64,000 nucleotides of DNA from an uncultured Nitrospiraceae bacterium (GTDB lineage Bacteria > Nitrospirota > Thermodesulfovibrionia > Thermodesulfovibrionales > SM23-35). This document shows, piece by piece, positions 1 to 64,000 of this stretch. Where the stretch lies: NCBI GenBank assembly GCA_963727775.1, contig CAVSHB010000004.1, forward strand, positions 288,001 through 352,000, given 5' to 3'. The translations under genes were made by a program, and so were the position numbers. Positions within the stretch are counted from its first letter, which is position 1; each line of letters begins with the position of its first letter. The notes beneath the pieces are model-generated. The model made no database searches, was not told the DNA's origin, and saw only the letters and a list, made by a program, of their open reading frames with translations.

Positions 1-356
1 AAGTTCAAATAAACATCCCCTGCGTATCGCAGGCTTAAGGGATAACCGAGTTATGATGTGAGCAAAATGTCGAGCGTCCATAAATCATGTGACTTGCGGA
101 CACTGAATTGTCACGCATGAAACCCGCCCTTATCAAGTAATCCAGGTCGGAAATTTGCGAGGGTTTTATGGACAGATGCTTGAGCGGAGAAGTGATCCAA
201 GGCTCTGCATGCAAACATTGAAAGTGCTTCACATACTATCTTCTCAATGTTCCCTGTTATGAGCTAAAATAAACTCAGTTAAGGGACGGTACCGGCAAGC
301 CGAGAGTGAAACACTGTCGATGCGAGCGAAATGTTCCTCGATTAAAGCACTGGAAA

Positions 357-1334
357 ATGAAAAAGCAAGAGAATCCTCTACTGTCAATATTCGAAAGAGC
401 GGCAACATTACCGGAGAATCCTCCAGGGTCAATATTCGATAGACTTATGGCAGTATTCCCCCCATTTGATGATCCACTCCTCTCTCTACAGGATCGATCG
501 AGAGATTTTGAAACAGAAGCAGAATACTTCTGGATACATCTTTTGGAGAGAAATCAACTTTGGATGGGGGCCGGAGACACAGTAAGCTTCACACCGACAA
601 CACATCATTTCCATACTCCTTATAAACAATTCATTACGCAGGGAATGCTATTCCCTGCCTGTTTTTGCCATTACCCAAGCCGATACACTGAAAGTTTTGC
701 AATAGTGCGAGGTCTGTTAAATTGGCCCAAAATAGGAGCCTGCTTCTCAGGCCTAAAGATTAAAGAGAAAGATCTTGAATTTATTGTTTTCATACTGAAA
801 CCCTGGCCATTTACCAATCAGTTCACAGAGGGATATCCTAAACTTGAATCATTTGTTCATTCAACATGCGCTGAAATAAACGGGGTAATAAAAAGGCTTT
901 CACCTTTAGCAAAACAATTGAATGAGATTGAATTCCCATATACTGACATATTGCCTACTGTAGAGTTCGATCACATTAAATGTAAGTATTATTTGGCCGT
1001 GTGCCGCAAGATAGTACAATTGGGCAAGAAAATCCCAGACATGTACTTTAAGCATTTTGGGATAGAGAAAAGTAAATATAAATCACCGCAGAAACATACT
1101 TTTTGGAAATATGCTGTTGCCGGTGCAATACATAAGCTTAATGAATATTGCCATGACGCTGACTGCGACCCGAGGAGATGCACTGTCGATCATGTTAAAG
1201 CCTACCGAGTAGTAGCCCGCCTCCTTAAGATATTGTATCCATCCATCTGGCGAGGAAATATTGCTGTGATTTCAAACATTATCAAATCCAAACACAACGT
1301 ATTACTAAAGACTCTTGAATCGAAGAGTGCATAG
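357..1334 (+). CDS. Hypothetical protein of the integrative element
   Basis: Long ORF (track start GTG 306; ATG 357 preferred); no recognisable motif. Confidence 0.7.
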   Translation: MKKQENPLLSIFERAATLPENPPGSIFDRLMAVFPPFDDPLLSLQDRSRDFETEAEYFWIHLLERNQLWMGAGDTVSFTPTTHHFHTPYKQFITQGMLFPACFCHYPSRYTESFAIVRGLLNWPKIGACFSGLKIKEKDLEFIVFILKPWPFTNQFTEGYPKLESFVHSTCAEINGVIKRLSPLAKQLNEIEFPYTDILPTVEFDHIKCKYYLAVCRKIVQLGKKIPDMYFKHFGIEKSKYKSPQKHTFWKYAVAGAIHKLNEYCHDADCDPRRCTVDHVKAYRVVARLLKILYPSIWRGNIAVISNIIKSKHNVLLKTLESKSA

Positions 1335-1376
1335 GACCAATTCAGTATTTTCCCTTCCTCACGCGTAATTATTAAA

Positions 1377-3327
1377 CAGGAGTTTAAGGGGTAACTGCAT
1401 TTGAACTCTCCAACCGCTGGAAATTACTAGCTTTTTCCGACGACTTACTGTAAGACCCTACATTATTGTATAACAAACCCATTATTTGTGCGTTTTAAAT
1501 GCATTTTATGCTTGACATGTAAGACCCTACCATGGTAGTATTTGACATGGCACATTTCCATATCAAGACGAAAAAGGGAAGACCCTACCTCTATGTGCGC
1601 GAGATTGCCCGCGTTGGAGGGAAGCCTAAGGTAGTCTCCCAAATATACATCGGCTCTCCTGAACGGGTGGCTGGTCTCGTGGCAGGCTCTGCAGAGGCGG
1701 CAGTCAGGCTCAAAGTGGAAGAGTTCGGAGCATTGTGGCTGGCCCATCAAGTTAGCCAAGATGTTGACCTTGTGGGCATTGTAGACAAGGAGATCCAGAG
1801 GGGTACTCAGGAGGAAGGTCCGTCCGTAGGAGAGTATTTTTTGTACTGCATATGGAATCGGATGTGCGAGAGCACCAGCAAGAACAAGCTTGCCCAATGG
1901 TATGGGCGAACGGCTGTCCAGCAGATTCGTCCTGTTGATATTGATGAGTTCACCAGTCAACGCTACTGGGAAAAGTGGGACAGGGTATCGGAAGCTGCAC
2001 TCAAGACAATTGCCCGGCGATTCTTTGAGAGCATCTGGGAGCTTGAATCCCCTAATGCCGACTGTCTGCTGTTCGATACCACGAACTACTACACCTTTAT
2101 GGCGAGTGATACGCCCTCTGAGCTTGCTCGCCGGGGGAAGAACAAGGAAGGACGACATAATCTCCGGCAGATCGGATTAGGGCTTCTGGTATCGCGCGAT
2201 AGCCGGCTGCCGTTGTACTATTGCGCCTATCCGGGCAATCTCCATGACAGTCGTCAGTTTGAGGCGGTCATGGATGAGATGTTCGGAGTCGTATGCGGAC
2301 TGAACAAGACGAAACAAAAACTTACCGTCGTGATAGACAAAGGGATGAACTCCGAGGGCAATTTCGCTTGGATAGACGAGCACTCCCGCATACATTTTGT
2401 GACGACGTATTCAACCTACTTCGCCGAGGAACTGGCCATGACGTCTTTGGATGTCTTTGAGCCGGCGGACACGGAGAAGAATCGGCTACTGCTACAGAAG
2501 GGGAAGAAGGAGGACCGCATGCTCGTGTACCGAACAAAGGGCGAATACTGGGGCAAGCAACGGGCGGTAGTGGTAACGTATAATCCGATAACGGCAAGAA
2601 AGCAAACCTACACGCTTGACAGTAAACTGGATGCGATCCGACAGGAACTCCTTGCCATGAGGTCAAAGGTTCGTAATAAAGAACCTCATTGGCGCAAACA
2701 GGAAGCGATCCGAGAAAGATATCTGCGTCTCTGTGAGCGTTTTCACGTGCCGAGCGATTTCTACGCCCTGGAGTTCTCTCAGACGGCAGAAGGTTTGGGT
2801 ATGAGTTTCCGGAGAGATGGGACGGCCATCGAGCGAAAGCGCATAATGCTCGGCAAGAACATCATTATCACCGACAACGTGGATTGGACCACAACGGCTA
2901 TAGTAAAAGCCAGCCTCGACCGATGGCAAGTGGAGAGCCGCTTCCGGCTTAGCAAAGAAGACGATCTGGTTGCCATGCGGCCCATAAGACACTGGACCGA
3001 CAGCAAGATACGCTGTCACCTGTTCAGTTGTGTTGTCGCTATGACATATTTGCGGCGGATTGAGTTGAAACTTAATGCCACAGGTATTCATCGCACAGCG
3101 GAAGACGTCATGGAGGACATGCGGAATCTACATTCTGTACTGCTTTTAAAGGAAGGCGGAAGAAAGGCTGGCCGCCAGATAGAGATACCGACGAAGACCC
3201 AAGCCGAAGTCCTATCGGCTTTTGGTTTCTCAGTAAATGCCAGTGGGGTCTTACACCCCAAAACCAGCTAAAGCCTTGTCATTGTTAGATCTGTGAGACT
3301 TTTTAGAGGTTACCCCTTAAACTCCTG
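1377..3327 (+). mobile_element. IS1634-family insertion sequence
   Basis: Perfect 19-bp terminal IRs CAGGAGTTTAAGGGGTAAC (1377-1395; 3309-3327), flanked by 5-bp direct repeat TTAAA (1372-1376; 3328-3332). Confidence 0.92.
1547..3271 (+). CDS. IS1634-family DDE transposase
   Basis: N-terminal KKGRPYLY, LFDTTN, YPGNLHD, VIDKG, RWQVESRFR and RPIRHWTD..IRCH motifs. Confidence 0.92.
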   Translation: MAHFHIKTKKGRPYLYVREIARVGGKPKVVSQIYIGSPERVAGLVAGSAEAAVRLKVEEFGALWLAHQVSQDVDLVGIVDKEIQRGTQEEGPSVGEYFLYCIWNRMCESTSKNKLAQWYGRTAVQQIRPVDIDEFTSQRYWEKWDRVSEAALKTIARRFFESIWELESPNADCLLFDTTNYYTFMASDTPSELARRGKNKEGRHNLRQIGLGLLVSRDSRLPLYYCAYPGNLHDSRQFEAVMDEMFGVVCGLNKTKQKLTVVIDKGMNSEGNFAWIDEHSRIHFVTTYSTYFAEELAMTSLDVFEPADTEKNRLLLQKGKKEDRMLVYRTKGEYWGKQRAVVVTYNPITARKQTYTLDSKLDAIRQELLAMRSKVRNKEPHWRKQEAIRERYLRLCERFHVPSDFYALEFSQTAEGLGMSFRRDGTAIERKRIMLGKNIIITDNVDWTTTAIVKASLDRWQVESRFRLSKEDDLVAMRPIRHWTDSKIRCHLFSCVVAMTYLRRIELKLNATGIHRTAEDVMEDMRNLHSVLLLKEGGRKAGRQIEIPTKTQAEVLSAFGFSVNASGVLHPKTS

Positions 3328-3382
3328 TTAAAAAATACTTTTCATTTTCATATCCTCATTATTCATGTAAAAATTAGATACC

Positions 3383-3634
3383 ATGAGAAAGAACAACGAT
3401 CTTCGAGAAAGATTTTATACCACCCTCGATGCCTACCAGGCCGGCTTCTTAACTCTCAGAAGATTTCATTCAAAACTTATTGATCAAAACGGAAAGATTG
3501 TTTTTGTTTTCGATTTGTCCGACGAACTGTTACAGGCTCTTGCCGATTATAACACTGGAGCGGTCGTGGAGGCGTCGAGGTTCGCATTTGCGATAAAGAC
3601 TCTAAAAAGCCAAATACATTCAATGAGAAGGTAA
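3383..3634 (+). CDS. Small DUF5659-like protein
   Basis: 83 aa, pattern FYTT.D...A.FL....G..VFVF typical of this small mobile-element family (from memory). Confidence 0.6.
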   Translation: MRKNNDLRERFYTTLDAYQAGFLTLRRFHSKLIDQNGKIVFVFDLSDELLQALADYNTGAVVEASRFAFAIKTLKSQIHSMRR

Positions 3635-3832
3635 AAAAGGGAAAAAATATGGCAATTAGGGAAAGGAAGGATAAGTATCAGCGAAACCTTTTTACAGAAT
3701 TTGAGGCGATAGTTGGCGGAAACAATACATCAATTATTTTAGATCCAATCTTTCACCTGATTCGTTTCTGCCCACGACGACCTTCTTAAATGAATGGATC
3801 TATTGCCACGATAAGGGATAAGGAAAATAGAC

Positions 3833-4381
3833 GTGGGTTATACAAACACCAAATATAGAATTCCCGGAGGCGGGGTATTTATACCGTGGGATATCTTGAA
3901 CAATACAACAAGCACTGCATATCGAGATTTAAAACCTTCAGCGGCTAAAGCCCTCCCTTTCTTTTTAGGTAAGGTCAAGTTCGGTAGGAAATCCTGCATT
4001 GAATATGGCTCTCCTCAGTATTATGAAATCGAATTCAAATTTCCTTTTTACGAGGCCCGGAAAAATGGCTTTGCAAATTCGACGTTTGAAACGATTATCG
4101 AAGAACTCATAAATAAAGGTTTTATTGATCCAGTTCATCGGGGAGGCATGAAAAGTCAGGGGTTGGGGTTCAGTAAATTTAGGCTATCGCCACGATGGAA
4201 GGAATACGGGAAACCAGCGTTTGTAAAAATCGACTGGGGACATTACAAGATAAGAAAACCTCGCGTCAGGACCATGGAGGAAGCCCGTGTCTTTTGTCAG
4301 CCTGAAGACATAGAAAAGCGTTTTTCAGTTCCAAAACGTGAAACAAACAATTCCAAAAATGGAAATATTAGCAGAGGATAG
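3833..4381 (+). CDS. Winged-helix protein, putative replication initiator
   Basis: AYRDLKPSA..AL and STF...IEELINKGFID wHTH pattern; repeats at its 3' end. Confidence 0.6.
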   Translation: MGYTNTKYRIPGGGVFIPWDILNNTTSTAYRDLKPSAAKALPFFLGKVKFGRKSCIEYGSPQYYEIEFKFPFYEARKNGFANSTFETIIEELINKGFIDPVHRGGMKSQGLGFSKFRLSPRWKEYGKPAFVKIDWGHYKIRKPRVRTMEEARVFCQPEDIEKRFSVPKRETNNSKNGNISRG

Positions 4382-4672
4382 AACGGATTATTTCACAAAA
4401 TGGAACTGTAAGGGGTACAACAACGTGAAAGTTATTTCACTTTCTGGAGGTATTACTATAGTAACCAGAGCATACGAATGCGAACGTCCCATCTCTCACG
4501 TAAGACTGCATTCTTCAATAGCATTGCCTTTGATTCAAACATTAGATTTTCAAACGAGGTCTCTGATAGGACGGTTAACCATGAATGATAAGCTGACCAA
4601 ACCCTCATATATTAATAAAAATAGGATGTTTGCAAATGTTGGCACGCCAACCACTTTGATAAGGAGGAAAAT

Positions 4673-5275
4673 GTGAAAAAGGGCGCTGATCCCGAAATAA
4701 TTAGATTCCACAACGAAGGGAAGTCCTTCCGTGAGATAGGCCGCCTCATCGGTATCTCTCATGTTGCCGTGAGAAAGCGATATTTGAGGGCCGCGAAGGT
4801 TACCGGTGATATGAGCCAAACAAGCAATGCAGAAGGCACTGGTAACCTGAGAAAACCTGAAGTCCCACTAAACCCCGCAATAACCGAGGCTAATAAACGA
4901 GAAGGTTCGGAAGTCATTAAAGCACTGCTTGATGGTAAGCAGCCCGGTAACCTAAGAGAGGACGAGGTTTCGCCATCAGTGAGCGAGGAAGAAAACTTAA
5001 CAAAACTTAACATCGCGACGGAGAACACAAAAGCACCGGTAGAACCGAAATATTACCGACATGTCCCCACAGGGCAAATCTTTTACCGCAACGATAAGAT
5101 CAAGGAGGAGATAAAGGCAGAACTCGAACCCTATTACCCTCCAAAGTATCTCAGAAAATGGAACGAGCCTAATCGCGGTGGAATTTTTATCTGGACACTT
5201 GCATTGTCTCGGAGACCAGATTTCGAGCCTTACGATGGTGAATTGCCGGCAGCGTTGAAACGTGAGGGGAAGTGA
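4673..5275 (+). CDS. N-terminal HTH DNA-binding protein
   Basis: EGKSFREIGRLIGISHVAVRKR HTH; SD AAGGAGG upstream of GTG. Confidence 0.75.
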   Translation: MKKGADPEIIRFHNEGKSFREIGRLIGISHVAVRKRYLRAAKVTGDMSQTSNAEGTGNLRKPEVPLNPAITEANKREGSEVIKALLDGKQPGNLREDEVSPSVSEEENLTKLNIATENTKAPVEPKYYRHVPTGQIFYRNDKIKEEIKAELEPYYPPKYLRKWNEPNRGGIFIWTLALSRRPDFEPYDGELPAALKREGK

Positions 5276-5314
5276 CTGAATGAATGCATGCTTTAAGATC
5301 AAGGTTGTGGATAT

Positions 5315-5539
5315 ATGATAAGAAAGATTCTACCGCCAGAAAATAAGACCGTTTTCAACGCTTCCGAGGCGTGCGGATATATGGGCGTTTGCTGGAATAG
5401 CCTGAAAAAGTTAATTAATGAAGGCGAAATTAGAGCCATAAGGATTGGGAAAAGATATTTAATCCCTAAAGAGTCGTTAGACAATTTTATTAATCAAGAT
5501 GCAATGATAACACGAGCTTTCGTGAAAGGGATGAAATAA
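5315..5539 (+). CDS. Excisionase-family (HTH_17) protein
   Basis: FNASEACGYMGV...LINEGEIRAIRIGKRYLIPKESLDNFI; directly upstream of the integrase. Confidence 0.85.
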   Translation: MIRKILPPENKTVFNASEACGYMGVCWNSLKKLINEGEIRAIRIGKRYLIPKESLDNFINQDAMITRAFVKGMK

Positions 5540-5577
5540 CCTTGACTCTTTCTAATAGGGACAACTACAATCTGAAT

Positions 5578-6552
5578 ATGCGCCTTTTTCGACGAGCAAA
5601 CGGTGTTTATTATGCAGAGTTAAAGAGGGGTGTCTGGCGATCACTTAAAACAAAAGATGAGCGGGAAGCAAAAACCAGATTTAAGAGTATCGCCAGAGAG
5701 GCATTGAAAGGCAAACTCCTTCTTCTTGATAAACAATCTACGATAACTATTCAAGAATTTTTTGATGAATACCTAAAATGGGCTGAGAATAACAGATCCA
5801 GGACCACGCATGAAAGAGCTACATATACGATTAAGAAATTCGTCGTGGCATTAGGCGGCAGTAGAGATCTCGTATCGCTTAAATCAAAAGACATGGATAC
5901 ATTTCTTGATTACTGCCGGATGAAAGGGAATAAACCGCCCACCCTCGATATCGAAAGAAGAACAATAAAGGGGATACTGACTCAGGCGGTCAAATGGGAA
6001 TATTTAAAGGCGAATCCTTTCAAGGGGTATGCTCAGATCAAATTCCATAAGAGATTGCCCTTATGGCTTGAACTGGATCAGATCAAGAGAGTATTTGATG
6101 TTATCGGTAGTAATCGAGGCTATCGACTTATGTTTGCCTTATTCATTTATACGGGAGGCCGAAGAGAAGAAATAAAGAAGTTGCAATGGTCTGATATAAA
6201 AAATGAGGGGATACATTTTAGAGAAACGAAAAACTACCAGGCAAGAACAATCCCTATTTGTGATAGCCTTAAGAATATTTTGGCTGAATATGACAGAGGA
6301 GTCGGTTTTCTGTTTGACATTTCTTTAGATCAAATCACTCACAGAATGAAATATTATCTCAGAAAAGCGGAAGTAGGTTATATAAGAACTCATGATCTTA
6401 GGCATACGTTTGCATCGCATCTCAGGAAGGCGGGAGTTAGCATTGACAGGATAAAGGAATTATTAGGTCACAAATCGTTATCTACCACCATGATTTATGC
6501 TCACCTTGACCAAACAGACCTAAAAGAAGCAATGCGGAAATTACCTTATTAG
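5578..6552 (+). CDS. Tyrosine recombinase/integrase
   Basis: TGGRREE, HDLRHTFAS, LLGH, TMIYAH catalytic motifs. Confidence 0.95.
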   Translation: MRLFRRANGVYYAELKRGVWRSLKTKDEREAKTRFKSIAREALKGKLLLLDKQSTITIQEFFDEYLKWAENNRSRTTHERATYTIKKFVVALGGSRDLVSLKSKDMDTFLDYCRMKGNKPPTLDIERRTIKGILTQAVKWEYLKANPFKGYAQIKFHKRLPLWLELDQIKRVFDVIGSNRGYRLMFALFIYTGGRREEIKKLQWSDIKNEGIHFRETKNYQARTIPICDSLKNILAEYDRGVGFLFDISLDQITHRMKYYLRKAEVGYIRTHDLRHTFASHLRKAGVSIDRIKELLGHKSLSTTMIYAHLDQTDLKEAMRKLPY

Positions 6553-6561
6553 AATGTTGAG

Positions 6562-6582
6562 AATGCAAGCAAAATGCAAGCA
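6562..6582. repeat. Tandem AATGCAAGCA repeat, putative integrase arm-type sites
   Basis: 10-mer at 6562-6571 and 6573-6582 between int stop and tRNA fragment. Confidence 0.6.
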
Positions 6583-6623
6583 GGGGCTTTGTAGAATGGC
6601 TATAAATAAAGAAAGATCACACT

Positions 6624-6663
6624 ATCCTAAGTCCAGCGCGTCTGCCAGTTCCGCCACTCTCGC
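6624..6663 (-). pseudogene. 5' half of tRNA-Leu(UAG), attachment-site junction
   Basis: Minus strand GCGAGAGTGGCGGAACTGGCAGACGCGCTGGACTTAGGAT: acceptor 5' strand, D arm, anticodon 5' stem and loop CTTAGGA; the expected TCCAG and 3' half are absent. Confidence 0.9.
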
Positions 6664-6670
6664 ATGCATG

Positions 6671-6700
6671 ATTTTAAAGGATTCTTTGACATTCGGTCAA
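6671..6700 (-). promoter_or_regulatory. Sigma70 promoter of the tRNA-Leu half
   Basis: TTGACC-18-TAAAAT, 7 nt upstream of tRNA G1. Confidence 0.7.
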
Positions 6701-6820
6701 ACGTCTTCCCCGTCAAATCTGACTAAGTTGTGACTGTGGCAAGAATCGAGTGAGAGTGGAAATGCTTCCCTCGTAGCGATCCGGTGATCAGACGGAAGCT
6801 ATCCCCCGAATTCTAAAGTA

Positions 6821-7114
6821 TCAACATCCTTCTGATTTCAATCTTGTGGACTGTTGCTTCAGTCGTTCTGAGAGCCATACCTTTATGAGCGACTGATAAG
6901 GCACATCCCGTTTATTCGCCTCAATGCGTATTGCCTCAAGGAGCGAAAGCGGCAGCCGTAAAGAAATGGATTGAGTTGAAGGCTTCAGATTCGGAAAACG
7001 GGCGAGTACCGTCTTAGTGGAATCAAAATACTCGGACGTGTCGTGTGTCTCCCAAAAGCGGCGTTCTTCAACCTCTGACTTAAACTTCGGGGTTGCTTTT
7101 AATTTCTTGCTCAT
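6821..7114 (-). CDS. brnA: BrnA/CopG-type antitoxin
   Basis: PKFKSE.EER.FWETHD and ISLRL...YQSLIK RHH motifs; overlaps toxin gene. Confidence 0.85.
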   Translation of the reverse strand: MSKKLKATPKFKSEVEERRFWETHDTSEYFDSTKTVLARFPNLKPSTQSISLRLPLSLLEAIRIEANKRDVPYQSLIKVWLSERLKQQSTRLKSEGC

Positions 7115-7397
7115 ATAACTTCCTTTCTTTAGAATTCATATTACGGACGGAGATGACTCGTACCAGCGCACCGGCTTGTCTCAATGTGAAAATGACCATC
7201 ACGCGCCGGCCGTCTGCCGTTTCCCCGAGAGCCAGATATCTCCGTTCGGATTCGCCGTGCTTCTCATCCGGTGTAATGAAGAGCGGCTCATTAAAGAAGA
7301 CCTGTTCGGCCTCCGCCTGCGTGACACCATGCTTCTCATTCTTTCGAGCATTGCCAGTATCCCAATCAAATCCCTCTAATTTATCGAGGTCTATCAC
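7080..7397 (-). CDS. brnT: BrnT family toxin (DUF497)
   Basis: FDWD.GN..KNEKHGV...EAEQVF, E.R...LG, RVISVR motifs. Confidence 0.9.
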   Translation of the reverse strand: MIDLDKLEGFDWDTGNARKNEKHGVTQAEAEQVFFNEPLFITPDEKHGESERRYLALGETADGRRVMVIFTLRQAGALVRVISVRNMNSKERKLYEQEIKSNPEV

Positions 7398-7401
7398 GAT
7401 T

Positions 7402-7432
7402 GTATATTATCATAATATACTTAATAAAGCAA
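7402..7432 (-). promoter_or_regulatory. brnTA promoter with palindromic operator
   Basis: TTGCTT-17-TAATAT; perfect IR GTATATTAT-C-ATAATATAC (7402-7420) over the -10. Confidence 0.7.
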
Positions 7433-7674
7433 AACAAACCTGACTGAATAATTTCTGAGGCCGGGTAAAGGAGATTTGAAAATATTTCCAAGTTTCATGG
7501 GAATATTTCCTTTTACAGGACAGATTGCCCGTAATGAGTACTATTATTTTCTTAAAAATCAAAATAAATCTATACCTTACATTTTGGCATCTTTATTGCA
7601 TTTATTTTTTTAAAAATTTATAACTTCCAGCATTTGATGATGTAAAGTTTAAATTTCGAATACTTGATAAAGCT

Positions 7675-8190
7675 ATGTGGAAAATTCTTATAAATGAAAC
7701 CCAATTAAGAGAATGGGTTGAAGCGGCCGGAAGGATCAAGGAAGATTTCGGCATAGATAGGGCTTTGGGATACCTCATAGGAGAAAAATTCTATAGTATT
7801 GTTTCCCCTCTCCGTTCCTGCAAAGAATTAATCAGGACTATTGATGAAGAAATGAAGAATCCGGATTATAATCCGGTAGGCGTGACATTATACAGAAGCC
7901 GTAAACTTGTGACCAACCTGCACGAGATTTATAAAAAAGAAATTGCGATCATCACAGAGACCGAGAAACTGTTATTCAAATTTACAGCGTTGATCAGGGA
8001 AGCCTTTGAGCCATATGAGATACGCAACTATTTTAAATCCAATCCCCGATTCGGCATGAAGGCGCATATCGCCTCCGATGAGGAATATGAGTTTCTTGCC
8101 GGCAGAGGAATTGTTGAACATTCGTTAGACACCGAAATTGATGACGCGCTGATATACGGAGGAATAATGAAGTATTTTTATAATTCCTGA
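7675..8190 (+). CDS. Hypothetical protein
   Basis: 171-aa ORF, no recognised motif. Confidence 0.65.
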   Translation: MWKILINETQLREWVEAAGRIKEDFGIDRALGYLIGEKFYSIVSPLRSCKELIRTIDEEMKNPDYNPVGVTLYRSRKLVTNLHEIYKKEIAIITETEKLLFKFTALIREAFEPYEIRNYFKSNPRFGMKAHIASDEEYEFLAGRGIVEHSLDTEIDDALIYGGIMKYFYNS

Positions 8191-8272
8191 TAACCGGGAA
8201 CCATTGGCATCCCTGCCTTCACGCTGCTCTGAAGTTATCTAACTCTGCTTAGAATAGATTCAAACGGTGGGA

Positions 8273-8641
8273 TTACTGCGAGACTTTGTTTCCCTTCTTA
8301 CCCTCTGCGGCTTCCGCAGTATTGTCAGTTGCGCCGCCTCCGGGTAATTCTGTAATCGTGTCAACGGCCTTTGCGAAGTCCGTCTTGACCTGTTCCTTAA
8401 TGTCCTGCAACGACTTCCTTAATTCAATTCCGCCATCTATAATGCGTCTTTAATTCCGAACGCATCTTTAATCTCGCTGAACTCTTCGTGGACCTGTCCT
8501 TTTATATTATCCATTGATTTTTTTCAGCTCACCAAGACCTTTGCCGAGCGTCTTGGCTATTTGAGGAAGCTTGTCCGGACCAACAACAATTAGTGCGACA
8601 GCAAATATTACTATTAATTCTCCTATACCGAAATCAAACAT
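8273..8641 (-). pseudogene. tatB: TatB-like subunit, frameshifted
   Basis: MFDFGIGELIVIFAVALIVVGPDKLPQIAKTLGKGLGELKK, then +1 in an A7 run (8518-8524) and a compensating -1 near 8440. Confidence 0.8.
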
Positions 8642-8702
8642 CCGCTAACCATTCCCCCTGGTTCTTTACTGCTGCAGAAAAAGATTTATTATGAAGCAGA
8701 TT

Positions 8703-8885
8703 CTAACGGTCTTCTTTTTTATTCCCATCCTTTTGGGATGGCTCTATTTCATCAAGCTCGGACATGCCTTTTTTGAAATTCCTGATTGCCTGTCCCACGC
8801 CGCTGCCTAACTGAGGCAGTTTAGTCGCACCGAACAATACAACAACGATTATCCCGATAAGGAGTATATCCTGAGTTCCAAACAT
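8703..8885 (-). CDS. tatA: Twin-arginine translocase TatA
   Basis: TM helix-FG-KLPQLG..G..IRNFKK; SD GGAGG. Confidence 0.92.
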   Translation of the reverse strand: MFGTQDILLIGIIVVVLFGATKLPQLGSGVGQAIRNFKKGMSELDEIEPSQKDGNKKEDR

Positions 8886-8993
8886 TTTATGTTACCTCCG
8901 TTTTTAGTATTATATACTATTTAAAGATACGCATCTGAAAAAGCATTTACTCATGTTCCGCGTCTTTGGCCGGCATAGACAAGGGTTCATAAA

Positions 8994-10424
8994 TTACTCG
9001 ACCAATACCCTCAATGCGCCTCGTCTGTGCGGATGTTTCAGTTTTCTAAGAGCCTTTGCCTCTATCTGCCTGACCCTTTCACGCGTTATCGAAAAATGTC
9101 CGCCTATCTCTTCAAGGGTGTAGTCTTTCTCAAACCCTATGCCGAACCTCATCCTTATAATCTCGGCTTCCCTCTGTGACAGAGTATTGAGCACCTTCAG
9201 TACATGCTCCGTCACATTATTCCTTTCCGTATTGGAATACGGAGTCGGACTGTCCGCATCACTAACAAAATCCTCGAGTTTTGATTCATCATCTCCTACC
9301 GGAGTTTCAAGAGCTATGGGGTCTTGTATCGCTGTGAATACTTCTTCGATTTTTTCTGCTGATACTTCCAATCTTTTGGCGATCTCTTCCTTACTCGGTT
9401 CCCGCCCAAGCAGTTGTCTTAGTTCCCTGGATGCTTTAGTGGCTTTATTATAAAATTCCACTGCATGCACCGGGACTCTGATGGTCTTTGTTTGATCGAT
9501 CAGCGCCCTTGTTATCGCCTGTCTTATCCACCACGTCGCATATGTACTGAACTTAAACCCCATTTCATACTTAAACTTGTCTACGGCCCTCATGAGACCG
9601 ATATTCCCTTCCTGGATGAGATCAAGCAGGGCCAATCCCCTTCCCACGTAACTTTTGGAAATATTAATCACCAGTCTCAGGTTGTGGGTTATTAATTCAT
9701 TTTTTGCTTCACTTATAAGAGTCCTTGCCTTGGTTATCCTGTCCCATTTGGCCTTCAATTCATCTATCTTGATTCCAACCTCTGATTCGATCCGTTTGTA
9801 CTTGTCCTGGACTTCTTTGGCAACGGCATTGAGTTGTTGATAATTGCTGTCCTGTCTCTTTTTCCCTTTTATTATCTTTTTTAAATTCTTTAAAGTACTG
9901 TATCTTGCAATCTTTCTGTCCGTTATCTCTATTTCAAACATGAGATTGTCGAGTAACTTCAGGCTCATTTTAACGACTTTCTCTGCTTTTTCTTCCTTAG
10001 TATCATTCAAGTCCTCTTCGCCTTTTTCATCCAGATCCGCTTCCAGTTTCTCATATAAAGGCAGTGCTGTAACTATCTCTTTGATGATCTTCTTCCCTTC
10101 AACCAGCTTTTTGGCAAGCTCTCTTTCTTCGTCCCTCTTAAGCACTGAAATATTTCCCATCGAATGGAAATATGTCTGGACAATGTCCTCCATTTTTTCA
10201 GGCTTATCTTCTTTTTCTAAAGGCGCTTCTTCCTCACCTGTAATAAAATCGATATCCTGATCATCTATGACGTCAACTCCAGCATCATGGAGAAGGTCCA
10301 TAAGTTCTTTCAGCTCATCTATGGACAAATACTCTGCGGCAATATCATTTATTTCCGCATAGGTGAGCCTTCCATGACTCTTGCCCATATCAATAATCTC
10401 TTCAAAAATATCCTCTTTTTCCAT
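8994..10424 (-). CDS. RpoD-like sigma-70 factor with region 1.1
   Basis: [51 protein letters not shown]. Confidence 0.92.
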
Positions 10425-10605
10425 GAGACTCCTTAAAATAAATTTGTTAATTTTTCTTGGTCAATTTACGTCTATTCTTTTTTTCACTTATTTATTTTTA
10501 ATATAAGTTAATAATATGAAGAAATAATGAAGAAAATATGAAAGAATGTGAAGAATCGGCTAACCGTTGCTTTTTGAAACGATTTCCGAAAATTATAGAA
10601 AATAA

Positions 10606-11298
10606 TTATTTATCCACTGCATCATCAAATCGGGCGCCGTCAAGTTTTGTACGTACCATATCCGCGGCTTTGAGTCGAGCGCCTCTTAAGTCAGCGCCTT
10701 CGAGGTCTGCTGCCATAAAGCTCACTTCGAGGATTTCGGTATCTCTGAGGTCCGCTGATGAGACATTTGCGCCGTTTAGGTCCGTTCCGTGCAACCTTGC
10801 CCCACGGAGATCGGCCCCGGAAAGATCAGCGCCTATCATGCTTGAACCAAAGGCATAAACATTCCGGAGTACAGACTTTACCGCATTTATTAAAACAGCT
10901 TCCGTCATTTGGAGATTAGCATCTGAAAGATCGGCTTTCTCAAAATGGGCGGAAGACATTTTTGAATTGGTAAAGTTCGCTTTCCTAAGATTCGCCTCGA
11001 AAAAGTCAGCGCCTATAAATGAAGCAAAGGTTAAGTCGGAGTTCTCAAGGTTAGCGTGTCTAAAGCTCGCACCGATGAAATTGGAACTGCTCATGTTGCA
11101 ATTAGATAAATCCGCATTGTCGAAATTCGACATGCAAACATTAGAACTGCTTAAGTTTGCACCCTGTAAATTGGAACCCGTAAACCGTACGGAGATCAGA
11201 TCAAGGTTACTCAGATCAAGCCCGGAAAGATCATGGTCCGAAACATCACCAATTTCATAGGCTATTTTTTTTACTTGTGCCCTTGAAAGCCTTTCCAA
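10606..11298 (-). CDS. Pentapeptide repeat protein
   Basis: A(D/N)LxG five-residue repeats throughout. Confidence 0.9.
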   Translation of the reverse strand: MERLSRAQVKKIAYEIGDVSDHDLSGLDLSNLDLISVRFTGSNLQGANLSSSNVCMSNFDNADLSNCNMSSSNFIGASFRHANLENSDLTFASFIGADFFEANLRKANFTNSKMSSAHFEKADLSDANLQMTEAVLINAVKSVLRNVYAFGSSMIGADLSGADLRGARLHGTDLNGANVSSADLRDTEILEVSFMAADLEGADLRGARLKAADMVRTKLDGARFDDAVDK

Positions 11299-11338
11299 TT
11301 TCCCGGCCCCCTTAAAATAAGATAATTTCTTTTATCCA

Positions 11339-11800
11339 CTATTGTTCGGCCACCTCGCCTGCGATACTCCTTAGCATATCTTTCTTGCCGATAATTCCGG
11401 TAAGTTTCCCTTCCTTTGTGACCGGCAGGAGATGGATCTTCTTCTCTGCCATTATCGTAGCAATATAGTCAACGGTTGCTTCTTCATCTACGGTAATCAC
11501 TTCTTTCGAACAAATTTCGTCCACATCCGATGCAGCCATCCTTTTGATATCACTCTCCAGTTTGCTCGTGCCCAAAGGGATATAAGCGTCAAAAAGCCTT
11601 AATATGGTAGGGATATGGAGCCTGCTGTTTTTGCTTATCAGATCATTTTCAGTAACTATACCTATTAAATTTCCATTATGGTCAACCACAGGCGCGCCGC
11701 TGATTTGATGTTTCATAAGTATCCGGGCAAGCTCCTCTAAAGTGGTGGCCGGTTTAACCGTTATTACCTTTGTTGTCATTATGTTCTTTGCCTTCAGCAT
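11339..11800 (-). CDS. CBS domain protein
   Basis: Tandem CBS motifs (ISGAPVVD...GIVTEND; LPV...GIIGKKD). Confidence 0.9.
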   Translation of the reverse strand: MLKAKNIMTTKVITVKPATTLEELARILMKHQISGAPVVDHNGNLIGIVTENDLISKNSRLHIPTILRLFDAYIPLGTSKLESDIKRMAASDVDEICSKEVITVDEEATVDYIATIMAEKKIHLLPVTKEGKLTGIIGKKDMLRSIAGEVAEQ

Positions 11801-11847
11801 GCCATCTCCTTTAATAATTTTATTTGCTGTTTTTTAAGAATTCTATC

Positions 11848-13497
11848 TTATCCGCTCTTCTTTTGTTTCATGGAATCGTCAACCGAATCAGCCCGGTAAT
11901 ACTCACCATGCCCTGGGAAAATGATTGCATACTTCCCATCTCCCTTCAAGTTACTATCCAGAGCCATTATAACATCTCTGAGGGCATCCGATTCTTTCCT
12001 GAAAAGCCGGCTGTCGCTGTTGGGATTCGTCAGGAGGTACCTGTATACACTAAGGATGTCACGGTCTTCAGGAGACAACCTATGAATATTGATCAGGAAG
12101 TCGGACGTAAAGACAAGTCCGTGTTCCCTGCTCAGGAAAAATACATGTCCGGGGATATGGCCGCCGTGACTTTCGAGGACCTGGAATTTAATATTGCCTA
12201 TTTTAAAGACATCAATGATTTTAAATTCCCTTTCTTTACCGATGCTTACCTGGGAAAAATAACGGGCTTTTTCAGGAAACCTACAGTCGGTAAATTTGTT
12301 AATAAGTCTCGTGTAATATTTATTAAGGTTGGACAATCTGCCGGACGCTCCGTATGCCCTGTTATTATGTTCTATAACACCTCTGCCGTCGGGGTGCATA
12401 AATACATCGGCGCCGAATTCTTCCGCAAAATACCCTGTTGTACCCGCATGGTCGGCATCCGGATGTGTAAGGAATATCCTCCTGACCTTCGAAGGGTCCA
12501 GTGATTTCTTTCTCATCAGCTTTTTAATGTCCTCATAATATACCCCGTACCCGGAATCAATCATGGTCATCTCATCATCATGCAGGAACAGGTAGATATT
12601 TTCGGTTGTCGGAAGGCGAAAGCTGTAAAGCACGACCCTTTCATCTATCCGAATCAAAGGCATCTCGATTACTGAAAACCTGTCACCGGCCTTACTCCTC
12701 GATTTAGACGCCAGGGCCAGTATCTTTTCAAATACATCCCCTGCATCGAGGGAGTTTCCCGCCTCCTCGTAAAACTTGATAAGGTCGGCATACAACTCCT
12801 GAGAAGAGTCGACTATCGACTTTAATTCATTGAAGTCTCTGTCTGCCAGAAGTCTGCGCAGTCTCAGGAAAAACTTTTCGACCAGCTTCAGTCCGATAAT
12901 GTGTTCTACTTCTTTTTCATCAGCCCCCTTATATAAAACCCGATAGTAATAACCGGCTTTATTGACCGCATCCAATACCCTGTCGATTTCTTCAAGGTCC
13001 TTTGTAGCCAGCGCGATAACCGCGGACTCCGGATCGATATCTTCGTCGTAGAGCATATAGATGACATTCGCGTCATGTGCTTTGAGAAGGTCCGCAAACG
13101 CGGCAAGGGTACCCGGTTTATTCACAAGACGCACTTTTATCTGAAGAATGTTCTTAAGGCTCGTAATCTGAACATCGTCTTTCTCCACGCAGGTTTCTTC
13201 AAAGATATACCAGTTCATTGCCAAAGAACTTAAAAGTGCTTCAAGATCGTTCTGCGCCGGCATCAGGACTTCAACTACAACACGGTTGCTGTGAACAGAC
13301 CTGTCATAATGGAAAAAACTGATATTGCCTCCGGAGCCGGCTATTAATAAGGCAAGGTCGGCGAGAGAACCGGGCCGGTCCTGGAGAAACACGCAGAATT
13401 TTACAACAATCTCCTTTGTTTCTTCAGCCGGAACGGAAACGCGCTTATATATTTTTACGGGCAACATGGAAAGATAATGCAAAAGCCTGTCCTTCAT
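11848..13497 (-). CDS. Tandem ACT + metallo-beta-lactamase-fold protein
   Basis: DRPGSLA and NKPGTLA ACT motifs; THPDADH, GHIPGH, FTSD, PGHG. Confidence 0.8.
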   Translation of the reverse strand: MKDRLLHYLSMLPVKIYKRVSVPAEETKEIVVKFCVFLQDRPGSLADLALLIAGSGGNISFFHYDRSVHSNRVVVEVLMPAQNDLEALLSSLAMNWYIFEETCVEKDDVQITSLKNILQIKVRLVNKPGTLAAFADLLKAHDANVIYMLYDEDIDPESAVIALATKDLEEIDRVLDAVNKAGYYYRVLYKGADEKEVEHIIGLKLVEKFFLRLRRLLADRDFNELKSIVDSSQELYADLIKFYEEAGNSLDAGDVFEKILALASKSRSKAGDRFSVIEMPLIRIDERVVLYSFRLPTTENIYLFLHDDEMTMIDSGYGVYYEDIKKLMRKKSLDPSKVRRIFLTHPDADHAGTTGYFAEEFGADVFMHPDGRGVIEHNNRAYGASGRLSNLNKYYTRLINKFTDCRFPEKARYFSQVSIGKEREFKIIDVFKIGNIKFQVLESHGGHIPGHVFFLSREHGLVFTSDFLINIHRLSPEDRDILSVYRYLLTNPNSDSRLFRKESDALRDVIMALDSNLKGDGKYAIIFPGHGEYYRADSVDDSMKQKKSG

Positions 13498-13508
13498 TGG
13501 ATCAAATA

Positions 13509-14405
13509 TTACAGATTCAGTTTCGTTAACGAAACTGGGTTTACATTTATATTAAGCACCTTGACCCCGAAATGGAGATGGGGCCCGGTCGCCCTGCCTG
13601 TTGACCCGACCAAACCTATCACATCCCCTTTTAAGACGACATCTTCCGTGCGGATATTCATTTTAGACAAGTGCATATAAATAGAATATATTCCCTGTCC
13701 ATGGTCGATGATGATTGTATTTCCTCCGAAAAAAAGATTTTCGGCCAAAACAACCTTGCCCCTGTTTGACGCCTTTATTTCCTCACCGTCGGCGCCCTTT
13801 ATGTCCACCCCTTTGTGCACGCTTGTCCATTTACCGTTCATTATCCTCTCCGTACCGAACGGGGTCAATAAACAGTTTTCAAGCGGGAGCATAAAACCGC
13901 CGTCCCAGAGCTTTTCGGATACTGTCGAAAAAATTGCGCTCAATTTTTCATCTTCTTTTTTAGACCTCATAAGATCTTCGGGTTTTAAAACCACTTTATC
14001 CTCGGGCAGAGTGATTTTTATCTGCCGGAAATGCGCTTTCTTAACACGTAATTTCAGATTCTTCTTCTTTTCACCGATTATCACTTCTACCGCGTATACC
14101 GCAGGTTTTGTTTTTATATCAACCGCTCCGACGGCAACATAACAGTCCGCCCCGCAACTGTTGAAACTGAACTTTGTGTTTTCTAAGGAAGCGGACGGCA
14201 CACTTGCAGTTTTTGACCCGGTTACCTTAATGAGGAATACGTCTCCGGGCATGACCTTTGTTGGAAAAACCTCCACCCGCAATGTTCTCGCATATGCATG
14301 GTGTGAAAGAATAAAAATTGTGGTTACTATTAGAGATACAACAATCAAAAAAGTTCGGGTATTCTTTTGCAAAGGGTCCGAGTATATCTTTTTTATGAGT
14401 TTCAT
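13509..14405 (-). CDS. M23 family metallopeptidase
   Basis: HKGVD, YMHLS, TGPHLHF motifs. Confidence 0.9.
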   Translation of the reverse strand: MKLIKKIYSDPLQKNTRTFLIVVSLIVTTIFILSHHAYARTLRVEVFPTKVMPGDVFLIKVTGSKTASVPSASLENTKFSFNSCGADCYVAVGAVDIKTKPAVYAVEVIIGEKKKNLKLRVKKAHFRQIKITLPEDKVVLKPEDLMRSKKEDEKLSAIFSTVSEKLWDGGFMLPLENCLLTPFGTERIMNGKWTSVHKGVDIKGADGEEIKASNRGKVVLAENLFFGGNTIIIDHGQGIYSIYMHLSKMNIRTEDVVLKGDVIGLVGSTGRATGPHLHFGVKVLNINVNPVSLTKLNL

Positions 14406-14440
14406 TTCCCAATCACATGAATCTTTGCGCTTGATGAAGA

Positions 14441-15346
14441 TTACGTTAAAAGAAACTCTAACAGCGCCTTCTGGGTATGGAGTCTGTTTTCCGCCTGATC
14501 GAAAACAAAGCTGCGGGGACCGTCGAAAACTTCATCGGTTATCTCTTCGCCCCTGTGAGCAGGCATACAGTGAAGCACGATCACATCTTTATCCGCATAC
14601 GAAAGGAGTCCACTGTTTATCTGGTAATTGTTAAATTTCCGCTTTTTCAACGAAGCTTCCTTCTCCTGTCCCATGCTGACCCATACATCCGTATAGACAA
14701 CATCCGCGTCCGAGACTGCTTCTTTGGGGTCGTTAACAACGCGGACACTGCCTTTTGCAGATTCCATCGACTTCATCAAAACATCGCGGTCCGGCTCATA
14801 GCCTTTAGGGCAGGCTATGACAAAATTCATGCCCATTAAAGAGGCCGCCTCGATTAAAGAATTTGCCACATTATTCCCGTCTCCCACATAAGCAAAGCGG
14901 ATACCTTTCAGCCGTCCTTTCTTTTCAACGACCGTCATTAAGTCTCCAAGTGCCTGGCATGGGTGATGCAAGTCACTGAGACCGTTGATCACCGGAACAG
15001 AAGCATAAGATGCAAATTCCGTAAGGGCAGCATGGCTGTAAGTCCTTATAACAATTGCGTCAAGATACCGTGAAAGCACTTTGGCCGTATCATGGAGAGT
15101 TTCTCCCCTGCCGATCTGAATCTCCTTCGGGTTCATATAAATGGCCTGTGCGCCGAGCTGATAAATACCCGCTTCCAGTGATACCCGCGTTCTTGTGGAA
15201 GACTTTTCAAACAGGAGGCCGATGCTTTGTCCTATCAGAGGGCATTTACCCCGGTCTTTCCCGGATTTCAGTTCAATCGCCTTTTTGAGGAGACGCTTTA
15301 TCTCTTTAGATGTCAAATCCCGCAATGTCAAAAAATCTCTTTTCAT
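14441..15346 (-). CDS. argF: Ornithine carbamoyltransferase
   Basis: STRTR, HPCQ, SMG, HCMPAHRG. Confidence 0.95.
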   Translation of the reverse strand: MKRDFLTLRDLTSKEIKRLLKKAIELKSGKDRGKCPLIGQSIGLLFEKSSTRTRVSLEAGIYQLGAQAIYMNPKEIQIGRGETLHDTAKVLSRYLDAIVIRTYSHAALTEFASYASVPVINGLSDLHHPCQALGDLMTVVEKKGRLKGIRFAYVGDGNNVANSLIEAASLMGMNFVIACPKGYEPDRDVLMKSMESAKGSVRVVNDPKEAVSDADVVYTDVWVSMGQEKEASLKKRKFNNYQINSGLLSYADKDVIVLHCMPAHRGEEITDEVFDGPRSFVFDQAENRLHTQKALLEFLLT

Positions 15347-15378
15347 GTGCGCGCGAACCTTCTCTCAACCATCAAGTT

Positions 15379-16578
15379 TTATGATAATCCTGAAAAGACT
15401 TCCTTCAGAACATTCATGAGCTGGTCGATATCTTTACGTTGTATAATCAGAGGCGGGATAAAGCGTAAAATATTTCCTGCCGTACAGTTTATCAGCATCC
15501 CCTGTTCGAGACATGCCTTCACTATAGAATCACCTTCTTTTGTCAATTCCATTCCAATGAGCAATCCTTTCCCCCTTACTTCCTTAATAAGTTTCGGGAA
15601 CGCTTCCTTAAGCTCTTCGAGTCTTTCCATAAAATACGCGCTCATCCTGTTACACTGGTCCAGGATAAAGCCATCTTCAAGGAGCGTTTCGATCGTCGCC
15701 ACCGCGGCTGCGCAGACGAGCGGGTTCCCGCCGAAAGTCGATGCATGGTTGCCCGGCTGAAAAGCAGAAGCAACCCTGTCCGTTGCAAGCATGGCTCCAA
15801 TTGGGACACCGCCGCCGAGCCCCTTCGCGATAGTCATTATGTCCGGAGTGACACCGAAGTGCTCATACGCAAAAAGTTTTCCAGTCCTGCCCATACCGGT
15901 TTGGACCTCATCAAATATGAGCAATAAATTTTTTTCGTCACATAGTCCTCTTACCTTTTTCAGATAGTCCATGTCAGGCAGTCTGACACCGCCTTCACCC
16001 TGTATCGGCTCCAATAAAACGGCACATGTATTTTCTGTTATGATCTTGCCGAGTGCATCGATATCATTGAAGGGAACATATTTAAAACCCGGCACCAGAG
16101 GTTCGAATCCCTTCTGGAATTTCTCCTGTCCGGTCGCCGTGAGCGCTGCGAGCGTCCTTCCATGAAATGAATTTTTTGCAGTCACTATCTCAAAATGTTC
16201 AGGACCGTTCTTTTCTTTTGAATATTTCCTCGCGAGTTTTATCGCCGCTTCAACCGCCTCAGCCCCTGAATTGCAGAAAAATACCTTATCCGCGAAGGAG
16301 TTCTCGATAAGCAGTTTCGCGAGCTTTATCTGCGGCTCTATGTAGTAATAATTCGAGACATGCAGCAGCCTCTGCGACTGTTTCTGGATTGCAACAACAA
16401 CACGCGGATGACAGTGTCCGAGGATATTTACCGCAACCCCGCCTACAAAATCGAGATACTCCCTGCCGTCGGAGCTCCATACCTTCATACCCCTTCCTTT
16501 TCTGAGGACAACAGGGTATCTGCCGTACGTATTCATAATATAGCGGCTTGATTCTTCGAAGCATTTTTTGATGTCCAT
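15379..16578 (-). CDS. argD: Acetylornithine aminotransferase
   Basis: NSGAEA, SFHGRT, EPIQGEGG, DEVQTG, AKGLGGG. Confidence 0.95.
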   Translation of the reverse strand: MDIKKCFEESSRYIMNTYGRYPVVLRKGRGMKVWSSDGREYLDFVGGVAVNILGHCHPRVVVAIQKQSQRLLHVSNYYYIEPQIKLAKLLIENSFADKVFFCNSGAEAVEAAIKLARKYSKEKNGPEHFEIVTAKNSFHGRTLAALTATGQEKFQKGFEPLVPGFKYVPFNDIDALGKIITENTCAVLLEPIQGEGGVRLPDMDYLKKVRGLCDEKNLLLIFDEVQTGMGRTGKLFAYEHFGVTPDIMTIAKGLGGGVPIGAMLATDRVASAFQPGNHASTFGGNPLVCAAAVATIETLLEDGFILDQCNRMSAYFMERLEELKEAFPKLIKEVRGKGLLIGMELTKEGDSIVKACLEQGMLINCTAGNILRFIPPLIIQRKDIDQLMNVLKEVFSGLS

Positions 16579-16757
16579 GTGTGTGATGATAACGGAAAAT
16601 ACATTGAAAAATCAAACAGATTGTGCCCATTCCGAGAAACGCTGCGTCGGCAATGGAATGTCTCCCCTCTGCTGAATGCTCGCATATACTTGCATTATCT
16701 GGTTTACTTTATATATATAAATATATTAAAATTTAAGACTTTTAAGGAGGTGATGTT

Positions 16758-16994
16758 TTGGTTAAGATAAGACTTACAAGATTAGGCGCACACAAAAGAC
16801 CTTTCTACAGGGTTATAGTAGCCGATTCCAGAGCAAGAAGGGATGGCCCATTTATTGAGATTCTCGGGACGTACGATCCCTTGAAAGAACCTTCAGAGAT
16901 AAAGATTGACCTGGAAAAGGCCAAACTTTGGATGCAGCAGGGAGCACAACCTACCGATAGCGTTAAAAAGCTTATGCATAGGGCCGGCTTATAG
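16758..16994 (+). CDS. rpsP: 30S ribosomal protein S16
   Basis: [17 protein letters not shown]. Confidence 0.97.
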
Positions 16995-17023
16995 GCGGCC
17001 CATAACTCGTATGGAGGTGGAAT

Positions 17024-17254
17024 ATGAAAGACTTAGTAGAAAAGATGGCGAAGGCCCTGGTAGACAGGCCTGAAGAGGTTAATGTTACGGAAGTTGACGG
17101 AGAAAAAACCACAGTCTTTGAACTCAGAGTTGCACAGACTGATCTCGGAAAGGTCATCGGAAAACAAGGGAAAACAGCGCGCGCAATGAGGACGATACTC
17201 AGCGCCTCCGGGACAAAAATAGGCAAGCGCTGCGTGCTTGAAATACTCGAATAA
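17024..17254 (+). CDS. khpA: KH-domain RNA-binding protein KhpA
   Basis: [18 protein letters not shown]; follows rpsP. Confidence 0.92.
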
Positions 17255-17400
17255 ATATGCTCCTTATCGGGATGTATCAGTTGTTTCTCGCATCCCGGGT
17301 AAAGTAGAATTTAATAAAAAAGGGGTAGGAACGAAAGTAACATTTCATCTTACCCCTTAATCTTTTCAGTTCAACAGATTATCTACAGTAAGACCCGAAA

Positions 17401-18138
17401 ATGAAATTCGAAATAATCACGATCTTCCCCGAAATATTCCATGCTTATTTAGGCGAAGGGATACTCAGAAGGGCACTGCAGAAAGGATCGGTCGAGATAA
17501 ATGTCCATAATCTGCGGGATCATACAAAAGACAAACACAGGACTGTTGATGATTACCCGTATGGCGGCGGTTCAGGAATGGTCATGAAGCCTGAACCTTT
17601 TTTTGAAGCTGTCGAGACACTGCAGCCTGATAACACACGAAGGAGAGTGATCATGCTCAGCCCTGCGGGCAAGAGATTTGACCAGGACATGGCAATGGAA
17701 CTTTCTCAGGACAAAAGACAGCTTATTCTTCTATGCGGACGATACGAAGCTATCGATGACAGGGTAAGAACAGCATTGGCCGATGACGAGGTATCTGCCG
17801 GAGATTACATATTGACTGGCGGAGAACTGCCCGCTTTGGTTATAATAGACGCCGTTACGAGATTAATCCCCGGCGTGCTCGGCGACGAGCATTCTGCCGA
17901 GGAAGAGTCATTTTCATGGGGAATACTCGACTATCCCCATTATACGAGGCCCCCGGTATTCAGGGGTCTGGCAGTACCTGATATTTTGCTCTCCGGAAAC
18001 CACGGAGATATTTTAAGATGGAGGCGCAAAGAAGCGCTGCGGCGTACTTTGCTGGGGAGACCCGATCTCCTTGAAAAACACGGGCAGAGCGATAAAGACT
18101 GTATATTAATGAACGAAATAAAGGAGGAAATACAATGA
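17401..18138 (+). CDS. trmD: tRNA (guanine-N1)-methyltransferase
   Basis: [32 protein letters not shown]. Confidence 0.97.
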
Positions 18139-18515
18139 GTTTGATGGGAGCCGTTGAGGAAAGCTTTAAGAAAGACATTACAGCCTTCAATGTCGGAGAT
18201 ACCGTAAGAGTTTCAGTAAAGGTTGTTGAAGGGGACAAAGAAAGGATCCAGCCATATGACGGTGTTGTGATTGCAAGGAGTGGAGGCAGTTCAAAAGAAA
18301 TGTTCACCGTACGGAAAATGTCATTCGGTATCGGCGTAGAAAGGATATTCCCTCTCTATTCCCCTTCTATTGACAAGATAGAAGTTTTAAAGCAGGGTAG
18401 CGTGAGAAGGGCAAAGCTGTATTATCTGAGAGGCAAGAAGGGTAAAGCGGCAAAAGTCAAGGAAAAAGAAAGGTTCTTTGAACCAAAAGCCGTCGAAAGC
18501 CGGCCAGCGGAATAA
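18135..18515 (+). CDS. rplS: 50S ribosomal protein L19
   Basis: [31 protein letters not shown]. Confidence 0.97.
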
Positions 18516-18581
18516 CACGGTTTTAATATAAAACAGATATCTGCTTTATTATTTTAACTTTTTTTATTCACTGGTATCAGA

Positions 18582-19193
18582 ATGGACATTTACCAGTATG
18601 ATGAATCTCATAGAGAAAAGGGATTCCTGCGGATAGCCGGTATCGATGAGGCAGGCAGGGGTCCTTTGGCAGGTCCTGTTGTTGCCGCCGCAGTCGTTCT
18701 GAAGGAAGGTGCAAGGATTAAAGGGCTCAGGGATTCTAAAAAGGTCCCGGAGAAGGAAAGAGAAAAGCTTTTCCCCGAGATCCAAAGTTTTGCATTGGAT
18801 ATAGGCGTCGGCATTGTAGGACCTGAAGATATAGACAGGTTGAATATTCTGAGGGCGACCAGACTTGCGATGCAGCATGCTGTTGAAAACCTTTCCGCGC
18901 AACCGGACATGCTTATCATTGACGCCCTTTCCCTGCCCGCTATCCCTATAAAACAGCTTTCCCCGATAAAGGCGGAGAGCCTAAGCGCCTCGGTTGCTGC
19001 TGCATCAATAATTGCTAAAGTTACAAGGGACAGAATAATGCTCGATTACCACCGCAGATACCCGAGTTACGATTTCGAAAAACATAAAGGCTACTCCACG
19101 AAAGAACATCTTGAAATGTTACAACTCTACGGCCCGTGTCCCATTCACAGAAAAAGTTTTTTCAGGGTCATGACACTCGAATTGCCGTTTTGA
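18582..19193 (+). CDS. rnhB: Ribonuclease HII
   Basis: GIDEAGRGPLAGPV, DSKK, AAASIIAKV. Confidence 0.96.
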   Translation: MDIYQYDESHREKGFLRIAGIDEAGRGPLAGPVVAAAVVLKEGARIKGLRDSKKVPEKEREKLFPEIQSFALDIGVGIVGPEDIDRLNILRATRLAMQHAVENLSAQPDMLIIDALSLPAIPIKQLSPIKAESLSASVAAASIIAKVTRDRIMLDYHRRYPSYDFEKHKGYSTKEHLEMLQLYGPCPIHRKSFFRVMTLELPF

Positions 19194-19223
19194 CTTTTGG
19201 CCGCTAATAGTTTAATTTAATCC

Positions 19224-19874
19224 ATGGACAAAGAACGGATAGATGAAGCGTTGGAATTGCTGTGGCTTCTCAACGAAGAAGATCATAACGGGCTCAACCG
19301 CTTCAGGCTAAGCTCGGAAGATGATGAGGTTGACGCACTCATTAACGTCTTAAAGGCAGAAGGATTGGTGGTCGTTTCCGGCGAGAGCATCAACTTTACC
19401 GAAAAAGGACGCGAAAAAGCTAAAGCCCTAATCCGGAGACTGCGCCTTGCAGAGCGGCTTTTCACGGACGTCTTCGAGATGCGCGGCGATACCGTTATAG
19501 CCGACGCGTGCAAGATGGAACATATATTAAGCGAAGAGCTTACCGACAGCGTGTGCACTTTCCTCGGCCACCCCCAGACGTGTCCTCACGGTTCTCCGAT
19601 CCCGAGGGGAGAATGCTGCAAGAAATATAAGGTTGAGGTCGAACCCGTTGTCACAAGGTTGTCCGAATTCGAGGTCGGCTCAAAGGGCAGGATTACCTTC
19701 ATCGTGCCGGCAAAACCTTCGAGGCTCAGCAAATTGAACTCTCTCGGGATAACCGCGGGGAGCATCATAAGACTCCTGCAAAGAAATCCTTCCTATGTCA
19801 TCCAGATAGACGAGACAACAGTAGCAATTGATCCTGAGATCGCAAAAGAAATATACATTAAAAAGGCTGTATAG
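19224..19874 (+). CDS. DtxR/MntR-family regulator with C-terminal FeoA domain
   Basis: RLAERL, ACKMEH, CPHGSPIP, FeoA-like tail. Confidence 0.88.
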   Translation: MDKERIDEALELLWLLNEEDHNGLNRFRLSSEDDEVDALINVLKAEGLVVVSGESINFTEKGREKAKALIRRLRLAERLFTDVFEMRGDTVIADACKMEHILSEELTDSVCTFLGHPQTCPHGSPIPRGECCKKYKVEVEPVVTRLSEFEVGSKGRITFIVPAKPSRLSKLNSLGITAGSIIRLLQRNPSYVIQIDETTVAIDPEIAKEIYIKKAV

Positions 19875-19885
19875 ACAGCCTCCAA

Positions 19886-20692
19886 TTAATGTTTGTGGAA
19901 AAGATAATGGGAATGTATATGCTTGTGGGCGGTCTGCCCATGATAATGGACGTGCTCATGTATAAGGTTAACTTTCAGCAGCAAATCTTCATCTTTGAGA
20001 ATTTCTTCCGCGCTTCCTGTTTTTTCTATGCGGTGTTCTTCGGAAAGCACCGCTACACTTGACTGAAGCTCGTCGACTAAAGAAAGATCGTGCGTTGCGA
20101 TAACAATGGTCTTCCCGGCTTCATTTAATGCCAGAATCAGTTCCAGCAGAAAAACTTGCGTCTTAGGATCGAGGCCGCTCGTAGGCTCATCGAGCAACAG
20201 CATCTCCGGGTTCATCGTCAGGACAGAACCTATTGCCACCCTCTTCTTTTCACCGCCTGAGAGCATATAAGAGGGCCGGTCTTTGAGGTTCTCTATCTTG
20301 AGCATTTTCATGATTTCATTCGCCCTTTCAAACGCTTCATTCTTTTCCAACCCCAATTGCAGTGGACCGAAAAGCAGTTCGTCCAGAACAGTCGGACAGA
20401 ATAACTGGATATCAGAGTCCTGGAAAATAAAGCCGACCTTCGACCGGAAAAACCTTAAAAAATCTTTCTCTCTGAGGGATTTTTCTGACAATTCACGGCC
20501 GTGGAAAAAGATACTGCCCTTCGAAGGGAACAGCAATCCGCTCAATATCTGAAGCAGCGTTGATTTCCCGCTGCCGTTTGAACCTATGACTGCAAACTTT
20601 TCTCCCTGACCGATCTTCAGACTTATGTCAATTAGGGCCGGGAACTTATTGTAATAATTGTAGTTAACTCCTTCAACGCTGATGATTTCCAT
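19886..20692 (-). CDS. ECF transporter ATPase (NikO/CbiO), His-rich tail
   Basis: GSNGSGKST, LSGGEKKR, HEHVHYH..HKHIHSH. Confidence 0.9.
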   Translation of the reverse strand: MEIISVEGVNYNYYNKFPALIDISLKIGQGEKFAVIGSNGSGKSTLLQILSGLLFPSKGSIFFHGRELSEKSLREKDFLRFFRSKVGFIFQDSDIQLFCPTVLDELLFGPLQLGLEKNEAFERANEIMKMLKIENLKDRPSYMLSGGEKKRVAIGSVLTMNPEMLLLDEPTSGLDPKTQVFLLELILALNEAGKTIVIATHDLSLVDELQSSVAVLSEEHRIEKTGSAEEILKDEDLLLKVNLIHEHVHYHGQTAHKHIHSHYLFHKH

Positions 20693-20701
20693 AATCGTCC
20701 C

Positions 20702-21628
20702 CTAAATCCATAAGATTATTGATCCTAAACCGAAGAGAAAAAAACCGACTATCCAATCCCTTCCCGTGATTTTCCGGTAACGGTAAAGTTTAATCTCGCC
20801 GGAAAAGCCCCTGCCCGTCATCGCTTTAAAGACATCGTCACATTTCAACTGTGTTTTTTTAAAGATAAAAGCTATCCTTCCCGCGATCCATTCCCTTGCT
20901 TCTTCCCTGTTCACGGCCCCGACAAGCCTGCTCTTTTTCGCAAGATGCATGTCGGCAACAACGCGTGCAAAAATAAAAATATACTTATAGGTTAAAGAAA
21001 TGATCATAAGAAAAGCATCGGGGATTTTAAAGACCTTTAATGCCTTTATAATCTCGGCAAACGGCGTCGTATACAATATGAGAAATGATATGGCCAATGA
21101 ATTCAGGACCCTTAAAGTCAGCAGCGCAACAACCGAGAAACCTTCCATGGTAAAGCCTATTACCGAAGGGATATGATAATGCCAAAAATCATATGCCTTC
21201 GGCAATGTGATAATCGGGAAAACCACTTCCCCATGTGTTATAACATTCAGAGACGAAGGAAAGGAAATGAGGAAACCGAAAACAAATCCCAACAAGAAAA
21301 CTTTTTTGTAAAAAATAATGATGTTTACGCGGGACAATAATAGAAGAACAAATACGGCAAGAAAAATTCCTGATTCAGGCAATATCTCTTTTTTAAAACT
21401 GATTATTATAATGAGAAAAAGCCAGAAAATTACTTTAATCCTGGTATCCAACTCATGAAAAAAACCCTTTTTCGATGCCAGTTCCCACTGAATGTAGCTC
21501 TCCTTAATAACACCGGCAAACTTTTCGATGCCTTTATCGATATACGACGTCTTTAGCTTACCCCCTTCTTTGTTGTGAGGGAGTAAGAAATCGGTGCTTA
21601 GTAAAAAAGAAGGGATATCATTTTTCAT
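20702..21628 (-). CDS. ECF transporter T component (NikQ/CbiQ)
   Basis: Hydrophobic; KSR and GRGFSG coupling motifs. Confidence 0.88.
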   Translation of the reverse strand: MKNDIPSFLLSTDFLLPHNKEGGKLKTSYIDKGIEKFAGVIKESYIQWELASKKGFFHELDTRIKVIFWLFLIIIISFKKEILPESGIFLAVFVLLLLSRVNIIIFYKKVFLLGFVFGFLISFPSSLNVITHGEVVFPIITLPKAYDFWHYHIPSVIGFTMEGFSVVALLTLRVLNSLAISFLILYTTPFAEIIKALKVFKIPDAFLMIISLTYKYIFIFARVVADMHLAKKSRLVGAVNREEAREWIAGRIAFIFKKTQLKCDDVFKAMTGRGFSGEIKLYRYRKITGRDWIVGFFLFGLGSIILWI

Positions 21629-21953
21629 GTTTAAACAAAAACTTTGTTATCGCATATATCAATACAGCAGCCACCGCGATCCCGATCATAGCGGATATAA
21701 TATATGAAAATACCTGCGTGCTGAAAGCTGCATTTTCTCCGCCGAAGTTATAATCAGATACCGGTGCTTTCCAGAATTCAGCAAACTTCTTGATTCCCGC
21801 CGGCACATACCCGAGAAGCTTTTCAAGTTCTTCCGTGCTCCACTCACCCCATGCCCCGCCTGCTTTGAATTTTGCGGGAAGATAAATACCGAGTGGAGTT
21901 AAAAAGGCCATTATAAGCAGCCCGATCCAGATTTTCTTCTGAAATCTTGACAT
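21618..21953 (-). CDS. NikN/PDGLE-like membrane subunit
   Basis: AWGEW...AP.SDY, two TM helices; between M and Q genes. Confidence 0.8.
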   Translation of the reverse strand: MSRFQKKIWIGLLIMAFLTPLGIYLPAKFKAGGAWGEWSTEELEKLLGYVPAGIKKFAEFWKAPVSDYNFGGENAAFSTQVFSYIISAMIGIAVAAVLIYAITKFLFKHEK

Positions 21954-21954
21954 A

Positions 21955-22635
21955 TCAAGCCTCCTTCATCGCATATACTAAATCACTTTCATGTTTTACG
22001 AAATATTTCAGTATCATTGCAGTGACCAGACCTTCGATAAGCCCGAACACAAGCATATGCTCTAACGCCATTGCAGGAACAGCAATTGACAGCGGATAAG
22101 GGGCATATAAAGGTTTACCGTCGGGAGCAGATGCGATTATGGGTTGGATTCCAAATTCAAAGCCGGTCAACATAGCAGCAACTGAAAGGCCGACATATCC
22201 GGCAAGAAAAGCTGCCATGTAAAATCTTGCTCCACTATTTGTATCGCCTTTTATTAACTTAAATACCCAATAAGAAACAAAAGGCATTACCACTGCCATG
22301 TTAAAACAATTGGCGCCGATCGCAGTAATTCCCCCATCTCCGAAAACAACGGCCTGGATTATTAAAACAACCGATACCGCCAAAACCGCTGCCCATGGCC
22401 CCAACAAAATGGCAATAATACCACCACCGACCGCGTGGCCTGTAGTGCCTCCCGGAATAGGGATGTTAAACATCATGATGAGAAAAGAAAAAGCTGCCGC
22501 CATTGCAAGATACGGGACATATCTGGCGGAAAGCTCCTTTTTTAATTTTTTCAGGGCAATCGACCAGAAAACAAATGATATCCCATACAATGGGATAAAT
22601 GTTTGTGGACTCAAATAACCATCGGGTATGTGCAT
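21955..22635 (-). CDS. Ni/Co ECF substrate-binding component (NikM/CbiM)
   Basis: MHIPDGYL N-terminus (NikM-type), GGTTGH, DGGITAIGAN. Confidence 0.92.
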   Translation of the reverse strand: MHIPDGYLSPQTFIPLYGISFVFWSIALKKLKKELSARYVPYLAMAAAFSFLIMMFNIPIPGGTTGHAVGGGIIAILLGPWAAVLAVSVVLIIQAVVFGDGGITAIGANCFNMAVVMPFVSYWVFKLIKGDTNSGARFYMAAFLAGYVGLSVAAMLTGFEFGIQPIIASAPDGKPLYAPYPLSIAVPAMALEHMLVFGLIEGLVTAMILKYFVKHESDLVYAMKEA

Positions 22636-23448
22636 CTAAAACCTCCATGTAATGCCGGCGAGTAGAGAATAGTCAGCCTCAGGCTTTGATAGTCCACCCT
22701 TAATACCGAAATCTATATCAAAATTTTCGACCAGAGAATAAATTACACCGCATAGAATAAATGCGGCCGGTGTATTCAGATTTCCAGCGGTACCTGTCTC
22801 AGCGCCGATATCCCCCACTAAACTAAGACCTCTAACGACTTCGACCGACGAAGCAAAAGATGCATGCCACAGGTTCTTCTTTTCATCCACATTATTTTCA
22901 TTCCTGATATAGCCGAGATTGAGATGGAACGCCCACGGCTTTATCTCTTTTGTCCCGATAAAAAAGAAGTGATAGGTAAGCCTTCCGGAACCCAATCCCT
23001 TTTCCTCATCTCCGGTCGGAAAAGTTACACCGGGTTTCAAGGCAAAACTCAACCCATCCCTTTCATAAAAACGCCATTTCATTTCAAGTGACATATCCGA
23101 TGTCCCGTCTCCTTTTATCACTGTACCCGAATCCTCTATCCGTGCATGCTGATAAGGAAAACCGAGGATGATGTCTATAGGATCTGATATCCCATAAGAA
23201 AGCGTTGCCGCTATCTCGGTAATCTTGTTAGTGACCCCATCATCATCTTTATCATGGCCATAGCCTCCATTTACTTCCAACTGGAACTTACCCTTGCCCT
23301 GCGTCCCGGCGTCATCTGTAATGAGAGGATGGGCTGCATATGAGATTCCTGCAAAAAGAAAGATTGATACAAACATCGAGGATAAGAAAAAAGGATACTT
23401 ACCAAAACCGCGAAACTTCAAACCTGCTGCTGAACTTTGGAAATTCAT
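22636..23448 (-). CDS. Putative outer-membrane beta-barrel channel
   Basis: Signal peptide, AHPLITDDAGT, PTGD...GLG.G, terminal WRF. Confidence 0.75.
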   Translation of the reverse strand: MNFQSSAAGLKFRGFGKYPFFLSSMFVSIFLFAGISYAAHPLITDDAGTQGKGKFQLEVNGGYGHDKDDDGVTNKITEIAATLSYGISDPIDIILGFPYQHARIEDSGTVIKGDGTSDMSLEMKWRFYERDGLSFALKPGVTFPTGDEEKGLGSGRLTYHFFFIGTKEIKPWAFHLNLGYIRNENNVDEKKNLWHASFASSVEVVRGLSLVGDIGAETGTAGNLNTPAAFILCGVIYSLVENFDIDFGIKGGLSKPEADYSLLAGITWRF

Positions 23449-23469
23449 TTAGGTCCTTCCCCGCGGCAA

Positions 23470-23570
23470 TAAAAAAAGCCGCGAAAGCTTTTTTGACCTT
23501 CTGGCCATTCTTGAAGCCTTCGTGGCTCGCTACTCAATTAACCATAGCAGAAACCTTTAAATTATGTCAA
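23470..23570 (-). promoter_or_regulatory. Promoter plus leader attenuator of the Ni/Co uptake operon
   Basis: TTGACA-18-TATGGT; leader stem AGCCACGAAGGCT/AGCTTTCGCGGCT followed by a T run. Confidence 0.7.
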
Positions 23571-23714
23571 TCCTTTGTCAAGCTTTTTATGGATAGACTC
23601 CCCGGCGCCAGGGTCACAAATGTTTCAAAATCAACGCTAAATAGATTAAAATAAACCAACATAAGTGTGCTGTTATAGTTATCGGTTTATAACATTTAAA
23701 AAACGGAGGAAAAA

Positions 23715-23912
23715 ATGTTTGGGACTCAGGACATAATTCTTATCGGGATAATCGTTGTTGTATTGTTCGGCGCCACAAAGCTTCCTCAACTCGGCAGCGG
23801 CGTAGGACAGGCCATCAGAAACTTTAAGAAAGGCATGTCCGAACTTAACGAAACAGAGACATCCAAGAAAAGTATGCCTAAAAACGAAGAGGAGACAAAC
23901 AAGGAAAAATAA
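23715..23912 (+). CDS. tatA: Second TatA
   Basis: Nearly identical N-terminal 44 aa to the 8703-8885 product. Confidence 0.92.
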   Translation: MFGTQDIILIGIIVVVLFGATKLPQLGSGVGQAIRNFKKGMSELNETETSKKSMPKNEEETNKEK

Positions 23913-24023
23913 GAGCAGGCATTCAAAATACAGGCTTGTTTTTTCTATCCATCATTTCGACAATAACAGTTGATCGTTAACTAATTTCAGAGAACGCAGG
24001 ATATAGGAGGAACAACAACAGAG

Positions 24024-24980
24024 ATGCGGAATTTCATTCTAAGTTTTCAGAGCAGGGTATGGATATTTCCGGCACTGGCACTAATAACGATAATAATCGG
24101 TCAGATATGCAAGACAAGCTGCGCGTTCCTGCACGGCGATATCCTTGGCCTCGACCTGGAGACCTTCGGAATAATTTTCTATTCCATGCTTTTCCTGTCC
24201 GCCCTTTTTTATAAAAGAATATATCCGAGAGACTGGATAATGAGGGGGATAGCCGCCATAGTATCGATGGGAGTTGGGGCTGAGTTCATATTTATAAAAT
24301 TCCAGGTCCAGAACAATACTTATTGCCCGAAATGTCTTATTTCAGGCTTCTTTTTCTTAACAATGTTTTTTTTAGTCGCCCGGTTCCTTAAAAAATGGGT
24401 CATCATCCTCCTGATACTTTTCGGCGCTGTCTTTACTTCATTTGCCTTCAACGGCTCCATCGTCCCGTCATATGCAAAAGAAGCCCAATATCCAGGCTTC
24501 GGCAACGAGAAATCTCAAATCGAAATCATCGTTTATTCGGATTATCTGTGCCCTGCCTGCAGGAAAGCGGATGAAAAGATAAATAACGCCGTAAGAAAAT
24601 TGAAGAATGTCGCAAAAATCCGTTTTGTGGATGTACCGATCCATGCCGGTTCTCTCGAATATTCCGAAGTATTTCTCTATACATGGTTTGAATCCGGGAA
24701 CAACCTTGAAACGGCAATTAAGGTCAGGGAAATCTTATTTCAGGCCGCCGCCGCAAAAACCGACCAGAACGGTACCCTGAATATACTGAAATCAAAAGGA
24801 GTTCCGTTCAAAGTTGACAAGGAAGGCGCAATAGAAATTTTCCGCAATTATTATAATCCGTTAATGAAAGGGGACAAGATCAACTCCACCCCTTCTGTGG
24901 TTATTGTAAAGGACAAGAACAGGAAAACCTATACCGGCGGGACAGATATTTTAAAAGCCCTGAATGAAATTTCATCGTAA
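24024..24980 (+). CDS. VKOR-like membrane domain fused to DsbA-like thioredoxin domain
   Basis: CxxxC loop, TM helices, YCPKC, then CPAC and cis-Pro-like STP. Confidence 0.75.
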   Translation: MRNFILSFQSRVWIFPALALITIIIGQICKTSCAFLHGDILGLDLETFGIIFYSMLFLSALFYKRIYPRDWIMRGIAAIVSMGVGAEFIFIKFQVQNNTYCPKCLISGFFFLTMFFLVARFLKKWVIILLILFGAVFTSFAFNGSIVPSYAKEAQYPGFGNEKSQIEIIVYSDYLCPACRKADEKINNAVRKLKNVAKIRFVDVPIHAGSLEYSEVFLYTWFESGNNLETAIKVREILFQAAAAKTDQNGTLNILKSKGVPFKVDKEGAIEIFRNYYNPLMKGDKINSTPSVVIVKDKNRKTYTGGTDILKALNEISS

Positions 24981-27041
24981 CTCTCCGCCCGTCTTATGAA
25001 TGATATGACTCACGAGAGAGGCGTGAAGCTCTTCAACTTCATCGTCTCTGAGAGTCCTTTCCTTTGATCTGAATATGATATTAAACGCAAGGCTCTTCTT
25101 ACCGGAAGGGATGGCGCCTCCCTTGTAAGAATCAAAAACTGAAACATCCCCGATGAGTTCTGTCGGAAACTCCCTGATTATCTCCATAATCCTTGCAGAA
25201 GGGATAGTCTCATCAACCACAATAGCGACATCTCGCTCGACCGAAGGATATTTGGTAATCTGCGTGTACTGTAGCGAAGATGGGATATGACTAAAAAGCA
25301 AATCGAGATTCAGCTCGAAAAGAACAACTTCCGGCTTCTGCTTTTTCAAGTCAAGTTTTTCGATGATATCCGGGCCCATGACCCCGAGATACCCAGCGTA
25401 GATGTTTTCAATATAAATATCAGACGCCTTTCCCATATGCAGAAACGGTTCTGAAGACTGCGAGAACGAATAGTCACGGATCTTAAGCTCATCGAACATT
25501 GATTCCAGAGTTCCTTTAGCCATGAAAAACCCCTCCGCATCTTCTTTCCAGAGAGAAGGATATTTGTCTTTATAATATATTCCTCCAAGTCTAAGTTCTT
25601 CCAGCGGCAGAGTCTCGCCGGCGACCTGGAATATCTTCGATATCTCAAAAAAACGTATGTCCTTACCTCCTCTGTCCATATTGAATTGCAGGTTAGCGAT
25701 CAACGAAGGAATCAGTGTCGTTCTCAATAAAGACCCCTCCTGACTGAGGGGGTTATTTATTGTAATTACTCTCCTCCGTCTGTCGTTCTCCGGAATTGAA
25801 ATCAGATCGAGATTTGATTTACCGATGAAGCTGTAATTAATTACTTCTGTAAAACCGGCCTTCCGCATAGCATCACGAATCCTGCTGATAAGTGCGTTTT
25901 TATTATTCAAGCGGCCCGAAGCAAGTGGACTTCTCGGAATCGTTACAGGGATGCCGTTGTATCCGTAAATCCTTGCTATCTCTTCAGCTACATCACTTTC
26001 CCTCATGATGTCACGCCTGTGGGCCGGTGGGAATACAATAAAAACATCTCCCTTTGCTTCCGCCCGGATACCGAGCCGCTCCAGGATATCAAGCATATTC
26101 CCATTAGAAAGGTTTATCCCTAAAACTTTATTTATCTTTTCATATCTTACCCGGACAGGTTCGGGCATATACCGAACAGGATAGATGTCGATTATTTCAT
26201 GGACTGTCCCTCCGGCAATTTCACTTATCAAGAGCGCAGCCCTATTGAGCGCATTTTCCAACAACTCTATATCAGTGCCCCTCTCAAATCTGTATGACGA
26301 TTCGCTCGTAAGATTCAATATCTTCGATGTCCTCCTGATTGAAGAAGGCTCGAAATAAGCGCTCTCAAGGAAAATATTCCTTGTCTTCTCGGAAACCTCC
26401 GTTTCCGCACCGCCCATCACACCTGCAACCGCTATAGGTTTTTTCGAATCCCATATCAAAAGCGAGTCCTCTGCCACCTCACGCTGTGCGCCGTCGAGGG
26501 TCCTCATTTTAGCAGGCTCTCCATTTCCTGTTATAGTTCTTGGCGTGCCGACTATTATTTTTTTACCGCTGATTGTGTCGGCGTCAAAAGCGTGCAGTGG
26601 ATGGCCAAACTCTAAAAGGACATAGTTGGTAATATCAACGATATTGTTTATAGACCGAATACCGCATTTTTCAAGCCTCGCCTTTATCCACTCAGGTGAA
26701 TCCCCGACCCTGACGCTTTTAATCAGCCTTCCGGCATATCTGCAGCAGAGATCAGGGTCCCGGATCTCAATGAAAAATTCGGAAATATGTTGTTCTTCTG
26801 TGATGTGGTGCGGCGGAATTTTCATCGGTGCTTTAAAGGCCGCAGACAATTCCCTTGCAATTCCGATCATGCTGAGGCAATCAGGCCTGTTCGGGGTCAC
26901 GTTCACTTCGAAAACAATATCGTCTTTAATTTCCTCTGCGCCCTCCACTTCGAGCCCTATCATAGTTAGCTTTTCAGCCATTGCTGCAGGTGCAGCATGG
27001 ATGTTTAACAGTTCTTTTATCCATTCGTACGGTACGCGCAT
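24972..27041 (-). CDS. pheT: Phenylalanine-tRNA ligase beta subunit (lacks OB/B2 domain)
   Basis: MRVPYEW, TPNRPDCLS..GIARE, RFERG, EEIARIYGY, FDX-ACB tail. Confidence 0.95.
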   Translation of the reverse strand: MRVPYEWIKELLNIHAAPAAMAEKLTMIGLEVEGAEEIKDDIVFEVNVTPNRPDCLSMIGIARELSAAFKAPMKIPPHHITEEQHISEFFIEIRDPDLCCRYAGRLIKSVRVGDSPEWIKARLEKCGIRSINNIVDITNYVLLEFGHPLHAFDADTISGKKIIVGTPRTITGNGEPAKMRTLDGAQREVAEDSLLIWDSKKPIAVAGVMGGAETEVSEKTRNIFLESAYFEPSSIRRTSKILNLTSESSYRFERGTDIELLENALNRAALLISEIAGGTVHEIIDIYPVRYMPEPVRVRYEKINKVLGINLSNGNMLDILERLGIRAEAKGDVFIVFPPAHRRDIMRESDVAEEIARIYGYNGIPVTIPRSPLASGRLNNKNALISRIRDAMRKAGFTEVINYSFIGKSNLDLISIPENDRRRRVITINNPLSQEGSLLRTTLIPSLIANLQFNMDRGGKDIRFFEISKIFQVAGETLPLEELRLGGIYYKDKYPSLWKEDAEGFFMAKGTLESMFDELKIRDYSFSQSSEPFLHMGKASDIYIENIYAGYLGVMGPDIIEKLDLKKQKPEVVLFELNLDLLFSHIPSSLQYTQITKYPSVERDVAIVVDETIPSARIMEIIREFPTELIGDVSVFDSYKGGAIPSGKKSLAFNIIFRSKERTLRDDEVEELHASLVSHIIHKTGGELR

Positions 27042-27132
27042 GGTGTGTATTATAGCCCCGCCGGACAAGGAATGACAAGCTTGATTTCCGCTCGTTCCTG
27101 CAGAAGAATATTTGTTATAATTTAATTAATGG

Positions 27133-29145
27133 TTGTGTCGCAAATTGCATAGAATGAATGACCTCAAGAAAACAAAAGAGCAGCTTTTGCTCGAATTGGC
27201 TGAATTGCGTAAAAGGATTTCCGGGCTGGTAATATCGGAAGTTGAATACGGACACGCACGGGAAGCATTGCGGCAATCCGAGAAAAGATTCAAAACCCTT
27301 TTTGATAACGTTGGCGCTGCCGTATTTATACATGATATTGAAGGGCGCTTTCTTGAGTGTAACCGGTTTTTTTGTGAGCGTTTCGGTTACAGCCTGGAAG
27401 AATTATTGAAGATGACGCTTAAGGATATAAACACGCCCAGGAATATTGCTCTTATGCCTGAAAGATTAAAGATGCTGCTTCAGCAGAGGCATATCGTTTT
27501 CGAGTCTGCATATGTAAGGAAAGACGGCGCAACCATTCCGGTTGAGGTGAATAACCGTCTTGTCGATTTTTCCGGTAACCACGTTGTGCTGAGCAGCGCG
27601 CGTGACATAACCAGACGCAAGCGCGCCGAGCAGATAATGAAAGAAAGTGAAGCACGCTACAGGAACCTCTTCGAAAATGCTCACGATATGATCCAGAGTA
27701 TTTCGCCGGACGGTCATTTCATATACGTGAACCCGGCATGGTTAAAAACGATGGGGTATATATGGGAAGAACTTCAGGAACTCACTATCTTTGACGTCCT
27801 TCACCCCGGCTTCAGCTCCCACTGCACTGAACTTTTTCAAAAGGCGATGTCGGGAGAATCTTTAGATAATATAGAAGTTGTATTCCTGTCAAAAGACGGC
27901 AGGCAGATCAATATCGAAGGGAATGTGAGCACAAGGATAATAGACGGGAAACCCGTCGCCTGTTATGGTATATTCCGCGATATGACGGAGCACAAGCGCC
28001 TTGAAGAACAACTCTTCCAAGCACAGAAGATGGAGGCGGTCGGCCAGCTTGCCGGCGGTATAGCGCACGACTTCAACAATCTGCTGACTGCAATCATAGG
28101 CTATGGAAGTCTTCTGAAAACCGAGGTGAGTAAAGACACACTTTTGAATTCATACATCACTCAGATATTGAATGCGGGAGAAAGGGCCGCGCTTCTTACC
28201 AATGACCTGCTCACTTTCAGCAGAAAACAGATCATCAACCCCAAGCCCGTTAATCTGAATGAGATCATTAGGGAGGTAAGGACCCTGATATCCAGGATTA
28301 TCGGTGAAGATATAGAAATTTCGACTGCTCTCACCGATAAGGACTTAATGATTATGGCAGACTCGCCGCAGATAGAACAGGTCTTAATGAACCTTGTTGC
28401 AAACGCAAGGGACGCTATGCCCGACGGCGGAAATGTAGTCATCGGCACCGATGTTATAGAATTGGACAGTGAGTTCATAAAAGCACATGGATACGGCAGG
28501 CCTGGTTCGTATGCCGTTCTTTCGTTTGAGGATTCAGGAACGGGAATGGATGAAAAAACCAGGGAAAGGATATTCGAACCTTTCTTCACCACCAAGGCGG
28601 TCGGCAAAGGCACAGGTCTCGGGCTTTCAATGGTATACGGCATAGTCAAGCAGCACGGCGGTTATATCAATGTATACAGCGAGTCCGGCAGGGGCACCAC
28701 ATTCAGGGTCTATCTGCCCGTAATCGCAAAAAAAGCGGAAGAAGCAAAGCACGGGGACTTCTCCAGCATGCCCACCGGCCATGAGACCATCTTGTTAGGC
28801 GAGGACGATACACAGGCAAGAAACCTCATGAAAGACGTGCTGCTGAAAGCCGGATATGAGATTATGGAGGCAGTCGATGGAGATGATTCACTCAGGGTCT
28901 ATCATGAGCACAAGGACAGGATACAGCTTCTGATTCTCGACGTCATCATGCCTAAGAAAAACGGCAAGGAAGTATATGACGAGATATGCATGAATACACC
29001 CGGGATCAAGACCATATTTGTCAGCGGGTACAGTGCGGATATAATCCACAAGAAAAGGATACTGGAAGAAGGCTTGCACTTTATCTCCAAACCCGTTTCG
29101 CCGGGAGAGCTTTTGACAAAAATAAGAGAAGTGCTTGATCAATAA
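27133..29145 (+). CDS. PAS-PAS hybrid histidine kinase with receiver domain
   Basis: [28 protein letters not shown]-terminal REC; start may be ATG 27154. Confidence 0.92.
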
Positions 29146-29164
29146 AAATATCTATTGAATAGCG

Positions 29165-30178
29165 TCAGAATTGTCTCAGAAAACGCATATCATTTTCGAA
29201 GAACAGCCTTATATCATCTATCGAATATTTAAGCATGGTTATTCGCTCAACTCCCATCCCGAATGCGAATCCCGAATAGATCTCGGGATCATATCCAACC
29301 ATTTCAAATACCCGGGGATTTATCATTCCGGCGCCCAATATTTCAAGCCATCCGGTGTTCTTGCATACCCGGCATCCCTTGCCGGAACAGAATATGCAGC
29401 CTATATCAACCTCGGCGCTCGGTTCAGTGAAAGGGAAAAAACTCGGCCTGAATCTTACGGGAGTTTCGGAGCTGAAAATGCTGTGGATAAATAACTCCAG
29501 CACTCCTTTCAGGTCGCTGAAGCATATATCCGTATCGACCATGAACCCTTCTACCTGATGAAACATGGGGGTGTGGGACACATCAGCATCGCACCGGTAA
29601 ACCTTTCCCGGCGCGATGATCTTCAAAGGGGGCCTTCTTTGTTCCATAACTCTTATCTGGACGGGCGAGGTATGGGTCCTCATCACAACATCTTCCGAGA
29701 TATAGAATGTATCCTGCATGTCTCTTGCAGGATGGTTTTTAGGCATGTTTAACGCTTCAAAATTATAATAGTCGAGCTCCACCTCGGGGCCCTCTTCAAT
29801 CTCAAATCCCATGGAGATAAAGATACGCGTAATTTCTGAAAGTGCTTTATTAATAGGATGTTCCCTGCCGAAAGGTGTAAATTTTCCGGGCAGGGTTATA
29901 TCTATGGCCTCCGCCAGGACGCGTTTCTTATGTTCTTCCCTCGTCAGCAACGCTTCCGTATGGTCGATCATTTCTTCGATATGCCTTTTGACTTCGTTTA
30001 TTTCCTTACCGTAGGCAGGTCTCAGATCAGGAGGGATTGAGGAAAGGGCCTTGAGCTTTGAAGTGACAAGACCCTTTTTTCCTAAGTATTTTACTTTCAG
30101 TTGTTGAAGTTCAGGCGGGGAGTTTGCTTCTCGTAATTCATTCTTAAATGAATCTTTTAGAGAAAGGATGTCCTCCAC
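29165..30178 (-). CDS. pheS: Phenylalanine-tRNA ligase alpha subunit
   Basis: [33 protein letters not shown]. Confidence 0.97.
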
Positions 30179-30185
30179 TTCTTGC

Positions 30186-30533
30186 TTAGCTTCTTACTTT
30201 TTCCACAAGCTGGTTGAACGCGGACGGGTCATTGTAAGCCATGTCGGCCAAAGACTTCCTGTTCAATGCAATGTTCGCTTTCTTCAATCCCGATATGAAT
30301 TGGCTGTAAGTCAGTCCGAAAGAGCGAACAGCAGCGTTAATCCTTATGTTCCACAGTGCCCTGAACTCGCGCTTTTTGTTTTTCCGGTCCCTGTATGCGT
30401 ATTGCATAGCTTTATCGACCGCTTCAGTTGCAATCCTGTAAAGACGGCTTTTGGCGCCATAATAGCCTTTAGCCTTATCTAATATCTTTTTTCTTCTTCT
30501 TCTTGTTTTAAATCCACCCTTTGCCCTTGGCAT
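30186..30533 (-). CDS. rplT: 50S ribosomal protein L20
   Basis: AKGYYG, YAYRDRK.KKREFR.LW..RINAA. Confidence 0.97.
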
Positions 30534-30575
30534 CTATTCCTCCTAACTCTCACAACTTTTTAGCTCTCAGCTTTT

Positions 30576-30773
30576 TTATAAATACGGTAAAAGCCTTTTT
30601 ATATTAGCATATTCGCTATCGGAAACTAAAGAAGCTTTTCTCAGGCTTCTCGTTCTTTTGGCCGGCTTACCCGTGAGAAGATGGCTCTTATAACCGCTCC
30701 ACCTTTTTATCTTCCCGGTACCGGTAATCTTAAATCTCTTCGCAGCCCCTCTATGGGTTTTAAGCTTCGGCAT
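30576..30773 (-). CDS. rpmI: 50S ribosomal protein L35
   Basis: [15 protein letters not shown]. Confidence 0.97.
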
Positions 30774-30911
30774 CTTGTCCTCCTTAACCTTAGTAATCAA
30801 AATTGCGGCATCTAATATCAGACTAACTACGAAATCAAGCTTTGTATTATAACCGATTATAAAAAAAATTACCCGGAATTTATTTGGAAATTTATATTCG
30901 AATTTAGATTT

Positions 30912-31409
30912 TTATGCTTTCGGAGCAATAACCATCGTCACATGATTACCTTCCAACTTCGGTGACTGTTCTACATTAAACTTTCCGGTAAGTGATTGTG
31001 TCAGCTTAGTGAATACCTTAAGCCCGAGTTCCGGCCGTACGACTTCCCTGCCCCTGAAAAACATTGTCACTTTGGCCTTATTGCCGTCATCAAGAAAACG
31101 TCTTATGTTCTTTACCTTAAGACCGAGGTCGTGCTCTGTTATTTGAGGCCTGATCTTAATCTCCTTAACGCTCATCGTCTTTTTCTGTGCCTGTTTCTTG
31201 GTTAACTGATACCTGTATTTGCCGAAATCAAGTATCTTGCAGACCGGCGGAACGACATTCGGAGCAACTTCTACAAGGTCGAGTTCCCTTTGATCAGCTA
31301 TCTTCAGCGCCTCACTGGTAGGCAGGACCCCCAGCTGATCTCCATTCGCATCTACCACTCTTACTTCCCTGGCCCTTATCTGTTCGTTGACTCTGATATC
31401 TTTTGTTAT
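30912..31409 (-). CDS. infC: Translation initiation factor IF-3, ATA start
   Basis: SD GGAGGTG then ATA ACA AAA GAT ATC AGA GTC AAC GAA (RVNEQIRA.EVR); LDLVEVAP, PPVCKI. Confidence 0.92.
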   Translation of the reverse strand: MTKDIRVNEQIRAREVRVVDANGDQLGVLPTSEALKIADQRELDLVEVAPNVVPPVCKILDFGKYRYQLTKKQAQKKTMSVKEIKIRPQITEHDLGLKVKNIRRFLDDGNKAKVTMFFRGREVVRPELGLKVFTKLTQSLTGKFNVEQSPKLEGNHVTMVIAPKA

Positions 31410-31426
31410 ACTCTCACCTCCTGATA

Positions 31427-33178
31427 TTAGAACTCAAGACTCTTGTCGTTTATCTTGTTTCTGATTATCCCAATAAATTCATCTACTGTAAAGGGTCCCA
31501 TGTTTTCTCCTGAGCGCTTCCTCACGGTAATCCCGTTTTCCGATATTTCTTTGTCGCCTATTATAACCAAATAAGGCACCTTCATAACAGTTGCGTTTCT
31601 AATCTTATATCCGATCTTTTCATTTTCAATATTTATCTCGGCCCTTATTCCTTCAGACTTTAACTTCTCCGATATGGACAGCGCATAATCCTGGTGCCTC
31701 TCGGCAATTGTGAGGACCTCGACCTGCACGGGCGCCAGCCACAAAGGGAAAATCCCGGAATAATGCTCTATCAGTACCCCGAAAAATCTCTCCAGCGAAC
31801 CCATCAACGCCCTGTGTATCATTATCGGTCTGTGCTCTTTCCCGTCGCTCCCCCGATATTGCATATCAAACCTTTCGGGATTATTGAAATCGACCTGTAT
31901 GGTGCTGCATTGCCATGCCCTGTTCAGGGAATCTTTGACCTTAATATCAATTTTAGGGCCATAGAAAACTCCTTCTCCGGGATCTATTTCATATGAAAGC
32001 TTTTTCATTTCGAGTGCCCTTTTAAGGGCATTAGTAGACCTCTCCCAATTTTCAGGGGTCCCGACATATTTCTCAGGCTGCGTCGAAAGGTAGATATCAT
32101 AATTATCGAAACCAAAGGTCTTCAGGACAAGGATCGTAAAATCGAGGACACTCAGTATTTCGTCTTCTATCTGTTCTTCCCTGCAGAATATATGTGCGTC
32201 ATCCTGCGTAAAACCTCTTACCCGCAACAGGCCGTGCAATACGCCCGACCTTTCATATCTGTATACAGTCCCCAGTTCTGCATATCGTATCGGCAGTTCC
32301 TTGTAACTCCTCAAAGAATTCTTAAATACCTGGATATGGAAGGGACAATTCATCGGCTTAAGCTCATAATCCACCCCTTCTATCTCCATCGGCGAATACA
32401 TATTCTCTCTGTAAAAATCGAGGTGGCCGCTCCTCTGCCAAAGATTAAGCTTGGCTATATGAGGAGAATACAGAATTTTGTATCCTGACTTATAGTGCTC
32501 TTTCAGCCAGAAATCTTCTATCGTCCTCCTTATTAAGGCGCCGTTCGGATGCCAGATGATAAGTCCCGCCCCTATTTCATCATTGACACTGAAGAGATCG
32601 AGTTCTTTGCCGAGCTTCCTGTGGTCCCTCTTTTTCACTTCTTCGAGGAAATCAAGGTATTGTTTCAGGTCCTTCTTTTCAGTGAAGGACGTGCCGTATA
32701 TCCTCTGGAGCATCTTATTCTTTTCATTGCCCCGCCAGTATGCGCCTGCTATACTCAAAAGCTTGAATGCGGAGACCTGTCCCGTAGAGCCGAGGTGCGG
32801 GCCTCTGCAAAGGTCTGTAAAATCGCCTTCTTCATATAAAGAAACTTTATCGTCGGTTATCTCTTCCAGAAGTTCTACCTTATAAATCTCGCCCATTTTT
32901 CTGAACATCTCGACGGCTTCTTTTCGCGGAACAATCTTGCGCACAAAATTATTATTCCGCGCTATTATTTCCGACATTTTTTTCTCGATTATAATAAGAT
33001 CTTCAGGCGTGAAGGGTTGGCCTATTTCAAAATCATAATAGAACCCTTCTTCTATCGCGGGGCCGATGGCAAGCTTCGCTTCGGGAAAGAGCATCTTCAC
33101 AGCATGGGCCATTATGTGGGATGTGCTGTGACGGTAAGTCTCTCTGTCTTCCTTGGAATGAAAACTGATACCCTTAAT
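31427..33178 (-). CDS. thrS: Threonine-tRNA ligase lacking TGS domain, probable ATT start
   Basis: YRHSTSHIMAHAV, DLCRGPH, RDHRKLG, KPMNCP; SD GGAGG-7nt-ATT with in-frame TGA just before. Confidence 0.92.
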   Translation of the reverse strand: MKGISFHSKEDRETYRHSTSHIMAHAVKMLFPEAKLAIGPAIEEGFYYDFEIGQPFTPEDLIIIEKKMSEIIARNNNFVRKIVPRKEAVEMFRKMGEIYKVELLEEITDDKVSLYEEGDFTDLCRGPHLGSTGQVSAFKLLSIAGAYWRGNEKNKMLQRIYGTSFTEKKDLKQYLDFLEEVKKRDHRKLGKELDLFSVNDEIGAGLIIWHPNGALIRRTIEDFWLKEHYKSGYKILYSPHIAKLNLWQRSGHLDFYRENMYSPMEIEGVDYELKPMNCPFHIQVFKNSLRSYKELPIRYAELGTVYRYERSGVLHGLLRVRGFTQDDAHIFCREEQIEDEILSVLDFTILVLKTFGFDNYDIYLSTQPEKYVGTPENWERSTNALKRALEMKKLSYEIDPGEGVFYGPKIDIKVKDSLNRAWQCSTIQVDFNNPERFDMQYRGSDGKEHRPIMIHRALMGSLERFFGVLIEHYSGIFPLWLAPVQVEVLTIAERHQDYALSISEKLKSEGIRAEINIENEKIGYKIRNATVMKVPYLVIIGDKEISENGITVRKRSGENMGPFTVDEFIGIIRNKINDKSLEF

Positions 33179-33398
33179 TCAAAAACCTCCGGGGAAAAAT
33201 TACGTGGGATATTCTCACCACTTGACCACTTATATTACACATTTCATTTCTATATTTCAAAATCCTTTTGCCTTATACCTTTTATACGACCTGCAAAAAG
33301 GTAACAAGAGCATAAAATTTTACATCGTCACTATCCAGCCAGTCAAGAAAATTCGGCCTTCTTCGGTATATATTTATGTAAATGTTTTATAATAAAAC

Positions 33399-33920
33399 AT
33401 GGCTTTGCTTGAGATTAAGAAATATCCGGAAAAAGTCTTAAAGGCAAAAACTGAGGATATCGTCGATATTAATTCGCCGGTCCAGCAGTTGATAGATGAT
33501 ATGATTGAGACCATGAAATTTGCGTGTGGAGTAGGGCTCGCCGCAAACCAGGTCGGTGTCTCAAAAAAGTTATGCGTGATCGATCTCGGCGCCAGAGAAG
33601 ACAAAGTCCCGTTGATAGTATTGATCAACCCCGTTATTGCTGAAAAAGAAGGATTGGTTGAAGCCGATGAAGGATGCCTGAGTATACCAGGTTATCTGAC
33701 ATCCATTAAGAGGCCGGAGAAGGTTTTGGTAAAGGGTATCAATAGAGAGGGCAAGGACATCGAAATAGAAGGCACTGGTCTGCTTGCCAGGGCACTGCAG
33801 CATGAAATAGACCACCTTAACGGGCTTCTTTTTATCGACAGGATGAGTCCGATAAGAAGAGAGTTTTTCAAAAGGCGATACAAAAAGTTTCTGCAGGAAA
33901 AAAAGTCTCAAAATAGTTAA
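33399..33920 (+). CDS. def: Peptide deformylase
   Basis: GVGLAANQ, EGCLS, QHEIDHL. Confidence 0.97.
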   Translation: MALLEIKKYPEKVLKAKTEDIVDINSPVQQLIDDMIETMKFACGVGLAANQVGVSKKLCVIDLGAREDKVPLIVLINPVIAEKEGLVEADEGCLSIPGYLTSIKRPEKVLVKGINREGKDIEIEGTGLLARALQHEIDHLNGLLFIDRMSPIRREFFKRRYKKFLQEKKSQNS

Positions 33921-33982
33921 CAATATAACGATGAATCAAAAAATAAAATTTCCTTACAATACAATTATCATAATTTAATAAA

Positions 33983-34906
33983 ATGCGTATAGTATTTTTC
34001 GGCACGCCTCTATTTGCTGTTCCGACCTTTAGTGCACTCCTCCAATCAGATGAAAAGGTCATCGCAGTTGTCACACAGCCTGATAAACGGAAAGGAAGAG
34101 ACCGCATGCCGTCCCCTTCTCCCGTCAAAGGACTCGCTATGTTAAAAGGCATTAAGGTCCTCCAGCCGGCTAATATGAAAGACCCTGCATTCATCCAGGA
34201 ACTTTCCTTAATAGGGCCGGAAATGATCATCGTTGTGGCATATGGAAAGATACTGCCTCCGCAAATACTGAAACTTCCTCCGCGCGGATGCGTAAATGTC
34301 CATGCATCTCTCTTGCCGAAATATAGAGGGGCGGCCCCGATACAGTGGGCGCTTATTCACGGAGAAAAAACGACAGGCATAACCACAATGCTCATGGATG
34401 AAGGCCTTGACACCGGCGATATCCTGCTGCAGGCGATGACGGACATATTCGATGACGATAACGCGGACACCCTGAGTAAAAGAGTCTCGGAGATAGGCGC
34501 TTCCCTGCTTATTAAGACGATAGAAAAAATTGAAGACGGATCTCTGAACCCGGCGCCTCAGACCGGGGTCCCGAGCTACGCCCCTCCCCTTAAGACAAAG
34601 GACGGAAGAATCGACTGGACACATACTGCCGAAGATATTATTAATTTTGTGCGGGGGATGTATCCCTGGCCCTGCGCACATTGTTATTTAAATGGAGAAA
34701 GGATTAAAATTATCAGGGTTAAAATGCTTGAAGGTACTGGCAAAGCCGGCAGGATTGAGGAAGCCGGAGAGGAACTTATCGTGGGTACCGGCGAAAAATT
34801 AATCTCTGTGCTTGAGCTTCAGCCTGAAGGTAAAAAGCTGATGTCCGCCAGAGACTTCCTCCGTGGAAAAAGATTGCAAAAGGGCATTTTTTTCGATGGG
34901 CCGTAA
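33983..34906 (+). CDS. fmt: Methionyl-tRNA formyltransferase
   Basis: FFGTP.FA, NVHASLLPKYRGAAP, DTGD. Confidence 0.97.
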   Translation: MRIVFFGTPLFAVPTFSALLQSDEKVIAVVTQPDKRKGRDRMPSPSPVKGLAMLKGIKVLQPANMKDPAFIQELSLIGPEMIIVVAYGKILPPQILKLPPRGCVNVHASLLPKYRGAAPIQWALIHGEKTTGITTMLMDEGLDTGDILLQAMTDIFDDDNADTLSKRVSEIGASLLIKTIEKIEDGSLNPAPQTGVPSYAPPLKTKDGRIDWTHTAEDIINFVRGMYPWPCAHCYLNGERIKIIRVKMLEGTGKAGRIEEAGEELIVGTGEKLISVLELQPEGKKLMSARDFLRGKRLQKGIFFDGP

Positions 34907-35435
34907 GTGGATCAGGGGTATTACCCTTAAAATACTATATCCCTTTCTAATGTCTGTAGGATCTTTACGGAAAAACAAGAAAGAGACTTACCAGAGGTTT
35001 ATCATTGACCTCAATAATAAGCTGGTCAAAAGAGAGAAGCCTGATGTAAAAAAGATACTCCTTCTCCTGCCGCACTGCATTCAGATAAATGACTGCGATA
35101 TCAGGCTTACTTATAACATAAATAATTGTAAAAGATGCGGGAAATGCGGGATCAGGGACTTAATCCAGATTACGGAAGAAAACCATATAACCCTTTTTGT
35201 CGCAACAGGAGGTTCTCTTGCACGGAGGATCATCAGTGATGTAAAGCCGGAGGCAGTGGTCGCGGTGGCCTGCGAAAATGACCTGAGCGGCGGGATCGTC
35301 GATACATATCCTTTACCGATACTGGGGATAATAAACGACCGACCCTTCGGGCCATGCGTTAACACCAGAGTTGACTTATCCAAAGTAAGAAAAGCAATAG
35401 AATTTTTTGGTAAGATTGATAAATCTCAAGTATGA
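34896..35435 (+). CDS. DUF116 family Cys-rich protein
   Basis: LLLPHC, C..CGKC, ATGG, AVAC..DL, GPC.NT. Confidence 0.8.
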   Translation: MGRKWIRGITLKILYPFLMSVGSLRKNKKETYQRFIIDLNNKLVKREKPDVKKILLLLPHCIQINDCDIRLTYNINNCKRCGKCGIRDLIQITEENHITLFVATGGSLARRIISDVKPEAVVAVACENDLSGGIVDTYPLPILGIINDRPFGPCVNTRVDLSKVRKAIEFFGKIDKSQV

Positions 35436-35459
35436 TTTTGAAGAACCCTTAATAAAAAA

Positions 35460-36173
35460 ATGATCAACCAACGTGGAAATGTGCATAAAGAATTGAGCGG
35501 CTTCATAAAGTTCCCGCTCTATATATTTGCGTTTTTGCTGTTGGGGTTGATCTTCGGGTATCTAACGTTCATGGGCCTGAGTTTCACACGAACAGTTGAG
35601 GTGCCGGACCTCCACGGAAAAAGTCTTCTTGAGTCGAACAAACTCCTTGCAAATAACAGTCTGTATCTTAAGATTGAAGGAGAAGATTATGATCCTGCTG
35701 TTCCGCCCGGCATAATACTCAGACAGGACATCCCTGCCGGAAATAAAGTCAAGGAGCACAGGGGCATAAAAGTCGTAATCAGCAAAGGTCCAAGGGTAAA
35801 ATCGGTCCCCATGCTTGTCAATGAAACACTTACAAACGCGGAATCCTTATTGCTACAGCAAGGACTGAAAATGACAAAAGTCATAACAGTGCATTCAGAC
35901 GCGGTTGAAAAGGACAAAATTATCGCCCAAAAACCCGGACCCGACGAACAGGTGAGCGACACTATCACGGTGCTCGTCAGCAGAGGACCTTATGATAAAG
36001 TCTATTTCTGTCCTGACTTCAAGGGAATGCCTTTGGATGAGGCGACCGTTCTCATCAAGAAAATGGGAATGGAACTCGAAATGGAGGGCTCAGGAGAAAA
36101 AGTAGAAAGTCAAAAACCGGACCCGGGAAAACAGATAAAGACCGGAGACAAAATCCACTTGAAGCTTTCCTGA
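35460..36173 (+). CDS. PASTA domain protein
   Basis: TM helix plus three VPD/VPM/CPD...Q.P.G repeats. Confidence 0.88.
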   Translation: MINQRGNVHKELSGFIKFPLYIFAFLLLGLIFGYLTFMGLSFTRTVEVPDLHGKSLLESNKLLANNSLYLKIEGEDYDPAVPPGIILRQDIPAGNKVKEHRGIKVVISKGPRVKSVPMLVNETLTNAESLLLQQGLKMTKVITVHSDAVEKDKIIAQKPGPDEQVSDTITVLVSRGPYDKVYFCPDFKGMPLDEATVLIKKMGMELEMEGSGEKVESQKPDPGKQIKTGDKIHLKLS

Positions 36174-36216
36174 ATTTATTTTTATTATATGTATTCTGTA
36201 CAATAATACTTACACC

Positions 36217-36876
36217 ATGGTAAAAATAGCACCTTCAATACTTTCTGCAAATTTTTTAAAGCTCGGTGAGGAAATAAAAGCAGCCGAGGCTGCAGGGGCC
36301 GATATGCTCCATATCGATATTATGGATGGGCATTTCGTGCCCAATCTGACCATCGGCCCCTTCATAGTGGAGTCCATCCGCAAGGCGACCTCTTTACCTC
36401 TGGATGTTCATCTTATGATCGAGGACCCGGATAAATATCTCGCAGACTTTATAAGCGCGGGGGCCGACTACCTTACAGTGCATTATGAGGCAACAGTCCA
36501 TCTGCACAGGACTGTACAGTGTATAAAGGAAAACGGCGCAAAGGCCGGTGTTTCTCTGAATCCTGCGACCCCTTTATGGAGTCTCGAAGATATTTTGCAG
36601 GACACCGACACAGTTCTTCTGATGTCTGTAAACCCGGGATTTGGAGGGCAGCAATTTATCACTCAGTCTTTGGAGAAAATAAAGATTTTGAAAAAACTCA
36701 TCGGAGAGAAAGGATTTTCAACCGTCATTGAGGTTGACGGCGGAGTAAAACTCAATAATGCAGCGGACATTATTTCCGCCGGGGCGGAGATACTTGTGAT
36801 GGGGTCCGCCTTCTTTAATTCTAAAAATTATGCAACACTCGTTAAAGACTTCAGAAAAATTGCCGGAAATAGATAG
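36217..36876 (+). CDS. rpe: Ribulose-phosphate 3-epimerase
   Basis: HIDIMDGHFVPN, DVHLM, MSVNPGFGGQ, VDGG. Confidence 0.97.
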   Translation: MVKIAPSILSANFLKLGEEIKAAEAAGADMLHIDIMDGHFVPNLTIGPFIVESIRKATSLPLDVHLMIEDPDKYLADFISAGADYLTVHYEATVHLHRTVQCIKENGAKAGVSLNPATPLWSLEDILQDTDTVLLMSVNPGFGGQQFITQSLEKIKILKKLIGEKGFSTVIEVDGGVKLNNAADIISAGAEILVMGSAFFNSKNYATLVKDFRKIAGNR

Positions 36877-37939
36877 CGCCTTTCACCGCGCTGAAAAGCT
36901 TAGAGAAAAGTCATTTTATCTACAGGCCCTCAGACTTTTCAGAAAGGCTCTGCAGGGATATGCCTCAATCCATAATCATGAAGGCGTATACAACTGCCTG
37001 CTTTCACTTGGAGACACTTACCGGATGGTGGGCAGTTTTGATCTTGCCGTGCAAAGCTATACGGAAGCTATAGACATTGCAGGCGCATTCAAGTCTGCAG
37101 TTAAGGCTGCCGACGCCAAAGTCGGGTTGGGACTTTCACTCAGGGCGCAGGGCAAATGGAAAGAAGCTTTAAAGCTTATCCGGCAGTCAAAAAATATTTA
37201 CAGGAAAAAACAGGACATGCAGGGCGTTGCTTTCACTCTATGGGCTGAAGCAGGGGCGCTGAGAATAAAAGGAGACATTCCAGGAGCAATCACTACATAC
37301 AAACAATCCTATGAGATATTTAAAAACTTGAAAGACAATCAGGGGGTCGGTTATTGTCTCTGCGGTCTCGGCGGAGCATCCCGCATCGCAGGCCTTTTTA
37401 AAGATTCCCTTAAATATTATCTCTCCGCGAACAGGCTCTTCTCTAAAACGGGGGACACTTTCGGGACGGCCTACTCATATTGCGGGATCGGAAATGCTTA
37501 CAGGATGCTCCGGGATTTCAGGAATGCCTTTGACCACTTCGCAAAGGCTATCAGGATATATAAGAAAATTGGAGATAAAGTAAGTTTCGCATATACTCTA
37601 TGGGGCCTGAGTACGGCATATAAAATGGTAGGCAAATTAGAAGTTTCTCATGATCACCTTCTGAAGGCAATGGCACTCTTTAAAATGACAAAAGATCCGA
37701 GGGGCGTGATTTATTGCAGACTCGGGCTCGGAGAAATTGCCCTGATCAAAGGCAGGAAGGCCGTTGCGCAGAGGCATCTTTCCACCGCACAAACAGGGTT
37801 GAACGAATATAATTTCGCAGTGGAGAAATGCTTTGCAAAAACACTCATATCTTCTATCAGCGGAGAATTTGATAATACATGTTATAATCGGCTTGGGCTA
37901 AAACTCTCTTTTCAGGAATTGCCCTTGAATATCCCGTAA
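36830..37939 (+). CDS. Tetratricopeptide repeat protein
   Basis: About 40-aa helical repeats (G.AY...GLG..YR); true start possibly TTG 36860. Confidence 0.85.
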   Translation: MQHSLKTSEKLPEIDSAFHRAEKLREKSFYLQALRLFRKALQGYASIHNHEGVYNCLLSLGDTYRMVGSFDLAVQSYTEAIDIAGAFKSAVKAADAKVGLGLSLRAQGKWKEALKLIRQSKNIYRKKQDMQGVAFTLWAEAGALRIKGDIPGAITTYKQSYEIFKNLKDNQGVGYCLCGLGGASRIAGLFKDSLKYYLSANRLFSKTGDTFGTAYSYCGIGNAYRMLRDFRNAFDHFAKAIRIYKKIGDKVSFAYTLWGLSTAYKMVGKLEVSHDHLLKAMALFKMTKDPRGVIYCRLGLGEIALIKGRKAVAQRHLSTAQTGLNEYNFAVEKCFAKTLISSISGEFDNTCYNRLGLKLSFQELPLNIP

Positions 37940-38063
37940 TACTTTTTGGATAATTTGCAGTGAAGATAAATTTCTCAATACTGAATTCTAAACAACTCAC
38001 TGATAAGCGTTTTGGATTTGGATATTGCGGTCTGAGTTCTATTAAAAATTGGGGGGATTAACT

Positions 38064-38600
38064 GTGGGGGTATTGAATATACCCAACACACTCACGCTAA
38101 CAAGGATAGTCATCATTCCCGTATTCGTTACTTCGATACTCTACAGACGCTATGACTATTCGCTATATCTGTTCATAACCGCCGCGTTAACGGATATGTT
38201 CGACGGTCTTTTTGCGCGCCTCAAAAATCAGAAGACTGCACTGGGAACATTTCTCGACCCTTTGGCGGATAAATTCCTGCTTGTTACGGGATTTATTATA
38301 TTGTCCATTAACGGTTGGATACCCAAATGGCTCACCATAATGGTTATAAGCAGGGATATCATCGTCATCATTGGCTGGTTTCTCCTTTATCTCATTTACG
38401 GCAGGTCCAAGGTCGAACCGTCAGCTCTCGGCAAGATTGCCATCTTAATGCAGAGCTTACTCATCGCCTATGTCCTTTTAAATATAAATAACTTTTTGCC
38501 CGTTATCCCGCGTATTTTTCTATCGGCAACAGCGGGAATTACTATATTGTCCGGGCTTCATTACATATACAAGGGGTTGAACCTAACGCATGCAGACTGA
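38064..38600 (+). CDS. CDP-alcohol phosphatidyltransferase
   Basis: NIPN.LT..R, D.FDG..AR......G..LDPLADK. Confidence 0.9.
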   Translation: MGVLNIPNTLTLTRIVIIPVFVTSILYRRYDYSLYLFITAALTDMFDGLFARLKNQKTALGTFLDPLADKFLLVTGFIILSINGWIPKWLTIMVISRDIIVIIGWFLLYLIYGRSKVEPSALGKIAILMQSLLIAYVLLNINNFLPVIPRIFLSATAGITILSGLHYIYKGLNLTHAD

Positions 38601-39882
38601 ACACGGGTTAAAGATAGACATTATTCATCAGGGAAGTCCCGCTGAAAAATCCGGCCTTATCCCCGGGGATATACTCCTCTCCATAAACGCTCATAAACTG
38701 CGTGACGTTCTTGACTTCTTTTTTTACAGCGCCGATGATGAGCTTTCTTTGAAGGTAAAGCGCGCTGAAAACATTTTTACTGTCCAGATACCGGGGACAA
38801 ACAGGAAAAAATTGGGAATTGAATTTAAACCGGTTAAGGTTATGACCTGTAAAAACAATTGCATATTCTGTTTTGTAAAGCAGCTTCCGAAAGGGTTAAG
38901 AAAAACGCTGTATGTAAAAGACGAGGACTACAGATTGTCCTTCCTGTACGGAAACTACATTACATTGTCGAACCTGAGCAGGGAAGACAAGAAACGTATC
39001 GTCGAACAGAGGTTAAGCCCGCTCTATATTTCGGTCCATTCGACAAACAGGACATTAAGGAACAAGCTCCTTGGAAATGCAAAAGGACCTGACATCCTGA
39101 AGGAACTTAAGTTCCTGACGGATAATAAGGTAAGGTTTAATGCCCAGGTCGTCCTTTGTCCCGGTTACAACGACGGGAAGGAATTACAACAGACCATCAG
39201 CAATCTTTACAGGTTTCATCCCTATGTTTTGTCCATCGCGGTCGTGCCTGTCGGCCTTACAATATACAGGAAAAATACCGTCCGGTCCGTTGAGAAAGCG
39301 GACGCTGAAAGCGCAATTCGCATTATAGAATCATTCCAGAAAAGATTCATAAAGAAGCACGGGAATCCGATTGTATATGGGGCGGATGAACTCTATCTGA
39401 AGGCAGAGCTTCCCTTGCCTCCTTTGAAGGCATATGGAGAACTCCACCAGATAGAAAATGGAGTCGGCATGGTCCCGCTTTTCATGAGCCAGGCAAAAAA
39501 AATAAAGTCTTTAAAGATGTCCTCGGGGAAAATGAGAGCTCTCACCTTTACCGGCTTATCGTTTTATCCATTTCTGATAAAATTTATTGAAAGGCTTTCC
39601 GACAAAGAAACCCCTGCTGTCGATTTGGTACCTGTCGAGAACAAATTTTTCGGGTCCCCCATTACTGTCGCGGGTCTTCTCACGGGAAGAGACGTAATAA
39701 AAACCGTACTGGACAGGACAGAAGGACATGAAACGATACTTGTTCCTGATGTCGTCCTTAATGAGGAAGACAGGTTCCTGGATGATATCAGTTTAAGCGA
39801 TGTGGGAGATGCGCTCGGCATTCGCGCCATGAAAATCGCATCAACTCCGGAGGGACTGATAAAAGGCCTTGCAGGGGCATGA
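38590..39882 (+). CDS. PDZ + radical-SAM-like DUF512 protein
   Basis: CKNNCIFC, KDEDYRLSFL.GNY, CPG.NDG, ENGVG. Confidence 0.88.
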   Translation: MQTEHGLKIDIIHQGSPAEKSGLIPGDILLSINAHKLRDVLDFFFYSADDELSLKVKRAENIFTVQIPGTNRKKLGIEFKPVKVMTCKNNCIFCFVKQLPKGLRKTLYVKDEDYRLSFLYGNYITLSNLSREDKKRIVEQRLSPLYISVHSTNRTLRNKLLGNAKGPDILKELKFLTDNKVRFNAQVVLCPGYNDGKELQQTISNLYRFHPYVLSIAVVPVGLTIYRKNTVRSVEKADAESAIRIIESFQKRFIKKHGNPIVYGADELYLKAELPLPPLKAYGELHQIENGVGMVPLFMSQAKKIKSLKMSSGKMRALTFTGLSFYPFLIKFIERLSDKETPAVDLVPVENKFFGSPITVAGLLTGRDVIKTVLDRTEGHETILVPDVVLNEEDRFLDDISLSDVGDALGIRAMKIASTPEGLIKGLAGA

Positions 39883-39906
39883 TAAGACATGAAATACATT
39901 AAACTG

Positions 39907-41387
39907 TGTTAGCAATTTTTTAAAAGTGAACTCTTTAAGAATTAAAAGTGAACCCTTGTTAAAGGACGGAATAGGAAGGAAATGAACGAAGTGAAAGAGT
40001 GCGTTTTTCACTTCGTTCATTTTTGCTTTACCATATCGGCAAATTCAAATCCTTATTTTTAGCTCGTTGGACGTCAACGAGGTGGCCGTTGCACCAGAAT
40101 CTGACTTCAGAGAGAATCTTGTTCATGGGATAAATGCGGATATTCACCTTTTCACCTGGGGTAACATGATTAATTTTCAGGACCAGGTTATTGATGGATA
40201 TTCTACGGTGAGAATCAACAGTTCTGTTAAGCCTTAGACAAAATATATCTTTGGGGGATTGATAGGGAGGGATAACTTTGAACCGTCTAAAAAGGGACGT
40301 ACCTTCTTTTAATGCTTTTTGGAATCTGAAATATGGGACTTCCTGAATTGTGGAATGTACCTGACGGTAATTATATCTGTGGATTTCCTGATTGAGTATA
40401 GTTTGCGCTCGACTTATATCAGCCACATCTTCTCTGACACATGTTCTGACAAGTCTATCTTGGAGCCATTGATAAGGCCGTTCAATCTTCCCTTTTGCTT
40501 GGAGAGATAATGCATAGATGATTTTTACGTTGCAGTCATATAGAACCTGCTTCCATTGAGGGTCTGCTTCATCAGTTATCTTATGATGCTTGCGCCAGAA
40601 AGAGTCTCTGCCCTGCACAAACCGGAAGATAGAGTGTGAATCAACATAATAGGAGAAGGGTAAGCCGTGTGTAAGGATCAGGCTTTCCAGAGCGAGGATA
40701 TGTGCCCACGAGGTTTCCTTCTTCAGCAATTTTGCGTAGAGGATATAACGGCTGTAATCATCCAGAGAAGTGATCAAATACCATTTCTCTTGCGCGTTCG
40801 GTGCCCAAAGGTGATAGGAGGAATCATGCTGGATCAATTCCCCGGCATAGTTGGTCAATACTTCCCGGTCATGAACGGTTCTTTTTGGCTTCCTCAGATA
40901 AAAGTCGTTCTTCTTGGCTCTGTCAATGATCGTAGATAGAGCCACCGTCTGCTTATATTGCCTTTCCAGACGATCTTTGATATAGCTGTAGTTGTAAGAG
41001 CGGACGGGTACATCTTTGTCCTCTATCAACTTCTTCTCAATTACTAATTCTTTTAAAATATTGAATTCTACCGCTTCGGGTATCGCTCGGGTTTTGCCTT
41101 TCCGTACATACTGTATCGTGAATGCGGAAGGATTATAACGATATGCTTTTACTAAAGCAAAGAACCTTGTTTTGTTAATCCCAAGAATCTCTTGGAGATA
41201 TTTTCTCCCTACCTCTTCCCTTAGATATTTCTCGATCAGTTCCTTGACTTGTTCATCGGTGAACTTCCTGTGTAACTGTGTCAAAATACGAGCCTCCTTT
41301 TTTGATGCTCATATTACACTTTCTCAGGTGTTCACTTTTAATTCATAAATTCGATTATAACGGTTCACTTTTAATTCGTAACTGACA
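39907..41387 (-). mobile_element. IS1202-family (ISTde1-like) insertion sequence
   Basis: TGT...ACA ends, internal AAAAGTGAAC repeats at both ends, 16-bp direct repeat GAAATACATTAAACTG (39891-39906; 41388-41403). Confidence 0.85.
40028..41284 (-). CDS. DDE (rve-type) transposase
   Basis: GELIQHDSS.H.W, LDDYS, YVD.HSIF, QAKGKIER..QDRL. Confidence 0.9.
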   Translation of the reverse strand: MTQLHRKFTDEQVKELIEKYLREEVGRKYLQEILGINKTRFFALVKAYRYNPSAFTIQYVRKGKTRAIPEAVEFNILKELVIEKKLIEDKDVPVRSYNYSYIKDRLERQYKQTVALSTIIDRAKKNDFYLRKPKRTVHDREVLTNYAGELIQHDSSYHLWAPNAQEKWYLITSLDDYSRYILYAKLLKKETSWAHILALESLILTHGLPFSYYVDSHSIFRFVQGRDSFWRKHHKITDEADPQWKQVLYDCNVKIIYALSLQAKGKIERPYQWLQDRLVRTCVREDVADISRAQTILNQEIHRYNYRQVHSTIQEVPYFRFQKALKEGTSLFRRFKVIPPYQSPKDIFCLRLNRTVDSHRRISINNLVLKINHVTPGEKVNIRIYPMNKILSEVRFWCNGHLVDVQRAKNKDLNLPIW

Positions 41388-41438
41388 GAAATACATTAAA
41401 CTGTTGACAGTCTTCATATTACATGATAAGATTTTTAT

Positions 41439-42155
41439 ATGAGATGTATAGCTGTTTTATTTTTGAGCATCCTGTTTATCTCTACCACTGCATTTGCGGA
41501 CATCTATAAATACGTTGATGAAAACGGTGTGGTTTGCTATACCGATGCCCCATTGAATAAAAAGGCCCATAAGATACACAAAGAAAATTCTAATTCTCCG
41601 GCCATACAACAGAAACATTCCAGAGCGGAAACCAAAAAAAATACGGATTATCATGATATCGTATTTGAAAAGGCTGCGACCTATGATGTAGACCCCTCAC
41701 TTATTAAGGCCGTAATAAAGACTGAATCCAACTGGAACGACAGGGCCGTATCAAGGAAAGGCGCTATGGGGCTGATGCAACTCATGCCTTCTACAGCGAA
41801 TGATATGAACGTCAGAAACCCGTTCGATCCGGAAGAAAACATTGAAGGTGGAACAAAGTACCTGAAATACCTTCTCGGCAAGTTCAACGGCGATCTTACT
41901 TTGGCGCTTGCTGCATATAATGCAGGTCCGAAAACCGTTGAAAAGTTCGGTTATGTCCCGCCGATCACAGAGACGATCCAATATGTTAAAAAAGTCCTTT
42001 CTCATTATGATGGAAGGTCGATATACGTTCCTTCGGTAAGTGACCCATCAACGAATGCGAACAAAAGAGAGCCGATTTATAAAATAGTTTTGGATGACGG
42101 CTCTGTGATGTTCACTAATTCTTCCCTTTTCTCGAAAAATACCGCCAGGTTCTAA
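41439..42155 (+). CDS. Lytic transglycosylase (SLT)
   Basis: TES, S.KGAMGLMQLMP.TA, AAYNAG, ET..YV. Confidence 0.93.
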   Translation: MRCIAVLFLSILFISTTAFADIYKYVDENGVVCYTDAPLNKKAHKIHKENSNSPAIQQKHSRAETKKNTDYHDIVFEKAATYDVDPSLIKAVIKTESNWNDRAVSRKGAMGLMQLMPSTANDMNVRNPFDPEENIEGGTKYLKYLLGKFNGDLTLALAAYNAGPKTVEKFGYVPPITETIQYVKKVLSHYDGRSIYVPSVSDPSTNANKREPIYKIVLDDGSVMFTNSSLFSKNTARF

Positions 42156-43142
42156 ATGCAGTCTGATAAGACCCTCCTCCGGGCAAAGATTCTTGAGCTG
42201 AAAGAGAAAAGGCATGCCATAATCATTGCTCATAATTACCAGCGGGACGAGGTCCAGGAAATCGCCGATTTTACGGGCGATTCACTCGAACTTTCCAGGA
42301 CTGCTTCCACAATAGATTGTGAAGTCATCGTTTTTGCCGGAGTCAATTTCATGGCGGAAAGCGCTTCAATTTTGTGCCCGGACAAGACCGTCCTCCTTAC
42401 AGAAATCGATGCAGGGTGTCCTATGGCGGACATGATACACGTCGATGCCCCGAGATGGGAAAGAAAAAGCTTTCCAGGTTTTAAGAACCCTCCGCCATAT
42501 ATATACCCGAAAGAATTCACTTTAAAAGATATAAAGGAGCAGTATCCCGGCGTCCCTGTCGTCGCCTATGTGAATACCACCGCTGATGTTAAGGCTGAAA
42601 GCGATATATGTTGCACATCTGCAAACATAGTGAAAGTCCTCGAGTCATTGCCAGAGGATACTGTTATTTCAATACCGGACAAAAACCTGTCTCTGTGGGC
42701 GCAAAAGAACACGAAGAAAAAGGTCATTGCCTGGGACGGATTTTGCCATGTGCATGAAAGAGTACAACCTGAAGATGTGGAAAAGGCGAGGAAAGAACAT
42801 CCCGGCGCATTGGTCATGGCCCATCCGGAATGCAGGCTTGAGGTGCTCGAGATGGCGGATCATGTAACGAGCACTTCCGGTATGCTCAGATTCGCAAAGG
42901 CATCCCCTGAGACAAAGTTTATTGTAGGGACAGAGACAGGGCTACTGTACCGGTTAAGAAAAGAAAACCCTGATAAACTTTTCTATCCGCTGAGGAAAGA
43001 CATGATATGTCCGAACATGAAAAAGACTACACTCGAAAGCGTACTCAGGTCCCTGGAGGAAAAAACTTATGTTATTAAAGTGCCCGAGGAAATAAGAATT
43101 CCTGCAAAGAAGGCATTGGACAGAATGCTCGAGATAAAGTAA
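42156..43142 (+). CDS. nadA: Quinolinate synthase
   Basis: AHNYQ, GDSLEL, GCPMA, YVNT, C.VH, HPEC, CPNMK. Confidence 0.95.
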   Translation: MQSDKTLLRAKILELKEKRHAIIIAHNYQRDEVQEIADFTGDSLELSRTASTIDCEVIVFAGVNFMAESASILCPDKTVLLTEIDAGCPMADMIHVDAPRWERKSFPGFKNPPPYIYPKEFTLKDIKEQYPGVPVVAYVNTTADVKAESDICCTSANIVKVLESLPEDTVISIPDKNLSLWAQKNTKKKVIAWDGFCHVHERVQPEDVEKARKEHPGALVMAHPECRLEVLEMADHVTSTSGMLRFAKASPETKFIVGTETGLLYRLRKENPDKLFYPLRKDMICPNMKKTTLESVLRSLEEKTYVIKVPEEIRIPAKKALDRMLEIK

Positions 43143-43156
43143 GGGACCAAGAAATC

Positions 43157-43534
43157 GTGGATTTTTTCTACAGGATCGCGGAAAGAAGGATTGCGGAAGC
43201 CATACAAAACGGCGAGTTCGATGACCTTGAAGGAAAGGGAAAGCCTCTGGTGCTGGACGATGAGACCTGGATACCGGAAGATCTGAGAATTGCTTACAAG
43301 TTCTTAAAGAATGCGGGCTGTATTCCTCCCGAGCTTGAGGAGAGGAATGAAGTGATAAATATGTTCTCATTGATGAATACCATCGATGATGACAAGGAGC
43401 GGCTCAAGAAAATCAGGCAACTGAATTTCATGCTCTTAAAACTAAATCTGAACCGGAAAAAACCTCTTACCTTCGAAGATTTCCCTGAATACGAAAATAA
43501 ACTGGCCGACAGACTGACAGGGGACAGGACATAA
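43157..43534 (+). CDS. DUF1992 family protein
   Basis: IAERRI.EA...GEFDDLEGKGKPL, LKNAG..PPE. Confidence 0.88.
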   Translation: MDFFYRIAERRIAEAIQNGEFDDLEGKGKPLVLDDETWIPEDLRIAYKFLKNAGCIPPELEERNEVINMFSLMNTIDDDKERLKKIRQLNFMLLKLNLNRKKPLTFEDFPEYENKLADRLTGDRT

Positions 43535-43799
43535 TAGTCCGGTCCCACCTCGGAGCTCCGTTCACTATTTACAGAGTCACCCACAGGCTACGACGGATTG
43601 TCAAATTACCGACAACTTGGCTGACATTTTTGTTCAGAAAATAATTTTCTATTAACTATGCCCGCCGTGCATATCCCGGTGAAACATGCCACTCATTCCG
43701 CTGGTAAATGGGAAACAACGCCATTGCATTACAAAGACAACTTCGTTAAGTACACCTTATGATATACTGGATAAAATTGTATTTTCCAATGAGCAATGA

Positions 43800-44390
43800 A
43801 CCTCCCCGCCGCAGAGACGGCGGGGTATCTCGGAAAACTCTCACCAGCGATGGCATCTTTAAATTTTGAACAGTTTTAGCTGACCTGTGCGCCGCTCTAT
43901 TTCAGACTTATCCAAAGTCTGATTCCTTATGTATCGCTTAATCACTTCTTCATTTGTTGCATCCCCGACCGTTCCTATGTCCTTGCCGTCACTCCAGAAT
44001 TCTCCACCCCACAATTCTACTTTCTTCATCTTCGGAAATTCTTCGAATACTCGTTTCGCCGTTATCGACTTAATTACGTTCAGCACCTGACTCGGGCTAT
44101 ATTGCGGTTGAGCACCGCAGAAGATATGTATATGATCCTCATCAAATCCAATTTCATCGATTACAATATTGTACCGTTCAGTAATTCCCCTCATTGTCTC
44201 TCTGATACATTTCTCAACTTCCTCATTCAACAAAACCTTACGGTACTTTACAGCAGTCACCAAATGGTATCGAATCTTATAGACCGCATGAGGCCTCTTT
44301 CCCAGTTCCATTGTAACAGCATTATAATCCCCCAAACCCCCTTTTCAAAAGGGGGTTCACGGTTTCCCCCCCGCAGAGACAGCGGGGTTT
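43800..44390 (-). mobile_element. IS200-type element (tnpA only); exact ends approximate
   Basis: Subterminal hairpins CCCCGCCG-CAGAGA-CGGCGGGG (43804-43825) and CCCCGC-AGAGACA-GCGGGG (44369-44387) flank tnpA. Confidence 0.8.
43859..44314 (-). CDS. tnpA: IS200/IS605 Y1 (HUH) transposase
   Basis: YHLV..VKYR, DHIH, LWGGEFWS, YIRNQ. Confidence 0.92.
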   Translation of the reverse strand, partial: TMELGKRPHAVYKIRYHLVTAVKYRKVLLNEEVEKCIRETMRGITERYNIVIDEIGFDEDHIHIFCGAQPQYSPSQVLNVIKSITAKRVFEEFPKMKKVELWGGEFWSDGKDIGTVGDATNEEVIKRYIRNQTLDKSEIERRTGQLKLFKI

Positions 44391-44408
44391 ATAATTTAAT
44401 TAATACTA

Positions 44409-45548
44409 ATGATTAAAATAATGATAGTCATCCATAGCCTGAAGGGAGGCGGTGCAGAAAGGGTGGTCGTAAACTTGCTGAAGGGCTTAAGTAGAAGAGA
44501 CTTCTCCATGTCACTCTTATTATATGAGGGTACATTTGATTATCTTCTTCCAGAAGACGTTGAGGTTATCACATTAGATATACCGTCAAGCAGAAATATT
44601 TTAAAGACAACAAGAGGCTTTATTTTGAAAATTATCTCGTTTTCCCGTTTAATAAAAAAGAACAAACCTGATATTATTTTTAGTCTTTTGAGTGGTACGA
44701 ATGTCGTCGCAATTTTAGCAAGATCACTATCGGGGGTGCATAGTAAAGTAATAGTAAGCGAGAGAAACCATCCCTCCCTAAGTCTCAAGAACGAACTGTA
44801 TGGTGGAACCACAAAACTTCTTATGAAAAGATTTTATCCAAAGGCAGAAAAGATAATAGCAATATCTCAGGGGATTAAAGAGGATTTAATTAAAAACTTT
44901 AATCTTTCCGCAGAAAAAATAGAGGTTATTTACAACCCCGTGGACATAAAGGAGATTGAAACACTTTCAGCAGAAGAGCTAAGTCATCCGTGGTTTAACG
45001 ATGGTCTGCCAATAATTATTTCAGTTGGACGACTCACATATCAAAAGGGCCATTCCCATTTAATAAAGGTTTTTTCTATAGTAAGGCAGTCTCTTCCATG
45101 TAGGTTGTTCATCGTTGGCACGGGAGAAGAAGAAGAAGAAAATCTCATGAACATGGTAAATGCACTGGGCCTGAAAAATGACGTGGAATTTTTAGGCTTT
45201 CAAAGAAACCCTTTCAAATATATGGCAAGGTCATCGCTTTTTGTTTTGTCATCTCTCTATGAAGGTTTTGGCAACGTCATAGTGGAAGGTATGGCGTTGG
45301 GATTACCAGTTATCGCCACAGACTGTCCCTCAGGCCCTTCTGAAATAATAGAGCATGGAAAGAATGGACTCTTGGTTCCGCTAAAAGACGAAAGAGCGTT
45401 AGCGCAGGCAATTTTATATGTACTAACGAATGATGAGCTGAGGAAAAAATTATCCAATGAAGCCAAGACGAGAGCGCAGTTTTTTGCTTTGAACAAAAGA
45501 GTAGAACAATATAGCGACGTTTTTCTCCGAACTTCTCAGGATCAATGA
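44409..45548 (+). CDS. Glycosyltransferase family 4
   Basis: GGGAERV, VGRL..QKG, EGFGNVIVEGMALG.PVI. Confidence 0.92.
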   Translation: MIKIMIVIHSLKGGGAERVVVNLLKGLSRRDFSMSLLLYEGTFDYLLPEDVEVITLDIPSSRNILKTTRGFILKIISFSRLIKKNKPDIIFSLLSGTNVVAILARSLSGVHSKVIVSERNHPSLSLKNELYGGTTKLLMKRFYPKAEKIIAISQGIKEDLIKNFNLSAEKIEVIYNPVDIKEIETLSAEELSHPWFNDGLPIIISVGRLTYQKGHSHLIKVFSIVRQSLPCRLFIVGTGEEEEENLMNMVNALGLKNDVEFLGFQRNPFKYMARSSLFVLSSLYEGFGNVIVEGMALGLPVIATDCPSGPSEIIEHGKNGLLVPLKDERALAQAILYVLTNDELRKKLSNEAKTRAQFFALNKRVEQYSDVFLRTSQDQ

Positions 45549-45923
45549 AAAGAGATGAATTAACCCCGATGCCGAGTCTACCCGTAGGTGACGGAAACAG
45601 GTAGATGAGGATAGATAGAGAACAAAATGAGAATCAGATAAACGGCTAAGCCAATAGTGGCACCGGGGAGTCTGCTAAACCTTGATCCCCTGTCGCTCAT
45701 GTCAAATCGAGTTTGCCTCGCTTAAGCTGCTGATTAGCGGTTCGGATATCGCCGTGCATGTTTCGGATAGAAGTCGAGACTTCCTCTGCCAGAGTTGCAG
45801 GTTTGCTCCGGAACAGGTGGCAGGATTGGCTCGGAATCTGCCTGCCAAGTCTTTCGGAAGACATCATTGAAAATATCAAATGAAATATGATATAAAATGG
45901 ATATTTTTAAGAAAGGAGGTTTT

Positions 45924-46128
45924 AGTTTAAGGTTCAGTTTTCAGTTTCGCTGGCTGGAAGCCAGGGAAGAGGAGTGAGCCCCTTAGGCGATTCTCCCGCT
46001 GCCCCGCAGCCGTGAAGGGAACGAAAGCCTGAAATAAGCCACTGTCCCGAAACATATCGGGATGGGAAGGCAGGCAAGTAGGTTACAACTTAATGTAAGA
46101 GCCCTAAGCCGGAAGACCTGTCCAGACC
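45924..46128 (+). ncRNA. Cobalamin riboswitch
   Basis: AGGGAA, CTGCCCCGCAGCCGTGA, GCCACTG...GGGAAGG, AGCCGGAAGACCTG (B12 box) upstream of a TonB-dependent receptor. Confidence 0.92.
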
Positions 46129-46171
46129 AAAATAATATATTCCAAAACAATGTTTCCCGAGGGAGGAAGAA

Positions 46172-48061
46172 ATGACGAAGATTCTTTTATTTTCAGCTTG
46201 TCGTATCCATTGTTTAAGGTCCGCCTTTTGTCTCTTATTATTAACCGCCCGTTTTTTTTCAGCGGCTTCTTTGGTATCGGCAGCAAGCTTGCCTGTTATG
46301 CCTTTGGAAGGGATAGTTGTCACCGCCGACAAGATAGATGAATCTGTTGAAGAAACCACGAGCAGCGTCACTGTCATCAAAGGCGAAGATATAAAAAAGA
46401 TGAACGTACAGTTTGTGACGGATGTTCTCAGGACAATACCTGACCTTAATCTTGCCCAGAATGGCGGCGCCGGAAAAGTCGCCACGGTCCTCCTGCGCGG
46501 CGGTGACTCGACTCATACCCTTGTTATGATTGACGGCGTGCGGGTCAACAGCCCTACTACAGGGTCCTATGATTTTTCAGGCCTTACTGTTGACGATATA
46601 GAAAGAATAGAGATAGTTAAAGGTCCTCAGAGCACAATATATGGTTCCGAGGCAATGGCCGGTGTTATAAACATCATAACAAAAAAGGGTGAAGGCGGGC
46701 CGAGAGCTGATTTGTCCTTTGAGGGAGGGTCATTCGGAACCTACAACCCTTCGATTTCGGTCTCCGGAAAATATAAAACCGCAGATTACAGGATCAACGG
46801 TTCCTATTTTGGGACGGACGGCATATCCGCGGCACGGAGCGGAACCGAGAGAGACGGATACCGGAACTCTGCCGTATCAGGTAAATTCGGAGTAAAACCT
46901 TCGCAAAATCTTGAATTTGAAGTAACAGGAAAATACTATTACGACAGAACAGACCTGGACGGTTTTGATTTTGCTAAACTCCAGGCAGTCGACGATAATG
47001 ATTTTGTCCAGCGAGGCACTCACTATTTGGTTTCAGGCAAAGGTAAAGTCTATCTTTTCAATATCTGGGAACAGATAATAACGCTTTCATCAACGGGAGA
47101 CTTCCTGCAGTTTAGAGATCCGAGCATCATATACAACAACTATCAACTGAGTACCCGCATGGAAACCGTCGATTGGCAGAACAACCTGTATCTCTCGGAC
47201 CATTACATAATGACTGCCGGAGCTGAATACAGAACAGAAAAGGCAGAAAACATCGGGAACTTCGACAAGTCTTTGTATAACAAGGCGCTCTATCTCAATA
47301 ACAAGCTAAAGCTCCTGCAGGATGACCTTGTATTCAATGCAGGTCTGCGATATGATGATCATGAGACGTTCGGAGATAAAGTTACATGCAGAGCCGGCGC
47401 GATGTATAACATCAAAGCAATCGACTTAAGGATCAGGGGCAGCTACGGCACCGGCTTCAGGGCGCCTACTTTCAATGAGCTTTTTTTTCCTTTTTTCGGG
47501 AATACCAATTTAAAGCCTGAAGAAAGCACATCATGGGAAATCGGCCTTGAAAAGGGCCTCATTCGTAATAAGGTTTCCTTGTCTCTGACATACTTCGACC
47601 AGGATTACAAAAACCTTATACAGACCGACCCGTTGACATTTACCGCAGCCAACATATCAAAGGCGGAAATAAAAGGCGTTGAGACAGCCGCTGTTTTAAA
47701 GATGACGGACAACCTAAACATAAAGGCGGGATACACCTACCTTAATACAAAGGACGAGTCCACGGGGCAGCAGCTGACCCGGAGACCTAAAGACAAGCTC
47801 GGTATGTCGGCGGATTTTTCAGTAAAGGATTTCTCTTTTGTAGCCAATTATATTTTTGTCGGAAAAAGATTCGATTCTTCAGTGCAAAGGGACCTTTCAT
47901 CCTATTCGCTCGTCAATTTAAGCGGCAGTTACAAGGTAAGCAAATGGATGACCCTCTTCGCGCGAATCGACAACCTTTTTGACGCGCGGTATGAAGAGAT
48001 CGGGAGTTACGGTACTCCGGGTTTTTCAGTGTTCGGAGGAGTTAGAATTTCGACTTTGTAG
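46172..48061 (+). CDS. btuB: TonB-dependent receptor, BtuB-like
   Basis: IVVTA, RGG...HTLVMIDGV, IERIEIVKGPQSTIYG, NLFD; under B12 riboswitch. Confidence 0.85.
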   Translation: MTKILLFSACRIHCLRSAFCLLLLTARFFSAASLVSAASLPVMPLEGIVVTADKIDESVEETTSSVTVIKGEDIKKMNVQFVTDVLRTIPDLNLAQNGGAGKVATVLLRGGDSTHTLVMIDGVRVNSPTTGSYDFSGLTVDDIERIEIVKGPQSTIYGSEAMAGVINIITKKGEGGPRADLSFEGGSFGTYNPSISVSGKYKTADYRINGSYFGTDGISAARSGTERDGYRNSAVSGKFGVKPSQNLEFEVTGKYYYDRTDLDGFDFAKLQAVDDNDFVQRGTHYLVSGKGKVYLFNIWEQIITLSSTGDFLQFRDPSIIYNNYQLSTRMETVDWQNNLYLSDHYIMTAGAEYRTEKAENIGNFDKSLYNKALYLNNKLKLLQDDLVFNAGLRYDDHETFGDKVTCRAGAMYNIKAIDLRIRGSYGTGFRAPTFNELFFPFFGNTNLKPEESTSWEIGLEKGLIRNKVSLSLTYFDQDYKNLIQTDPLTFTAANISKAEIKGVETAAVLKMTDNLNIKAGYTYLNTKDESTGQQLTRRPKDKLGMSADFSVKDFSFVANYIFVGKRFDSSVQRDLSSYSLVNLSGSYKVSKWMTLFARIDNLFDARYEEIGSYGTPGFSVFGGVRISTL

Positions 48062-48213
48062 AAATTCCTTAGTCTGCACTATTCATATAATAGCCGACAG
48101 ATACAGTATTTGCGCTCATTCTCGGCCCGTTACGGATTGGGCCTCCGAGGTAAATTCTTTCTTCGAAAGAATTTAAAGCCGCTTAAATACTGTATCTGTC
48201 GGTCACAAATTAG

Positions 48214-48996
48214 TTGCGAAGGAGAGAAATAATACAAACCCGAAACAATTCTATGGGACTGAATCGCACAATTCTTTTTTCCGCTATTCTCCACTCAATG
48301 GTCATACTTGCGCTTTCCGCAGGCTTTTGCAGAAGCGTTGAAAGACATGCACCGTCCGATCTGATGATCGTCTCTCTGCTTTCAGCGATGACGGAAATGG
48401 TTTCAACTGGACCACCCGTCCGCAGATCCATTCATCCGGAGAAAGAAGCTGCGCATGGAAAAGAGACTGTGTCACTTAAACCTGTTCTTTCAAATAACGC
48501 GGAATCCGCTGCCGATGATATTAAAGACAACAGAGAAAAATATATATCAACGGATACTCAAAGCAAGGCCGAAACAGCCCTTGCTCCCGGTCACCGCGAA
48601 GCCACAACTTCATCTCCAATGACAGGACATATAGTGCCTCATGAAGGACAGGCATCAGGGAACACACAAGTCACTATCGAATCTGCCGGCAAAGTCTCCG
48701 ACGGTCAAACTTCGGACATTTATGCATTGATCAGGGCCGCCATTGAAAAAGCAAAGATTTATCCTCTGTTGGCAAGAAAAAAGAGGATTGAAGGCACTGT
48801 TGTGACAGAATTCACAATCAATAGCAGAGGATATCCTGAGAATATTAAAATCAAAAAAAGTTCGGGACATGAGATCCTTGATTCAGCGACTATTTCAATA
48901 TTGAAAAGATCGGCCCCGTTGCCTTCAATGAACGGTGAAATTTTAATACCGATAAACTTCAGGCTTACAGATTCCGCCTCTTACTCCCGACGATAA
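48214..48996 (+). CDS. TonB family energy transducer
   Basis: TM with S...H; C-terminal YP..A....IEG.V, SSG..ILD; start may be ATG 48253. Confidence 0.85.
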   Translation: MRRREIIQTRNNSMGLNRTILFSAILHSMVILALSAGFCRSVERHAPSDLMIVSLLSAMTEMVSTGPPVRRSIHPEKEAAHGKETVSLKPVLSNNAESAADDIKDNREKYISTDTQSKAETALAPGHREATTSSPMTGHIVPHEGQASGNTQVTIESAGKVSDGQTSDIYALIRAAIEKAKIYPLLARKKRIEGTVVTEFTINSRGYPENIKIKKSSGHEILDSATISILKRSAPLPSMNGEILIPINFRLTDSASYSRR

Positions 48997-49013
48997 CCAG
49001 TGGACTGAGTTAA

Positions 49014-49907
49014 TCAGGAAATCCTTTCTATCATCTTAACCAGAGCTTCTCTCACATCTTCATCAAACAGTATCTCGGCGTGGTTGCACGCATAATTGTG
49101 GTGCTCGTGGCCCCAATCCAGTTTTGAGCTCTCTGCTGATACAAGACCGTCGCCCCTGCCCTGCTTCAGCTCATCAGGGAAAAGATCTCGGGGCATAATC
49201 CTCCCAAAAAAGTCCGGGAAAGAAAAGTTATTGATACTGAAAAGCGTAGGATCAATACCCCCAACTGATGCATAATAAATGCCTTCCAGAGGACCGCCTT
49301 TAAGATGCCTGAAAAAGTTCGATTCGGGCAATAACTCTCTAATCGCCCGGCTCCTGAGAAACTCCAAAACCTTTTTAATCGCGAAGGACATTGTCCCCTT
49401 ATCTCCGCCTGAAAAAAGCGGGCTCAGTAGTGACGCCAATGGAGACACATATTTGGCAAGCCGGGCCACGGAACTGCCCTTATGCGGAGTTGAAATTGTG
49501 ATAAGTGCTTTCACAGCTTCGCTGTTCATCGAGAGATACTTTCTTCCTGCAAGACCGCCCCTGCTGTGACCGACAATTATGATACCCGCCTGTGTAATAT
49601 CTTTTGCAGCGGCGACAATCTCCTGCAACTCTTTGACAACAGAATCAATCGGACCCGCGGGTCTTCTCTGGCTCCATGTGATTACACTGTAGTCCTTTAG
49701 CTTAAGATCCTCAAACAGTGTCTGAAACGTTCCGGCTTTTTGTTCGGATATTTTCCGGGCCAGAAGGGTCCTTAAAGGAAACATGCCGCCGAGGATGCGG
49801 GAATTGTATGGGTTTACCCAAATGTCCTTATCCATGCCGAGGCCGTGGATAAAGACGACAGCCGGTTTATTAAGATCTCCCGGATTCGATACTAAATCTA
49901 ATTTCAT
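49014..49907 (-). CDS. Alpha/beta hydrolase
   Basis: HG, GHSRGG, TPH.GS, DGLV, H. Confidence 0.88.
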   Translation of the reverse strand: MKLDLVSNPGDLNKPAVVFIHGLGMDKDIWVNPYNSRILGGMFPLRTLLARKISEQKAGTFQTLFEDLKLKDYSVITWSQRRPAGPIDSVVKELQEIVAAAKDITQAGIIIVGHSRGGLAGRKYLSMNSEAVKALITISTPHKGSSVARLAKYVSPLASLLSPLFSGGDKGTMSFAIKKVLEFLRSRAIRELLPESNFFRHLKGGPLEGIYYASVGGIDPTLFSINNFSFPDFFGRIMPRDLFPDELKQGRGDGLVSAESSKLDWGHEHHNYACNHAEILFDEDVREALVKMIERIS

Positions 49908-49937
49908 ACATTTTACTGCCCAACGATTTTTCCCGGA

Positions 49938-51446
49938 TTACCAATTTATTCTCACAGGCAACCGCCCTTTAAAAATCAATTGTCCCTCCAAACACTTCAG
50001 GACGGCATTCTGTGCCTGCTCAGTCGGTTCGTAAGCCGCTATGAGAATATCGGCACCCTGAAAATGTCTCAATACATAGGGACTGCCGAAGGATACGACA
50101 ATCGAATGGCCGGCTTTTCTTATCAGTTCCTGAATCCGGGCTTTGTCATTCTCATCGATTCCCGAGCTGCCCTTCCATGCGGCGACTTTCGTAAACAAAG
50201 CGAACAGAGACGTTTTATCTTTCATTTCTATACTGTCGCTGATCAATGAACAATTATTGAAATGGTCCCTTAAAGGAGAAGTTCGAAAAAACTCACTGTC
50301 TCCCGCAAGTATCAACTCGATATTCTTTTTATCTGAAACCGGTAATATACCCGGTGTATTTTTTAGTAGAGTTATGGACATTTCGATAATTTGCAATGAG
50401 AGTACTTGGTGCTTCTGATGGTTTATCCATGGCCTTTCAATGTGCTGAAGTTTTTTCTTTGCCTTCAGGATACGGTCCAGTGCTTCATCTATCCTTTTTT
50501 CACTAATCTTTTTTGATTCAACTGCCGACATGAGTTCTTGCGCCGATGAAACAGGATCAAGCGGGTGCAGCAATACGTCGGCCCCGGCGTTTATGCACTG
50601 TGCAGGTACATTTTCAATATCTTTCAGGGCGTGCATATTCAGGGCATCAGTAAGAACAAGACCATTAAAACCAAGCTCTTCCTTTAAGAGGCGGCTGATG
50701 ATATTTTTTGACAGACTCGCAGGTTTATCATCAATGGAGGGAATACTTAAATGCCCGATCATAATGGAACTTATTCCGATATCAATGGCCTTTATAAACG
50801 GCGCCACTTCAACGTCCATCAGTCCTGCATACGATTTATTAATAACCGGCAGCAGTATATGCGAGTCTGTGGATGTGTCGCCATGTCCCGGAAAGTGTTT
50901 GGCGCAGCTTATGAGTCCTGTTCCTTCCAATGCCTTTATGTATTCTGAGCCGAACCATGCAACTTCGTCCGGCTCATCAGAGAATGCCCTTGTGCAGATA
51001 ATCGGGTTATCGGGGTTACTGTTAATATCAAGCACAGGCATAAGGGGCATGTTTATTCCGGTCTCAATCGCTTCTGCAGCGATGGCCTTTATCGCACTTC
51101 TAAGGATTGAGACCTCCATAGGTTTATTCTTATCGATGGCTGCTGCCATAGCCATCTGGCATGGAAACAGGGTATACCCCAGTATTTGCTGACCGACTCC
51201 GCGTTCAATGTCCGATGCAATAAAGAGCGGTATCTCCGCGTTCGACTGCAGTATGCCGATAAATTTCCTTACCTCATCTTTTCCACCGCCAAAAATAATA
51301 AATCCGCATATGCCCCTTTTTACGAGAGAAAGGATTTTTTCGCGATAAGACGGCAGTTGTATATCCTTACCGTCAATCCTGCCGATAATCAGCTGGTACA
51401 ACTTTCTTTCTAAAGGAAGCCTGCCTGTAATGTCATCGTTTGCCAT
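49938..51446 (-). CDS. GH3 beta-N-acetylglucosaminidase (NagZ-like)
   Basis: KHFPGHGDT..DSH, TDALNM. Confidence 0.9.
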   Translation of the reverse strand: MANDDITGRLPLERKLYQLIIGRIDGKDIQLPSYREKILSLVKRGICGFIIFGGGKDEVRKFIGILQSNAEIPLFIASDIERGVGQQILGYTLFPCQMAMAAAIDKNKPMEVSILRSAIKAIAAEAIETGINMPLMPVLDINSNPDNPIICTRAFSDEPDEVAWFGSEYIKALEGTGLISCAKHFPGHGDTSTDSHILLPVINKSYAGLMDVEVAPFIKAIDIGISSIMIGHLSIPSIDDKPASLSKNIISRLLKEELGFNGLVLTDALNMHALKDIENVPAQCINAGADVLLHPLDPVSSAQELMSAVESKKISEKRIDEALDRILKAKKKLQHIERPWINHQKHQVLSLQIIEMSITLLKNTPGILPVSDKKNIELILAGDSEFFRTSPLRDHFNNCSLISDSIEMKDKTSLFALFTKVAAWKGSSGIDENDKARIQELIRKAGHSIVVSFGSPYVLRHFQGADILIAAYEPTEQAQNAVLKCLEGQLIFKGRLPVRINW

Positions 51447-51551
51447 AGAGAAGTTTATCAAATAGTCGCATATAGACACAACAAAATGATTAGGTATATA
51501 AATCCCGATAAAAATTTGATAAAATACCCGAAATTTGAATTCGGAGAAAAA

Positions 51552-52481
51552 ATGACCCAGGCAAGAATCCTTGTTGTCGAAGACGACAAACTCCAGGCAA
51601 AGATCACAAGAGATTATTTAGAGTCATCCGGTTATGAGGTTGTTCTGGCTGAAGACGGAAAATCCGCAATCAAAACGGTAAAGACACAAAAGGTAGACAT
51701 AATCGTACTTGACCTTGTTCTCCCGGATATTAGCGGCAATGAGGTCTGCAGGTGGCTGAAAATGAACGATGATACAAAGAGCATACCGATAATCATGCTG
51801 ACTGTCAAGAGTTCCACGATGGAGAAGGTCGAAGGCCTGAAGGCAGGAGCTGATGACTATCTACCCAAGCCGTACAATGAGATCGAACTCAACGCAAGGA
51901 TTTATGCCAGCTTGAGAACAAAGGCATTACAGGACAAATTGAGAGAGAAAAACCGTGAGTTGGAGGATGCTCTGTCAAAGCTTGAACTCCTCTCGGTAAC
52001 CGATCACTTAACGAAGCTCTTTAACAGGAGATATTTTGAGACCGTCATTGATCAGGAGTTCAGCAGGACCCAAAGATTCAAGTCCGCTGCAGCCTGCATA
52101 ATGGTAGACGTCGACCATTTTAAGGATATTAACGATGAATACGGACACCGCACAGGTGACCTTGTTCTGAAAGAGATAGCAGGCATAATAAAAAGTTGCA
52201 TGAGAAAAATAGATACTGTAGCGAGATGGGGAGGGGAAGAGTTTATTGTTTTGCTTCCCGGAACATCAAAAGAAAATGCCTTGCATGCTGCTTCGAGAAT
52301 ATTAACATCGGTTGCCGACCATGAATTTCAAGATATCGGCAGACGCATCACCGTCAGCATAGGGGTAGCCAGCATCCCCGAGCCTTCTATAGACACAATT
52401 GAAAAATTTATTCACGCCTCTGACCTTGCTCTTTATGAAGCAAAATCAAAGGGACGCAACAGGATTGAAACAACCGCTTAA
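51552..52481 (+). CDS. Response regulator diguanylate cyclase
   Basis: REC domain; D.LT.L.NRR, DVDHFK.IND.YGH, RKID I-site, GGEEF. Confidence 0.92.
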   Translation: MTQARILVVEDDKLQAKITRDYLESSGYEVVLAEDGKSAIKTVKTQKVDIIVLDLVLPDISGNEVCRWLKMNDDTKSIPIIMLTVKSSTMEKVEGLKAGADDYLPKPYNEIELNARIYASLRTKALQDKLREKNRELEDALSKLELLSVTDHLTKLFNRRYFETVIDQEFSRTQRFKSAAACIMVDVDHFKDINDEYGHRTGDLVLKEIAGIIKSCMRKIDTVARWGGEEFIVLLPGTSKENALHAASRILTSVADHEFQDIGRRITVSIGVASIPEPSIDTIEKFIHASDLALYEAKSKGRNRIETTA

Positions 52482-52571
52482 TCCATGTAATAAAATCTCC
52501 GGATATTACTTTAATTATACTTTTTATTAAAATTTATTTACAAAAAGTGCAAATTATGTTATTTTGTTAAC

Positions 52572-53219
52572 ATGTGGGCACCGCTTAACGAAAACCCGTC
52601 GAGGGAAAAGATACTGTTACTCCTGAAGAAGAGCGGACCTCTCTCCATCGATGCGCTAAGCAAAGAATTGAATATAACCTCAATGGGTATACGACAACAC
52701 CTCCTTTCCCTGGAAAGGAAAGGCCTCATCGATTATATGATAAAAAGACAGGGTATCGGCAGACCGGCTTTTCTCTATAAACTGACTGAAAAAGCGGACT
52801 GTCTCTTTCCGAAAACATATGACAAGTTTATCCTGCATTTATTAAAAGACATTGAAAAACATGACGGCCCGAACAAGATAGAAGAAATTTTCAAGTGGCG
52901 CAAAACCAGACTTTCCAAGGATGCCAGGGAAGCCCTTTCCGACAAAAAGACGCTGCAGGATAGGGTTTATGGATTAAAGGATTTCCTCGAATCAGAGGGA
53001 TATCTTGCGGAAATATCTACTGCAACCGATTCCTATAATTTGAGACTGTTCAACTGCCCCATTTGCAAAATAGCTATAGACTACAAAGATGCATGTCAAT
53101 ACGACCTGCAGATATTCAGGGAGCTCCTCGGGAAAGAAGTGAACCGTGAGCAGTGCATAATCGACGGCAACCCATCCTGCACATACAGCATACCCAAAAA
53201 CAGTTCCAGACAAAACTAA
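52572..53219 (+). CDS. wHTH transcriptional regulator, SufR-like
   Basis: GIRQHL..LE..GL, GRP...Y.LT, FP..Y, NCP...C...C.....C. Confidence 0.8.
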   Translation: MWAPLNENPSREKILLLLKKSGPLSIDALSKELNITSMGIRQHLLSLERKGLIDYMIKRQGIGRPAFLYKLTEKADCLFPKTYDKFILHLLKDIEKHDGPNKIEEIFKWRKTRLSKDAREALSDKKTLQDRVYGLKDFLESEGYLAEISTATDSYNLRLFNCPICKIAIDYKDACQYDLQIFRELLGKEVNREQCIIDGNPSCTYSIPKNSSRQN

Positions 53220-53448
53220 AAGATTTACTTTACATTAACCTCATATTACCAAGGAATAATTAAATTATTACAAAAAGTAAATTTCTGTTATTTTCCTTAT
53301 CTTTGTCTTAATTTTTTATAAACCTCACACATTAATTAATTAAATTTGAAAATTTTTAGCTTGCTATAAGATACATTTTTATTTTATCTTAGGATATGGA
53401 AAAAATATATAAAACTAAGGAGGTTATTGCCACGATTATCGTGCAATC

Positions 53449-53622
53449 GCCTACCCTGTTCGTGATAGGGTGAACTTGTTGATCCGGCAAGTTAGATCTT
53501 TTGGGAGTTCGGGTAAAGAGTTGGTGTGCATGTCTCCCTCGAGGAGAAAGCCTAAAGACTCTTTCAGAGCACCCACCTATAAAACAGGCGGATCTAATTT
53601 CGCTTTACACGGCAGGGTGGGT
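53449..53622 (+). ncRNA. ssrS: 6S RNA
   Basis: About 175-nt rod closed by CTACCCTGTTCGTG/CACGGCAGGGTGG, inner AGATC/GATCT and AAAGAGT/ACTCTTT helices; upstream of rny. Confidence 0.85.
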
Positions 53623-53900
53623 TTATTTTTATAGGCTGGTTCTTATGACGATATTTTTTTGGAGGATTATACATAAAAATTATATGATAGAGAGCAGATG
53701 GAAATTTGTTTTCAAAATTAAGGAATTCCCGCCTCCAAAAATCTTGTCGGCGTCATAACCCCAGCCTTAACTCAACGCGGTTCTGCATGAAATGCAGAGT
53801 GTCTATAGGTCTATTCTTTTAGATACATTATGATGTTCCCCGAATCAAGTACGGGGTAACCCTTTGACAAAGGGAGATTGAGGAAGGGGGTTTACCATAA

Positions 53901-55457
53901 ATGACCATATATATATTGGCAGGTGTCTTTGCAGGTCTTATCGCCGGCTTAGTCTTAGTTCTTATATCCCAGGCAAAACTTAAAAGCAAGAAGGAGGCCA
54001 TTGAACAGGAAAGGACAAAGGTCATTGACGAGGCCAGGAGAGAATCCGATAGCATAAAAAAAGAGGCGCATGTAGAAGCCAAGGATATTGTGTATCAGTC
54101 CAAGGCCGAAGTGGAAAAAGATATCCGCGAGCGGCGTTCCGAGTTGAACCATCTTGATAAAAGACTCAGGCAAAAAGAAGAAAACATCGATAGAAAATTC
54201 GAGCAGATTGAAAAAAAGGAACAGGAACTTTCCAAAAAAGAGAAAGAGTATTCTTCCAGGGACAAGGGCATACTTGAAAAGGAAAATCATTACAACAAGC
54301 TTATAAAAGACCAGACGGAGCTGCTTGAAAAGATATCCGAGCTGAGTTCAGAAGAAGCAAGAAGCGAACTCTTAAAGAAAATTGAAGAAGAATCAAGGTT
54401 TGAAGCTGCTAAGCTCGCAAAAAAGATTGAGGATGAGTCAAGAGAAATCGCAGAGAAAAAGGCAAAAGAAATCATCGGCTTTTCCATACAACGATACGCG
54501 AGCGATTATGTCGCCGACAGTACCGTAACTTCTGTAAGCCTGCCTAATGACGAAATGAAAGGCAGGATTATCGGCAGGGAAGGCAGGAACATAAGGGCAC
54601 TGGAGGCCGCAACAGGCGTAGACCTTATTGTGGATGATACGCCTGAAACCGTAACACTCTCTGCGTTTGACCCCGTCAGGCGTGAAATTGCAAGACTCTC
54701 CCTTGAAAGACTGATAACAGACGGCAGAATTCATCCGACGAGGATTGAGGAGATAGTTGAGAAGGTAAAAAAGGAAGTTGAAACATATATCAGGGAAGAA
54801 GGTGAAAAAGCAGTATTTGACTTCGGACTTTCCGGCATACATCCCGAACTGGTAAAGCTTATAGGAAGATTAAAGTACAGGACATCTTACGGTCAGAACG
54901 TTCTTCAGCATTCGAGAGAGGTGGCATACCTTGCGGGCATGATGGCCGGAGAACTGAGAGTTGACATAAAACTTGCAAAGAGGGCCGGCATGCTTCACGA
55001 TATCGGGAAAGCCGTGGACCATGAAATTGAAGGTTCACACCAGGAGATAGGCGCAAACATCGCAAAGAAGTTCGGGGAAAACTTCAAAGTTGTAAATGCC
55101 GTTATGGTACATCACGGAGAAGGAGATCCCGTAACCGTTGAGGCCGCCCTTATAGGCGCCGCTGATGCCCTTTCGGCCGCGCGCCCGGGCGTCAGGAAAG
55201 AAAGCATAGAGAACTATCTGAAACGGCTGGAGAAGCTTGAACAGATGGCATTGTCTTACAAGGGCGTCGAAAAATGCTATGCAATCCAAGCCGGCAGGGA
55301 AATAAGAATAATCGTAAAGCCCGAGGATGTGAGTGATGAAATATCATCTATGATTTCAAGGGAACTCGCTAGGAAAATTGAGGCGGAGATGTCATACCCC
55401 GGACAGATAAAAGTCACTGTTATAAGGGAATCAAGATACGTCGAGTATGCAAAGTAA
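53901..55457 (+). CDS. rny: Ribonuclease Y
   Basis: TM, coiled coil, KH ([12 protein letters not shown]), HD (LHDIGK). Confidence 0.97.
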
Positions 55458-55462
55458 TATCC

Positions 55463-56242
55463 ATGAAAGTTCTTTTCATCGGTGACATAGTCGGGAAGCT
55501 CGGCAGGACCGCTACAAAAGCGTTACTGCCGGCTGTTGCAAACAGGTACAAGATCGATCTCGTCATAGCAAACGGTGAAAATGCAGCCGGCGGCTTTGGG
55601 ATAACCGAGAAAATAGTCACGGAAATCTTCGGCTACGGGGTGCACATCATCACTACAGGGAACCACGTATGGGACAAGAAAGAGTTTATACCCCAGATAT
55701 CAAAGGAAGACAGGGTCCTCAGGCCGTTAAACTATCCGCCGGGGGTGCCGGGATATGGAAGCCTGCTTTACCCTATGCACAATACTAAAGCGGCAGTCAT
55801 CAATCTTTCCGGGCGGGTGTTTATGTCGAACAGCGACTGCCCTTTCAGAATCGGCAAAGATGAAGTTGAAAGACTGCTCAAAGAGACTAAAATAATCATC
55901 ATTGATTTTCACGCAGAGGCTACGTCTGAGAAGATTGCTTTCGGGTATTTTATTGACGGTAAGGCAAGCGCCGTTATTGGGACCCACACCCATGTTCAGA
56001 CAGCCGATGAAAAGATATTGCCCGGGGGAACCGCATATATAACCGATGTTGGGATGACAGGCCCGAGCGATTCGGTAATAGGTATCGATAAAGAACAGAT
56101 CATCCAGAGATTTCTGACAAATATACCGACGCGATTCGAAACAGCAAGTGGAGAGGCATGTCTTTCTGCCGTTGTTATCGAGATAGATGAAAAGTCAGGG
56201 AAGTCTACCGCTATCCAAAGGCTCCAACTCAAATATCCGTAG
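55463..56242 (+). CDS. ymdB: YmdB/TIGR00282 metallophosphoesterase
   Basis: GDIVG, NGEN, GNH, DFHAEATSEK, GTHTH. Confidence 0.93.
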   Translation: MKVLFIGDIVGKLGRTATKALLPAVANRYKIDLVIANGENAAGGFGITEKIVTEIFGYGVHIITTGNHVWDKKEFIPQISKEDRVLRPLNYPPGVPGYGSLLYPMHNTKAAVINLSGRVFMSNSDCPFRIGKDEVERLLKETKIIIIDFHAEATSEKIAFGYFIDGKASAVIGTHTHVQTADEKILPGGTAYITDVGMTGPSDSVIGIDKEQIIQRFLTNIPTRFETASGEACLSAVVIEIDEKSGKSTAIQRLQLKYP

Positions 56243-56322
56243 AAAGTTTTTTTTCATTCCCAAAATATTAGCCCCTTTCCAATAAACCCGCGAAAAATTA
56301 TGGGGTTCTATTTTGCAGGAGT

Positions 56323-56724
56323 CTATTGCGGTATCTGTGGCGCTTGCTGCGTTTGCGGCGCTTGCTGTAATGGTTTTTGAGGCGCCTGCTGTTTAGTAGG
56401 CTGCAGCGGCTGCGAGCCTGTTCCCTGAACAGGACCGGACGGTATCGGCATTGCTTTCTGTCCCTGCGTTACAGGGACCCTTCTAACAACGGAACCGCCT
56501 TTTGTAGTAACGACCGCCAGCAAGAGAGAGGTCAACATAAATCCGATTGCCGCGAACGTCGTCATTTTGCTGAGAAAAGTTGCGGCCCCACGGCTCCCAA
56601 AAAGTGTCTGGCTCGAACCTCCGAAGGCAGCGCCCATTTCCGCGCCCTTCCCGCTCTGCAGGAGCACTACAGCAATTAGAAAAAGTGATACAATGATATG
56701 AACGATTGTTATAAGTATTGTCAT
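56323..56724 (-). CDS. secG: Preprotein translocase SecG
   Basis: VLLQSGKGA.MGAAFGG.SQTLFG. Confidence 0.95.
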   Translation of the reverse strand: MTILITIVHIIVSLFLIAVVLLQSGKGAEMGAAFGGSSQTLFGSRGAATFLSKMTTFAAIGFMLTSLLLAVVTTKGGSVVRRVPVTQGQKAMPIPSGPVQGTGSQPLQPTKQQAPQKPLQQAPQTQQAPQIPQ

Positions 56725-57470
56725 TTACCCGTCCTGAATTTAACTATTTTTGTAAAACTATCAACCTTCAGGCTTGCGCCTCCGACCAATGCGCCGTCTA
56801 CATCCTTGCAAGCCATAAGTGAATCAACATTCTCCGGCGTCACACTGCCGCCATATAGTATACACAATTCATCAGCCCTATTTCCATATAAAACTCTCAG
56901 TTTCTCTCTGATATATGCATGCGCTTCCTGTGCCTGTTCGGTAGTAGCGGTCTTTCCTGTACCTATAGCCCATATCGGCTCATATGCGATTACCAGGTCC
57001 CGGCAGTCGAGCCCTTCAAGCCCTTTTTCAATCTCCCTCTGCAATATCTCAAAAGCCTTGCCCGCCTCCCTCTCAGATGACGATTCACCGATGCAGAAGA
57101 TGACCCCGAGACCGGCCTTTTGGGCGGCACTGATTTTCCTGTTCATAAGATCGTCTGTTTCATCGAAATATTGCCTTCTCTCGGAATGACCTATAATGAC
57201 AAATTTACATCCGATGTCTACGAGCATCAGAGGAGAAATCTCTCCTGTATACGCGCCTTTCTCTTCATAGAACATATTCTGCGCGGAAAGAATGATATTG
57301 GTGCCCTTAAGCTCCGTTGCCGCGGATGCCAATGAAGTGAAAGGCGGCGCGATAACGATCGTAACATCAGACTTGTCTTTTACTTCAGGAATAAACGCCG
57401 ACAAAAACTCCCGAGTTTCACGTATCGTCTTGTTCATCTTCCAGTTCGCTGCTATAAAAGGTTTTCTCAT
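56721..57470 (-). CDS. tpiA: Triosephosphate isomerase
   Basis: NWKM, GHSERR, AYEPIWAIGTG, YGGSV, LVGGASL. Confidence 0.97.
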   Translation of the reverse strand: MRKPFIAANWKMNKTIRETREFLSAFIPEVKDKSDVTIVIAPPFTSLASAATELKGTNIILSAQNMFYEEKGAYTGEISPLMLVDIGCKFVIIGHSERRQYFDETDDLMNRKISAAQKAGLGVIFCIGESSSEREAGKAFEILQREIEKGLEGLDCRDLVIAYEPIWAIGTGKTATTEQAQEAHAYIREKLRVLYGNRADELCILYGGSVTPENVDSLMACKDVDGALVGGASLKVDSFTKIVKFRTGK

Positions 57471-57608
57471 GGTCATACTTTAATTGCTGGTTCATCTCTT
57501 GTCAAGCATGTCTTTGGTCAGAACATATCCGGGCACTTTAAAAAATTTTGCGTTACAAGTAAAATACCAACTGTTTTATAATCCTGATAAAAAACATAAG
57601 GAGGGAAT

Positions 57609-58967
57609 GTGAACAGACAGATCATATTAAATGAAAAGGATATACCAAAGCAGTGGTACAATATCCAGGCCGATCTGCCGAATCCTGTACCGCCGCCTCT
57701 CAACCCGGCGACAGGGCAGCCTATAACGCCTGATATGCTCGCACCGGTTTTTCCCATGAACCTGATCGAGCAAGAAGTGAGTACGGAAAGGTGGATCGAC
57801 ATCCCCGATAAGGTACTGGAGAAATATCTTATATGGAGACCTACCCCTCTGTGCAGGGCGCATTTCCTGGAGAAATTTCTCGATACACCGGCCCACATAT
57901 ATTTCAAAAACGAAGGGGTGAGCCCTCCGGGAAGCCATAAGCCGAATACGGCGATAGCCCAGGCATATTACAATAAAGCTTTCGGCATAAAGAGGCTCGC
58001 AACTGAAACAGGCGCGGGCCAATGGGGGAGCGCTCTCTCTTTTGCATGCCAACAATTCGGTCTGGAACTGAAGGTATATATGGTCAGGATAAGTTACAAC
58101 CAAAAACCTTACAGGAGACTCATGATGGAGACCTGGGGTTCAAAATGCGTACCGAGCCCGAGTCCTGATACCAATGCCGGCAGAAAATTTCTTGAACAGG
58201 ACCCCGAGCATCCGGGAAGTTTAGGCATAGCCATCAGCGAGGCCATAGAAGACGCCGTAACAACAAAGGACTCAAGATACTCTCTAGGAAGCGTTTTAAA
58301 TCATGTGCTCCTCCATCAGACAATACTCGGCCTTGAAGCGCACAAACAGCTTGAGTCTGTTGGAGAATATCCTGACATCGTAATAGGATGCGCGGGCGGC
58401 GGCAGCAACTTTGGAGGACTCGCCCTTCCCTTTGTGAGGGACAAGATTCACGGGAAACAGATCAAGATCATTGCCGCTGAACCGTCATCCTGCCCTTCTT
58501 TGACAAAGGGGTCCTATATATATGATTTCGGTGATACAGCCGAGACCACGCCGTTGCTGGCCATGTGCACCCTCGGACACAAGTTCATCCCCGCGCCGAT
58601 TCATGCCGGCGGTCTCAGATATCATGGAATGTCGCCAATCGTATCAAGACTACTGATGGACAAACTGATAGAGGCAAAGGCTTATACACAGCTTGAAACC
58701 TTTTCCGCTGGAGTGACCTTTGCGAGAACGGAAGGTTTCATCCCGGCCCCTGAAACAAACCATGCTATTGCGTGTGTTATTGAAGAGGCAAAAAAAGCAA
58801 AAGAAGAAGGCAAGGAAAAAGTAATTCTCATGAACTGGAGCGGACACGGTATCATAGACCTTGCGGCCTATGACGCATATTTCTCCGGCAAGCTTGAAGA
58901 TTATGTCCTGCCGGATGATGAAATACAGAAGCTTTTAAAAGACCTGGATAAATACCCAAGACCGTAA
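57609..58967 (+). CDS. TrpB2-type tryptophan synthase beta-like protein
   Basis: [36 protein letters not shown]. Confidence 0.93.
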
Positions 58968-58974
58968 AGTCTCA

Positions 58975-59001
58975 ATAAGGGGGGATTTATTCCCCCCTTA
59001 T
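58975..59001. terminator. Hairpin after trpB2
   Basis: ATAAGGGGG...CCCCCTTAT stem just past the stop; no long U tract. Confidence 0.55.
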
Positions 59002-59102
59002 CTCACCCTTCTCTCTTGCGAAAACATTGTTTGCGAATTCATGAGCGGCCTCATTTCCTCATTCCCTTGCGAAAAAAAAGGGTCCGAAGGATGGAGATAT
59101 TA

Positions 59103-59183
59103 TTACCTTTTAGTCAATATCCTGATGATGATATAAACTGAAAACATAATTGCCACCGCAATTATAAAAGTCTTGATTTCCAT
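59103..59183 (-). CDS. Putative 26-aa membrane peptide
   Basis: SD GAGG; MEIKTFIIAVAIMFSVYIIIRILTKR. Confidence 0.45.
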   Translation of the reverse strand: MEIKTFIIAVAIMFSVYIIIRILTKR

Positions 59184-59251
59184 TTCTACCTCTGGAGCTG
59201 CCGATAATTTGCTGAACTCTCTTATTTTATCATATGTGCTATTCTATAAAC

Positions 59252-59479
59252 ATGGACATCTACTGCCCCCAGTTGGGGATGCTAATCGAATTTTCTTATT
59301 GTACTTCGATGAATGAAGGGCTGCCTTGCAGGAATATTATCGGCTGCTGGAAAGAGAGGACTGACATCACCGTGTTTCTGAAAGCTAATTATTCAGACGA
59401 GGAATTAAAGAAGGTCTTCTGCAGGCCCGCAAAATCAAGGTTAGACCGCATCGTCGAATCCATAAAAGAAACTGACTGA
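59252..59479 (+). CDS. Small four-Cys hypothetical protein
   Basis: CPQLG...YC...LPC..I.GCW; extended -10 six nt upstream. Confidence 0.7.
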   Translation: MDIYCPQLGMLIEFSYCTSMNEGLPCRNIIGCWKERTDITVFLKANYSDEELKKVFCRPAKSRLDRIVESIKETD

Positions 59480-59628
59480 GCATCCTTTTCATAAACACCT
59501 TCTTCCTTTCCTGCATATCTTTTGTTATCCGGACGGCTCTATGAACAGGCGCATTTCGCTGCTTTGTCCGGTTGACTTCTGTAAAAGAAAACGGTACTCT
59601 CAAATAATGCAGAGCTGGAGGGATTGAC

Positions 59629-60936
59629 ATGAATCTGATAAATAAAATCAAACATCGCAGTGCTTCGGTGGGCGTTATCGGCCTCGGTTATGTCGGGTTG
59701 CCATTGGTTATCGCGTTCGGAAACGCGGGGTTTCGTGTAACCGGGTTTGACCTCGATGAGGAGAAGGTCAAGGTGCTCAATAACGGCGGATCGTATTTAA
59801 AGCATATTTCTTCCGAACGGATAAAGACACTGAAAGAAAATGATAATTTTCATGCGACTACCGACTTTTCCTTGCTGGAAGATATGGACTGTATCATTAT
59901 TTGCGTTCCGACTCCTCTGACAAAACATAGAGAACCCGATCTTTCCTTTATATTGAAAACTTCCGATACCGTCGCAAAACATCTGAGGAAAGGCCAGCTC
60001 ATCGTTCTTGAATCTACAACATATCCAGGGACCACCGATGAAAATGTGAAAGCGATCCTTGAAACAAAAGAGATGAAGGCGGGAAGGGATTTCTTTCTCG
60101 CATATTCTCCAGAGAGAGAAGATCCCAATAACAAACATTTTTCCGTAACAAATATACCCAAGATAGTCGGAGGTTATACTAAAAAATGCCTGGAACTCGC
60201 AGAGACTCTCTATGGGGGCATAGTTGAAAAAACCGTGCCTGTATCGTCTACAAAAACAGCAGAGGCGGCGAAACTTCTCGAGAACATATACAGGGCTGTA
60301 AACATCGCATTGGTAAATGAGCTGAAGATCCTTTTTGACAGGATGGATATAGATGTGTGGGAGGTAATTGAGGCGGCAAAGACAAAGCCTTTCGGATTCC
60401 AGGCGTTCTATCCCGGGCCCGGTCTGGGCGGGCACTGCATACCAATAGACCCTTTCTACCTCGCATGGAAGGCGCATGAGTACGATTTTCATACAAAATT
60501 CATCGAACTGGCCGGGGACATCAATACCTCAATGCCCTATTATGTGGTAGACAAGATCGCCGAAGCTCTTAACAAAAAAGGAAAGGCGATAAACTTTTCC
60601 AGGATTCTTGTTTTGGGACTTGCCTATAAAAAGGACGTCGATGACATAAGAGAGTCTCCGTCTTTGAAGCTCATAGAACTCCTTACGGGAAAAGGCGCTC
60701 ACGTTGACTATAATGATCCTTATATACCGAAAACACGTAAAATGCGCATGTATGATTTAAAGAAAAGCTCTGTTCCCTTAACTGAGAAAACCCTCGGGGA
60801 TTATGATTGTGTTCTTATTGCAACTGATCATTCCTGCTACGACTATGAGTTCATTGTAAAAAATTCATTATTGGTCGTAGATACCCGCAACGCAACCAAG
60901 GGGATCAAAGGTAATGGAAAAGTGCTGAAGGCATAA
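59629..60936 (+). CDS. UDP-N-acetylhexosamine 6-dehydrogenase (WbpA/WecC family)
   Basis: GLGYVG, CVPTP, ESTTYPG, SPER, GGHCIPID, D.RESP. Confidence 0.93.
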   Translation: MNLINKIKHRSASVGVIGLGYVGLPLVIAFGNAGFRVTGFDLDEEKVKVLNNGGSYLKHISSERIKTLKENDNFHATTDFSLLEDMDCIIICVPTPLTKHREPDLSFILKTSDTVAKHLRKGQLIVLESTTYPGTTDENVKAILETKEMKAGRDFFLAYSPEREDPNNKHFSVTNIPKIVGGYTKKCLELAETLYGGIVEKTVPVSSTKTAEAAKLLENIYRAVNIALVNELKILFDRMDIDVWEVIEAAKTKPFGFQAFYPGPGLGGHCIPIDPFYLAWKAHEYDFHTKFIELAGDINTSMPYYVVDKIAEALNKKGKAINFSRILVLGLAYKKDVDDIRESPSLKLIELLTGKGAHVDYNDPYIPKTRKMRMYDLKKSSVPLTEKTLGDYDCVLIATDHSCYDYEFIVKNSLLVVDTRNATKGIKGNGKVLKA

Positions 60937-60976
60937 ATTAATTTTCCTCTTTCATATTCATGTTGTAATTCTTTTT

Positions 60977-61187
60977 TTATTGCCGCCGTTCAGAATATTC
61001 CTTGGCTTTTCTATAGATATCTTCGACAGTCATTCCGGCAAAAAGTTCGTCTTGTAATTTCACATAATCTCTCTTTTCATAGGCGACCTGAGAAAGAAAG
61101 CGGATAGCGTCCACCTCTCCAAGGGTCTTAAAGAGAGCTGCCAGTCCCTTTTTTTTTGATTTCCATATCACTTGCCATCTCAGCCAT
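60977..61187 (-). pseudogene. Antitoxin-like gene, +1 frameshift in A9 run
   Basis: MAEMASDMEIKK continues as KGLAALFKTLGEVDAIRF only if A9 (61149-61157) were A8. Confidence 0.6.
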
Positions 61188-61192
61188 ATTAT

Positions 61193-61595
61193 CTATACCT
61201 CCATTTCCTCGACAAACATAACAGGGTTAATCACCTTGATATTTATATTTCTCGCTCTCTTTATTAGTTTATCATCACAAGTCAAAAAATAGTCAGCGCC
61301 ACCTTTTAGAGCGCAGACAAGATGCAATGCATCACGTGGTTTAACGCCCTGTTTTTCAAAAGCCTGCGCGGAAGCAAGAATGGTCTCATCAGGTCTTATT
61401 GTATAATGGGCAAGGACAGCTACTTGTTTAATTTCCTGCCGGATGTCGGTATTAGGATTGAGACTGTTTTCATAATCGAGCATAAATGACCAAAGAAGCT
61501 GAAGACCACCTTCTTTAACTCTCTGCAATATCGAAAAAGCAGCTATCGTTTCAAGCCGTATCCTGACTTGTGCCTGGTCGTCGAACGGCCTGTTT
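61193..61595 (-). pseudogene. PIN-domain toxin lacking its N-terminus
   Basis: NRPFDDQ.Q.RIRLE, DALHL..A, FLTCD; the first YLD acidic motif and start are missing. Confidence 0.75.
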
Positions 61596-62408
61596 CTGTT
61601 TGAACAGTTTTTCATTGTGAACTTCCTTGAAGGCAAATTCATTGTTTGTATAGAACTTGAGCGCCTTCAGCATGGCTGTCATCTTGTCTTTGGCTATTGC
61701 CTTCTTGTGATATCTGAAGGCCTTTTCTACATAGTCGTTTTCGAAATAAATGATCTCCTCTTTGAGGTATTCCCTCATGCCGACTTGATAGAGTTTTTGC
61801 AGGCGGTCCTGTAGGTCTTCGTAATTGTCTATCCCCTCTTTCCACTGGAAATCCACAACATCGTTTGATTCCTTGCTCTCATCTACAACCTTGCAAATGG
61901 CGTTCTCATATTTAATGCTGTTGTTCAGAACTGCAGAGGAATAAAGACAAAGATATTTAGTATTACGATCTTGCTGCAGATAGCTAAAAAGCTGTCCTCC
62001 GTTAGCCTGCATTCTGGTTTTGCCCTTTTCGTATTCCTGTCCCCACGTCTTGCATTCAATAATTAAAATGGTGTTGCCGTCACTGCCTTTGATTGTAATG
62101 TCAGCTTTGCCACCCTTTTGAGTACGGCCAAGTGCCCATTTCTTTTCAAGGTGCAGATCTTCTGGTCGATAGCCTTTTTTTAGGAGGCGATCAACACATT
62201 CAAGAACGACAAAATTCTCAGGATGGGAAAAATGAGTTGAAGTTTCATCACCTATTTGAATTGACTGAGGATAAAGAATTTTCTTTTTTTGAAAATCGAC
62301 ACTGATAGCACAACCGTGCTCTTTATATTCCCTGACAAAAATGTCCCTTGAGCTTTCCTGTTGAAAACCGAGCAATTGAATCAGGTTGAGAATTTCTTGT
62401 TCTCGCAT
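61551..62408 (-). pseudogene. Truncated restriction-modification enzyme (HsdR_N-type PD-(D/E)xK domain)
   Basis: ENFVVLECV.RLL.KGY, ADI...IIECKT, QLFSY; ends before any methyltransferase motif. Confidence 0.75.
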
Positions 62409-62507
62409 GGAACTAAGGGAATTATAAAGAAAATGAGAACGAATAATCCAGTCTCCGAAGACCTCGGAATGGGTCAATCAAAGAACCTTCCAGGTTTTCC
62501 AAAACCC

Positions 62508-63197
62508 TTAAGAGATCCCGCCGTCGACCATCCTGAGGCTTCTGTGACAACGGTTCGACAAAGATTCGTTGTGGGTAACAATGATAAATGTGATTTGTTT
62601 ATCTCTATTCAGATCAACAAAGATATTAAAAAGTTCTTCTCCGGTTTTTGTATCCAGGTTGCCTGTAGGTTCGTCCGCAAGGACTACTTTCGGTTCGAGT
62701 ATCAGCGCCCTTGCAACCGCAACGCGCTGCTGTTCCCCGCCGGAAAGCTCGCCGGGCCTGTGTTTCTTCCTTTCGGACAGCCCCATCCCGTTGAGAAGAT
62801 ATTCCGCTTTATTCTTAATTTCCCCATAACTCAGCCCTTTGGACCCCTGCCCCTTTGTACCCATTCCGATGAGTCCCGGCATCATAACATTCTCCAAAGC
62901 GGAAAATTCGGGGAGAAGATGATGAAACTGAAACACAAAACCTATAGTTGTATTTCTGAAAGAAGCAAGTGAATTTCTGTCAAGTGAAAAAACGTCTGTG
63001 CCGCCGTAGAAAACATTGCCGGACGTTGGTTTGTCCAGCGCCCCGAGTATATGCAGCAGCGTGCTTTTCCCAACCCCCGACGCGCCTATTATTCCGACCA
63101 TTTCGCCTGCTTTTATCGATAGGTCTATACCCCTTAATACATGGATATCACCTGCGTCGGTACGAAATAATTTCTTAAGGTCTTTTATTTCAATCAT
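62508..63197 (-). CDS. lolD: Lipoprotein-release ABC ATPase
   Basis: GASGVGKST, GFVFQFHHLL, LSGGEQQR, DEPTGNLD. Confidence 0.9.
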   Translation of the reverse strand: MIEIKDLKKLFRTDAGDIHVLRGIDLSIKAGEMVGIIGASGVGKSTLLHILGALDKPTSGNVFYGGTDVFSLDRNSLASFRNTTIGFVFQFHHLLPEFSALENVMMPGLIGMGTKGQGSKGLSYGEIKNKAEYLLNGMGLSERKKHRPGELSGGEQQRVAVARALILEPKVVLADEPTGNLDTKTGEELFNIFVDLNRDKQITFIIVTHNESLSNRCHRSLRMVDGGIS

Positions 63198-63260
63198 ATC
63201 CCTTAACCTAAAAAATACATTCGAAATAATGCAGGTATTGTGACGGCTGTGTTATTTGTA

Positions 63261-63557
63261 TCAATGGGATTTCTCTTCCTTTTCTTTTGATCCGGTAATA
63301 TCCTTTATTTTTTCACCGGTCTTCCTGATGCCTTCGCTCACTTTCGTTGTCGTATCTTTTATGTCTTCTGTCTTCTCTTTTATCCTGTCCGCCTCTTTAC
63401 CTAATTCTTCGCTCTTCTTTTTGGCGACTTCTCCCGCCTGTTCCGATTTCTTTCCCAGCCATCTGAAGGGCTTTCCTCCCTGCCAGAATGAAAGGACGAG
63501 AAAAATAATTGCCGCAATGACGGCAAGGCCGATTAATTTTCTAATAAGCCTGAACAT
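63261..63557 (-). CDS. Membrane-anchored hypothetical protein
   Basis: N-terminal TM helix, Lys/Glu-rich helical tail. Confidence 0.75.
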   Translation of the reverse strand: MFRLIRKLIGLAVIAAIIFLVLSFWQGGKPFRWLGKKSEQAGEVAKKKSEELGKEADRIKEKTEDIKDTTTKVSEGIRKTGEKIKDITGSKEKEEKSH

Positions 63558-63580
63558 TGTTTGTTAATTCTTCCACTACC

Positions 63581-64000
63581 CTACTCATAACGCAGCGGCT
63601 CCACCGGATTGAGTTTTGCCGCCTGCCATGAGGGGTAAATAGTAGCAAGGAAACTAATTGTGATAGCAGAAAAAGACACAGTCAGGAAATCAGAGAACTT
63701 TGTCTTAACCGGCAAGTGGCTCAGATAATAAACATCGGCGGGAAGTTTAATGATCTCATAAGTATTAAGGATATAGCATAACAGGTAGCCGCCGGTCACT
63801 CCGATTATAGTGCCTAAGACCCCGATCAGTAAACCCTGCATCATGAAAATCGCCATTATGCCCTTGTCGGTTGCGCCCATCGCCTTTAAGATTGCGATCT
63901 CTCTTTTTTTCTCAATGACGTTCATTATCAACGTGCTCACTATATTGAATGACGCAACAAGGATTATAAGAATTAATATAATAAACATGGCAAACTTTTC
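63581..64000 (-). CDS. LolC/E-family permease, 3' part
   Basis: FNIVSTL.M.V.EK.REIAILKAMG, YP...A..L.P.E.LRYE; runs off window. Confidence 0.9.
   Translation of the reverse strand, partial: EKFAMFIILILIILVASFNIVSTLIMNVIEKKREIAILKAMGATDKGIMAIFMMQGLLIGVLGTIIGVTGGYLLCYILNTYEIIKLPADVYYLSHLPVKTKFSDFLTVSFSAITISFLATIYPSWQAAKLNPVEPLRYE

Follow-up and report, generated by a model that had tools for sequence, protein, structure and literature searches.

A displaced 5′ half of tRNA-Leu(UAG) is very probably the attachment site of a 5′-type integrative island whose ends are assembled on two contigs

The window analysed here is a stretch of 64,000 nucleotides (G000:C4:288001-352000, G000 being the source genome and C1 to C4 its contigs). 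At positions 6624..6663, on the minus strand, it holds a displaced 5′ half of tRNA-Leu(UAG), 100% identical to nt 1-40 of the whole gene at C1:1081352-1081437. We are confident that this half is the host-side attachment site of a tyrosine-integrase island of reversed (5′-type) polarity, targeted to the anticodon loop, and that the whole gene was rebuilt on C1. The attP of the island would carry the integrase arms, a promoter and nt 1-40 of the tRNA, and strand exchange would take place within the 7-nt anticodon loop. Integration would then leave the old promoter and the old 5′ half at the integrase end, i.e. in the window, and the far end would receive a rebuilt whole gene preceded by a promoter predicted in the island itself (C1:1081309-1081437), from which the tRNA would be read. 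With about 45 kb, compared to about 15 kb for the islands of relatives, the island would contain much later cargo and IS. The class is already known, and the locus adds an example, not a mechanism.

Together with the one base preceding it, the half is identical to the whole C1 gene at 41 of 41 positions (BLAST E 3e-16). The anticodon loop CTTAGGA, nt 33-39 of the tRNA, occupies window positions 6631-6625, and tRNA identity ends at nt 40, one base beyond the loop. The initial annotation had described a half-tRNA ending at this point and preceded by TTGACC-18-TAAAAT, a description borne out by the identity to nt 1-40 of the C1 gene. Positions 6624-6663 are likely the integrase-proximal attachment site; within the 40-nt repeat, the crossover would fall in the anticodon loop. 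As the same annotation had stated, no 3′ half is present in the window, where ARAGORN gave zero tRNAs; an Rfam scan of window positions 1-10000, at E up to 1, gave zero matches as well. It had also suggested looking for the 3′ half to the left of the window. That search came back empty: no 12-mers or 14-mers of the tRNA 3′ half matched near the window, and the matches on C4 belonged to a T-arm-like stretch (239669-239671). The 3′ half sits in the whole gene on C1, and the place searched was wrong because an IS swap, described below, put the two ends on different contigs. A search of all tDNAs of the genome for stray fragments found no separate 3′ fragment of tRNA-Leu(UAG), and no other 5′ fragment of the gene. 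Folding the half-tRNA chimera gave z values of -0.24 and 0.05 relative to shuffles; the real tRNA gave -0.28, so that the fold test is powerless here.

ARAGORN, which the initial annotation had proposed along with tRNAscan-SE to look for other Leu-UAG genes, was run on the whole genome. Its output was 47 tRNAs and a tmRNA; the whole gene on C1 is the only tRNA-Leu(TAG) among them. The codon CTA makes up 4.3% of leucine codons in the long ORFs of G000, and by standard wobble no other annotated tRNA of G000 reads it. The DNA before the C1 gene differs from the DNA before the half. It contains GTGACA-18-TATAAT, a match to the promoter consensus at 11 of 12 positions (2 such sites were found, vs 1.5 in shuffles), and, further up, a 17-nt match to the tmRNA 3′ end about 185 bp before the tRNA gene. 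A repeat triplet and terS-like genes also precede the gene. The terS-bearing end module (L001:8550-10200, C1:1079400-1081167) recurs, 82-94% alike, in elements beside tRNA-Asp, tRNA-Pro and tmRNA, the terS-like genes being common to elements at other tDNAs. Of the replication and packaging-interference modules of PICI-like phage satellites (primase/rep, terS), terS-like genes stand near the C1 end; no primase or capsid match was obtained among the scanned island proteins, which are part of the island's ORFs. One of the two options of the initial annotation, an element that brings a fresh 5′ half and promoter along at its far end, is supported by the distinct upstream region, by the GTGACA-18-TATAAT site, and by an arm-type repeat pair and an IS-split gene, both presented below. 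The locus illustrates cleanly how a tRNA gene present in one copy can have a predicted promoter of mobile-element origin. Two particulars of the C1 gene were noted besides: it has a run of 9 C at C1:1081421-1081429 (T-stem/acceptor), vs 8 in G201 and G343, the extra C being likely, and most simply, a homopolymer miscall; and in all three genes a C stands opposite A6 in the acceptor stem.

At the other end, the half lies 71 bp from the end of a whole tyrosine integrase ORF of 336 aa (5542..6552, plus strand; PF00589 E 2.7e-23, phrog_1 E 2e-62). The protein also has a SAM-like domain, and all six catalytic residues are present (R207-K230-H284-R287-H310-Y319); the enzyme is predicted to be active. 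Just before it lies an excisionase-like HTH gene (5315..5539, plus strand; PF12728, phrog_66 E 4.3e-05), and such a gene adjoins the integrase in 7 of the 11 regions examined in relatives. Between integrase and half, at 6564..6582 on the minus strand, the repeat pair TGCTTGCA-N3-TGCTTGCA is predicted to be an arm-type integrase binding site. The pattern TGC[GT][TC]GCA-N3-TGC[GT][TC]GCA has two occurrences in the 3.43 Mb of the genome, one at 42 bp from the half on the island side, the other 106 bp ahead of the whole C1 gene, both oriented alike with respect to the tRNA; as the pattern was derived from these two sites, its rarity is partly circular. Like repeats stand at matching places at both ends of the islands of G269 and G192. 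The rest of the island in the window consists, from the excisionase leftwards, of three plus-strand ORFs without family in the ORF list and family scan (4673-5275, 4338-4676 and 3833-4381), a DUF5659 gene (3383-3634, plus strand, by family match), an insertion sequence (1370..3330, plus strand) with a DDE transposase at 1532-3271 and 3 near-identical copies in the genome, and island DNA (1..1334, plus strand) with an ORF without family at 306-1334, which continues left of the window to C4:285592. Relatives of the DUF5659 gene and of 4673-5275 recur in G269, just outside its island. An integrase-based search for loci in genome contigs gave 2 distant loci and was uninformative.

A sigma70-like promoter, TTGACC-18-TAAAAT, lies 7 nt before the half (6671..6700, minus strand) and matches the consensus at 10 of 12 positions. 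The sequence match alone is at chance level, as 4 promoter-like sites were found in 5300-7000, vs 4.0 in shuffles. Its support comes from conservation upstream of the intact genes of relatives and not from its consensus score: with a cut-off of our choice, at least 15 of the 24 bases upstream of the half are shared by 12 of 27 intact Leu-TAG genes of relatives. The same level of likeness is seen before 3 of the 47 tRNA genes of G000, and the whole C1 gene matches these upstream bases at 10 of 24 only. Positions 6671-6700 were likely the promoter of the tRNA gene before integration. Speaking against a plain host promoter, the same promoter module is found immediately after integrases of a second family, where it precedes the rebuilt tRNA-Leu(TAA) and tRNA-SeC of G000 and the rebuilt Leu(TAG) of G003 and G009. 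By this likeness of modules, the window promoter may itself have been left by an older 5′-type element; tblastn and motif searches of 6664-8300, upstream of the half, found no relic integrase. The promoter is directed into the integrase gene, and the first terminator-like site on the minus strand is at 6066-6045, so antisense RNA may run from the orphan promoter into the integrase 3′ end.

The DNA beyond the promoter belongs to the host flank. Outside the island lie a BrnT toxin / CopG antitoxin pair (6821..7397, minus strand; PF04365, PF12441) and a set of host genes (11339..16578, minus strand): CBS-like, MBL-fold, M23 peptidase, argF-like and argD-like, of which MBL and M23 are Pfam assignments and the CBS, argF and argD names were taken from reading the sequence. 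The 40-mer of the half was found, with at most 3 mismatches, in 34 of 40 relatives. The argD-like, argF-like and M23 genes (in some, CBS or MBL-fold) precede an intact tRNA gene in G006, G007 and G012, and a tRNA half in G003 and G009, i.e. 5 of the 34 relative loci, many of which are short. In G343, the same promoter and a copG fragment stand before an intact tRNA-Leu(TAG). Because these host genes and the promoter/copG piece of G343 precede intact genes in relatives, we conclude that the window is the ancestral tRNA-Leu(TAG) locus. As a point against our reading of the half, an empty site with both host flanks joined was found in no relative, and the genes that follow the C1 tRNA were beside the tRNA in none of the 34 loci, nor among the matches listed from 57 family genomes. 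An RpoD-like sigma factor gene (8994-10424), which has several paralogues in other parts of G000 (67-81% DNA identity), belongs to the variable DNA that separates the conserved host genes from the tRNA. The anticodon stem of tRNA-Leu(TAG) carries a compensatory change (GGCC...GAG) in three relatives, at L048 (G022:C108), L018 (G006) and L036 (G012). In G022 the gene is present in two whole copies separated by 4.9 kb, and a similar promoter module precedes both.

An exchange of flanks between two identical IS copies, in the cell or in the assembly, placed the ends of the island on different contigs. The element involved is a 1711-bp IS with DUF772 and DDE domains, which we take to belong to the IS1182 family; it is present in 10 copies, full or nested, plus a piece at a contig end, always with CTAG ends. 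One copy (C4:283881-285591, minus strand) lies 2.4 kb left of the window, and a copy 100% identical to it is at C1:1045196-1046906 (plus strand). Among the 121 flank pairings possible with 11 IS copies, a reading frame that stays open over 200 codons to either side is obtained only by joining the island-side flank of the C4 copy to the downstream flank of the C1 copy. Joined in turn, the two flanks left over match a paralogue at C1:1029921-1031040 with 90% identity over 1124 bp across the joint. The IS interrupts a gene for a 930-aa protein; aligned to its best full-length homologs, the C4 part covers residues 1-688, up to the IS, and the C1 part residues 688-931, from the IS onwards. When longer proteins were sought with the C1 piece, 535 matches were obtained; among the 120 of them listed, both pieces were matched by 85 of 105 homologs of at least 800 aa, and by 96 of 120 proteins of any length. 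Undoing the swap gives the order half, integrase, 9.0 kb, IS of 1.7 kb, 34.4 kb (C1:1046907-1081351) and whole tRNA, 45,188 bp in total. As assembled, the half is on the minus strand of C4 and the whole gene on the plus strand of C1; with the swap undone, the 5′ fragment is upstream and in the same orientation. Such a swap hides an island from same-contig searches.

As to the split protein itself, its pieces are at L002:17560-19662 (C4:285560-287662) and L004:5926-6639. It has 535 relatives, no Pfam family, an extra in-frame stop in the C4 piece, and an NPPY motif which is presumably methyltransferase-like; it is possibly an uncatalogued restriction-modification or defence protein. Elsewhere in the C1 part, a cassette at L005:4307-9086 (C1:1065307-1070086) with a UvrD helicase, a DNA polymerase IV/V-like gene, LexA/S24 and a further ORF has an 87% copy at C3:259651-263603.

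Whether the exchange occurred in the cell is, in our estimate, an even bet. The two IS copies would have undergone homologous recombination, giving an inversion, after which the island could no longer be excised as one circle and the tRNA would stay under the island promoter. Contigs of 0.38-1.57 Mb pass through many identical IS copies of 1.3-2 kb, so the assembly usually resolves them, and 3 of 8 copies of another IS had no matching target duplications by eye, which fits other IS-mediated exchanges. Against this, C3 begins inside a copy of the 1711-bp IS, so the repeat broke the assembly at least this once, and the assembly is gappy: tRNA-Leu(GAG), the motif of which is found in 38 of 40 relatives, is absent from G000, most simply through an assembly gap (G000 is 96.8% complete). 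The chances are evenly poised, too, that the swap is a misjoin at the repeat, the cell itself having an unbroken 45-kb island that can be excised. The two copies are 100% identical, one contig end falls in the same IS, and a reciprocal exchange of flanks is the expected product of a misjoin at a repeat; against a misjoin, where the target duplications of IS copies could be read by eye, the flanks were mostly correct (3 of 3 and 5 of 8). The target duplication of the 1711-bp IS itself, always CTAG, is uninformative on the swap. Neither GC skew nor fourfold-site skew could tell an inversion in the cell from a misjoin, and no sequencing-run contig bridging the junctions was found in 4 runs searched with window positions 1-12000 and 1 run searched with the C1 locus, the best DNA sequencing run containing 0.12 of the words of the stretch. 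One contig of run X3 joins 6666 to 7482, skipping the toxin-antitoxin block, a hint only, given its 40-letter side and 88% likeness. Elsewhere in the assembly, C3:578581-590001 and C2:1-11428 overlap at 97.6-99.5% identity, either an unmerged join or strain variation.

Relatives of the integrase were then compared. The searches covered 301 genomes of the class and 317 of the order (overlapping sets), and close relatives were present in 17 and 12 genomes respectively, G000 included. In a tree of 27 integrases, the window enzyme falls in a clade of 14 rows with support 100/100. In 8 of these 14 rows the integrase is followed by an opposite-strand 5′ half (Leu TAG, CAA three times, TAA, CAG-like, Gln and SeC), in 4 by a same-strand 3′ fragment (one by eye), and in 2 by none: one integrase clade holds both 5′-type and 3′-type members. 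Because the displaced fragment is at the integrase end in both polarities, this suggests that polarity may flip by turning the core between the arms. Both ends were on one contig in 2 of the 11 regions of relatives, most others stopping at contig edges. These two, G269 (integrase 55% identical) and G192 (42%), have the arrangement half, integrase, excisionase and whole tRNA-Leu on one contig, with direct repeats of 39 and 41 bp and the whole tRNA-Leu 14.6 and 15.7 kb further on. In G158, no whole gene was found within about 59 kb. The 34-kb C1 part of the island has no tblastx match to the islands of G269 and G192; judged by this and by the 17-nt tmRNA match, the C1 middle is a composite, and only the last ~185 bp are clearly the element's end.

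A more speculative reading, which we consider improbable, combines these observations. The IS swap would be a real inversion trapping the island, with attL and attR facing each other, and the intact integrase and excisionase would flip a large segment, toggling the sole tRNA-Leu(UAG) between the island promoter and its former one; 5′-type elements of this lineage would keep replacing tRNA promoters, and one clade would have switched polarity by turning the anticodon core between the arms. The flipping requires both that the swap be real and that the integrase be active.

It is quite improbable that the half is the relic of a different, older insertion, the C1 gene having been rebuilt by an unrelated element and the IS link being a coincidence. 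The locus is indeed a hotspot: halves ending at the same base were found in G003, G009, G011 and G026, and one ending a base earlier in G022, a count of 5 relatives that leaves out the whole genes L040, L041 and one L048 copy, judged by eye. The composite nature of the C1 part points the same way. Against a relic stand the split gene joined at the codon, the reciprocal flanks, the matching arm pair, the 100% identity of the repeat, and the uniqueness of this 5′ fragment in the genome. The other option of the initial annotation, drawn from a window without a whole tRNA, was regulated gene integrity, i.e. a tRNA cut in two by the element and made whole again by excision alone. This was rejected and is almost certainly wrong, since C1 has a whole tRNA-Leu(TAG) with a promoter-like site while the island is integrated, and no free 3′ fragment was found in the genome.

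Taking the half as the attachment site of a 5′-type island, we compared it with known systems. The initial annotation had it that anticodon-loop integrases normally restore the gene via a 3′ half; the departure from this rule was overstated, as Table 1 of the Islander article lists a 5′ tDNA fragment for 159 of 3919 islands, a catalogued minority (PMC4383910, Hudson, Lau and Williams 2015). Like the 5′-fragment islands as defined there, the present one has a tyrosine integrase on board (PF00589, with the excisionase-like gene and the att site adjoining it), an anticodon-centred site, a size within 2-200 kb (45,188 bp by coordinates), and a whole tRNA with a terminal fragment of the same gene (nt 1-40, 100% identical). 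In the assembly the 5′ fragment (C4, minus strand) is not upstream of and in line with the regenerated tRNA (C1, plus strand); it would be with the swap undone, and it is directly so in G269 and G192. The island differs from those of Islander in that its ends are on two contigs after the IS swap, and a same-replicon search of the kind described in that article would miss it; islands split across scaffolds are treated in PMC9580842.

A close single case is the archaeal pTN3 of Thermococcales, for which, in its description by Cossu et al. 2017 (PMC5495485), 41 bp are shared with the 5′ half of tRNA-Leu and the rebuilt gene is separated from its promoter. In both elements attB is the 5′ half of a tRNA-Leu, and the rebuilt tRNA is parted from its original promoter. 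The two differ in that pTN3 has its attP within the integrase gene, integration splits that gene, and the integrase promoter drives the tRNA. The present integrase is undivided, stops 71 bp short of the site, and occupies the end of the island away from the rebuilt tRNA. A suicidal integrase of the pTN3 kind was rejected, the ORF at 5542-6552 being whole and att starting at 6624. As stated in PMC8371274 (Badel et al. 2021), tRNAs at 5′-type sites are expressed from the element, a situation seldom met in bacteria. Recombination at the 5′ side is called 'considerably less frequent' in PMC6563490, where Zhao and Williams 2002 is cited for a bacterial 5′-region precedent; their reversed-orientation element is also cited in PMC1635311.

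Among the terminal tDNA fragments of G000, 5 of 15 were of the 5′ type, a proportion that was not filtered as Islander filters. With the two polarities found in one clade, it provides material on how target polarity flips, and the side results also bear on whether a host may grow dependent on tRNA promoters carried by elements. Two compact 5′-type islands of G000 are at tRNA-Leu(TAA) (C1:1145684-1152370, 6.6 kb) and at tRNA-SeC (C3:283687-290751, 7 kb), in both of which the integrase immediately precedes the whole gene and has the same orientation. Two orphan 5′ halves, of SeC and Arg(CCT), were seen at C3:123301-123343 and C2:11706-11745, their partners being other-oriented or on another contig. 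Finally, a 1.2-kb mini-island in a relative (L037, G009:C47:38419-39701) separates a 5′ half from a whole tRNA-Leu(TAG), and contains a PIN-like ORF, named by eye, together with only a C-terminal stub of an integrase.
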